Below, in pieces: positions 1 through 64,000 of a stretch of DNA of 64,000 bases. The DNA lies in the NCBI RefSeq assembly GCF_050920415.1, contig NZ_CP169309.1; one strand, written 5' to 3'. Under the pieces are notes generated by a model. It searched no databases. It saw only the letters and a list, made by a program, of their open reading frames with translations, and had not been told where the DNA came from. Made by a program: the position numbers and the translations under genes. Numbering within the stretch: the first letter of the stretch is position 1; the number at the start of each line of letters is the position of its first letter. This DNA is from Escherichia coli. Lineage in GTDB: Bacteria; Pseudomonadota; Gammaproteobacteria; Enterobacterales; Enterobacteriaceae.

Positions 1-11267: not shown

Positions 11268-12095
11268 TTAGCCGCCGAACTGGTCGGGATCGGGGCCGAG
11301 GCGTTTGCCCTGGTCGAGTTTGGCAATTTCACCTAGCTCGTCTTTGTCGAGACGGAAATCCCAGACATCAAAGTTTTCGGCAATACGTGAAGGTGTGACC
11401 GATTTCGGGATCACCACCAGGCCGTTATCCAGATGCCAGCGGATAACAATCTGCGCCGGGGTTTTGCCGTATTTATCTGCCAGATCGCGAATGACTTTCT
11501 GATCGAAAACGCCTTTCCCTCCTTGCGCTAATGGGCTCCAGGATTCGGTCTGGATTTTGTGTGTCGCGTTCCAGGCGTGAAGCTGGCGTTGCTGCATCAG
11601 CGGGTGGAGTTCAATCTGGTTTATCACCGGCGTCACGCCAGTTTCATCAATCAGGCGTTGCAGGTGGTGGATCTGGAAGTTGCACACGCCGATGCTTTTG
11701 ATTAAGCCCTCTTTTTGCAATTCGATCATGCCCTTCCATGCTTCGACATAATGGTCGATAGCAGGAACGGGCCAGTGCATTAAGTAAAGGTCGACATAAT
11801 CAAGCTGGAGTTTTTTCAGGCTGTCGAGCAGGGCTTCGCGGGGGCGCTTGTGGTCGTCGTTCCACAGTTTAGTGGTGATGAACAGTTCTTCTCTGTTAAC
11901 TGAGGCATTTTTCAGGGCTTTGCCGACACCTTCTTCGTTCTTATAGGCCGCGGCGGTATCAATCGAGCGATAACCCACGTCTAACGCTTTTTGAATGGCA
12001 GTGATTACTTCCTCATTACTTGCTTGCCAGACGCCCAGTCCCAGCTGGGGCATGACATTGCCATCCTGTAGCTTAATAACGGTTGGATTAGCCAT
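11268..12095 (-). CDS. dkgA: 2,5-diketo-D-gluconate reductase A / methylglyoxal reductase (aldo-keto reductase)
   Basis: 275-aa ORF; aldo-keto reductase family; synteny with yqhD and yqhC. Confidence 0.92.
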   Translation of the reverse strand: MANPTVIKLQDGNVMPQLGLGVWQASNEEVITAIQKALDVGYRSIDTAAAYKNEEGVGKALKNASVNREELFITTKLWNDDHKRPREALLDSLKKLQLDYVDLYLMHWPVPAIDHYVEAWKGMIELQKEGLIKSIGVCNFQIHHLQRLIDETGVTPVINQIELHPLMQQRQLHAWNATHKIQTESWSPLAQGGKGVFDQKVIRDLADKYGKTPAQIVIRWHLDNGLVVIPKSVTPSRIAENFDVWDFRLDKDELGEIAKLDQGKRLGPDPDQFGG

Positions 12096-12199
12096 ACGTT
12101 CCTCCTTTATATGAACTCACCGGAGCTGGCTCCGGTGAGGTGTTGTGAACTTAAGTCTGGACGAAATGCCCGAAAACGAAAGTTTGAGGCGTAAAAAGC

Positions 12200-13363
12200 T
12201 TAGCGGGCGGCTTCGTATATGCGGCGGCTGACATCCAGCGTAATGTCATGATTTTCACCCAGTTGGGTCATACCGTGCTCTTCCAGTTTTTTCAACAAAG
12301 CCGGGATGGAGCTGCCGTCCAGACCGTAGTCGGAGAGGTGGGTCGGCACGCCTAATTGCTCAAAGAAATTGCGGGTTGCGGCAATCGCGGCGTCAATACG
12401 CTCATCGTCAGAACCTTCTGTGATGTTCCAGACGCGTTCAGCATATTGCAGCAGTTTAGCGCGTTTAGTGTCGCGTTTCTCATTCCACAGTGCAGGCAGG
12501 ACGATAGCCAGCGTTTGCGCGTGATCCAGACCGTGCATCGCAGTCAGTTCGTGGCCCAGCATATGCGTTGCCCAATCCTGGGGTACACCTGCGCCAATTA
12601 AACCGTTCAGCGCCTGAGTCGCCGCCCACATAACGTTGGCGCGTACATCGTAGTTTTCTGGCTCTTTCAGGGCTTTCGGACCATCTTCGATCAGCGTCAG
12701 CAAAATGCCTTCTGCGAAACGGTCCTGAATTTTGGCATCAACCGGTTTGGTAACATACTGTTCCACGGTGTGCACAAAGGCATCCACTACACCGTTAGCC
12801 ACCTGACGCGGCGGCAGAGTGTAGGTATAAACCGGATCGAGCACGGCAAATACCGGCTGAACATGGGCAGAATGGAACGCCTGCTTGTCGCCTGTAGTTT
12901 TACGGGAGATGACCGCACCTGCGTTGGATTCTGAACCGGTTGCTGGCAGCGTCAGCACACAGCCCATCGGGATGGCGCTTTTAATCTCTTTACCGCCCGT
13001 TTGTAGAATGTGCCACGGATCGATATTTTCCGGATAATTAGCCGCTGCGGCGATAAATTTGGTGCCGTCCAGTACAGAACCGCCGCCAACCGCCAGCAGG
13101 AAAGTCACTTTTTGTTCGCGAACCAGTTTCACGGCATTCATCAGCGTTTCATAAGCCGGGTTTGGCTCAATACCGCCAAATTCCAGCACGTCCATGCCTT
13201 TCAGGGCATCCAGAACTTGATCGAGAACGCCGGTTTTTTTCACGCTGCCGCCGCCGTAGGTAATCAATACGCGAGCATCGTGAGGAATTTGTTCGCGTAA
13301 ACCAGCGATTGCGCCTTTACCAAAAAGAATGCGGGTTGGGGTGTGCAGATTAAAGTTGTTCAT
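12200..13363 (-). CDS. yqhD: NADPH-dependent aldehyde reductase (iron-containing alcohol dehydrogenase family)
   Basis: ORF-track ORF is 395 aa; start moved to internal Met ([10 protein letters not shown]) to give the known 387-aa YqhD. Confidence 0.92.
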
Positions 13364-13499
13364 TACTTGCTCCCTTTGCTGGGTCAATATGAGGGCAGAG
13401 ATCGGTCTGCCTGATGTTTTTCATTGTGGTCGCCAGCGCCTTACCTCTCAATGCTCATTTCTGCCAATGTCTTGCCTATTTCTCCAGAGTGCTGGAGAA

Positions 13500-14456
13500 A
13501 TGCGACAAAATTGCGCACAATCAAATTGCCGCATTATTCCTAAGAAATTACGCGATATGAAACGTGAAGAGATTTGCCGCTTGCTGGCGGGTAAAGTTAA
13601 TAAACTGAAAAATAAAGAAAATAGTTTGTCAGAGCTATTGCCCGATGTGCGTTTGTTGTATGGCGAGACGCCTTTCGCACGTACGCCGGTGATGTACGAG
13701 CCCGGCATCATAATTCTCTTTTCTGGGCATAAAATCGGTTATATCAATGAACGCGTGTTTCGTTATGATGCCAATGAATATCTGCTGCTGACGGTGCCGT
13801 TGCCGTTTGAGTGCGAAACTTATGCCACGTCAGAGGTACCGCTGGCAGGGTTGCGTCTCAATGTCGATGTTTTGCAGTTACAAGAGCTGTTGATGGACAT
13901 TGGCGAAGATGAGCATTTTCGGCCGTCGATGGCAGCCAGCGGGATTAACTCTGCCACGTTATCAGAAGAGATTTTATGTGCGGCGGAGCGGTTACTCGAT
14001 GTGATGGAGCGACCGCTGGATGCGCGTATTCTCGGCAAACAGATCATCCGCGAAATTCTGTACTACGTGCTGACCGGACCTTGCGGCGGCGCGTTACTGG
14101 CGCTGGTCAGTCGCCAGACTCACTTCAGCCTGATTAGTCGAGTGCTGAAACGAATTGAGAATAAATACACCGAAAACCTGAGCGTCGAGCAACTGGCGGC
14201 AGAAGCCAACATGAGCGTATCGGCGTTCCACCATAATTTTAAGTCTGTCACTAGCACCTCGCCGTTGCAGTATTTGAAGAATTACCGTCTGCATAAGGCG
14301 CGGATGATGATTATCCACGACGGCATGAAGGCCAGTGCAGCAGCGATGCGCGTCGGCTACGAAAGCGCGTCGCAATTTAGCCGTGAGTTTAAACGTTACT
14401 TTGGTGTGACACCGGGGGAGGATGCGGCAAGAATGCGGGCGATGCAGGGGAGTTAA
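13500..14456 (+). CDS. yqhC: AraC-family transcriptional activator of yqhD-dkgA
   Basis: C-terminal AraC HTH region; start chosen at internal ATG (MRQNCAQ...) to give 318 aa, matching YqhC. Confidence 0.85.
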
Positions 14457-14460
14457 ATGC

Positions 14461-14484
14461 GTTCCCGGTACCGCAACCGGGAAC
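14461..14484. terminator. Hairpin between convergent yqhC and yghB
   Basis: Inverted repeat gttcccgg / ccgggaac read from sequence. Confidence 0.35.
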
Positions 14485-14495
14485 GGGGGAAATTG

Positions 14496-15155
14496 TCAGG
14501 CGTTACAGTATTTCTTTTTAATCACCACAAACAGCGTGCCTAACAAGCCTGCAGTTAACAAGGCAATCGGCAGGATCATCAGGAATGTCATTACCTGATC
14601 TTCATGCCGTTTAACGAACGGAATCATGCTTAAGGCATAGCCGAAACTAGTTACTACGCTGACCCACAGCAATCCGCTTAGCCAGTTGAAAAACTGGAAG
14701 CGGCGGTTTGGCAGACCGGAAATACCCGCCATGGTTGGCAACAGCGTACGGACAAATGCGAGAAAACGTCCAGCCAGCAGCGCCAGCAGACCGTGACGGT
14801 CAAACATACAGGTAGCACGCTGGTGATATTTGGCAGGAAGCTGTGCCAGCCAGCCTTTCACCGTTTTAGTATTCCCTAACCAGCGCCCCTGAATATAACT
14901 TAACCAGCAGCCCAAACTTGCTGCGGCGGTCAGAATCGCAATCGTTGGCAGAAAATCCATAACCCCCTGAGCAATCAATGCGCCTGCCAGTATCAACAAG
15001 CTGTCGCCTGGCAAAAATGAGGCGGGCAGCAGGCCGTTTTCTAAAAACAGCGTGGCAAACATGACAAAGTAAACAACGCTAACAATATGAGGATCCGCCA
15101 GCGCGGCAAAGTCGTGTTGCCAGAGCGCAGCGATGATATCTTGAATAACAGCCAT
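14496..15155 (-). CDS. yghB: DedA-family inner membrane protein
   Basis: 219-aa hydrophobic ORF; length and synteny match YghB. Confidence 0.9.
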
Positions 15156-15293
15156 GGACTTTCCTGTGGAACAGCGTTTAAGCCTTTATCTGCCTATTGT
15201 ACTCCTGAATCACCCGGGACGCCTTGATCCCGGACGCAACAATTTAAGACTTTTCACAATTAAATGTCTGCAAATTTGTCCAAACTGGCAACA

Positions 15294-16481
15294 TTACACA
15301 ATTCGCGCAAAACCGGCGTCCAGATCGGCAATCAAATCATCGACATCTTCCAGACCAATATGCAGGCGAATCAAGGTCCCGCTAAAATCGATCTCGCCTT
15401 GCGGGCGAATGGCGGCGATATGTTCTGGTTGATTTGCCAGGATCAACGATTCATACCCGCCCCACGAGTAGGCCATGCTGAATAAACTGAAGTTATCCAG
15501 ATAGTTCGCCAGCTCTTCATCATTGAGTTTTTTCTTAAGCACAAAGGAAAATAGCCCGCTGCTACCTGTAAAGTCTCGTTGCCAGAATTCGTGACCTTTA
15601 CTGCCAGGCAGAGCAGGGTGGTTAACTCGCGCTACTTGCGGATGTTCCGCCAGCCATTCAGCTACTTTCAGGCTACTTTCGTGATGTTGACGCAGGCGAA
15701 CACCCAAAGTGCGCAGGCCACGACTGGTTATATAGGCGGTATCGGCATCGACCATCTGCCCCATCAGATAGGCATTCTCCCGTAGCTGCTCCCAGCAACG
15801 GGCATTGCATACGGCAGTACCAATCATCGCATCTGAATGCCCAACCAGATATTTGGTAGCGGCCTGAATGGAAACATCAATGCCAAAATCCAGCGCCTTA
15901 AACAGCACGCCGGCCGCCCAGGTGTTATCGATCATAATGATGGCATCTGGCACTACACTGCGCACGGCGGCAACAATCGCCGGAACGTCGTGGACTTCCA
16001 TGGTGATGGAGCCCGGCGATTCCAGAAATACAATTTTAGTGTTTGGCTGCAGATGTTTAACAATATTCGCGCCAATCAGCGGATCAAACCACGATGTCGT
16101 TACGCCCAGTTTGCTGAGGATTTTGCTACAGAAATCCTGACTCGGTTCATAGGCGGTGTTGGTCATCAACACATGATCGCCCTGTTCGACAAAAGCAAGA
16201 ATGGAATTAGCAACCGCTGCTGCTCCGCAGGGGAACAGCACGCAGCCTGCGCCACCTTCCAGTTCGCACATCGCTTCTTGTAAGGAGAAATGGGTTAACG
16301 TTCCGCGCCGTCCATAAAACAACTCGCCATTGGCGCGATTGCGCGTCGCGTGTTTTTTGGCTTCCACACTGTCAAAGACCAGCGAAGAAGCGCGCTGAAT
16401 CACGCTATTTACCGCGCCGAGAGTGTATTTTTTGCTGCGTCCTGCGTTGACCAGTTGAGTATCAAGCTTTTTGTCCGCCAT
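15294..16481 (-). CDS. metC: Cystathionine beta-lyase
   Basis: ORF-track ORF 440 aa; start moved to internal Met ([15 protein letters not shown]) giving 395 aa as in MetC; PLP-dependent transferase family. Confidence 0.93.
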
Positions 16482-16644
16482 CTCGGGATTCCTGTTTTTA
16501 TACGTCTGGATGTCTAAACTAGCATGAATATTCGCGGGCGCATCCTGAAGAATTAGCATAAAGCAGAAAATTTTCGCAAATGGCGTGCTGGTGACTTTTT
16601 TACTGCGTAAACGCAAGGAAAAGAAAACAAAGGTACGGCAGTAT

Positions 16645-16673
16645 GCAAATAGTAATGAGAACGACTATCAATT
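16645..16673. promoter_or_regulatory. Candidate Fur box in exbB promoter region
   Basis: AT-rich hexamer array (aaatag taatga gaacga ctatca) upstream of exbB; exbBD is known to be Fur-regulated; match to consensus is only partial. Confidence 0.3.
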
Positions 16674-16732
16674 CGACGTCGTTTTGATATTATTATGCGC
16701 AGATTTTGTGATTTGCGTCCTGGAGATACACA

Positions 16733-17467
16733 GTGGGTAATAATTTAATGCAGACGGATCTTTCCGTCTGGGGTATGTATCAGCACGCCGATATTGTCGT
16801 TAAGTGCGTGATGATTGGGCTTATTTTGGCCTCCGTAGTCACCTGGGCAATCTTCTTCAGTAAGAGCGTTGAGTTCTTCAATCAGAAGCGTCGCCTGAAA
16901 CGCGAACAGCAACTGCTGGCCCAAGCGCGTTCCTTGAACCAGGCCAACGATATCGCCGCTGATTTTGGTAGCAAAAGCTTAAGCCTGCATTTGCTCAATG
17001 AAGCGCAGGATGAGCTGGAACTGTCAGAAGGCAGCGACGATAACGAAGGTATTAAAGAACGTACCAGCTTCCGTCTGGAGCGTCGGGTCGCCGCCGTGGG
17101 GCGTCAAATGGGCCGCGGTAACGGCTACCTTGCAACCATCGGCGCGATTTCGCCGTTTGTGGGCCTCTTTGGTACGGTCTGGGGCATCATGAACAGCTTT
17201 ATCGGTATTGCGCAAACGCAGACCACTAATCTGGCTGTCGTTGCGCCGGGTATCGCAGAAGCTCTGTTAGCAACGGCAATCGGCCTCGTGGCAGCGATTC
17301 CGGCGGTCGTTATCTATAACGTATTTGCACGTCAGATTGGCGGCTTTAAAGCGATGCTGGGTGATGTCGCAGCGCAGGTATTATTGCTGCAAAGTCGTGA
17401 CCTGGATCTGGAAGCCAGCGCCGCTGCGCATCCGGTTCGTGTCGCCCAAAAATTACGCGCAGGATAA
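16733..17467 (+). CDS. exbB: TonB-system energizer ExbB
   Basis: 244-aa ORF (GTG start); matches ExbB. Confidence 0.93.
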   Translation: MGNNLMQTDLSVWGMYQHADIVVKCVMIGLILASVVTWAIFFSKSVEFFNQKRRLKREQQLLAQARSLNQANDIAADFGSKSLSLHLLNEAQDELELSEGSDDNEGIKERTSFRLERRVAAVGRQMGRGNGYLATIGAISPFVGLFGTVWGIMNSFIGIAQTQTTNLAVVAPGIAEALLATAIGLVAAIPAVVIYNVFARQIGGFKAMLGDVAAQVLLLQSRDLDLEASAAAHPVRVAQKLRAG

Positions 17468-17473
17468 TGTTCG

Positions 17474-17899
17474 ATGGCAATGCATCTTAACGAAAACCTC
17501 GACGATAACGGCGAAATGCATGATATCAACGTGACGCCGTTTATCGACGTGATGTTGGTTCTGCTGATTATCTTTATGGTGGCAGCGCCGTTAGCGACGG
17601 TAGATGTGAAGGTGAACTTGCCTGCTTCTACCAGCACGCCGCAGCCTCGTCCGGAAAAACCGGTTTATCTGTCGGTGAAGGCGGACAACTCGATGTTTAT
17701 CGGTAACGAGCCGGTCACCGATGAAACAATGGTTACAGCGCTGAATGCGTTAACCGAAGGTAAGAAAGACACCACTATCTTCTTCCGTGCGGATAAAACT
17801 GTCGATTACGAGACGTTGATGAAGGTAATGGATAAGCTGCATCAGGCAGGTTACCTGAAGATTGGTCTGGTTGGCGAAGAAACAGCCAAAGCGAAGTAA
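17474..17899 (+). CDS. exbD: TonB-system energizer ExbD
   Basis: 141-aa ORF directly downstream of exbB; matches ExbD. Confidence 0.93.
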   Translation: MAMHLNENLDDNGEMHDINVTPFIDVMLVLLIIFMVAAPLATVDVKVNLPASTSTPQPRPEKPVYLSVKADNSMFIGNEPVTDETMVTALNALTEGKKDTTIFFRADKTVDYETLMKVMDKLHQAGYLKIGLVGEETAKAK

Positions 17900-17904
17900 A
17901 GAGA

Positions 17905-18012
17905 ATTGCCTGATGCGCTACGCTTATCAGACCTACATAATATATTGCAACATATTGAATTTGCATGACATGTAGGCCGGATAAGGCGTTTAGACCGCAT
18001 CCGGCAAGAGTT
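17905..18012. repeat. REP (repetitive extragenic palindromic) element cluster
   Basis: Copies of gcctgatgcg...cttatcag and ggccggataaggcg...gcatccggc motifs typical of E. coli REP/BIME. Confidence 0.55.
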
Positions 18013-18022
18013 AAATGCATAA

Positions 18023-18059
18023 TGATGCCCGGTTGCTTTTCGCAACCGGGCATTTTTTT
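18023..18059 (+). terminator. Rho-independent terminator downstream of exbBD
   Basis: 12-bp stem (atgcccggttgc / gcaaccgggcat) followed by a run of 7 T. Confidence 0.6.
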
Positions 18060-18942
18060 AGCCTAAATGTTCGCCGCCGCACACGCCGTGTACTTCTGCA
18101 GTGACATAGCTCGACTCCTGACTTGCCAGATAAACATACACTGGGGCCAGCTCCGCCGGTTGTCCTGCACGTTTCATTGGTGTTTGCTGACCAAACTGCG
18201 GGATCTTATCCTGCGTCTGTCCACCGGAAATTTGCAGTGCTGTCCAGATCGGGCCTGGCGCAACAATATTCACCCGAATACCTTTCTCCGCGACCTGTTT
18301 TGCCAGGCCTCGGCTGTAGTTCAGAATCGCCGCCTTCGTAGCCGCATAGTCCAGTAAATGCGGGCTTGGCTGGTATGCCTGGATTGACGAAGTGGTGATG
18401 ATACTGGCACCTTTCGGTAGCAGGGGGATCGCTTCCTGGGTTAGCCAGAACAGCGCGAAAACGTTAATGGCAAAGGTCTTTTGAAACTGTTCGCTGGTGA
18501 GGTCTGCAATATCAGGAATGGCAACCTGTTTCCCGGCGACCAGCGCCATAATATCCAGCCCGCCTAACGCCTTGTGCGCTTCGTGAACCAGCGAACGGGC
18601 GAATTTCTCATCGCTTAAATCGCCTGGCAGCAGGACGGCTTTGCGTCCACATTCTTCAATGATCTTTTTCACATCCTGAGCGTCTTCTTCTTCCACGGGA
18701 AGATAACTGATCGCTACGTCAGCGCCTTCACGCGCGTAAGCGATGGCGGCAGCACGACCGATTCCGGAATCGCCCCCTGTCACCAGTGCCTTACGATCTT
18801 TCAGGCGACCGCTACCAACATAGGTTTTCTCGCCGCAATCCGGCACTGGTGTCATCTTCGCCTGGATGCCTGGCGTCGGTTGTTTCTGTTTGGGATATTC
18901 ACCAGTGTAATACTGCGTGGTCGGGTCTTTTAAATGAGACAT
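18058..18942 (-). CDS. yghA: Short-chain dehydrogenase/reductase YghA
   Basis: 294-aa ORF; SDR glycine-rich NAD-binding motif (TGGDSGIG); synteny. Confidence 0.9.
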
Positions 18943-19051
18943 CGCTTTTCTCCCTTCAGGTTCAACGTCCTTTAAGGGTAGACGCTCTCGATGCGTTGAT
19001 AAGGGAACCAGGAAAATCCCTAAACCTCAGAATTATGCGACAAAGGTTTAA

Positions 19052-19627
<576 letters not shown>

Positions 19628-19635
19628 TCTGATTC

Positions 19636-19661
19636 GGGCGCGGTTCTCGCGCCCGTTATTA
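19636..19661 (+). terminator. Rho-independent terminator after yqhA (likely bidirectional with gpr)
   Basis: Stem cgggcgcg / cgcgcccg, 5-nt loop, followed by ttatt. Confidence 0.5.
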
Positions 19662-19666
19662 ACAGG

Positions 19667-20707
19667 TCATTTATCGGAAGACGCCTGCCACAGATTCAGC
19701 TCGCCATCGGCGATATGCTGATCAATCTGCGCCAGCTCCTCGGTGCTAAATGTCAGATTATTCAGCGCCTGGACGTTCTCTTCCAGTTGCTCCGCGCGGC
19801 TGGCACCAATCAATACCGACGTCACTCGCTCATCTTTCAGCAACCAGCTTAACGCCATTTGTGCCATTGATTGTCCACGCTGCTGTGCCATTTCATTCAA
19901 TAACCGCAGGCTGTTGAGGTTGGCTTCGGTGAGCATTTTCGGCGTCAGACCACGAACTTTATTCCCTTCACGATGCATCCGTGAATCTTGCGGAATACCG
20001 TTGAGATATTTTCCGGTCAGCAATCCCTGAGCCAGAGGAGTAAAGGCAATGCAGCCCACGCCGTTATGTTGCAGGGTATCCAGCAGGCCGCTTTTATCCA
20101 CCCAGCGGTTCAGTAAATTGTACGAAGGTTGATGAATTAACAGCGGAATTTTCCACTCGCGCAGCAACTCGACCATTTTTTGCGTCCGCTCTGGCGAGTA
20201 AGAGGAGATCCCGACATAAAGCGCCTTACCGCTTTGTACCGCATGAGCCAGCGCAGAGGCGGTTTCTTCCATCGGCGTATTTTCATCGACGCGATGAGAG
20301 TAAAAGATATCGACATACTCAAGCCCCATCCGCTTCAGGCTTTGGTCGAGGCTGGCGAGCAGGTATTTACGTGAGCCGCCAGAGCCGTACGGGCCGGGCC
20401 ACATATCGTAGCCAGCTTTGGTAGAGATAATCAGTTCATCGCGATAAGCGGCAAAATCCTCCCGCAGCAGGCGACCAAAGTTCTCTTCTGCGCTTCCTGG
20501 AGGCGGCCCGTAATTGTTGGCTAAATCAAAGTGCGTAATGCCCAAATCAAACGCTTTGCGCAGGATCGCACGCTGTGATTCCAGTGCGTTAACGTGACCG
20601 AAATTGTGCCATAAACCGAGCGATAACGCGGGCAGGCGTAAACCGCTTTTTCCGCAATAGCGGTATTGCATCTGCCCGTAACGTTCGGGATTCGCTAACC
20701 AGACCAT
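19667..20707 (-). CDS. gpr: L-glyceraldehyde 3-phosphate reductase (aldo-keto reductase)
   Basis: ORF-track ORF 383 aa; start moved to internal Met (MVWLANPERY) to give the known 346 aa. Confidence 0.9.
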   Translation of the reverse strand: MVWLANPERYGQMQYRYCGKSGLRLPALSLGLWHNFGHVNALESQRAILRKAFDLGITHFDLANNYGPPPGSAEENFGRLLREDFAAYRDELIISTKAGYDMWPGPYGSGGSRKYLLASLDQSLKRMGLEYVDIFYSHRVDENTPMEETASALAHAVQSGKALYVGISSYSPERTQKMVELLREWKIPLLIHQPSYNLLNRWVDKSGLLDTLQHNGVGCIAFTPLAQGLLTGKYLNGIPQDSRMHREGNKVRGLTPKMLTEANLNSLRLLNEMAQQRGQSMAQMALSWLLKDERVTSVLIGASRAEQLEENVQALNNLTFSTEELAQIDQHIADGELNLWQASSDK

Positions 20708-20860
20708 GACCTCTCCTTTCCACCATTCAATTTCGAAACAATGTTTCCAGTTTAGCGATTTACCAGGGGGGATCCCGTAGCATCGCTCACAGTGTGACGA
20801 AAAACTGGGCAAAAACACGTGCTTATGCTTTGCTTAAAAAAACACCAATTGAGGAGTGCA

Positions 20861-21751
20861 ATGATGCCGCGTCTGACCGCTAAAGACTTCCCACAAGAGT
20901 TGCTGGATTACTACGACTATTACGCTCACGGGAAAATTTCGAAACGTGAGTTCCTCAACCTTGCGGCGAAGTATGCGGTGGGCGGGATGACGGCATTAGC
21001 GTTGTTTGATTTGCTCAAGCCAAATTATGCGCTGGCGACTCAGGTAGAGTTTACCGACCCGGAAATTGTTGCTGAGTACATCACGTATTCTTCGCCAAAT
21101 GGTCACGGCGAGGTACGGGGTTATCTGGTGAAGCCCGCAAAGATGAGCGGCAAAACGCCAGCCGTGGTGGTGGTGCATGAGAATCGTGGACTGAATCCGT
21201 ATATCGAAGATGTGGCACGGCGAGTAGCGAAGGCGGGGTATATCGCCCTGGCACCTGACGGCTTAAGTTCCGTTGGAGGTTATCCGGGTAATGATGATAA
21301 AGGTCGTGAGCTGCAACAGCAGGTTGATCCAACCAAACTGATGAATGATTTCTTTGCCGCAATTGAGTTTATGCAACGCTATCCGCAAGCGACAGGCAAA
21401 GTGGGTATTACCGGATTTTGCTATGGCGGTGGTGTATCGAACGCGGCGGCTGTCGCGTATCCGGAACTGGCCTGCGCGGTGCCGTTTTATGGTCGTCAGG
21501 CACCCACTGCCGATGTGGCGAAGATTGAAGCGCCTTTACTGCTCCACTACGCGGAACTGGATACCCGAATCAACGAGGGCTGGCCCGCTTACGAGGCGGC
21601 GTTGAAAGCCAATAATAAGGTCTATGAGGCGTATATCTATCCGGGGGTTAATCACGGATTCCATAATGATTCCACGCCCCGTTATGACAAATCTGCCGCC
21701 GATCTTGCCTGGCAAAGGACGCTGAAATGGTTCGATAAATATCTCTCCTGA
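20861..21751 (+). CDS. yghX: Dienelactone hydrolase family protein (intact YghX; possible Tat-type signal)
   Basis: Start at ATG 7 nt after GAGGAG; dienelactone-hydrolase-like translation; K-12 carries this as a split pseudogene (yghX/yghY) as I recall, here a single intact frame. Confidence 0.75.
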   Translation: MMPRLTAKDFPQELLDYYDYYAHGKISKREFLNLAAKYAVGGMTALALFDLLKPNYALATQVEFTDPEIVAEYITYSSPNGHGEVRGYLVKPAKMSGKTPAVVVVHENRGLNPYIEDVARRVAKAGYIALAPDGLSSVGGYPGNDDKGRELQQQVDPTKLMNDFFAAIEFMQRYPQATGKVGITGFCYGGGVSNAAAVAYPELACAVPFYGRQAPTADVAKIEAPLLLHYAELDTRINEGWPAYEAALKANNKVYEAYIYPGVNHGFHNDSTPRYDKSAADLAWQRTLKWFDKYLS

Positions 21752-21869
21752 TAGGTTTATCTCTTACGGGATTACGTCTTAAACAAGCATGAAAAAATAG
21801 CGTGCGCAAAAGTCGTTCTTTGCCTAAAATATCGCTATATATGACAATATATAGCGAATGAGGTGAACG

Positions 21870-22157
21870 ATGAATAACCATTTTGGTAAAGGCTTAATGG
21901 CGGGATTAAAAGCAACGCATGCCGACAGTGTGGTTAATGTGACAAAATACTGTGCCGATTATAAACGCGGTTTTGTATTAGGCTACTCACACCAGATGTA
22001 CGAAAAGACCGGAGATCGCCAGCTTAGCGCCTGGGAAGCGGGTATTCTGACGCGCCGCTATGGACTGGATAAAGAGATGGTAATGGATTTCTTTCGTGAG
22101 AATAATTCCTGTTCTACGTTGCGCTTTTTTATGGCCGGTTATCGCCTCGAAAATTGA
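21870..22157 (+). CDS. yghW: DUF2623 protein YghW
   Basis: 95-aa ORF; length and synteny match YghW. Confidence 0.8.
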
Positions 22158-22345
22158 TCAAACATACGTATTATCTTGCTTTAATTAATTACACTAATGC
22201 TTATTCCCTTCGTTTTAGTGCCCCGCCGCAGTATCATGATATCGATAACCATAATAAATGTGTGGTAAATGGCGCATCGATCGCATTATTGATTTTGCGA
22301 TTGAGGCAAAATATATGCCAGGTCTTCGCAACGGAATAACTATAA

Positions 22346-23464
22346 ATGACTGGAGATAACACCCTCATCCATTCTCACGGCATTAACCGTCGTGATTTCA
22401 TGAAGCTTTGTGCAGCATTAGCCGCCACCATGGGGTTAAGTAGCAAAGCCGCTGCAGAGATGGCCGAATCGGTTACTAACCCGCAGCGTCCGCCAGTTAT
22501 CTGGATTGGCGCGCAGGAGTGCACCGGTTGTACGGAATCTCTGCTTCGTGCAACGCATCCAACGGTAGAAAACCTCGTGCTGGAGACTATCTCTCTGGAG
22601 TATCACGAAGTGCTTTCCGCCGCCTTCGGTCATCAGGTCGAAGAGAACAAACATAACGCTCTCGAGAAGTACAAAGGGCAGTATGTGTTAGTGGTGGATG
22701 GCTCCATCCCATTAAAAGATAATGGTATTTATTGCATGGTTGCCGGTGAGCCGATTGTGGATCACATCCGCAAAGCGGCGGAAGGCGCAGCAGCCATTAT
22801 CGCTATCGGTTCCTGCTCTGCGTGGGGCGGTGTTGCCGCAGCTGGAGTTAACCCAACTGGCGCAGTCAGCCTGCAAGAAGTTCTACCGGGCAAAACCGTT
22901 ATCAACATTCCAGGTTGCCCGCCGAACCCGCACAACTTCCTCGCGACCGTTGCGCACATCATCACTTACGGCAAACCGCCGAAACTGGATGACAAAAACC
23001 GTCCGACTTTCGCCTATGGCCGTCTGATTCACGAACACTGCGAACGCCGCCCGCACTTCGATGCTGGTCGTTTTGCCAAAGAGTTCGGTGATGAAGGCCA
23101 CCGCGAAGGCTGGTGCCTGTACCACCTCGGCTGTAAAGGGCCAGAAACTTACGGCAACTGCTCAACGCTGCAATTCTGCGATGTTGGTGGTGTGTGGCCG
23201 GTGGCGATTGGTCACCCGTGCTATGGCTGTAACGAAGAAGGTATCGGCTTCCATAAAGGCATCCATCAGCTTGCCAACGTCGAAAACCAGACTCCGCGTT
23301 CGCAGAAACCGGATGTTAACGCTAAAGAGGGCGGCAACGTCTCTGCGGGCGCTATCGGTTTGCTCGGCGGTGTGGTTGGGCTGGTTGCCGGTGTCAGCGT
23401 GATGGCGGTGCGTGAACTGGGTCGTCAGCAAAAGAAAGATAACGCTGACTCACGGGGAGAATAA
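22346..23464 (+). CDS. hybO: Hydrogenase-2 small subunit
   Basis: 372-aa ORF; Tat signal (RRDFMK); NiFe hydrogenase small-subunit cysteine motifs. Confidence 0.93.
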
Positions 23465-23466
23465 CC

Positions 23467-24453
23467 GTGAACAGACGTAATTTTATTAAAGCAGCCTCCT
23501 GCGGCGCATTGCTGACGGGCGCGTTGCCGTCTGTCAGTCATGCGGCTGCTGAAAACCGCCCGCCAATTCCGGGATCGCTGGGGATGTTGTACGACTCGAC
23601 GCTGTGCGTAGGCTGCCAGGCTTGCGTCACTAAGTGTCAGGATATCAACTTCCCTGAACGTAACCCACAAGGGGAACAGACCTGGTCGAATAACGACAAA
23701 CTGTCGCCGTACACCAATAACATTATCCAGGTGTGGACCAGCGGCACGGGAGTCAACAAAGACCAGGAAGAGAACGGCTATGCGTACATTAAGAAACAGT
23801 GTATGCACTGCGTCGATCCGAACTGTGTCTCAGTGTGCCCGGTTTCTGCGCTGAAAAAAGATCCGAAAACCGGCATTGTCCATTACGACAAAGATGTGTG
23901 CACCGGCTGCCGTTACTGCATGGTTGCCTGTCCGTACAACGTGCCGAAGTACGACTACAACAACCCGTTTGGTGCGCTGCATAAGTGTGAGCTTTGCAAC
24001 CAGAAAGGTGTGGAACGTCTTGATAAAGGCGGTCTGCCTGGCTGCGTAGAAGTGTGCCCGGCGGGCGCGGTGATTTTTGGTACGCGTGAAGAGCTGATGG
24101 CGGAGGCGAAAAAACGTCTGGCGCTGAAGCCTGGCAGCGAATACCACTATCCACGTCAGACGCTGAAATCTGGCGACACTTACCTGCACACAGTGCCGAA
24201 ATATTATCCGCATCTGTACGGCGAGAAAGAGGGCGGTGGTACTCAGGTTCTGGTACTGACGGGTGTGCCTTATGAAAATCTCGACCTGCCGAAACTGGAC
24301 GATCTTTCTACTGGTGCGCGTTCCGAACATGTTCAACACACCCTGTATAAAGGCATGATGCTACCACTGGCTGTGCTGGCGGGCTTAACCGTGCTGGTTC
24401 GTCGCAACACCAAAAACGACCATCACGACGGAGGAGACGATCATGAGTCATGA
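23467..24453 (+). CDS. hybA: Hydrogenase-2 ferredoxin-type 4Fe-4S subunit
   Basis: 328-aa ORF (GTG start); multiple CxxCxxCxxxCP ferredoxin motifs. Confidence 0.93.
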
Positions 24454-25621
24454 TCCACAACCGCTGGGCGGCAAAATCATCAGTAAACCGGTCATGATTT
24501 TTGGACCGTTAATCGTCATCTGTATGCTCCTGATTGTGAAGCGTCTGGTGTTCGGTCTGGGCTCTGTCTCTGACCTGAACGGCGGCTTCCCGTGGGGCGT
24601 GTGGATCGCGTTTGACCTGCTGATCGGCACCGGCTTTGCCTGTGGCGGCTGGGCGCTGGCGTGGGCGGTATACGTCTTTAATCGTGGGCAATACCATCCG
24701 CTGGTGCGTCCGGCACTGTTGGCAAGTCTGTTTGGTTACTCACTGGGTGGCTTGTCGATCACTATCGACGTGGGTCGCTACTGGAACCTGCCGTACTTCT
24801 ACATTCCGGGTCACTTCAACGTGAACTCGGTACTGTTCGAGACGGCGGTCTGTATGACCATCTACATCGGCGTGATGGCACTGGAGTTTGCTCCGGCACT
24901 GTTTGAACGTCTGGGCTGGAAAGTGTCGCTCAAGCGTCTGAACAAGGTGATGTTCTTCATCATCGCGCTCGGCGCGCTGCTGCCAACTATGCACCAGTCT
25001 TCAATGGGGTCGCTGATGATCTCGGCGGGCTACAAGGTGCATCCGCTGTGGCAAAGCTATGAAATGTTGCCGCTGTTCTCGCTGTTGACGGCGTTCATCA
25101 TGGGCTTCTCGATTGTCATCTTTGAAGGTTCGCTGGTGCAGGCGGGTCTGCGTGGCAACGGTCCGGATGAAAAGAGCCTGTTCGTCAAACTGACTAACAC
25201 CATCAGTGTGTTGCTGGCGATTTTCATCGTGTTGCGCTTTGGCGAGCTGATCTATCGCGACAAGCTGTCGTTAGCGTTTGCCGGTGACTTCTACTCCGTG
25301 ATGTTCTGGATTGAAGTCCTGCTGATGCTCTTCCCGCTGGTTGTTCTGCGTGTGGCGAAGCTGCGTAATGATTCCCGCATGCTGTTCCTGTCAGCACTGA
25401 GCGCACTGTTAGGTTGTGCAACCTGGCGTCTGACCTATTCGCTGGTGGCATTCAACCCGGGCGGTGGTTACGCCTACTTCCCGACCTGGGAAGAACTGTT
25501 GATTTCTATTGGTTTTGTGGCTATTGAGATTTGCGCTTACATCGTACTCATTCGTCTACTGCCGATACTTCCTCCTTTAAAACAAAACGATCATAATCGT
25601 CATGAGGCGAGCAAAGCATGA
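24443..25621 (+). CDS. hybB: Hydrogenase-2 integral membrane subunit
   Basis: 392-aa polytopic membrane ORF; overlaps hybA stop. Confidence 0.92.
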
Positions 25622-27321
25622 GCCAGAGAATTACTATTGATCCGGTAACCCGAATTGAAGGGCATTTACGCATCGATTGCGAAATCGAAAATGGCGTCGT
25701 TTCGAAAGCATGGGCTTCCGGTACCATGTGGCGCGGCATGGAAGAGATCGTGAAAAACCGCGATCCGCGCGATGCATGGATGATTGTGCAACGTATCTGT
25801 GGCGTATGTACTACCACTCACGCGCTGTCTTCTGTCCGTGCGGCAGAGAGTGCGCTGAATATCGACGTTCCGGTTAACGCGCAATACATCCGTAACATCA
25901 TTCTGGCTGCGCACACCACGCATGACCATATCGTTCATTTCTATCAGCTTTCGGCGCTGGACTGGGTGGACATCACTTCTGCACTGCAAGCTGATCCAAC
26001 CAAAGCCTCCGAAATGCTGAAAGGCGTTTCGACCTGGCATCTGAACAGCCCGGAAGAGTTCACTAAAGTTCAGAACAAGATCAAAGATCTGGTTGCCAGC
26101 GGTCAGTTGGGTATTTTCGCTAATGGCTACTGGGGGCACCCGGCAATGAAACTGCCGCCGGAAGTGAACCTGATTGCGGTAGCGCACTACCTGCAGGCGC
26201 TGGAGTGCCAGCGTGACGCTAACCGCGTCGTGGCGCTGCTGGGCGGTAAAACGCCGCACATTCAGAACCTGGCGGTAGGCGGTGTCGCGAACCCAATCAA
26301 CCTCGACGGTTTGGGCGTGCTGAACCTTGAGCGCCTGATGTACATCAAGTCTTTCATCGACAAACTGAGCGACTTTGTTGAGCAGGTTTACAAGGTTGAT
26401 ACCGCAGTTATCGCCGCGTTCTACCCGGAATGGCTGACGCGCGGTAAAGGTGCGGTGAACTACCTGAGCGTGCCGGAATTCCCGACCGACAGCAAAAATG
26501 GTAGCTTCCTGTTCCCGGGCGGCTACATCCAGAATGCCGATCTGTCGACTTACCGTCCGATCACTTCTCATTCCGATGAATACCTGATCAAAGGGATTCA
26601 GGAAAGCGCGAAGCACTCCTGGTATAAAGACGAAGCGCCGCAGGCACCGTGGGAAGGTACCACCATTCCGGCTTACGACGGTTGGTCTGACGACGGTAAA
26701 TATTCCTGGGTGAAATCACCGACTTTCTACGGCAAAACGGTAGAAGTGGGTCCGCTGGCTAACATGCTGGTGAAACTGGCGGCAGGTCGCGAATCTACCC
26801 AAAACAAACTGAATGAAATCGTTGCGATTTATCAGAAACTGACTGGCAACACGCTGGAAGTGGCGCAGCTGCACTCCACGCTGGGCCGTATCATTGGTCG
26901 TACCGTTCACTGCTGCGAATTGCAGGATATCCTGCAAAATCAATACAGTGCACTGATCACCAATATCGGCAAAGGCGATCACACCACCTTTGTTAAGCCG
27001 AACATTCCGGCAACGGGTGAGTTCAAAGGCGTTGGCTTCCTTGAAGCACCGCGCGGTATGCTCTCTCACTGGATGGTGATCAAAGACGGTATTATCAGTA
27101 ACTACCAGGCAGTTGTTCCATCAACCTGGAACTCTGGCCCGCGTAACTTCAATGACGACGTTGGTCCTTACGAACAGTCGCTGGTGGGCACGCCGGTTGC
27201 TGATCCGAATAAACCGCTGGAAGTGGTGCGAACCATTCACTCCTTTGACCCGTGCATGGCCTGTGCGGTACACGTAGTGGATGCCGACGGCAACGAAGTG
27301 GTTTCAGTGAAGGTACTGTAA
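25618..27321 (+). CDS. hybC: Hydrogenase-2 large (NiFe) subunit
   Basis: 567-aa ORF; RICGVCT N-terminal and DPCMACAVH C-terminal Ni-binding motifs. Confidence 0.95.
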   Translation: MSQRITIDPVTRIEGHLRIDCEIENGVVSKAWASGTMWRGMEEIVKNRDPRDAWMIVQRICGVCTTTHALSSVRAAESALNIDVPVNAQYIRNIILAAHTTHDHIVHFYQLSALDWVDITSALQADPTKASEMLKGVSTWHLNSPEEFTKVQNKIKDLVASGQLGIFANGYWGHPAMKLPPEVNLIAVAHYLQALECQRDANRVVALLGGKTPHIQNLAVGGVANPINLDGLGVLNLERLMYIKSFIDKLSDFVEQVYKVDTAVIAAFYPEWLTRGKGAVNYLSVPEFPTDSKNGSFLFPGGYIQNADLSTYRPITSHSDEYLIKGIQESAKHSWYKDEAPQAPWEGTTIPAYDGWSDDGKYSWVKSPTFYGKTVEVGPLANMLVKLAAGRESTQNKLNEIVAIYQKLTGNTLEVAQLHSTLGRIIGRTVHCCELQDILQNQYSALITNIGKGDHTTFVKPNIPATGEFKGVGFLEAPRGMLSHWMVIKDGIISNYQAVVPSTWNSGPRNFNDDVGPYEQSLVGTPVADPNKPLEVVRTIHSFDPCMACAVHVVDADGNEVVSVKVL

Positions 27322-27815
27322 TGCGTATTTTAGTCTTAGGGGTTGGCAATATTTTGCTGACCGATGAAGCCATCGGTGTGCGGATTGTCGAAGCGTTAGA
27401 GCAACGATACATTCTGCCGGATTATGTTGAGATCCTCGATGGCGGCACGGCGGGAATGGAGCTGCTTGGCGACATGGCAAATCGCGATCATCTGATTATC
27501 GCCGATGCCATTGTGTCGAAAAAGAACGCGCCGGGAACGATGATGATCCTGCGGGATGAAGAAGTTCCGGCGTTGTTTACCAACAAAATCTCTCCGCATC
27601 AGCTTGGCCTGGCTGACGTATTGTCGGCCCTGCGCTTCACCGGCGAGTTTCCGAAAAAGCTGACCCTGGTCGGCGTGATCCCGGAATCGCTGGAGCCGCA
27701 CATCGGCTTGACGCCGACGGTCGAAGCGATGATTGAACCTGCGCTTGAGCAGGTTCTGGTTGCGCTGCGCGAATCAGGCGTGGAAGCCATCCCACGGGAG
27801 GCGACTCATGAATGA
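27321..27815 (+). CDS. hybD: Hydrogenase-2 maturation endopeptidase
   Basis: Start at TAATG overlap with hybC (MRILVLGVGN); 164 aa. Confidence 0.9.
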   Translation: MRILVLGVGNILLTDEAIGVRIVEALEQRYILPDYVEILDGGTAGMELLGDMANRDHLIIADAIVSKKNAPGTMMILRDEEVPALFTNKISPHQLGLADVLSALRFTGEFPKKLTLVGVIPESLEPHIGLTPTVEAMIEPALEQVLVALRESGVEAIPREATHE

Positions 27816-28296
27816 AGAGATAGCAGGTTTTCAGACCTCCCCGAAGGCGCAAGTACAGGCAGCGTTTGAAGAAATTGCCCGGCGTTCGATGCACGATCTC
27901 TCTTTTCTGCATCCTTCAATGCCGGTGTATGTTTCTGACTTTACGCTGTTCGAAGGTCAGTGGACGGGGTGTGTGATCACCCCGTGGATGCTGAGTGCAG
28001 TTATCTTCCCCGGCCCGGATCAACTCTGGCCGCTGCGCAAAGTGAGTGAAAAAATCGGTCTGCAACTGCCGTATGGCACCATGACCTTTACCGTTGGCGA
28101 ACTGGACGGTGTTTCGCAATATCTCTCCTGCTCGCTGATGTCGCCGCTTTCGCACAGCATGTCGATTGAAGAGGGCCAACGGCTGACGGATGACTGCGCG
28201 CGGATGATCCTTTCGCTGCCGGTCACCAATCCGGATGTACCACACGCAGGGCGTCGTGCCCTGCTATTTGGCCGCAGGAGTGGCGAAAATGCATGA
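27808..28296 (+). CDS. hybE: Hydrogenase-2 operon chaperone HybE
   Basis: Start at internal Met (MNEEIAGFQ) giving 162 aa; operon position. Confidence 0.88.
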   Translation: MNEEIAGFQTSPKAQVQAAFEEIARRSMHDLSFLHPSMPVYVSDFTLFEGQWTGCVITPWMLSAVIFPGPDQLWPLRKVSEKIGLQLPYGTMTFTVGELDGVSQYLSCSLMSPLSHSMSIEEGQRLTDDCARMILSLPVTNPDVPHAGRRALLFGRRSGENA

Positions 28297-28630
28297 GTTG
28301 TCGCTTTGCCAAAGCGCCGTTGAAATTATCCAACGGCAGGCGGAGCAGCATGATGTTAAGCGCGTCACCGCCGTGTGGCTGGAAATTGGCGCGCTATCCT
28401 GCGTTGAGGAGAGCGCCGTCCGTTTTAGTTTTGAAATTGTCTGCCACGGAACGGTGGCGCAAGGGTGCGATTTACATATCGTCTATAAACCCGCCCAGGC
28501 CTGGTGCTGGGATTGTAGCCAGGTAGTGGAGATTCATCAGCACGATGCGCAATGCCCGCTCTGTCACGGTGAGCGGTTGCGCGTCGATACCGGCGATTCG
28601 CTAATCGTCAAAAGTATTGAAGTTGAATAA
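28289..28630 (+). CDS. hybF: Hydrogenase nickel-incorporation protein (HypA paralog)
   Basis: Start MHELSLCQ giving 113 aa; CxxC...CxxC zinc motif. Confidence 0.9.
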   Translation: MHELSLCQSAVEIIQRQAEQHDVKRVTAVWLEIGALSCVEESAVRFSFEIVCHGTVAQGCDLHIVYKPAQAWCWDCSQVVEIHQHDAQCPLCHGERLRVDTGDSLIVKSIEVE

Positions 28631-28642
28631 CCGGAGTTAACA

Positions 28643-28891
28643 ATGTGTATTGGCGTTCCAGGCCAGGTGCTGGCTGTCGGTGAAGATATTCACCAGCTTG
28701 CGCAGGTTGAAGTATGTGGTATCAAGCGCGACGTGAATATCGCCCTGATTTGTGAAGGTAATCCTGCCGATCTGCTGGGCCAGTGGGTACTGGTACACGT
28801 CGGATTTGCCATGAGCATCATCGACGAAGATGAAGCCAAAGCCACATTAGACGCACTGCGCCAAATGGATTACGACATTACCAGCGCGTGA
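28643..28891 (+). CDS. hybG: Hydrogenase maturation factor (HypC paralog)
   Basis: 82-aa ORF beginning MCIGVP. Confidence 0.9.
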
Positions 28892-28903
28892 TGATTAGCT
28901 TTT

Positions 28904-28990
28904 GTAGGCCTGATAAGACGCGGCTGCATCGCATCAGGCATTGTGCACGATTGCCGGATGCGGCGTGAACGCCTTATCCGGCCTGGATGG
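28904..28990. repeat. REP element cluster between hybG and yghU
   Basis: ggcctgataagacgcg...cgcatcaggc and gccggatgcggcgtgaacgccttatccggcc palindromic units. Confidence 0.6.
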
Positions 28991-29013
28991 CTTGCTGCGA
29001 CGAACACCAACCC

Positions 29014-29880
29014 TTACCCCTGACGCTTATCTTCCGTATTCGTCTCGAAATCACTGGCGTCATGGCGCTCATGCAACTGCTCATTCAGCGGTCCGTTGGT
29101 GCGGTTAACAATACGCCCACGCTTCACCGCCGGACGCTCGCCTACTTCTTTCGCCCAGCGTTGTACATGCTTATAACTGCCCGCATCAAGAAACTCTGCG
29201 GCATCATACACACCACCTAACACAACGTTGCCAAACCACGGCCAGATTGCCATATCCGCAATGGTGTACTCATCGCCCGCAACAAACTTATGCTGTGCCA
29301 GTTGCTTATCCAGCACGTCGAGCAGGCGCTTGGCTTCCATGGTAAAGCGGTTGATGGCGTATTCAATTTTCACCGGCGCGTAATGGTAAAAGTGACCAAA
29401 ACCACCGCCGAGGAACGGCGCGGCACCCTGTAACCAGAACAGCCAGTTCATTGCTTCAGTACGTTTCGCCAGATCCTGCGGCAGGAAGTAGCCAAATTTC
29501 TCCGCCAGATAAAGCAGAATCGATCCAGACTCAAACACGCGGATCGGCGGAGTATGGGTATGATCGCGTAGCGCCGGGATCTTCGAGTTTGGGTTCACTT
29601 CGACAAAGCCGCTGGAGAATTGATCGCCATCGCCAATACGAATCAGCCAGGCGTCGTACTCTGCACCAGTAACGCCCAGCGCCAGCAGCTCCTCAAGCAT
29701 AATTGTCACTTTCTGACCGTTTGGCGTGCCCAGAGAATAGAGCTGCAACGGGTGCTTGCCCACCGGCAGCGTTTTCTCATGCGTTGGACCAGAAACCGGG
29801 CGATTGATATTGGCGAACGCGCCGCCAGCGGATTTATCCCACGTCCAGACTTTCGCGGGCTGATAAGTATTGTCTGTCAT
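29014..29880 (-). CDS. yghU: Glutathione S-transferase-like disulfide reductase YghU
   Basis: Start moved to internal Met (MTDNTYQPAKV) giving 288 aa as in YghU. Confidence 0.9.
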   Translation of the reverse strand: MTDNTYQPAKVWTWDKSAGGAFANINRPVSGPTHEKTLPVGKHPLQLYSLGTPNGQKVTIMLEELLALGVTGAEYDAWLIRIGDGDQFSSGFVEVNPNSKIPALRDHTHTPPIRVFESGSILLYLAEKFGYFLPQDLAKRTEAMNWLFWLQGAAPFLGGGFGHFYHYAPVKIEYAINRFTMEAKRLLDVLDKQLAQHKFVAGDEYTIADMAIWPWFGNVVLGGVYDAAEFLDAGSYKHVQRWAKEVGERPAVKRGRIVNRTNGPLNEQLHERHDASDFETNTEDKRQG

Positions 29881-30084
29881 AGTGAGTTGCCTTCTGAGTG
29901 GTAGTGTTGAAGCAGTGTAGCAGGTCACTTGCTGTACAGAATGTGAATTTTTTAACCCTTTGCGCCAGCCGCTGCGATGAGGTGTATGATTAGTCTGACC
30001 TCTGTCCGGTTAATGTCGCTGAGCAGGTAATCAGAGCACAACAATTACGCCAACTGCTTAGGTTGTATTGTTAAAGGTAAAGTG

Positions 30085-31944
30085 ATGAGCAAAGGAACGA
30101 CCAGCCAGGATGCCCCGTTCGGGACATTATTGGGCTACGCCCCAGGTGGGGTAGCAATCTACTCTTCAGATTACAGTTCTCTCGATCCGCAGGAATACGA
30201 AGATGACGCCGTATTCCGTAGCTATATCGACGACGAATATATGGGCCACAAATGGCAATGCGTTGAATTTGCTCGCCGTTTTCTCTTTCTGAATTACGGT
30301 GTGGTCTTCACTGACGTGGGTATGGCGTGGGAGATTTTCTCGCTGCGCTTCCTGCGTGAAGTGGTTAATGACAACATCCTGCCATTGCAGGCATTTCCTA
30401 ACGGCTCGCCGCGTGCGCCGGTCGCGGGTGCGCTTCTTATCTGGGATAAAGGCGGTGAATTTAAAGACACTGGCCATGTCGCCATCATTACTCAATTGCA
30501 TGGCAACAAAGTCCGTATTGCGGAACAGAACGTGATTCATTCCCCGTTACCGCAAGGGCAACAGTGGACACGCGAGCTGGAGATGGTGGTCGAAAACGGC
30601 TGCTATACCCTTAAAGACACGTTTGATGACACCACCATTCTGGGCTGGATGATCCAGACGGAAGATACCGACTACAGCTTACCGCAGCCGGAAATTGCAG
30701 GCGAGCTGCTGAAAATCAGCGGAGCGCGTCTGGAAAACAAAGGTCAGTTTGACGGTAAATGGCTGGATGAAAAAGATCCGCTACAAAATGCCTACGTGCA
30801 GGCCAACGGTCAGGTGATCAATCAGGATCCGTATCATTACTACACCATTACCGAGAGCGCAGAGCAGGAGCTGATTAAAGCCACCAACGAGCTGCACCTG
30901 ATGTATCTTCACGCAACCGACAAGGTGCTAAAAGATGACAACCTGCTGGCGCTGTTCGACATTCCGAAAATCCTCTGGCCACGTTTGCGTCTCTCCTGGC
31001 AGCGTCGCCGTCACCATATGATCACCGGTCGTATGGATTTCTGCATGGACGAACGTGGCCTGAAGGTCTACGAATACAACGCCGATTCCGCCTCCTGTCA
31101 TACCGAAGCGGGCTTGATCCTCGAACGTTGGGCGGAGCAGGGCTATAAAGGCAACGGCTTCAATCCTGCGGAAGGGCTGATTAACGAACTGGCTGGTGCC
31201 TGGAAACACAGTCGTGCACGTCCGTTTGTCCATATCATGCAGGACAAAGATATCGAGGAAAACTATCACGCGCAGTTTATGGAGCAGGCGCTGCACCAGG
31301 CGGGCTTTGAAACGCGTATCTTGCGTGGGTTGGATGAACTGGGCTGGGATGCTGCCGGGCAACTGATTGATGGGGAAGGGCGACAGGTTAACTGTGTGTG
31401 GAAAACCTGGGCGTGGGAAACCGCGTTTGATCAGATTCGTGAAGTTAGCGACCGTGAGTTTGCTGCGGTGCCGATCCGTACCGGTCATCCGCAAAATGAA
31501 GTGCGTTTAATTGACGTATTGCTGCGCCCGGAAGTGCTGGTCTTTGAGCCGCTGTGGACGGTGATCCCCGGCAACAAAGCGATTCTGCCGATCCTCTGGT
31601 CGCTGTTCCCGCACCATCGTTACCTGCTGGATACCGATTTCTCCGTGAATGATGAACTGGTGAAAACCGGTTACGCCGTGAAGCCGATTGCCGGTCGCTG
31701 TGGCAGCAATATCGACCTTGTCAGCCATCATGAAGAGGTGCTGGACAAAACCAGCGGTAAATTTGCCGAGCAGAAAAACATTTACCAGCAACTGTGGTGC
31801 TTGCCGAAAGTGGACGGTAAATACATCCAGGTATGTACTTTCACCGTTGGCGGCAACTACGGCGGTACTTGCTTGCGCGGTGATGAATCACTGGTCATCA
31901 AAAAAGAGAGTGATATTGAACCGTTAATTGTGGTGAAAGAGTAA
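30085..31944 (+). CDS. gss: Bifunctional glutathionylspermidine synthetase/amidase
   Basis: 619 aa from second Met (MSKGTTSQD); length and synteny match Gss. Confidence 0.93.
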   Translation: MSKGTTSQDAPFGTLLGYAPGGVAIYSSDYSSLDPQEYEDDAVFRSYIDDEYMGHKWQCVEFARRFLFLNYGVVFTDVGMAWEIFSLRFLREVVNDNILPLQAFPNGSPRAPVAGALLIWDKGGEFKDTGHVAIITQLHGNKVRIAEQNVIHSPLPQGQQWTRELEMVVENGCYTLKDTFDDTTILGWMIQTEDTDYSLPQPEIAGELLKISGARLENKGQFDGKWLDEKDPLQNAYVQANGQVINQDPYHYYTITESAEQELIKATNELHLMYLHATDKVLKDDNLLALFDIPKILWPRLRLSWQRRRHHMITGRMDFCMDERGLKVYEYNADSASCHTEAGLILERWAEQGYKGNGFNPAEGLINELAGAWKHSRARPFVHIMQDKDIEENYHAQFMEQALHQAGFETRILRGLDELGWDAAGQLIDGEGRQVNCVWKTWAWETAFDQIREVSDREFAAVPIRTGHPQNEVRLIDVLLRPEVLVFEPLWTVIPGNKAILPILWSLFPHHRYLLDTDFSVNDELVKTGYAVKPIAGRCGSNIDLVSHHEEVLDKTSGKFAEQKNIYQQLWCLPKVDGKYIQVCTFTVGGNYGGTCLRGDESLVIKKESDIEPLIVVKE

Positions 31945-31959
31945 TACATGTTGTAGCAA

Positions 31960-31994
31960 CCCCGTACTGATTATGAAGAATAGTCAGTACGGGG
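31960..31994 (+). terminator. Hairpin downstream of gss
   Basis: 11-bp stem ccccgtactga / tcagtacgggg with 13-nt loop, followed by A/T-rich sequence. Confidence 0.4.
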
Positions 31995-32235
31995 ATTAAT
32001 CAAAATATTCAATATTTATATATTTCAATGTCTATTCATTTTATATGTGAATATATCAACCAGCAGAATACCTGTGTTCTAATTATTTTTAAATATTTTG
32101 AATGAATGCTTATTGTCTGATACACAAGAAATAACTCTCTTTTTATCGTTAAAAGATGATATTTCACTTTGCCCGCGCCGTGAAAGTCACTGATAATGCG
32201 TTCGTTCGTAAATTCAAAATGGCGTAATCTAATAT

Positions 32236-33735
32236 ATGCTAAATTTATTTGTTGGCCTTGATATATACACAGGGCTTTTGTTATTACTTGCTCTGGCATT
32301 TGTGTTGTTCTACGAAGCAATCAATGGTTTTCATGACACGGCGAATGCGGTGGCAACCGTTATTTATACTCGTGCCATGCAGCCACAGCTTGCCGTGGTG
32401 ATGGCGGCATTTTTTAACTTTTTTGGCGTATTGCTAGGCGGACTTAGCGTTGCCTATGCCATTGTCCATATGTTGCCAACCGATTTGTTGCTGAATATGG
32501 GGTCAACTCACGGCCTGGCGATGGTCTTTTCCATGCTGCTGGCGGCGATTATCTGGAACCTGGGAACGTGGTTCTTTGGTTTACCGGCCTCCAGTTCGCA
32601 TACCTTGATTGGTGCGATTATCGGCATCGGTTTAACCAACGCGCTTTTAACCGGCTCATCGGTGATGGATGCGTTAAACCTGCGTGAAGTGACCAAAATT
32701 TTCTCCTCGCTGATTGTTTCCCCTATCGTCGGCCTGGTCATTGCGGGAGGCCTGATATTCCTGCTGCGCCGCTACTGGAGCGGGACGAAAAAGCGTGACC
32801 GTATTCACCGCATTCCGGAAGATCGCAAAAAGAAAAAAGGCAAACGTAAGCCACCATTCTGGACGCGTATTGCGCTGATTGTTTCCGCTGCGGGCGTGGC
32901 GTTTTCGCACGGCGCGAACGACGGGCAGAAAGGGATCGGACTGGTGATGCTGGTACTGGTGGGGATTGCTCCTGCTGGTTTCGTCGTCAATATGAATGCG
33001 TCCGGCTATGAAATTACCCGTACCCGCGATGCCGTCACCAACTTTGAACACTATCTGCAACAGCATCCTGAACTGCCGCAGAAGTTGATTGCGATGGAAC
33101 CTCCATTGCCTGCGGCATCGACTGATGGCACGCAAGTAACGGAGTTTCATTGTCATCCGGCAAATACCTTTGATGCGATTGCGCGCGTTAAAACGATGTT
33201 GCCAGGTAATATGGAAAGCTACGAGCCGTTAAGCGTGAGTCAGCGCAGCCAGCTGCGCCGCATTATGCTGTGCATCTCTGATACCTCTGCGAAGCTGGCG
33301 AAACTGCCAGGCGTCAGTAAAGAAGATCAGAACCTGCTGAAAAAACTGCGCAGCGATATGTTAAGCACCATTGAGTACGCTCCGGTGTGGATCATCATGG
33401 CGGTAGCACTGGCGCTCGGCATTGGCACCATGATTGGCTGGCGTCGTGTAGCGATGACCATCGGTGAGAAGATTGGTAAGCGCGGCATGACGTATGCGCA
33501 AGGCATGGCGGCACAAATGACGGCGGCAGTGTCTATCGGCCTTGCCAGTTATATTGGGATGCCCGTCTCCACAACGCACGTCCTCTCGTCTGCGGTAGCA
33601 GGGACGATGGTGGTGGACGGCGGTGGGTTACAGCGTAAAACGGTAACCAGCATCCTGATGGCGTGGGTGTTTACTTTACCGGCGGCGATTTTTCTGTCTG
33701 GTGGGTTGTACTGGATAGCATTGCAGTTGATTTAA
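32236..33735 (+). CDS. pitB: Low-affinity inorganic phosphate transporter PitB
   Basis: 499-aa polytopic ORF; PiT family GANDGQKG motif; synteny. Confidence 0.92.
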
Positions 33736-33744
33736 CCTTCCTGA

Positions 33745-33781
33745 AAATGCCCGGTCCTGACGATCGGGCATTTCCATTTTT
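33745..33781. terminator. Bidirectional rho-independent terminator between pitB and yghT
   Basis: 9-bp stem aaatgcccg / cgggcattt followed by T run. Confidence 0.6.
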
Positions 33782-33783
33782 GA

Positions 33784-34476
33784 CTAGTGATAACCACACG
33801 CGGTCATAAAATCCGTAATCGCTTTTTCTGCATCAACCAGCACCTTTTCCAGTGGCTGATTGGCGTCGATATCAACCAGTTGTGCACCACCAAAGGTTAA
33901 CTGTGGCGTTATGGCAATCTTTCTCGCCAGCGATTCCCGTTTATGGTCGGGTTTACGCGCGCAGGCAACTTCAAGGTCAACATTGAGTTTGATAACCAGA
34001 TCAGGCTTATGGCTCGCCATCCAGTGAAATGCTTTACGTTCCTGGCTTGCCAGCCATGAGACAAACCGGCCGCCTTCAACGTTAGGTGGGAACACCGTAC
34101 CATCGTAAGCGCCAGGAATTTGGTCCTGAGGATAACGATCGGTTAAGACAATCAGCCCGCGACGACGACAGGCGAGCATATGACGAAAGCGTAACAGTCG
34201 GCGGGCGACGAAAGCGGTGATCACCAGGGCCGGAACCGGACCCGGCAATTTTTTTGCCGTTTTCACTTCATTTTTTTCAATAGTCTTGTGCAGAGACTTT
34301 CCCATCAACGGTAATTTTGTCACTGCACGACCGACATTTCCGGCCTGTTTTCCTAAATGAACTCTTTCGGCAGCACCATATTTTTCGACAACGGTAATAA
34401 GATGTTCACACACCGTTGACTTGCCTGAACCATCGCTACCAATAACGGCAATTAATGGAGGTGTTATTGACTGCAT
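33784..34476 (-). CDS. yghT: P-loop kinase-like protein (Walker [14 protein letters not shown] motif; dTMP-kinase-like fold inferred)
   Basis: 230-aa ORF; paralogous to the next two genes. Confidence 0.85.
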
Positions 34477-34649
34477 GAATATATCCTTAAATTTAAATAT
34501 CCATCCAAAATATTTATTTGGTTAATATGTTTTTATGAAAGCGTAATTCAGGTCAATGTCACAATTAACCATTGTCACAATAAGGTTGAACGGATATTCT
34601 GAGCACGGACCACGTAATATTCAATACATTATTTGCTGCCGGGTTTTTC

Positions 34650-35363
34650 GTGAATCAACGTAATATGTCAATAATTAATTCCACGCCAGTGCGTGTTATT
34701 GCCATTGTAGGATGTGATGGTTCAGGTAAATCGACCCTCACGGCAAGCCTGGTAAATGAACTGGCAGCAACAATGCCAACAGAACACATTTATCTCGGGC
34801 AATCGTCCGGGCGAATTGGCGAATGGATTTCACAGCTCCCTGTTATTGGCGCACCTTTTGGGCGTTATCTGCGAAGTAAAGCGGCACATGTGCACGAAAA
34901 GCCCTCCACACCGCCTGGCAATATTACTGCGCTGGTTATCTATCTGCTTTCCTGCTGGCGGGCGTATAAGTTTCGCAAAATGTTGTGTAAAAGCCAGCAA
35001 GGCTATCTGCTCATCACCGACCGCTACCCGCAGGTTGAAGTGCCGGGTTTTCGCTTTGATGGCCCGCAACTGGCAAAAAACACGGGCGGTAACGGCTGGA
35101 TAAAAATGTTAAGACAGCGCGAGCTCAAACTTTACCAATGGATGGCGTCTTATTTGCCCGTATTGTTGATTCGTCTTGGCATTGATGAACAAACCGCGTT
35201 TGCGCGTAAACCTGACCACCAACTGGCGGCGTTACAGGAAAAAATCGCTGTTACGCCGCAACTGACATTCAATGGTGCAAAGATCCTTGAACTGGATGGT
35301 CGGCAACCCGCCGATGAAATTCTGCAAGCGTCACTACGCGCAATTCACGCCGCGCTTTCCTGA
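34650..35363 (+). CDS. yghS: P-loop kinase-like protein
   Basis: 237-aa ORF; GCDGSGKST and ITDRYP motifs. Confidence 0.85.
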   Translation: MNQRNMSIINSTPVRVIAIVGCDGSGKSTLTASLVNELAATMPTEHIYLGQSSGRIGEWISQLPVIGAPFGRYLRSKAAHVHEKPSTPPGNITALVIYLLSCWRAYKFRKMLCKSQQGYLLITDRYPQVEVPGFRFDGPQLAKNTGGNGWIKMLRQRELKLYQWMASYLPVLLIRLGIDEQTAFARKPDHQLAALQEKIAVTPQLTFNGAKILELDGRQPADEILQASLRAIHAALS

Positions 35364-35393
35364 TCACCAAATGGATAGGGGATGATTTAACGA

Positions 35394-36152
35394 ATGGATG
35401 CACTACAAACACAAACTGTTAATAGTACAACCGCGCCGCAGCCCAACTACATTCCGGGGCTGATTGCGGTGGTCGGGTGTGATGGCACCGGTAAATCCAC
35501 ACTGACCACTGACCTGGTGAAATCGCTGCAACAACACTGGCAAACCGAGCGCCGCTATCTGGGGCTGCTCTCCGGCGAAGACGGCGACAAAATCAAACGG
35601 TTGCCGCTCGTTGGCGTCTGGCTGGAACGGCGACTGGCGGCCAAATCCTCGAAAACCCAAAGCATGAAAACCAAATCTCCGGCGCTATGGGCGGCGGTGA
35701 TTATGTACTGCTTCTCGCTGCGAAGAATGGCGAATCTACGCAAGGTTCAGCGACTGGCGCAAAGTGGCGTTCTGGTGGTCAGCGATCGCTTCCCGCAGGC
35801 TGAAATTTCGGGCTTTTATTATGACGGACCGGGGATTGGCATCGAGCGTGCGACCGGGAAAATCAGCATGTTTCTGGCCCAGCGCGAACGGCGTTTATAC
35901 CAAAAAATGGCGCAATACCGTCCTGAATTAATTATTCGTTTGGGGATTGATATTGATACTGCCATCTCCCGCAAGCCTGACCATGACTATGCCGAGCTGC
36001 AGGACAAAATCGGTGTCATGTCGACGATTGGCTATAACGGCACAAAAATTCTTGAGATTGATTCCAGAGCGCCCTACAGCGAAGTGCTGGAACAGGCACA
36101 GAAGGCGGTTTCTCTGGTTGCAATCGTTTCTGACCGCCGAAGTTTAACTTAA
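35394..36152 (+). CDS. yghR: P-loop kinase-like protein
   Basis: 252-aa ORF; GCDGTGKST and VSDRFP motifs. Confidence 0.85.
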   Translation: MDALQTQTVNSTTAPQPNYIPGLIAVVGCDGTGKSTLTTDLVKSLQQHWQTERRYLGLLSGEDGDKIKRLPLVGVWLERRLAAKSSKTQSMKTKSPALWAAVIMYCFSLRRMANLRKVQRLAQSGVLVVSDRFPQAEISGFYYDGPGIGIERATGKISMFLAQRERRLYQKMAQYRPELIIRLGIDIDTAISRKPDHDYAELQDKIGVMSTIGYNGTKILEIDSRAPYSEVLEQAQKAVSLVAIVSDRRSLT

Positions 36153-36197
36153 GGTTGGCGGGATACTTTTTATTATCAACGATAAGGTCAGGCTGAA

Positions 36198-37547
36198 TTG
36201 GCGGGGTTTAACATCAAACATTGGTTTGCAGATGGCGCGTTTCGCACCATTATTCGCAATAGCGCCTGGTTAGGCTCCAGTAATGTCGTGAGCGCTTTGC
36301 TGGGTCTGTTGGCGCTCTCGTGTGCCGGTAAAGGGATGACGCCCGCCATGTTTGGCGTACTGGTGATTGTGCAATCGTACGCCAAGTCGATCAGCGATTT
36401 TATTAAGTTTCAGACATGGCAGCTGGTGGTTCAGTACGGAACGCCAGCCTTGACCAATAATAATCCGCAGCAATTTCGCAATGTCGTCTCATTTTCCTTC
36501 TCGTTGGATATCGTCAGCGGCGCGGTGGCGATTGTCGGCGGCATTGCCTTACTCCCTTTTCTTTCCCATTCATTAGGTCTGGATGACCAAAGCTTTTGGC
36601 TGGCAGCGCTGTATTGCACGCTCATTCCTTCAATGGCTTCCTCCACACCGACCGGCATTCTGCGTGCAGTAGATCGCTTCGATTTGATTGCTGTACAGCA
36701 GGCGACGAAACCTTTTCTGCGCGCAGCGGGGAGCGTCGTAGCCTGGTATTTTGATTTTGGTTTTGCGGGTTTTGTTATTGCCTGGTACGCATCGAATCTG
36801 GTTGGCGGCACCATGTACTGGTGGTTTGCCGCGCGCGAATTACGCCGCAGAAATATCCATAACGCCTTCAAATTGAATCTGTTTGAGTCTGCCCGACACA
36901 TTAAAGGCGCGTGGAGTTTTGTCTGGTCAACCAACATTGCCCACTCCATCTGGTCGGCACGTAACTCGTGCAGCACAGTGTTGGTGGGGATCGTGTTAGG
37001 ACCCGCTGCCGCCGGGTTATTTAAAATCGCCATGACATTCTTCGATGCCGCCGGAACGCCAGCGGGTTTACTGGGCAAAAGTTTTTACCCAGAGGTGATG
37101 CGTTTAGATCCGCGTACCACCAGACCGTGGTTGTTAGGCGTGAAGTCCGGTTTACTGGCGGGCGGAATCGGTATTCTGGTGGCGCTCGCGGTGTTGATCG
37201 TCGGCAAGCCGCTCATTTCGCTGGTGTTTGGCGTTAAGTATCTCGAAGCGTATGACCTGATTCAGGTGATGCTTGGCGCAATTGTGATTTCGATGCTGGG
37301 CTTCCCACAGGAGTCATTGCTATTGATGGCGGGAAAACAGCGCGCTTTTCTCGTGGCGCAAACCATCGCCTCAATCGGCTACATCGTATTGCTGTTCATG
37401 TTCTGTCATCTGTTTGGCGTGCTGGGGGCTGCATTTGCTTACTTCGGTGGGCAATGTCTGGATGTGGTGCTCTCGTTAATTCCAACCTTAAAGGCATTTT
37501 TTCAGCGCCATTCCTTGCTTTATAACGCAGCCGGAGAGAAATCCTGA
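36198..37547 (+). CDS. yghQ: Polytopic inner-membrane protein, MOP/Wzx-like flippase family (putative lipid or polysaccharide flippase)
   Basis: 449-aa hydrophobic ORF; ORF-track start is TTG, so true start uncertain; synteny with yghRST. Confidence 0.75.
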   Translation: MAGFNIKHWFADGAFRTIIRNSAWLGSSNVVSALLGLLALSCAGKGMTPAMFGVLVIVQSYAKSISDFIKFQTWQLVVQYGTPALTNNNPQQFRNVVSFSFSLDIVSGAVAIVGGIALLPFLSHSLGLDDQSFWLAALYCTLIPSMASSTPTGILRAVDRFDLIAVQQATKPFLRAAGSVVAWYFDFGFAGFVIAWYASNLVGGTMYWWFAARELRRRNIHNAFKLNLFESARHIKGAWSFVWSTNIAHSIWSARNSCSTVLVGIVLGPAAAGLFKIAMTFFDAAGTPAGLLGKSFYPEVMRLDPRTTRPWLLGVKSGLLAGGIGILVALAVLIVGKPLISLVFGVKYLEAYDLIQVMLGAIVISMLGFPQESLLLMAGKQRAFLVAQTIASIGYIVLLFMFCHLFGVLGAAFAYFGGQCLDVVLSLIPTLKAFFQRHSLLYNAAGEKS

Positions 37548-38371
37548 TGATGAGAAAATATTTCCCGCTTGAGGCGAGCGAGCGTCTATTTATTGCAGTT
37601 GAAGAAGATGATGTCGTTGATGCGCAGGTCAGTTTACCGCCGACTATCGCAACAGGTTGTACCACCGAAATCATTCATGATAATTACGCGTTATGCCTGC
37701 AATTCTGGCTGAATGGCGTTGATCGTCAGGAATTACTGCGTTTAATCCACAAACAAGCCAAAGGCGAGGGGCTTACGGCTGACGAGCGTAAACAGTTTAA
37801 ATATATGCGGGCGCGTTATAAGCATCTACGTTTTGCCCAACGGTTGTATTTAAAAAAGCATCAGGCCGGATTTTTATTTGGCAAAACGACCGTTTTTCTT
37901 GGACGTTTTCAGGACGGCTTTCGTAACGGTAAGAAAAATATTGTGTCGTTTTACGGCAACCTTTTACGGATTTATTTAAGCTCTCCGGTCTAGTTGTTGG
38001 TGAACTATTCATTACGCCATAGCCAGTTAGAAAGCGTAAGCGGTTTTATTGCCTATCGGCAAAAGCAAATGCACCTCCTGAAAGAGATTATTGCCAAACC
38101 ACGGCTAACTGGCAGGGAATTTCATGATGTACGAAAAATAATCAGCCAGCAGGTTTCTTATTACGACACCCTAAGATCGCTTGATCCTGAAAATAAAGAA
38201 GCGTTACAGATTTCCCGCTTCCTCGCCGCCATTAATGGCCTGATGGGGGATAAACACGACGACATGGTGGCGGATGATATGGAAAACCGCCAGTCGTATG
38301 ATGCACCGATGGCGCTGGATAGCGATATTCGTCAGCGCTTAGAACTGCTGATTTCGCGTTTTCCGCTATAA
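37547..38371 (+). pseudogene. Hypothetical protein reading frame (275 codons) interrupted by a single in-frame TAG at 37991-37993; either a nonsense pseudogene or two adjacent ORFs
   Basis: ORF-track ORFs 37547-37993 and 37994-38371 are in the same frame and contiguous; start ATG overlaps the yghQ stop (TGATG). Confidence 0.4.
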
Positions 38372-38379
38372 CCGGAGCA

Positions 38380-38943
38380 ATGATGTCATCTCGTTTGATT
38401 ATTGCGCTGATTATCATGCTCTTAGCCCCGGGTGTGCAGGCGCACAATTTCGTCACTGGTAAAACGGTTACCCCTGTTTATATCCAGGAAGGCGGCGAGC
38501 TGCTTCTGAATAGCGACGACGAAATTCACTACCAAAAGTGGAACAGCACACAGCTGGCGGGAAAAGTCCGCATTATTCAGTATATCGCCGGGCGTAAGTC
38601 GGCGAAGAAAAAGAACTCACTGTTAATTAAAGCGGTTGAAGCGGCAAACTTTCCGCAGGATCGTTTTCAGCCCACCACCATTGTGAACACCGATGATGCC
38701 ATCTTTGGTACTGGCTATTTTGTCGTTGGCAAAATCGAAAAAAATAAACGCCGCTATCCGTGGGCGCAATTCGTTATTGACGGCAATGGACAGGGACGCG
38801 TTGTCTGGCGGTTGCCGGAGCAGAGTTCAACCATTCTGGTGCTGAATAAAGCCGGGCAAATTCAGTGGGCAAAGGACGGCAGCCTGACGCCGGAAGAGGT
38901 AGATCATGTCATTGCGCTGGCGCAGAAGCTGATCAATGAATAA
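38380..38943 (+). CDS. YtfJ-family periplasmic protein (signal peptide)
   Basis: 187-aa ORF; N-terminal signal MMSSRLIIALIIMLLAPGVQA; resembles E. coli YtfJ as I recall it. Confidence 0.6.
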   Translation: MMSSRLIIALIIMLLAPGVQAHNFVTGKTVTPVYIQEGGELLLNSDDEIHYQKWNSTQLAGKVRIIQYIAGRKSAKKKNSLLIKAVEAANFPQDRFQPTTIVNTDDAIFGTGYFVVGKIEKNKRRYPWAQFVIDGNGQGRVVWRLPEQSSTILVLNKAGQIQWAKDGSLTPEEVDHVIALAQKLINE

Positions 38944-38973
38944 AAAACTCAAAGGATTGAGGGCGTTAGTGAG

Positions 38974-40044
38974 ATGAAGCTGGTTGAACACTACATCATG
39001 CGTGGTACGCGCCGTCTGGTGCTGATTATCGTCGGTTTTCTGATCTTTATTTTCGCCAGCTACTCCGCACAGCGTTATCTGACCGAAGCGGCAAATGGGA
39101 CATTAGCTCTTGATGTTGTGCTGGATATTGTTTTCTACAAGGTGCTGATTGCACTGGAGATGTTGTTACCTGTTGGACTGTATGTGTCAGTTGGCGTGAC
39201 GCTAGGGCAGATGTATACCGACTCGGAAATTACCGCTATTTCTGCGGCGGGGGGGAGTCCGGGACGCTTGTACAAAGCCGTTCTTTATCTGGCGATACCG
39301 CTAAGTATTTTTGTCACCCTTCTGTCGATGTATGGTCGTCCGTGGGCTTATGCGCAGATTTATCAACTGGAGCAACAGTCGCAGTCGGAGCTGGATGTTC
39401 GCCAGTTGCGGGCAAAGAAATTTAACACTAACGATAACGGACGAATGATCCTTTCGCAGACGGTTGATCAGGATAATAATCGCCTGACTGACGTGCTGAT
39501 TTATACTTCTACTGCCAATCGAACCCGTATTTTCCGCGCCCGTTCGGTTGATGTAGTTGACCCATCACCCGAGAAACCGACCGTTATGTTGCATAACGGG
39601 ACCGCCTATCTTCTCGATCATCAGGGGCGTGACGACAACGAACAGATCTACCGTAATCTGCAATTGCATCTGAATCCGCTGGATCAAAGCCCTAACGTCA
39701 AACGCAAAGCAAAATCGGTCACGGAGCTGGCGCGCTCCGCCTTTCCTGCCGATCATGCCGAACTGCAATGGCGACAAAGCCGTGGCCTGACAGCATTGTT
39801 GATGGCGCTGCTGGCCATTTCATTAAGTCGGGTAAAACCGCGGCAAGGGCGATTTTCAACGTTATTGCCACTGACGTTGCTGTTTGTTGCCATTTTTTAT
39901 GGCGGCGACGTCTGCCGTACGCTGGTGGCTAACGGCGCGATTCCCCTCATTCCTGGTTTGTGGTTAGTACCCGGACTCATGCTAATGGGCCTGCTGATGC
40001 TGGTCGCACGCGACTTCTCTTTGCTGCAGAAATTTTCCCGATGA
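38974..40044 (+). CDS. LptF-like permease (YjgP/YjgQ family) paralog
   Basis: 356-aa ORF; N-terminal TM then large periplasmic segment then C-terminal TMs, the LptF/LptG architecture. Confidence 0.7.
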   Translation: MKLVEHYIMRGTRRLVLIIVGFLIFIFASYSAQRYLTEAANGTLALDVVLDIVFYKVLIALEMLLPVGLYVSVGVTLGQMYTDSEITAISAAGGSPGRLYKAVLYLAIPLSIFVTLLSMYGRPWAYAQIYQLEQQSQSELDVRQLRAKKFNTNDNGRMILSQTVDQDNNRLTDVLIYTSTANRTRIFRARSVDVVDPSPEKPTVMLHNGTAYLLDHQGRDDNEQIYRNLQLHLNPLDQSPNVKRKAKSVTELARSAFPADHAELQWRQSRGLTALLMALLAISLSRVKPRQGRFSTLLPLTLLFVAIFYGGDVCRTLVANGAIPLIPGLWLVPGLMLMGLLMLVARDFSLLQKFSR

Positions 40045-41120
40045 ATGTTTTCAGTCGCTATTTAATTCGTCATCTCTTTCTCGGTTTTGCCGCCGCCGCA
40101 GGGCTATTGCTGCCGCTCTTTACCACCTTCAACCTGATTAACGAACTGGATGATGTCAGCCCGGGTGGTTATCGCTGGACTCAGGCGGTGCTGGTGGTGC
40201 TGATGACCTTACCGCGCACACTGGTCGAACTTTCGCCGTTTATCGCCTTATTGGGAGGGATTGTCGGCCTGGGGCAGTTATCGAAAAACAGTGAGCTTAC
40301 CGCCATTCGCAGCACGGGGTTTTCTATCTTCCGTATTGCACTGGTGGCGCTGGTTGCCGGGATATTGTGGACTGTTTCATTAGGCACGATAGATGAGTGG
40401 GTGGCGTCGCCATTGCAGCAACAGGCGCTGCAAATCAAATCGACTGCCACTGCGTTGGGGGAGGACGATGACATTACCGGCAATATGCTGTGGGCCAGGC
40501 GTGGTAATGAATTTGTGACGGTGAAATCGCTGAACGAGCAGGGCCAGCCGGTGGGCGTGGAGATATTTCATTACCGCGACGATCTCTCGCTCGAATCCTA
40601 CATTTATGCACGCAGTGCCACCATTGAAGACGACAAAACGTGGATCCTGCATGGTGTGAATCATAAAAAATGGCTGAATGGCAAAGAAACGCTGGAAACA
40701 TCTGATAATCTTGCCTGGCAATCGGCCTTCACCAGTATGAATCTTGAAGAGTTATCGATGCCGGGAAATACTTTTTCTGTCCGTCAACTTAATCATTACA
40801 TCCATTATTTGCAGGAAACCGGGCAACCCAGCAGCGAATACCGCTTTGCACTGTGGGAAAAACTGGGACAACCCATCTTGACCCTTGCGATGATTTTGCT
40901 GGCTGTGCCGTTTACCTTTAGTGCCCCGCGTTCGCCTGGGATGGGTAGCCGTCTCGCTGTAGGCGTCATCGTGGGGTTACTCACCTGGAGCAGCTATCAA
41001 ATCATGGTCAATCTGGGATTGCTATTTGCGTTGAGCGCACCTGTTACCGCGCTCGGTTTACCGATAGCGTTTATGCTGGTGGCGTTGAGCCTGGTGTATT
41101 GGTATGACAGTCAACATTAA
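40041..41120 (+). CDS. LptG-like permease (YjgP/YjgQ family) paralog
   Basis: Start at ATGA overlap with upstream gene (MNVFSRYLIRHL); same architecture; 359 aa. Confidence 0.7.
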   Translation: MNVFSRYLIRHLFLGFAAAAGLLLPLFTTFNLINELDDVSPGGYRWTQAVLVVLMTLPRTLVELSPFIALLGGIVGLGQLSKNSELTAIRSTGFSIFRIALVALVAGILWTVSLGTIDEWVASPLQQQALQIKSTATALGEDDDITGNMLWARRGNEFVTVKSLNEQGQPVGVEIFHYRDDLSLESYIYARSATIEDDKTWILHGVNHKKWLNGKETLETSDNLAWQSAFTSMNLEELSMPGNTFSVRQLNHYIHYLQETGQPSSEYRFALWEKLGQPILTLAMILLAVPFTFSAPRSPGMGSRLAVGVIVGLLTWSSYQIMVNLGLLFALSAPVTALGLPIAFMLVALSLVYWYDSQH

Positions 41121-41154
41121 ACCCGCCGTGGCGCAGCACCACAGCGGGCTCACA

Positions 41155-42327
41155 TTACTGCTTCAGAGTAGCAAATGCCTGAATGATGGCATCGATTTGC
41201 TCACGAGTGTGGGCAGCGTTTACGCTACAGCGCAGCAGCGTGATGCCTGCAGGCGCGGCAGGTGGCAGGATAAGATTCACATAAACGCCCAGCGAAATAA
41301 GCTCGCGCCAGATGCGTAAACCTTCCTCTTTCGAACCGATTATTACTGGCACTACCGGGCTAATATGTGAACTTAACTCGTAACCCAGTTTTTGCAGACC
41401 GTCATACAGATGGCTGGCGTTATCCATCAGCTTTTGCCGCAACTCTGGTTGTGAGGCAATGGTTCTTAACGACGAGCGCACGGTCGCAATGCAGGACGGA
41501 GAAGGAGAGGCGGTAAAAATATACGGGCGGCTGCCGTAGCGCAGCACTTCCATCGCTTCCGAACCGACAGCAAAACCGCCAATCGAGGCCAGACTTTTAC
41601 TGAAAGTACCAACGATAATATCCACATCATCTTCAACGCCAACGGCTTCAGCCAGTCCGCGCCCCGTTGCGCCTAACACGCCAAACGAATGCGCTTCATC
41701 GACAATCAAATAACCACCGAGACGACGTTTGATATCAACAATTTCCGCCAGCGGCGCAACGTCACCGAGCATACTGTAGATGCCTTCAACGATGATAATC
41801 GCCTCTTTTGCCCGTTCACCGAGGCGAACCATGCGCCGTTCCAGATCTTTAGCATCGTTATGGCGGAAACGAATAATTTCCGCTCCACCGAGAGAACAGG
41901 CGTCATAAATACTGGCGTGGCTATCGGCATCCAGTAACACCACGGCGTTATGGTCGGCAAGTGCGCTGATGACACCTAAATTAGCGGTATAACCGGTTGA
42001 AAAAACGATAGCGGTAGGGCGATTGAAAAACTCGGCAATCTCTTTCTCTAACGCCAGATGTGGCGCATAGCTGCCATTAGCCATACGAGAACCGGTAGTG
42101 CCGGTGCCTTGTGCCGCTAATGCTGCCTGACCTTCGGTGATGGCATCATGATTGAAAGTTAAACCGAGATAATTATTAGTCCCGGCCAGAATCACTTTTT
42201 TATTGCCGATACGGCCTTCAGTGGCGGAGTACACTTCATCAATACAGGTACCAAACGGCGTTAATCCGTTGTCACTAAATTGCAGTCGCTCGCCAGCAAG
42301 GCGCGCATATTTATCGTATAGCCCCAT
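41155..42327 (-). CDS. PLP-dependent alpha-oxoamine synthase (serine palmitoyltransferase / BioF / Kbl family)
   Basis: 390-aa ORF; conserved VDEAHSFGVLG and PLP-lysine GTFSKSL motifs. Confidence 0.8.
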   Translation of the reverse strand: MGLYDKYARLAGERLQFSDNGLTPFGTCIDEVYSATEGRIGNKKVILAGTNNYLGLTFNHDAITEGQAALAAQGTGTTGSRMANGSYAPHLALEKEIAEFFNRPTAIVFSTGYTANLGVISALADHNAVVLLDADSHASIYDACSLGGAEIIRFRHNDAKDLERRMVRLGERAKEAIIIVEGIYSMLGDVAPLAEIVDIKRRLGGYLIVDEAHSFGVLGATGRGLAEAVGVEDDVDIIVGTFSKSLASIGGFAVGSEAMEVLRYGSRPYIFTASPSPSCIATVRSSLRTIASQPELRQKLMDNASHLYDGLQKLGYELSSHISPVVPVIIGSKEEGLRIWRELISLGVYVNLILPPAAPAGITLLRCSVNAAHTREQIDAIIQAFATLKQ

Positions 42328-42575
42328 TATTTATTCTCCAGCCATGGAAGTAGAGTTTCCATTAATTGCGCAGGGGTTTTGACATCCAGCAGAATATTAA
42401 TAGGAATGGAAATATCGAATCTGTCTTCCAGCATCATTAAGAGATCCATCACTTTGATCGACTCCAGGCCAAGATCGTTGACGAGATCGCTGTCGGGCTT
42501 AATTTCCACACCGTTTTCGACCAAATCCTGTAAACAGGAAAGGATGTAATCCATTACTATTTCACGATTTACCAT
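42327..42575 (-). CDS. Acyl carrier protein (dedicated, not housekeeping acpP)
   Basis: 82-aa acidic ORF with phosphopantetheine-attachment-like motif DLGLESIKVMDL. Confidence 0.75.
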   Translation of the reverse strand: MVNREIVMDYILSCLQDLVENGVEIKPDSDLVNDLGLESIKVMDLLMMLEDRFDISIPINILLDVKTPAQLMETLLPWLENK

Positions 42576-42606
42576 AGAAACGTTAACACACCTTTAAACA
42601 AGACAA

Positions 42607-43521
42607 TCAAAATAGCCCGCTGCGTAATGCGTGTTCCAGGCTAATCCCGGGAAACCAATTAATATCTTCAGAAATACGGTTATTACTTGCTGACCAGTCG
42701 GCGTGGGTTAATTCACGGATTTTCGAGCGGGTCAGCATAGGTTCTTTACCTGCCAGGCGACTCAACGCGGTACTGATATCCGCAAGGCAGGTGAGTACCG
42801 ACAGAGGAATACCAACCATTCGAACGGAACCGCAACGGGCGTCGGCGGCAAGTTGCTGTACGCGTTGCCAGTCATAGCCGCCGGCGACGCCATCGCATAA
42901 TTCATAGGTTTGCGTTTGTACAGTTTCGGCGCTTAACCACTGCCCCACGGCTTGCGCGAAATCGGTGACGTGCAGGAAAGAGAGCTGTGTATCTGGCGCA
43001 CCAAGTCGTGGCAGCAGGCCGCGCAGCATCCAGCCAAACAGCGGTTTTAACTCTTTATCGCCGGGACCATACACGGCTGTCGGGCGAAAAATGCCCAGCG
43101 TAATTTCGTCAGCCATTGCGGTCAGTCGTTGTTCGGCGACGTGTTTGGAATTTGCGTACCAGGAGAGTTCGGGATGGCGCGCCGCCAGCGAAGAGATAAA
43201 CAGAAAACGTTGGCAAAAGCCGCTCTCTTTTGCCGCTTGCATCAGGCGCAGGCTGCCGTCAACGTTACAGCGGGTAAAAATCTCTTCTTTGTGTCCGCGC
43301 ACTTGCCCGGCGCAATGGACCACCGCGCTGGCTCCGGCAACCAGTTCGCTAAGCGAATGTGTATCTTCCAGCGAACCGCGCACCCAGATGAGATTATCAT
43401 TGACGTGAGCGCGGGCAGTACGCGTCAATGCGCGAACGTGAAAGCCGCGGGCGAGCAGGTTATCGATAATATATTTACCGATAAACCCGGTAGCGCCCGT
43501 CACCGCGACAGTTTGATTCAT
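42607..43521 (-). CDS. NAD(P)-dependent epimerase/dehydratase-family (extended SDR) oxidoreductase; candidate 3-keto reductase
   Basis: 304-aa ORF; N-terminal Rossmann motif VTGATGFIG. Confidence 0.75.
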   Translation of the reverse strand: MNQTVAVTGATGFIGKYIIDNLLARGFHVRALTRTARAHVNDNLIWVRGSLEDTHSLSELVAGASAVVHCAGQVRGHKEEIFTRCNVDGSLRLMQAAKESGFCQRFLFISSLAARHPELSWYANSKHVAEQRLTAMADEITLGIFRPTAVYGPGDKELKPLFGWMLRGLLPRLGAPDTQLSFLHVTDFAQAVGQWLSAETVQTQTYELCDGVAGGYDWQRVQQLAADARCGSVRMVGIPLSVLTCLADISTALSRLAGKEPMLTRSKIRELTHADWSASNNRISEDINWFPGISLEHALRSGLF

Positions 43522-45236
43522 GCCATGGATTCCTGCACATGAAGGCTTGCAGCATAACGTTTTTTCGCTTCCGCACGGGCAGGCTTGCCGGAGGACGTTC
43601 GGGGAATACTGTGGGGCGGCAACAGATCGATAGCCGCTGTTACGCCAAATTCGCTTTGGATCCGTGCTGCCAGTGCGTGGATAAGCTGCCCACGACGTTC
43701 TTCGTCGCTGATCCTACACTGGATCTGCAAAATGATTTTTTCCTGGGCGGTAACAAAAGCAATCGCATCGCCAGAATGAATTTCCGGTTCCTGTTCCGCA
43801 ATATATTCAATATCCTGCGGCCAGATATTACGGCCACGAATAATAATCAGATCTTTAATGCGCCCGGTGACATACAGATAACCATCCAGCAGATAACCGA
43901 GGTCGCCGGTATCTAACCAGCCCGTCGCGGCAATCTCGTCTTGCGAAACCTGGTCGCCAAAGTAACCGCTCATCAGGCTGGGGCCGGAGATGCAAATATG
44001 GCCTACCACACGTTCCGCGACCGGCATACCTGCTTCATTGCGGATTTCAATGCCATGTTCCGGCAACGCTTTACCGCAGTTGACGAAAGTCGATACGGCG
44101 CGTGTTTCAGCACCCGGCGCGACGGCTTTGCCCTGATATTCAAGGATGTCGCGATCCACTTCGTTAACCACAACCCCGGAGGCTTCATCAGAGAAGCTGA
44201 CAGCCAGCGCATTTTCTGCCAGTCCGTAGCACGGCATGAAAGTTTTATCGTCAAAGTTAACCTGACGGAAACATTCAGCAAATTGGTGGAGTTGTTCTGC
44301 GGAGATGGGTTCTGCGCCAATACCAGCGACGCGCCAGCACGAGAGATCCAGTTCAGCGAGATCTTTTTCATTCACGCGGCGCTGACACAATTCATAGCCA
44401 AACGGCGGCGCGACGGAAACTGTGCCACGATTTTTACTGATCAATTTAAGCCATTGCAGCGGACGCATGGCAAAATCCTGAGTGCGCAAATAATCTACTG
44501 AGAGCTGCGTGGCGACGGGGGTCAGGAGAAAGCCGACCAGTCCCATATCATGGTAGAAAGGCAGCCAGGAGACGCAGCGGTCGCCAGGGCGTAATTTAAT
44601 GCCATCGTGGCTTATAGCACGTAGATTAGCCATCACTTCGCGATGGGTGATAATGACGCCACGGGGAAAACGGGTGCTGCCGGAGGTGTACTGGAGGTAG
44701 GCGATATCGTTCGGAACTGGACGCTGGAGTACAACATCGGCTTCCGGTAATGCCTTAAACCAGGCGTGGCTTAAAACATGTAATTCGGGGTTGTTATGCG
44801 TAGCAGCATTGACCAGTGGCAACCACTCATCACCAGTGATAATGGCTGCGGGCTGGCAACTAGCCAGTAAACCTTGCAGTTTAGCGCTCCAGGAATCCCG
44901 CTGACCGACGCCCATTGGAATCGCTAACGGGACGGCGACTAAGCCGGCATACTGGCAGGCAAAAAAAGCCTCTACAAACCCGCTACTCGTTTCGGCAATC
45001 AGCGCCACGCGATCGCCTTTTTTCAGATTTAGTGATAACAACCGCTTCGCACCAGCTTCGGCACACGCTTTTAACGTCTGATATTCCAGTTGATCTTCAA
45101 GTTGGCAACGTCTGTCATAAAAATTCATTCCGGCGCTACTCAGAGCGGCGTAGTCCAAAGCATCAACCAGCGTTGGAAAATCGGCATAGCGCATAGGTAG
45201 GGAATGCGTAAAGATGTTATTAGACATATACACCAC
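43518..45236 (-). CDS. Fatty acyl-AMP ligase / acyl-ACP synthetase (AMP-binding superfamily)
   Basis: 572-aa ORF; AMP-binding signature YTSGSTRFPRGV; overlaps downstream reductase gene by 4 nt. Confidence 0.8.
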   Translation of the reverse strand: MVYMSNNIFTHSLPMRYADFPTLVDALDYAALSSAGMNFYDRRCQLEDQLEYQTLKACAEAGAKRLLSLNLKKGDRVALIAETSSGFVEAFFACQYAGLVAVPLAIPMGVGQRDSWSAKLQGLLASCQPAAIITGDEWLPLVNAATHNNPELHVLSHAWFKALPEADVVLQRPVPNDIAYLQYTSGSTRFPRGVIITHREVMANLRAISHDGIKLRPGDRCVSWLPFYHDMGLVGFLLTPVATQLSVDYLRTQDFAMRPLQWLKLISKNRGTVSVAPPFGYELCQRRVNEKDLAELDLSCWRVAGIGAEPISAEQLHQFAECFRQVNFDDKTFMPCYGLAENALAVSFSDEASGVVVNEVDRDILEYQGKAVAPGAETRAVSTFVNCGKALPEHGIEIRNEAGMPVAERVVGHICISGPSLMSGYFGDQVSQDEIAATGWLDTGDLGYLLDGYLYVTGRIKDLIIIRGRNIWPQDIEYIAEQEPEIHSGDAIAFVTAQEKIILQIQCRISDEERRGQLIHALAARIQSEFGVTAAIDLLPPHSIPRTSSGKPARAEAKKRYAASLHVQESMA

Positions 45237-45598
45237 GAAAAAAATTGGATATCAGAAATAAAATGACAATAATGCGGTGGATTATATAGGCATAAAAGAT
45301 AAATGAGATAGTATTTTCATCGGTGCGATATTGAACATTGATTTAAATAATAGGTTTGGCTTTGTTGTTTTTATTGTGAATTATATTTAATTTATGAATA
45401 TATTAAGAAGAAGCCTTGTTTGGTTGCCTTAAATCGACAAAAGGCATTGAGGCGCTTCTGTGTAGTCTCTGACCTTATCTTAATTATTAATAAATACTAT
45501 TTATTCTTTGTTTGTATTCTTTGGGTTGATTATTAAGATGCCGTTCGTTGCTGTTGCAATCTGTTTGTCACCGTTAATTATTTGTTATCCACAGAGAT
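45237..45598. promoter_or_regulatory. AT-rich divergent promoter region between the acyl-AMP ligase operon and yghO
   Basis: 362 bp, visibly AT-rich with multiple A/T tracts; flanked by divergently oriented start codons. Confidence 0.45.
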
Positions 45599-46741
45599 AT
45601 GGAATGCGATCTGCTGATGATTAAAATTGAAAAAGTAATTAATAAAAATGACCTTAAGGCATTTATCGCTTTTCCGTCATCACTTTATCCCGATGATCCA
45701 AACTGGATACCCCCTTTGTTCATTGAACGCAGCGAGCATTTGTCGGCGAAGAATCCGGGGACGGACCATATTATCTGGCAGGCGTGGGTAGCAAAAAAAG
45801 CGGGGCAGATAGTCGGGCGGATTACCGCGCAAATCGATACCTTGCACCGCGAGCGTTACGGTGACGATACCGGTCATTTCGGCATGATTGACGCCATTGA
45901 TGATCCGCAGGTTTTTGCCGCGTTGTTTGGCGCAGCGGAAGCGTGGTTGAAGTCACAAGGTGCAAGTAAGATCAGCGGGCCTTTCAGCCTGAATATCAAT
46001 CAGGAAAGCGGATTACTGATTGAAGGTTTCGACACTCCGCCCTGTGCGATGATGCCGCACGGTAAACCGTGGTATGCCGCGCATATTGAACAATTGGGTT
46101 ATCACAAAGGTATTGATTTACTGGCGTGGTGGATGCAACGAACCGATCTCACTTTCTCTCCGGCGCTAAAAAAACTGATGGATCAGGTGCGCAAAAAGGT
46201 GACCATTCGCTGCATCAAGCGCCAGCGGTTTGCCGAAGAGATGCTGATCCTGCGTGAGATTTTCAACTCTGGCTGGCAGCACAACTGGGGATTTGTGCCG
46301 TTTACCGAACATGAATTCGCTACCATGGGCGATCAACTAAAGTATCTGGTACCGGACGATATGATCTACGTCGCCGAGATTGATTCTGCTCCCTGCGCGT
46401 TTATAGTCGGCTTGCCGAACATCAACGAGGCGATTGCCGATCTGAACGGAGCGCTCTTTCCCTTCGGCTGGGCAAAATTGCTGTGGCGCTTAAAAGTCAG
46501 CGGTGTGCGAACTGCGCGAGTGCCGCTGATGGGCGTGCGTGACGAGTATCAGTTCAGCCGCATCGGCCCGGTGATTGCGCTGTTATTGATTGAAGCCTTA
46601 CGCGATCCGTTTGCTCGCCGGAAGATCGATGCGCTGGAAATGTCATGGATCCTCGAAACCAATACAGGCATGAATAACATGCTGGAACGCATTGGAGCGG
46701 AGCCGTACAAGCGTTACCGATTGTATGAAAAGCAGATTTGA
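45599..46741 (+). CDS. yghO: YghO, intact; putative GNAT-like acyltransferase (family assignment tentative)
   Basis: 380-aa uninterrupted ORF; synteny next to glcC; K-12 yghO is an annotated pseudogene as I recall. Confidence 0.7.
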   Translation: MECDLLMIKIEKVINKNDLKAFIAFPSSLYPDDPNWIPPLFIERSEHLSAKNPGTDHIIWQAWVAKKAGQIVGRITAQIDTLHRERYGDDTGHFGMIDAIDDPQVFAALFGAAEAWLKSQGASKISGPFSLNINQESGLLIEGFDTPPCAMMPHGKPWYAAHIEQLGYHKGIDLLAWWMQRTDLTFSPALKKLMDQVRKKVTIRCIKRQRFAEEMLILREIFNSGWQHNWGFVPFTEHEFATMGDQLKYLVPDDMIYVAEIDSAPCAFIVGLPNINEAIADLNGALFPFGWAKLLWRLKVSGVRTARVPLMGVRDEYQFSRIGPVIALLLIEALRDPFARRKIDALEMSWILETNTGMNNMLERIGAEPYKRYRLYEKQI

Positions 46742-46747
46742 TGGCAG

Positions 46748-47512
46748 TCACCCCTGCTTCATCTCCAGCGGCACCGCCGAGCGAATCAAATGGTGGCCTT
46801 CCAGCTCGATATCGTGGAGATTCTTTTTCACGGTCCGCACATGATCGCGTGCTGCGCGCTGGGCGACGTGTGGCAGCCGCTGCAACACCGCGTTGTAGAT
46901 CCGCGCATGCTGGCGATCGATCTGCTTTTTTTGCTGTGGTCGATGGTAGAGATTATTTACGCTGGCAAACACTGAATTAAACATCAGGTCGGTCAATGAT
47001 TGCAGTGTAAACACCAGCACCTGATTGTGGGAAGCCTGACAAATGGCGAGATGGAAAGCGTGATCCAGTTGTGCATGTTCGATCAGCGAAATCTCTTTGT
47101 TGTTCTCACTGGCGGCGAGCATTTTTTCATAACAGCGGGTTATCACAACAAAATCAGCCTGGGTTCCCAGCGTTGCCGCCAGCCTTGCCGATTCGCCCTC
47201 CAGCAATGCGCGAACGTCGAGCAGATCGTACAGCGTTCGCGGCTGCGTACTGAACAGATGGATCAGCGGGCTGGTGTCCTGCACCCGATTGAGCCGTGCG
47301 ACACGAGAATCGCGCCCCTGCGCCGTTTCAATAATCCCACGCCCGCGCAGCACGGTCAGCCCTTCACGCAGTGCGGAGCGTGAGAAGCCGAGCTTTTCAC
47401 ACAGTCGACGTTCCGAGGGAAGCGGCTGACCGACCTTCAGCACGCCGTCGATAATTAACCGTTCGATACTCTCTGCAACCACTTCGCAAATAGGGCGACG
47501 TTCATCTTTCAT
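46748..47512 (-). CDS. glcC: GntR-family transcriptional activator of the glc operon
   Basis: Start moved to internal Met (MKDERRPICE) giving 254 aa; GntR HTH; divergent from glcD. Confidence 0.9.
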   Translation of the reverse strand: MKDERRPICEVVAESIERLIIDGVLKVGQPLPSERRLCEKLGFSRSALREGLTVLRGRGIIETAQGRDSRVARLNRVQDTSPLIHLFSTQPRTLYDLLDVRALLEGESARLAATLGTQADFVVITRCYEKMLAASENNKEISLIEHAQLDHAFHLAICQASHNQVLVFTLQSLTDLMFNSVFASVNNLYHRPQQKKQIDRQHARIYNAVLQRLPHVAQRAARDHVRTVKKNLHDIELEGHHLIRSAVPLEMKQG

Positions 47513-47762
47513 TCCCGGACCTCGTGCACAGGTAGGACCAATTTTTCTGTTCTTGATTCGCAAAACACGCACATCACGTAAGTGATTATGTTACATCAAT
47601 TTAACATTAGTTTAACCAAAGAAAGGTCACAGAGCTGGAAAAAAAATGGTCTGACCGGTAGCTAAAGAGATAGACGAAAACGAAAAGCCCGCTTAATAAC
47701 TGTTCACAGAAGCAGCGCGCAAAAATCAGCTGCCACACAACACAACAAAGCGAAGCCTACTC

Positions 47763-49262
47763 ATGAGCATCTTGTACGAAGAGCGTCTTGATGGCGCTTT
47801 ACCCGATGTCGACCGCACATCGGTACTGATGGCACTGCGTGAGCATGTCCCTGGACTGGAGATCCTGCATACCGATGAGGAGATCATTCCTTACGAGTGT
47901 GACGGGTTGAGCGCGTATCGTACGCGTCCATTACTGGTTGTTCTGCCTAAGCAGATGGAACAGGTGACGGCGATTCTCGCTGTCTGCCACCGTTTGCATG
48001 TACCGGTAGTGACCCGTGGCGCAGGCACCGGACTTTCTGGCGGTGCGCTGCCGCTGGAAAAAGGTGTGTTGTTGGTGATGGCGCGCTTTAAAGAAATCCT
48101 CGACATTAACCCCGTTGGTCGCCGTGCGCGTGTGCAGCCGGGCGTGCGTAACCTGGCGATCTCCCAGGCTGTTGCGTCGCATAATCTCTATTACGCGCCG
48201 GATCCTTCCTCACAAATCGCCTGTTCCATTGGCGGCAACGTGGCGGAAAACGCCGGGGGCGTCCACTGTCTGAAATATGGTCTGACCGTACATAACCTGC
48301 TGAAAATTGAAGTGCAAACGCTGGATGGCGAGGCACTAACGCTGGGATCGGACGCGCTGGATTCACCCGGTTTTGACCTACTGGCGCTGTTCACCGGATC
48401 GGAAGGCATGCTCGGCGTGACCACCGAAGTGACGGTAAAACTGCTGCCGAAGCCCCCTGTGGCACGAGTTCTGTTAGCCAGCTTTGACTCGGTAGAAAAA
48501 GCCGGACTTGCAGTTGGTGACATCATCGCTAATGGCATTATCCCCGGCGGGCTGGAGATGATGGATAACCTGTCGATCCGCGCGGCGGAAGATTTTATTC
48601 ATGCCGGTTATCCCGTCGATGCCGAAGCAATTTTATTGTGTGAGTTGGACGGCGTGGAATCTGATGTACAGGAAGACTGCGAGCGAGTTAACGGCATCTT
48701 ACTGAAAGCGGGCGCGACTGACGTCCGTCTGGCGCAGGATGAAGCGGAGCGCGTGCGTTTCTGGGCCGGCCGCAAAAATGCTTTTCCGGCGGTAGGACGT
48801 ATCTCCCCGGATTACTACTGCATGGACGGCACCATCCCGCGCCGCGCGTTGCCTGGCGTACTGGAAGGCATTGCCCGTTTATCGCAGCAATATGATTTAC
48901 GCGTTGCCAACGTCTTTCATGCCGGAGACGGCAATATGCACCCGTTAATCCTTTTCGATGCCAACGAACCCGGTGAATTCGCCCGTGCGGAAGAATTGGG
49001 TGGGAAGATCCTTGAACTCTGTGTTGAAGTAGGCGGCAGTATCAGTGGGGAACATGGCATCGGGCGCGAAAAAATCAATCAGATGTGCGCCCAGTTCAAC
49101 AGTGATGAAATTACTACCTTTCATGCAGTCAAGGCGGCGTTTGATCCTGATGGTTTGCTGAACCCTGGGAAAAACATCCCCACACTGCACCGCTGCGCTG
49201 AATTTGGTGCCATGCACGTGCATCACGGTCATTTACCTTTCCCTGAACTGGAGCGTTTCTGA
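47763..49262 (+). CDS. glcD: Glycolate oxidase subunit GlcD (FAD-binding)
   Basis: 499-aa ORF; FAD-linked oxidase family; synteny. Confidence 0.93.
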   Translation: MSILYEERLDGALPDVDRTSVLMALREHVPGLEILHTDEEIIPYECDGLSAYRTRPLLVVLPKQMEQVTAILAVCHRLHVPVVTRGAGTGLSGGALPLEKGVLLVMARFKEILDINPVGRRARVQPGVRNLAISQAVASHNLYYAPDPSSQIACSIGGNVAENAGGVHCLKYGLTVHNLLKIEVQTLDGEALTLGSDALDSPGFDLLALFTGSEGMLGVTTEVTVKLLPKPPVARVLLASFDSVEKAGLAVGDIIANGIIPGGLEMMDNLSIRAAEDFIHAGYPVDAEAILLCELDGVESDVQEDCERVNGILLKAGATDVRLAQDEAERVRFWAGRKNAFPAVGRISPDYYCMDGTIPRRALPGVLEGIARLSQQYDLRVANVFHAGDGNMHPLILFDANEPGEFARAEELGGKILELCVEVGGSISGEHGIGREKINQMCAQFNSDEITTFHAVKAAFDPDGLLNPGKNIPTLHRCAEFGAMHVHHGHLPFPELERF

Positions 49263-50314
49263 TGCTACGCGAGTGTGATTACAGCCAGGTACTGCTGGAG
49301 CAGGTGAATCAGGCAATTAGCGATAAAACGCCGCTGGCGATTCAGGGAAGCAATAGCAAAGCCTTTTTAGGTCGTCCTGTCATCGGGCAAACGCTGGATG
49401 TGCGTTGCCATCGTGGCATTGTTAATTACGACCCGACCGAGCTGGTGATTACCGCGCGTGCCGGAACGCCGCTGGTGGCGATTGAAGCGGCGCTGGAGAG
49501 CGCGGGGCAAATGCTCCCCTGCGAGCCACCGCATTATGGTGACGAAGCCACCTGGGGCGGTATGGTCGCCTGCGGGCTGGCGGGGCCGCGTCGCCCGTGG
49601 AGCGGTTCGGTTCGCGATTTTGTCCTCGGCACGCGCATCATTACCGGCACTGGAAAACATCTGCGCTTTGGTGGCGAAGTGATGAAAAACGTTGCCGGAT
49701 ACGATCTCTCGCGGTTAATGGCCGGAAGCTACGGCTGTCTTGGCGTGCTCACTGAAATCTCGATGAAAGTGTTGCCGCGACCGCGCGCCACACTGAGCTT
49801 GCGTCGGGAAATAAGCCTGCAAGAAGCCATGAGTGAAATCGCCCAGTGGCAACTCCAGCCATTACCCATTAGTGGCTTATGTTACTTCGACAATGCGTTG
49901 TGGATCCGCCTTGAAGGCGGTGAAGGATCGGTAAAAGCAGCACGTGAACTGCTGGGTGGCGAAGAGGTTGCGGGTCAGTTCTGGCAGCAATTGCGTGAAC
50001 AACAACTGCCGTTCTTCTCATTACCGGGCACTTTATGGCGTATTTCCTTACCCACCGATGCGCCGATGATGGATTTACCCGGCGAGCAACTGATCGACTG
50101 GGGCGGCGCGTTACGTTGGCTGAAATCGACAGCCGATGACAATCAAATCCATCGCATTGCCCGCAACGCAGGCGGTCATGCGACCCGCTTTAGTGCCGGA
50201 GATGGTGGCTTTGCCCCGCTACCGGCTCCTTTATTCCGCTATCACCAGCAGCTTAAACAGCAGCTCGACCCTTGCGGCGTGTTTAACCCCGGTCGTATGT
50301 ACGCGGAACTTTAA
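49262..50314 (+). CDS. glcE: Glycolate oxidase subunit GlcE
   Basis: 350-aa ORF overlapping glcD stop. Confidence 0.92.
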   Translation: MLRECDYSQVLLEQVNQAISDKTPLAIQGSNSKAFLGRPVIGQTLDVRCHRGIVNYDPTELVITARAGTPLVAIEAALESAGQMLPCEPPHYGDEATWGGMVACGLAGPRRPWSGSVRDFVLGTRIITGTGKHLRFGGEVMKNVAGYDLSRLMAGSYGCLGVLTEISMKVLPRPRATLSLRREISLQEAMSEIAQWQLQPLPISGLCYFDNALWIRLEGGEGSVKAARELLGGEEVAGQFWQQLREQQLPFFSLPGTLWRISLPTDAPMMDLPGEQLIDWGGALRWLKSTADDNQIHRIARNAGGHATRFSAGDGGFAPLPAPLFRYHQQLKQQLDPCGVFNPGRMYAEL

Positions 50315-50324
50315 GGAGCAGACT

Positions 50325-51548
50325 ATGCAAACCCGGTTAACTGAAGAGATGCTTCAGAACGCACGTGCGCTGGAAGCCGACAGCATCCTGCGCGCCTGTG
50401 TTCACTGTGGGTTTTGTACTGCAACCTGCCCAACCTATCAGCTTTTGGGCGATGAACTGGACGGGCCGCGCGGGCGCATCTATCTGATTAAACAGGTGCT
50501 GGAGGGCAACGAAGTCACGCTTAAAACGCAGGAGCATCTCGATCGCTGCCTCACTTGCCGCAATTGTGAAACCACCTGTCCTTCTGGTGTGCGCTATCAC
50601 AATTTGCTGGATATCGGGCGTGATATTGTCGAGCAGAAAGTGAAACGCCCACTGCCAGAACGAATGCTGCGCGAAGGGTTGCGCCAGGTTGTGCCGCGTC
50701 CGGCGGTCTTCCGTGCGCTGACGCAGGTAGGGCTGGTGCTGCGACCGTTGTTACCAGAGCAAGTCAGAGCAAAATTGCCCGCTGGAACCGTGAAAGCCAA
50801 ACCGCGTCCGCCGCTGCGCCATAAGCGCCGGGTTTTAATGCTGGAAGGCTGCGCCCAGCCTACGCTTTCGCCCAATACCAACGCGGCAACTGCGCGAGTG
50901 CTGGATCGTCTGGGGATCAGCGTCATGCCAGCTAACGAAGCAGGCTGTTGTGGCGCGGTGGACTATCATCTTAATGCGCAAGAGAAAGGGCTAGCGCGGG
51001 CGCGAAATAATATTGATGCCTGGTGGCCCGCGATTGAAGCCGGTGCCGAGGCAATTTTACAAACCGCCAGCGGTTGCGGCGCGTTCGTGAAAGAGTATGG
51101 GCAGATGCTGAAAAGTGATGCGTTGTACGCCGATAAAGCGCGTCGGGTCAGTGAACTGGCGGTCGATTTAGTCGAACTTCTGCGCAAGGAACCGCTGGAA
51201 AAACTGGCAATTCGCGGCGATAAAAAACTGGCCTTCCACTGCCCGTGTACCCTACAACATGCGCAAAAGCTGAACGGCGAAGTAGAAAAAGTGTTACTTC
51301 GTCTTGGATTTACCTTAACCGACGTTCCCGACAGCCATCTGTGCTGCGGGTCGGCGGGAACGTATGCATTAACGCATCCCGATCTGGCGCGCCAGCTGCG
51401 GGATAACAAAATGAATGCGCTGGAAAGCGGCAAACCGGAAATGATCGTCACCGCCAACATTGGTTGCCAGATGCATCTGGCGAGTGCCGGTCGTACCTCT
51501 GTGCGTCACTGGATTGAAATTGTAGAACAAGCCCTTGAAAAGGAATAA
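50325..51548 (+). CDS. glcF: Glycolate oxidase iron-sulfur subunit GlcF
   Basis: Start at internal Met (MQTRLTEEML) giving 407 aa; CxxCxxCxxxCP motifs. Confidence 0.92.
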   Translation: MQTRLTEEMLQNARALEADSILRACVHCGFCTATCPTYQLLGDELDGPRGRIYLIKQVLEGNEVTLKTQEHLDRCLTCRNCETTCPSGVRYHNLLDIGRDIVEQKVKRPLPERMLREGLRQVVPRPAVFRALTQVGLVLRPLLPEQVRAKLPAGTVKAKPRPPLRHKRRVLMLEGCAQPTLSPNTNAATARVLDRLGISVMPANEAGCCGAVDYHLNAQEKGLARARNNIDAWWPAIEAGAEAILQTASGCGAFVKEYGQMLKSDALYADKARRVSELAVDLVELLRKEPLEKLAIRGDKKLAFHCPCTLQHAQKLNGEVEKVLLRLGFTLTDVPDSHLCCGSAGTYALTHPDLARQLRDNKMNALESGKPEMIVTANIGCQMHLASAGRTSVRHWIEIVEQALEKE

Positions 51549-51552
51549 CAAA

Positions 51553-51957
51553 ATGAAAACTAAAGTCATTCTTAGCCAGCAAATGGCGAGTGCAATTATT
51601 GCCGCAGGTCAGGAAGAGGCGCAGAAAAATAACTGGTCTGTTTCCATTGCTGTTGCCGATGACGGCGGTCATCTGCTGGCGTTAAGTCGCATGGACGATT
51701 GCGCGCCGATTGCGGCTTACATCTCCCAGGAGAAAGCGCGTACCGCCGCGCTGGGGCGTCGTGAAACTAAGGGCTATGAAGAGATGGTGAACAACGGACG
51801 TACCGCGTTCGTGACTGCGCCGTTACTGACGTCGCTGGAAGGTGGCGTACCGGTTATTGTGGATGGGCAAATTATTGGTGCCGTGGGCGTTTCTGGTTTA
51901 ACCGGAGCACAGGATGCGCAGGTCGCGAAAGCGGCTGCAGCGGTGTTGGCGAAATAA
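51553..51957 (+). CDS. glcG: GlcG (heme-binding DUF336 family)
   Basis: Start at MKTKVIL giving 134 aa; synteny. Confidence 0.88.
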   Translation: MKTKVILSQQMASAIIAAGQEEAQKNNWSVSIAVADDGGHLLALSRMDDCAPIAAYISQEKARTAALGRRETKGYEEMVNNGRTAFVTAPLLTSLEGGVPVIVDGQIIGAVGVSGLTGAQDAQVAKAAAAVLAK

Positions 51958-51978
51958 GCGAAAACGAGGAGATAAACA

Positions 51979-64000: not shown

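Follow-up and report, generated by a model that had tools for sequence, protein, structure and literature searches.

Sphingolipids are not considered part of the biology of Escherichia coli, and host-signalling roles are known for them in gut Bacteroides. The window analysed here, a whole stretch of 64,000 nucleotides (64 kb) from E. coli contig NZ_CP169309.1 (assembly GCF_050920415.1), includes two divergent units that together carry the five genes of a ceramide pathway. The gap between these units is the only obvious control point of the pathway, which the majority of E. coli strains carry, BL21, Nissle 1917 and many pathogens among them. The enzymes are active when over-expressed, but no product of the native locus is seen in the laboratory. 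The question raised by the locus is what holds it back. If it were known whether occupancy by H-NS/StpA, the lack of an activator or a combination of the two is responsible, there would be a way to induce the pathway, and with an inducible pathway the question of E. coli sphingolipids in the gut or the environment would become testable. The first-pass annotation, made from the sequence alone, had described the gap as a typical target for silencing by nucleoid proteins of the H-NS type, and had proposed that the lipid locus may be silent under laboratory conditions.

The ceramide locus and its expression in the laboratory

The genes of the locus, and the region that they share, are as follows.

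41155-42327, minus strand: spt, serine palmitoyltransferase (matches the equivalog NF047599 with 599.6 bits; cutoff 500)
42327-42575, minus strand: acpR, acyl carrier protein (annotation and ACP match; PMC9386255)
42607-43521, minus strand: epi, a CerR-like SDR/epimerase-type reductase (PGAP annotation and SDR match; PMC9386255)
43518-45227, minus strand: aasR, fatty acyl-AMP ligase (a specialised acyl-ACP synthetase) and first leftward gene (matches NF006624 with 871 bits, cutoff 600; homologue of ECD_02851)
45228-45598, no strand: AT-rich shared upstream region, from aasR to yghO (GC 0.299; no in-frame conserved ORF, no Rfam match and no unusual RNA fold)
45599-46741, plus strand: yghO (aca), putative sphinganine N-acyltransferase of the bacterial ceramide synthase type (annotated as YghO; function by homology only)

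Serine palmitoyltransferase (SPT), a dedicated acyl carrier protein, an acyl-ACP synthetase, a reductase and an N-acyltransferase are all clustered at this locus, which corresponds to the rhodobacterial-type ceramide gene set. A profile search with YghO gave no Pfam or NCBIfam match. In BL21(DE3), the cluster ECD_02850-02854 was described by Padilla-Gomez et al. 2022 (PMC9386255) as aca/yghO, aasR, epi, acpR and spt; the AcpR, AasR and SPT proteins of this strain were characterised biochemically, and the same study names yghO as aca, by homology with Caulobacter CC_1154 (PMC9386255). The locus in the window matches ECD_02850-02854 gene for gene, and BL21(DE3) has the same arrangement with an intergenic region that is 91.5% identical. 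The first-pass annotation had correctly placed an acyl-AMP ligase operon (minus strand, 43518-45227 or 45236) divergent to yghO (plus strand, 45599-46741). It was also right to see in the gap a divergent control region that serves a lipid locus, and this locus can be named as the sphingolipid/ceramide cluster aasR-epi-acpR-spt / yghO (aca). There is no intervening gene between aasR and yghO, and it is near certain that the gap is the regulatory region of both units. An AT-rich divergent promoter region is in itself an ordinary kind of feature.

The annotated start codons of both flanking genes are possibly mis-set. In other genera, yghO begins at a Met aligned with codon 7 of the E. coli gene (ATG at 45617), and in place of the in-frame GTG at 45236, upstream of the PGAP start of aasR, the genera Citrobacter, Hafnia and Pseudocitrobacter have ATG (MVYMS...). 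At the other end of the cluster, the spt operon is adjoined by convergent genes (38974-41120) encoding LptF/LptG-like permease paralogues, a YtfJ-family protein and YghQ, a flippase-like 'LPS biosynthesis protein', and these neighbours hint that the lipid made by the pathway may have an export route of its own.

Published data on BL21 bear on the expression of the cluster. Cells of BL21(DE3) pLysS carrying the empty vector, grown in complex medium at 30 °C, were without sphingoid products, including 3-oxo-sphinganine, and over-expression of SPTEc alone in BL21(DE3) left the lipid profile unchanged (PMC9386255). Extracts of BL21(DE3) with the empty vector had zero SPT activity even with palmitoyl-AcpR as substrate (PMC9386255). 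Given the lack of both SPT activity and sphingoid products in BL21, functional expression of aasR, acpR and spt from the chromosome is absent under these conditions, and the proposal that the locus is silent in the laboratory thus has published support.

Nevertheless, when 3-oxo-sphinganine was made in BL21, sphinganine-like and ceramide-like spots appeared, 'possibly by intrinsic enzymes' (PMC9386255), which would mean some basal expression of epi or yghO. These compounds, possibly formed via chromosomal epi and yghO, are what could be expected if the locus were not silent, with both units under low constitutive transcription and the AT-rich region serving as a long 5' leader and promoter without special repression. 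The locus has been kept intact, together with the full region, in ~75% of the complete genomes of E. coli (4093 of 5426), which also argues for use. However, the missing SPT activity of BL21 extracts and the absence of sphingoid products with either the empty vector or SPTEc alone speak against a locus that is not silent, as do the promoter matches described below, which are weak only. Constitutive expression of this kind is considered improbable.

Composition, distribution and conservation of the intergenic region

Measured from the in-frame GTG start of aasR, as in the first-pass annotation, the gene-free gap (45237-45598) is 362 bp long and has a GC content of 29.6%. With the PGAP start of aasR (ATG at 45227), it extends over 371 bp (45228-45598) with a GC content of 29.9%, and the GC content of the whole window is 51.1%. 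The description of an AT-rich gap of about 360 bp was therefore borne out, the region falling in the lowest 0.4% of segments of its size (0.42% of all 371-bp segments in the 64 kb are equally AT-rich). Only three loci in the window reach this AT level, namely gss/pitB, the aasR/yghO gap and glcA/sslE. When the 24 annotated intergenic regions that measure 60 bp or more are ranked by AT-richness, the aasR/yghO gap comes second, and it is the longest divergent one. The median intergenic GC content of the window is ~0.43. The gss/pitB (31945-32235) and yghT/yghS (34477-34649) gaps are similarly AT-rich, with GC contents of 0.30 and 0.31, respectively. In both, Lang-type H-NS motifs are denser than in the aasR/yghO gap, and they may be better H-NS candidates.

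The gap contains 16 runs of at least 6 bp made up of A and T only, the longest being 17 bp, and TpA steps occur at 0.105 per bp as compared with 0.045 across the window. Repeated A/T tracts, also claimed at first pass, are thus present in the sense of frequent A/T runs and a high TpA content, but the runs are mixed and are not helically phased A-tracts. The AT trough covers ~0.4-0.5 kb, and the GC content is below 0.42 only at ~45100-45800. The genes on either side of the gap have a GC content of 0.51-0.52. For the coding sequences of the cluster the range is 0.41-0.55 (41% for acpR and 51-55% for the others), and hence the genes are not xenogeneic-looking.

In K-12-type strains, an IS5 element is associated with a deletion of ~36198-45639, which extends from the 3' part of yghQ to codon ~14 of yghO (first ~40 bp) and removes the intergenic region. 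Eight genes are affected: the 3' end of yghQ, a hypothetical gene, the ytfJ-like gene, the lptF/lptG-like gene, spt, acpR, epi and aasR. The right junction of the deletion lies inside the AT-rich 5' end of yghO. Because the region is lost through this IS5-linked deletion, K-12 cannot supply H-NS data on it. In O157:H7 Sakai (NC_002695.2, 3852167-3876852), the interval from pheV to a truncated pitB is absent and SpLE3 occupies the site; glc, yghO, the sphingolipid cluster and the neighbours of sslE are gone with that interval. As neither K-12 nor O157:H7 Sakai has the locus, the two best-studied E. coli lineages are uninformative on the region, and their lack of the pathway may explain why it has been overlooked.

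Several individual occurrences are recorded here as separate observations. The window is chromosomal, and strain MFDS1022581 matches it with 100% identity across the query. The atypical O157:H7 strain LSU61 retains the intergenic region. The allele found in the window is rare, with at least 99% identity in 15 of 4539 genomes, and its presumed aasR leader has an A7 run at 45238-45244, which is one A shorter (A6) in BL21 and in eight other Escherichia sequences. One of ~4150 occurrences of the intergenic region is in a record typed as a plasmid. A 430-bp low-coverage contig from the assembly of a Gram-positive bacterium, Macrococcus sp. DPC7161, is 99% identical to E. coli yghO and is almost certainly assembly contamination.

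When one genome per species was scanned, a yghO homologue beside a divergent aasR was detected in Shimwellia, Citrobacter amalonaticus, Pluralibacter, Pseudocitrobacter and Serratia, and also in Klebsiella indica, Cedecea, Hafnia and a Pseudomonas MAG. The divergent arrangement is thus conserved in 19 loci from Escherichia and nine other genera. Shimwellia pseudoproteus DSM 3038 has two yghO paralogues, of which one (82% identity) is beside aasR; within 4 kb of the second (73% identity), aasR, epi and spt are all absent. The orthologous gaps are 270-806 bp long, and their GC content is 11-25 points under that of the flanking genes, being at least 17 points under both in most loci. In 18 of the 19 loci, the gap holds the 250-bp segment of lowest GC content within ~9 kb. 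The gaps of different genera gave no alignment outside the neighbourhoods of the start codons, and a cross-genus search for a shared operator, conducted with 12-mers in nine genera, reached 20 mismatches in total at best, where shuffled sequences gave 19-24. As the trough is kept and no 12-mer is common beyond the level of shuffles, it is the composition of the gap that is conserved and not its sequence. Conservation of composition only could reflect the requirement of a composition-reading protein such as H-NS, and generic constraints on promoter DNA could also produce it.

Candidate promoters and other elements

Within Escherichia, the gap was examined in a nine-sequence alignment, in which the sequence of the window is joined by four further E. 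coli strains, SCPM-O-B-8794 (labelled E. coli), E. whittamii and two further Escherichia species. Pairwise diversity in the aasR-proximal ~100 bp (about 45223-45322) is 0.01-0.04, as compared with 0.12-0.16 for third codon positions in the two flanking genes and 0.12-0.33 in most of the remaining gap, where low-diversity islands are found at 45383-45402 (0.053) and 45483-45502. The same asymmetry is seen on a larger scale: the 118-bp proximal block (45228-45345) has at least 95% identity in 2561 of 4145 genomes, and the distal 118-bp block in only 79 of 4127. As judged by these diversity values, the ~100 bp beside aasR is under purifying selection, which is a new finding of this analysis. Rather than uniform AT filler, the region thus consists of a selected promoter, operator or leader block on the aasR side joined to a fast-evolving yghO side.

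The conserved block and the candidate promoter elements in the gap are given below.

45228-45322, minus strand: aasR-proximal conserved block, presumed to hold the aasR promoter, 5' UTR and any operator (low Escherichia diversity)
45281-45286, minus strand: candidate aasR -10 element TATAAT (own PWM scan; perfect consensus match)
45304-45309, minus strand: candidate aasR -35 element ATCTCA (3/6 matches; 17-bp spacer to TATAAT)
45376-45404, plus strand: candidate yghO promoter GTGAAT-17-TATATT (best plus-strand PWM score; overlaps the island at 45383-45402)
45376-45381, plus strand: candidate yghO -35 element GTGAAT (kept in 8/9 Escherichia sequences)
45399-45404, plus strand: candidate yghO -10 element TATATT (kept in 7/9 Escherichia sequences)
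45573-45587, plus strand: ArcA-like direct repeat GTTAATTATTTGTTA, 12 bp ahead of the start codon annotated for yghO (differs from the consensus at two positions; a lead only)

The sigma-70 PWM was an own scan with approximate literature frequencies, and the promoter positions are predictions. The best PWM totals were modest in both directions. A sigma-70 consensus scan of the gap found one weak plus-strand site, as compared with 3.4 ± 1.9 in shuffled sequences, and missed the aasR promoter candidate because its -35 element is poor. Both elements of that candidate are invariant in all nine Escherichia sequences. An invariant TATAAT together with a poor -35 element suggests an activator-dependent aasR promoter. 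For yghO, the candidate promoter implies a 5' UTR of ~190 nt.

Consensus scans of the gap for regulators and sigma factors gave no site standing out for sigma-54, sigma-E, sigma-32, sigma-28, CRP, FNR, Fur, PhoB or PhoP, and likewise none for FadR, IHF, Lrp, Fis, RcsB, CpxR or OmpR. The ArcA-like repeat has a single-test p of ~0.016, which is not significant after the ~18 motifs tried, and its first GTTA is ATTA in three of the nine Escherichia sequences.

The perfect and invariant -10 element with its poor -35, and the 100-bp block under purifying selection, are what a specific promoter and operator would predict. They favour an explanation in which the gap holds ordinary activator-dependent divergent promoters with no meaningful role for H-NS, and both units are off because the promoters are weak and the activator or its signal is absent. 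The AT-richness would in that case reflect UP-like elements, easy melting, sites for specific regulators and the relaxed composition of non-coding DNA. On the other hand, there is no regulator gene in the cluster, and the neighbouring glcC belongs to the glycolate system. The GC content of 30% is far under the intergenic median and equals that of a proven H-NS target nearby, and the trough is conserved across genera by its composition rather than by sequence, with no common operator-like motif. The conserved block beside aasR and the candidate promoters provide concrete targets for further work.

A gap of 371 bp is long for E. coli, and its counterparts in Serratia, Pluralibacter, Shimwellia and Klebsiella indica measure up to 700-800 bp, so the region was also considered as one that might encode a small protein or an sRNA, or contain a riboswitch-like leader or what is left of a mobile element. 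An Rfam search over 44500-46500 gave no match at E up to 1, and RNA folding showed nothing unusual for the putative leaders of aasR (z = -0.63) and yghO (z = +0.30). The ORFs in the gap are only 20-38 aa long and none is conserved; a 28-aa hydrophobic upstream ORF (45538-45624) is disrupted in other alleles, where indels of 5 and 7 nt occur and its ATG is changed to GTG. The 700-800 bp gaps of Serratia and Shimwellia likewise contain only unconserved ORFs of 30-48 aa. No terminator-like site was found in the gap, and the region occurs once per genome (median of one place), hence it is not a repeat element. Each of these results weighs against a hidden element, which is regarded as very improbable.

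Three sequence features were also rejected. A direct repeat, GTGRATTATAT, occurs twice, 99 bp apart, and a second TATAAT is present on the minus strand; the second copy of each is confined to the allele of the window, and both are thus attributed to chance. A hairpin GCCTT...AAGGC (45426-45445) falls where the sequences vary most, and shows no conservation.

H-NS and StpA at the locus and comparison with known systems

The AT content of the gap is far above that typical of the genome (GC 0.299 as compared with 0.511 for the window) and matches that upstream of sslE, a validated H-NS/StpA target. Other features of H-NS targets are less evident. The high-affinity H-NS motif tCGATAAATT (Lang 2007, PMC2094087) is not enriched, with 6 sites at up to 3 mismatches in the gap against 9.3 ± 3.1 expected from its composition, and no near-consensus nucleation site is present, the best match in the gap having 2 mismatches. 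There is no A-tract phasing, the 10.5-bp periodicity of AA/TT in the gap being no better than in 75% of composition-matched shuffles. A wedge model predicts one intrinsic bend.

45250-45350, no strand: predicted intrinsic bend centred at ~45300 (wedge-model ratio 0.859; rest of the region straight)

The end-to-end/contour ratio of 0.859 compares with a mean of 0.954 (sd 0.031) for the window and falls in the lowest 1.2% of 125-bp segments. The positive control for the wedge model was the region upstream of sslE, which at 0.769 was the second most curved place in the 64-kb window, in agreement with the BEND-IT statement on the sslE promoter (PMC5012682).

The extent of the trough is also below the tract length of more than 1 kb that was associated with true silencing in the K-12 ChIP-seq study of Kahramanoglou et al. 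2011 (PMC3064808). In that study, H-NS regions shorter than 1 kb upstream of operons were considered 'gentler modulators', and only 40% of the target genes of short regions changed in an hns mutant (PMC3064808). In the literature covered, no report ties H-NS to yghO or the cluster, with no ChIP or hns-mutant data for the locus, and the part of the supplements of the ETEC H10407 ChIP-seq paper that was covered includes CRP sites only. The presence of IS5 at the AT-rich 5' end of yghO in the K-12 lineage is circumstantial evidence for H-NS, as IS5 favours AT-rich, H-NS-bound DNA according to a passage of PMC11677980 citing Cooper 2024.

A typical H-NS silencing target is thus a plausible description of the aasR/yghO gap. 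The claim is favoured by composition, which equals that of the sslE region, and weakened by the lack of motif enrichment, of phasing and of a long tract and by the host-like GC content of the genes; curvature is modest and local. Occupancy of the gap by H-NS in vivo is rather likely. That H-NS is the main cause of the silence of the locus is doubtful. The lack of motif enrichment and phasing, the modest curvature, the short tract with host-like flanking GC and the observation that short H-NS patches are often without transcriptional effect (PMC3064808) are consistent with promoters that depend on an activator only, and this explanation, though not the preferred one, is a serious possibility.

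The explanation preferred here, with a probability of about 0.5, is that the gap is a shared bidirectional control region in which weak, probably activator-dependent promoters and a short upstream patch of H-NS/StpA together keep both units low. Leftward transcription would start from the activator-dependent aasR promoter with its invariant TATAAT and poor -35 element, and rightward transcription from the weak yghO promoter ~190 nt upstream of the gene. Both would be low in the laboratory through intrinsic weakness combined with H-NS/StpA on the AT tract, acting as a short patch as at sslE, and an activator or environmental cue would relieve the repression. From the combined analysis, such a patch is probably bound and would contribute to the laboratory silence.

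A stronger version, in which the AT trough acts as an H-NS/StpA switch and the whole ceramide pathway is thereby held in a cryptic state in some three quarters of the strains of E. coli, is unlikely. If it were true, removal of H-NS or a natural anti-silencing cue would lead to sphingolipids made by E. coli.

The classical silenced loci, bgl, proU, LEE and the SPI islands, have AT tracts of more than 1 kb that reach into genes and/or defined high-affinity nucleation sites, and IS5 activates bgl in K-12. The aasR/yghO locus resembles these loci (bgl, proU URE/DRE, LEE and SPI islands) in its AT-rich upstream DNA, in being cryptic in the laboratory and, as for bgl, in the association with IS5. 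It differs in that the genes of the cluster have a GC content of 51-55% (acpR 41%) and in that no near-consensus nucleation site is present.

The five-gene set of spt, acpR, epi/CerR, aasR and aca/bCerS is also clustered in Caulobacter crescentus (CC_1154 and CC_1162-CC_1165). This likeness is one of gene content and not of the control region. Caulobacter is not known to have H-NS. Among the Rhodobacteria surveyed in PMC9386255, all five genes were found together only in Caulobacter and E. coli BL21.

Closer to the gap are the short ('S') H-NS regions of K-12 (PMC3064808), which are likewise AT-rich patches of less than 1 kb upstream of operons with flanks of ordinary GC content, and resemble the site of a conventional repressor rather than a silencing filament. 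Membership of this class requires measured occupancy, and the aasR/yghO gap is deleted in K-12.

The promoter region of sslE (yghJ), which precedes the T2SS-beta operon at 56189-56682, 11 kb away, is experimentally shown to be under H-NS control, and the comparison with the aasR/yghO gap is one of sequence features only. In ETEC, H-NS and StpA bind the sslE region and repress in a temperature-dependent manner, and sslE is derepressed in hns mutants of UPEC UTI89 and EC958 (PMC5012682); yghJ is also listed as an H-NS target by Lang 2007 (PMC2094087). The sslE region differs from the aasR/yghO gap in being longer (494 bp), in having more A-tracts (15 as compared with 6) and a higher density of Lang-type motifs (2.8 as compared with 1.6 per 100 bp), in its stronger curvature (0.769 as compared with 0.859) and in its tandem rather than divergent arrangement. 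However, the two regions have nearly the same GC content (0.29 and 0.30, respectively) and an equal TpA frequency of 0.105 per bp, and both lie upstream of an accessory operon that is absent or decayed in K-12, that of sslE being envelope-related.

Follow-up and report, generated by a model that had tools for sequence, protein, structure and literature searches.

Intact yghO in an Escherichia coli sphingolipid-type locus: a predicted bacterial ceramide synthase with a tandem GNAT fold

The yghO locus and its state in E. coli

The window is a 64,000-nucleotide stretch of DNA from Escherichia coli (NCBI RefSeq assembly GCF_050920415.1, contig NZ_CP169309.1). It contains an intact yghO gene and, at most 7 kb away from it, spt, acpR, aasR, a cerR homologue and lptF2/G2. 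The features of this region are the following.

38974..41120, plus strand: LptF and LptG paralogs (lptF2 38974-40044, lptG2 40041-41120), with TIGR04407 and TIGR04408 above cut-off
41155..42327, minus strand: serine palmitoyltransferase gene (spt), from the NCBIfam equivalog NF047599 at 599.6 bits (cut-off 500)
42327..42575, minus strand: specialized acyl carrier protein (AcpR), 82 aa, with matches to ACP HMMs
42607..43521, minus strand: NAD-dependent epimerase/dehydratase-family reductase (CerR homologue), from NCBIfam SDR matches and RefSeq annotation
43518..45227, minus strand: aasR-type fatty acyl-AMP ligase / acyl-ACP synthetase, from NCBIfam NF006624 at 871 bits (cut-off 600)
45228..45598, no strand: AT-rich divergent intergenic region between the ligase operon and yghO, 371 bp, GC 0.29-0.34; the ligase start at 45227 is that of the RefSeq annotation
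45599..46741, plus strand: yghO as annotated, 380 aa plus stop, from the ORF list, the translation and RefSeq ('protein YghO'); the predicted product is a bacterial ceramide synthase (bCerS/Aca orthologue)
45617..45619, plus strand: conserved start codon, which is Met7 in the annotated ORF; the product from it has 374 aa
45638..45639, no strand: position of the right-hand IS5 junction in K-12, from alignment with a K-12-like locus and annotations

The reading frame of yghO begins with ATG and is unbroken. An earlier note on this DNA had described an uninterrupted 380-aa YghO that is divergent from the acyl-AMP ligase operon across an AT-rich region. Both observations are correct: the ligase gene lies on the minus strand, and GC content falls to 0.29-0.34 across 45100-45700, compared with about 0.52 in the flanks. 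A sigma-70 promoter scan of 45228-45598 gave no more matches than shuffled sequence did, and no promoter is claimed. On its glcC side, yghO is flanked by glcC and glcDEFGB. The segment 45200-46800 is 100% identical to strain MFDS1022581, in which RefSeq likewise names the gene yghO and its product 'protein YghO'.

The functional start of yghO is probably at 45617, because homologues from other genera are almost all 374 aa long, and because in other Enterobacterales the equivalent ATG follows a TAAGG Shine-Dalgarno sequence 6-7 nt upstream, often with no in-frame start further upstream. Strand beta-1 of the structural model described below starts at residue 2 of this 374-aa form. The six additional residues of the annotated form have no effect on the enzyme assignment.

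K-12 carries a damaged version of the locus. In MG1655 and in one K-12 derivative, annotations and alignment place an IS5 element directly against yghO. The end of the element (…CACCTTCC) is joined to native sequence at window position 45638/45639. IS5 sequence takes the place of the promoter and of the first 13 codons in the 380-aa form, or the first 7 in the 374-aa form. The seven residues missing from the protein make up strand beta-1 in the model. The IS5-associated deletion, about 8.4 kb long, runs from within the 3' part of yghQ (about 37263) to 45638/45639 and takes out lptF2, lptG2, spt and the ACP, reductase and ligase genes. The earlier note had given K-12 yghO as an annotated pseudogene beside an IS5. 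The element and the damage are there; the pseudogene label is absent from the records examined. NC_000913.3 gives yghO (b2981) as a 390-aa CDS that starts inside IS5 and is named 'putative DNA-binding transcriptional regulator YghO', and the PGAP version is a 378-aa 'protein YghO'.

Most E. coli carry yghO intact, and the window is not special in this respect. The gene is matched in 4551 of 5426 complete E. coli genomes. The 6.3-kb block from lptF2 to the ligase is covered to at least 80% in 4058 of the same 5426 genomes (~75%).

The allele in the window differs from most others. Segment 45200-46800 has at least 99% identity to only 2 of the 4551 matching genomes and about 95-96% to most, which suggests a divergent lineage or a recombinant allele. 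In a human isolate (NZ_CP180609.1), an IS1-family transposase splits the match to this segment, which covers yghO and its upstream spacer. At least two insertion-sequence events have disrupted the locus, IS1 in that strain and IS5 in K-12.

A tandem GNAT fold

The earlier note had raised the possibility of a GNAT fold and proposed fold prediction as a check. An AlphaFold2 model of YghO, built on the family alignment, bears this out in tandem form: two GNAT-like alpha/beta domains linked by a helix, with a pLDDT of 96.8 and a pTM of 0.93. In a Foldseek search of the PDB, the leading matches are tandem GNAT proteins, namely ORF14 (2wpw, 4e-16), GlmA (5kf1), MAB_4324 (7q3a), MshD, VipF, Eis and FemX. 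Such matches extend over about 290 aligned residues. All structural neighbours of the model are acyltransferases. The protein can be divided as follows.

45617..46141, plus strand: N-terminal GNAT-like domain (residues 1-175 of the 374-aa form), from AlphaFold2 secondary structure and the tandem-GNAT matches
46199..46738, plus strand: C-terminal GNAT domain (residues 195-374), from PDB profile matches at profile positions 304-379 and conserved residues
46511..46597, plus strand: beta4'-alpha3' segment ARVPLMGVRDEYQFSRIGPVIALLLIEAL, putative counterpart of the CoA pyrophosphate-binding loop (motif A) of GNAT enzymes, from HMM alignment to 3tt2 and 2ge3 and secondary structure

The C-terminal domain is the probable acyl-donor-binding and catalytic domain. 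In the family alignment its conserved residues are R301, G306, E341, W344, L346 and N349, and an NWGF motif is conserved at 223-226. Judged from this conservation, these residues would suit donor binding and catalysis. Residues 304-379 of the family profile align to motif A (beta4-alpha3) and beta5 of 3tt2 (E = 0.0017) and also of 2ge3. Motif A is loosely kept, its loop reading R-D-E-Y-Q-F-S-R-I-G-P in YghO against the classical Q/R-x-x-G-x-G/A.

Standard searches with the E. coli protein recover little of this. The protein matches no model in Pfam-A or NCBIfam, and a single-sequence search of the PDB returns noise only. The family profile, searched against the PDB, matches GNAT enzymes almost exclusively, mostly weakly. 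Among 124 family members, Pfam Acetyltransf_1 (PF00583) is matched by 15 at E<=1e-3 and by 51 at E<=0.1, and the E. coli protein itself does not match it. Neither a transmembrane segment nor a signal peptide was detected in YghO.

The family itself is large. An exhaustive search yields 6422 representative clusters at E<=1e-3 and 1085 at E<=1e-30, with matches that are mostly full length at 33-50% identity. Pfam-A and NCBIfam contain no model for the bCerS/YghO family, and the names that it carries in public records disagree: N-acetyltransferase, DNA-binding transcriptional regulator, dATP pyrophosphohydrolase and VagC are all in use. One public homologue record is titled 'Hypothetical protein associated with Serine palmitoyltransferase'.

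One of these names implies a different function. The MG1655 record and many UniProt entries label YghO a DNA-binding transcriptional regulator, which here would control the divergent operon, and several AFDB entries carry 'DNA-binding protein'. A divergent layout is typical of local regulators, and yghO has that layout. The fold argues against this reading. A DNA-binding regulator fold, which the earlier note had named as the finding that would count against an acyltransferase, was looked for in Pfam, NCBIfam, a PDB profile search and the fold search, and was not found. The sequence and profile searches, made with the E. coli protein and the 124-sequence alignment, contain no HTH or other DNA-binding family. 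The two GNAT domains, modelled with high confidence, account for all 374 residues. A regulatory role has next to no chance of being correct and is rejected on the fold; the label in the K-12 record and the UniProt entries is unsupported and effectively refuted.

The solved tandem GNATs differ from YghO in several respects. MAB_4324 (7q3a), GlmA (5kf1), ORF14 (2wpw), MshD (1ozp) and Eis transfer acetyl groups to sugars, amino acids and aminoglycosides. YghO is ~50 residues longer and has an additional helical insertion (residues 269-295). N-myristoyltransferase and the FemX-type double GNATs, whose substrates are protein N-termini and peptidoglycan precursors, are structurally much more distant, and their sequence homology to YghO is undetectable. 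The solved structures closest to YghO, at 12-17% identity, belong to acetyltransferases that act on sugars and small amines, so the structure of YghO gives no pointer to a lipid substrate.

Linkage and fusion to lipid genes across species

The neighbourhood of yghO homologues was scanned in one genome per species, with a 15-sequence alignment as query. Eighty loci with 44-95% identity were kept. Their hosts include Enterobacterales, Pseudomonas, Nitrosomonas, Nitrospira, Gemmatimonadota, Desulfobacterota and Roseovarius, among others. Within 10 kb of the homologue, Spt is found at 43 of the 80 loci, the ligase at 47 and LptF2/G2 paralogs at 50. Where at least 8 kb is present on both sides, 49 of 52 loci carry at least one of the three. 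The divergent-ligase layout of E. coli recurs at 26 of these 52.

The three exceptions are Luteibacter, Dyella and a second copy in Shimwellia pseudoproteus. In the latter species, the first copy lies in an spt locus. The second (74% identity; locus L017, 10001-11122) has no sphingolipid genes within 10 kb.

An example of conserved layout with different surroundings is Serratia liquefaciens. Its YghO homologue (81% identity) is also divergent from a ligase-reductase-ACP-Spt cluster, and its far flank is unrelated to that of E. coli, with a DgkA-like kinase and a MatE transporter in place of glcC. The kinase gene, of the prokaryotic DgkA diacylglycerol kinase type, directly follows the YghO homologue (11354-11716 in loci L003 and L004). 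It is possible that this kinase is a lipid kinase of the pathway in that genus. In Nitrosomonas, the YghO homologue adjoins lptF2-lptG2 and spt is found elsewhere.

Natural fusions also tie the YghO domain to lipid chemistry. In one protein (P0198), the domain is fused to an acyl-AMP ligase, beside a glycosyltransferase of the MGDG-synthase type. In another (P0132), it is fused to a fatty-acid hydroxylase, beside genes for an ACP and a ketoacyl synthase. A third protein (P0121) is a tandem duplicate. The two fusion loci (L086, 8001-10823; L087, 8001-9893) have no spt within 8 kb. Since these two fusion proteins are not beside spt, they may make other N-acyl lipids, and parts of the wider family may acylate other amines.

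These data bear on the simplest alternative, that YghO is a generic N-acetyltransferase of a sugar, a small amine or protein lysines, and lies next to a lipid operon by coincidence. Public names are mostly 'N-acetyltransferase', and the enzymes with the closest solved folds have glucosamine, mycothiol precursors and aminoglycosides as acetyl acceptors. YghO also appears among the candidates in a screen for E. coli lysine acetyltransferases (PMC6199490). The K-12 allele in that screen is N-terminally altered. YghO is reportedly not among the enzymes that the screen went on to identify. The linkage to Spt, ligase and LptF2/G2, spread over several phyla, the fusions to lipid enzymes and the requirement for the Caulobacter orthologue in ceramide synthesis all argue against coincidence. 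A generic acetyltransferase is therefore rejected as very improbable, with the conserved linkage against it.

Predicted role in sphingolipid synthesis

The earlier note had put YghO forward as the candidate N-acyltransferase of the lipid locus. The fold, the absence of a regulator domain and the conserved spt linkage all favour this proposal, and the interpretation is well supported. The assignment itself is not novel and has been in print since 2022 (PMC9386255). What is added here is a high-confidence tandem-GNAT model, removal of the 'DNA-binding regulator' label of MG1655, a quantified linkage across species, a count of the prevalence of the locus in E. coli, the start at 45617 and the exact breakpoint in K-12.

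The published work, by Padilla-Gómez et al. in 2022, studied the E. coli BL21(DE3) version of the locus (PMC9386255). Its Figure 9 and Table S2 pair CC_1154 with yghO/ECD_02850 as aca orthologues, at 44% identity, 61% similarity and a coverage of 98% (E = 1e-107). The same study showed that ECD_02853 is a phosphopantetheinylated acyl carrier protein (AcpR) carrying 4'-phosphopantetheine, and that ECD_02851 is its cognate acyl-ACP synthetase (AasR). Spt of E. coli B was assayed and preferred acyl-AcpR, and ECD_02852 was proposed as keto-sphinganine reductase (PMC9386255). The BL21(DE3) YghO protein is 98% identical (374/380) to that of the window.

In Caulobacter, CC_1154/CCNA_01212 is bCerS, which is required for ceramide synthesis. 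It is a cytoplasmic, peripherally membrane-associated acyltransferase that acts before the periplasmic reductase CerR. Its gene, cerS, adjoins lptG2 and lptF2 (CC_1155 and CC_1156). YghO resembles bCerS/Aca/CerS in length, in being of GNAT type, in having no transmembrane segment and in its place in a sphingolipid locus, next to LptF/G paralogs and near spt, acpR, cerR and aasR. The gene order differs, since yghO is divergent from aasR whereas Caulobacter cerS lies beside lptG2, as in Nitrosomonas. In a figure of a 2026 preprint, the sphingolipid operons of E. coli UTI89 and of Caulobacter stand side by side.

YghO is most likely the E. coli orthologue of bCerS/Aca/CerS, predicted to be a soluble cytoplasmic double GNAT of ~374 aa, with a probability of roughly 0.8. 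Orthology to CC_1154 rests on the published BLAST table, from which the 44% figure is taken (PMC9386255), together with gene context. It comes from the literature, as do the genetic and biochemical validation of the Caulobacter enzyme and the characterization of Spt, AcpR and AasR in E. coli B. The earlier note had linked YghO to the bacterial ceramide synthase by analogy. The link holds, and the published relation is one of homology and orthology instead. Literature searches found no enzymatic or genetic test of E. coli YghO itself.

For E. coli, the substrate, the donor and the order of the steps are inferred. In the proposed pathway, AasR would activate a fatty acid and load it onto the dedicated carrier AcpR. 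Spt would then condense the AcpR-borne acyl group with serine to give 3-ketosphinganine. Next, with an acyl thioester as donor, YghO would place a second acyl chain on the C2 amino group, forming oxidized dihydroceramide, which the SDR (CerR homologue) would reduce to dihydroceramide. After addition of a head group, the YghQ flippase and the LptF2/G2 paralogs would export the lipid.

The donor of the second acyl chain would most likely be acyl-CoA, held by the C-terminal GNAT domain. Stankeviciute and co-workers are said to have described acyl-CoA in 2022 as the donor of the Caulobacter enzyme. The fusion of the YghO domain to a ligase suggests that the acyl group could be taken from acyl-AcpR instead.

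The predicted reaction, N-acylation of a sphingoid base from acyl-CoA, would be shared with the eukaryotic ceramide synthases (Lag1/CerS). These are multi-pass membrane proteins with a TLC domain, whereas YghO is a soluble GNAT, unrelated in fold and topology. For bCerS and the eukaryotic enzymes, 'convergent evolution' has already been stated in a title that the 2026 preprint cites.

The same enzyme could also act in a eukaryote-like order. In that case, the SDR would first reduce 3-ketosphinganine to sphinganine, and YghO would then N-acylate sphinganine to dihydroceramide. The Geiger group put this order forward for CC_1154 and, in explicit terms, for ECD_02850 (PMC9386255). The E. coli SDR opens directly with a Rossmann motif (MNQTVAVTGATGFIGKY) and lacks an obvious signal peptide, which makes a cytoplasmic location of the reductase plausible. 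In Caulobacter, however, deletion of cerR leads to accumulation of oxidized ceramide, and CerR shows the behaviour of a periplasmic protein, in contrast to the cytoplasmic bCerS, which favours acylation first. The computed evidence fits both orders alike. Taken together, reduction before acylation is rather unlikely.

The locus may be silent in E. coli, since to our knowledge this species is not known to make sphingolipids and none has been reported from wild type. The enzyme assignment would then be right and the locus cryptic, either silenced or decaying, with YghO idle under normal conditions. AT-rich control regions are typical of silenced loci; the control region here is AT-rich and may point to silencing. 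The insertions of IS5 in K-12 and of IS1 in another strain are consistent with decay. Likewise, empty-vector BL21(DE3), which carries the locus, shows no such lipids (PMC9386255).

Several observations argue against a cryptic locus. About 75% of complete genomes keep the block, and none of its genes is flagged as a pseudogene in the records sampled. The YghO protein cluster, a full-length grouping within 90% identity, has about 4,000 member sequences. When synthesis of 3-oxo-sphinganine is supplied to BL21(DE3) by AcpR, AasR and Spt, species that migrate like sphinganine and ceramide are seen by TLC, and the strain thus appears to convert the supplied 3-oxo-sphinganine onward (PMC9386255). A cryptic locus is a serious possibility, if the lesser one.

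If the locus is active, the best-studied bacterium makes ceramide-type lipids in most of its wild strains, and K-12 cannot make them. Such activity would have a bearing on outer-membrane biology, host interaction and polymyxin susceptibility.

A further proposal, which is doubtful at present, extends the N-acyltransferase assignment. Most natural E. coli (~three quarters of complete genomes) would make and export an undetected sphingolipid, with YghO performing the N-acylation and the yghR/S/T paralogs, in place of Cpg, building the head group. The product would be a new class of phosphosphingolipid, lost by K-12 through the IS5 deletion.

The genes yghT, yghS and yghR lie at the edge of the locus. 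Together with the MOP flippase gene yghQ they occupy 33784-37547, and they are three paralogous genes for dTMP-kinase-like P-loop proteins. They look different from the cpg genes of Caulobacter. A relationship between YghR/S/T and the Caulobacter ceramide kinase CpgB was considered and ruled out, CpgB being DAGK-like. Because CpgB is of this type and YghR/S/T are dTMP-kinase-like P-loop proteins, the head-group chemistry of E. coli probably differs from that of Caulobacter.

Export can be considered in a similar way. According to the 2026 preprint, the LptF2/G2 paralogs of Caulobacter are needed for sphingolipid transport. By analogy, the LptF2/G2 pair of the window is a candidate sphingolipid exporter. 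Between yghQ and lptF2, at 37547-38943, are genes for a 274-aa hypothetical protein and a secreted YtfJ-family protein. Since no LptC2 equivalent was recognized at the locus, either of these two could be a periplasmic partner of the exporter.
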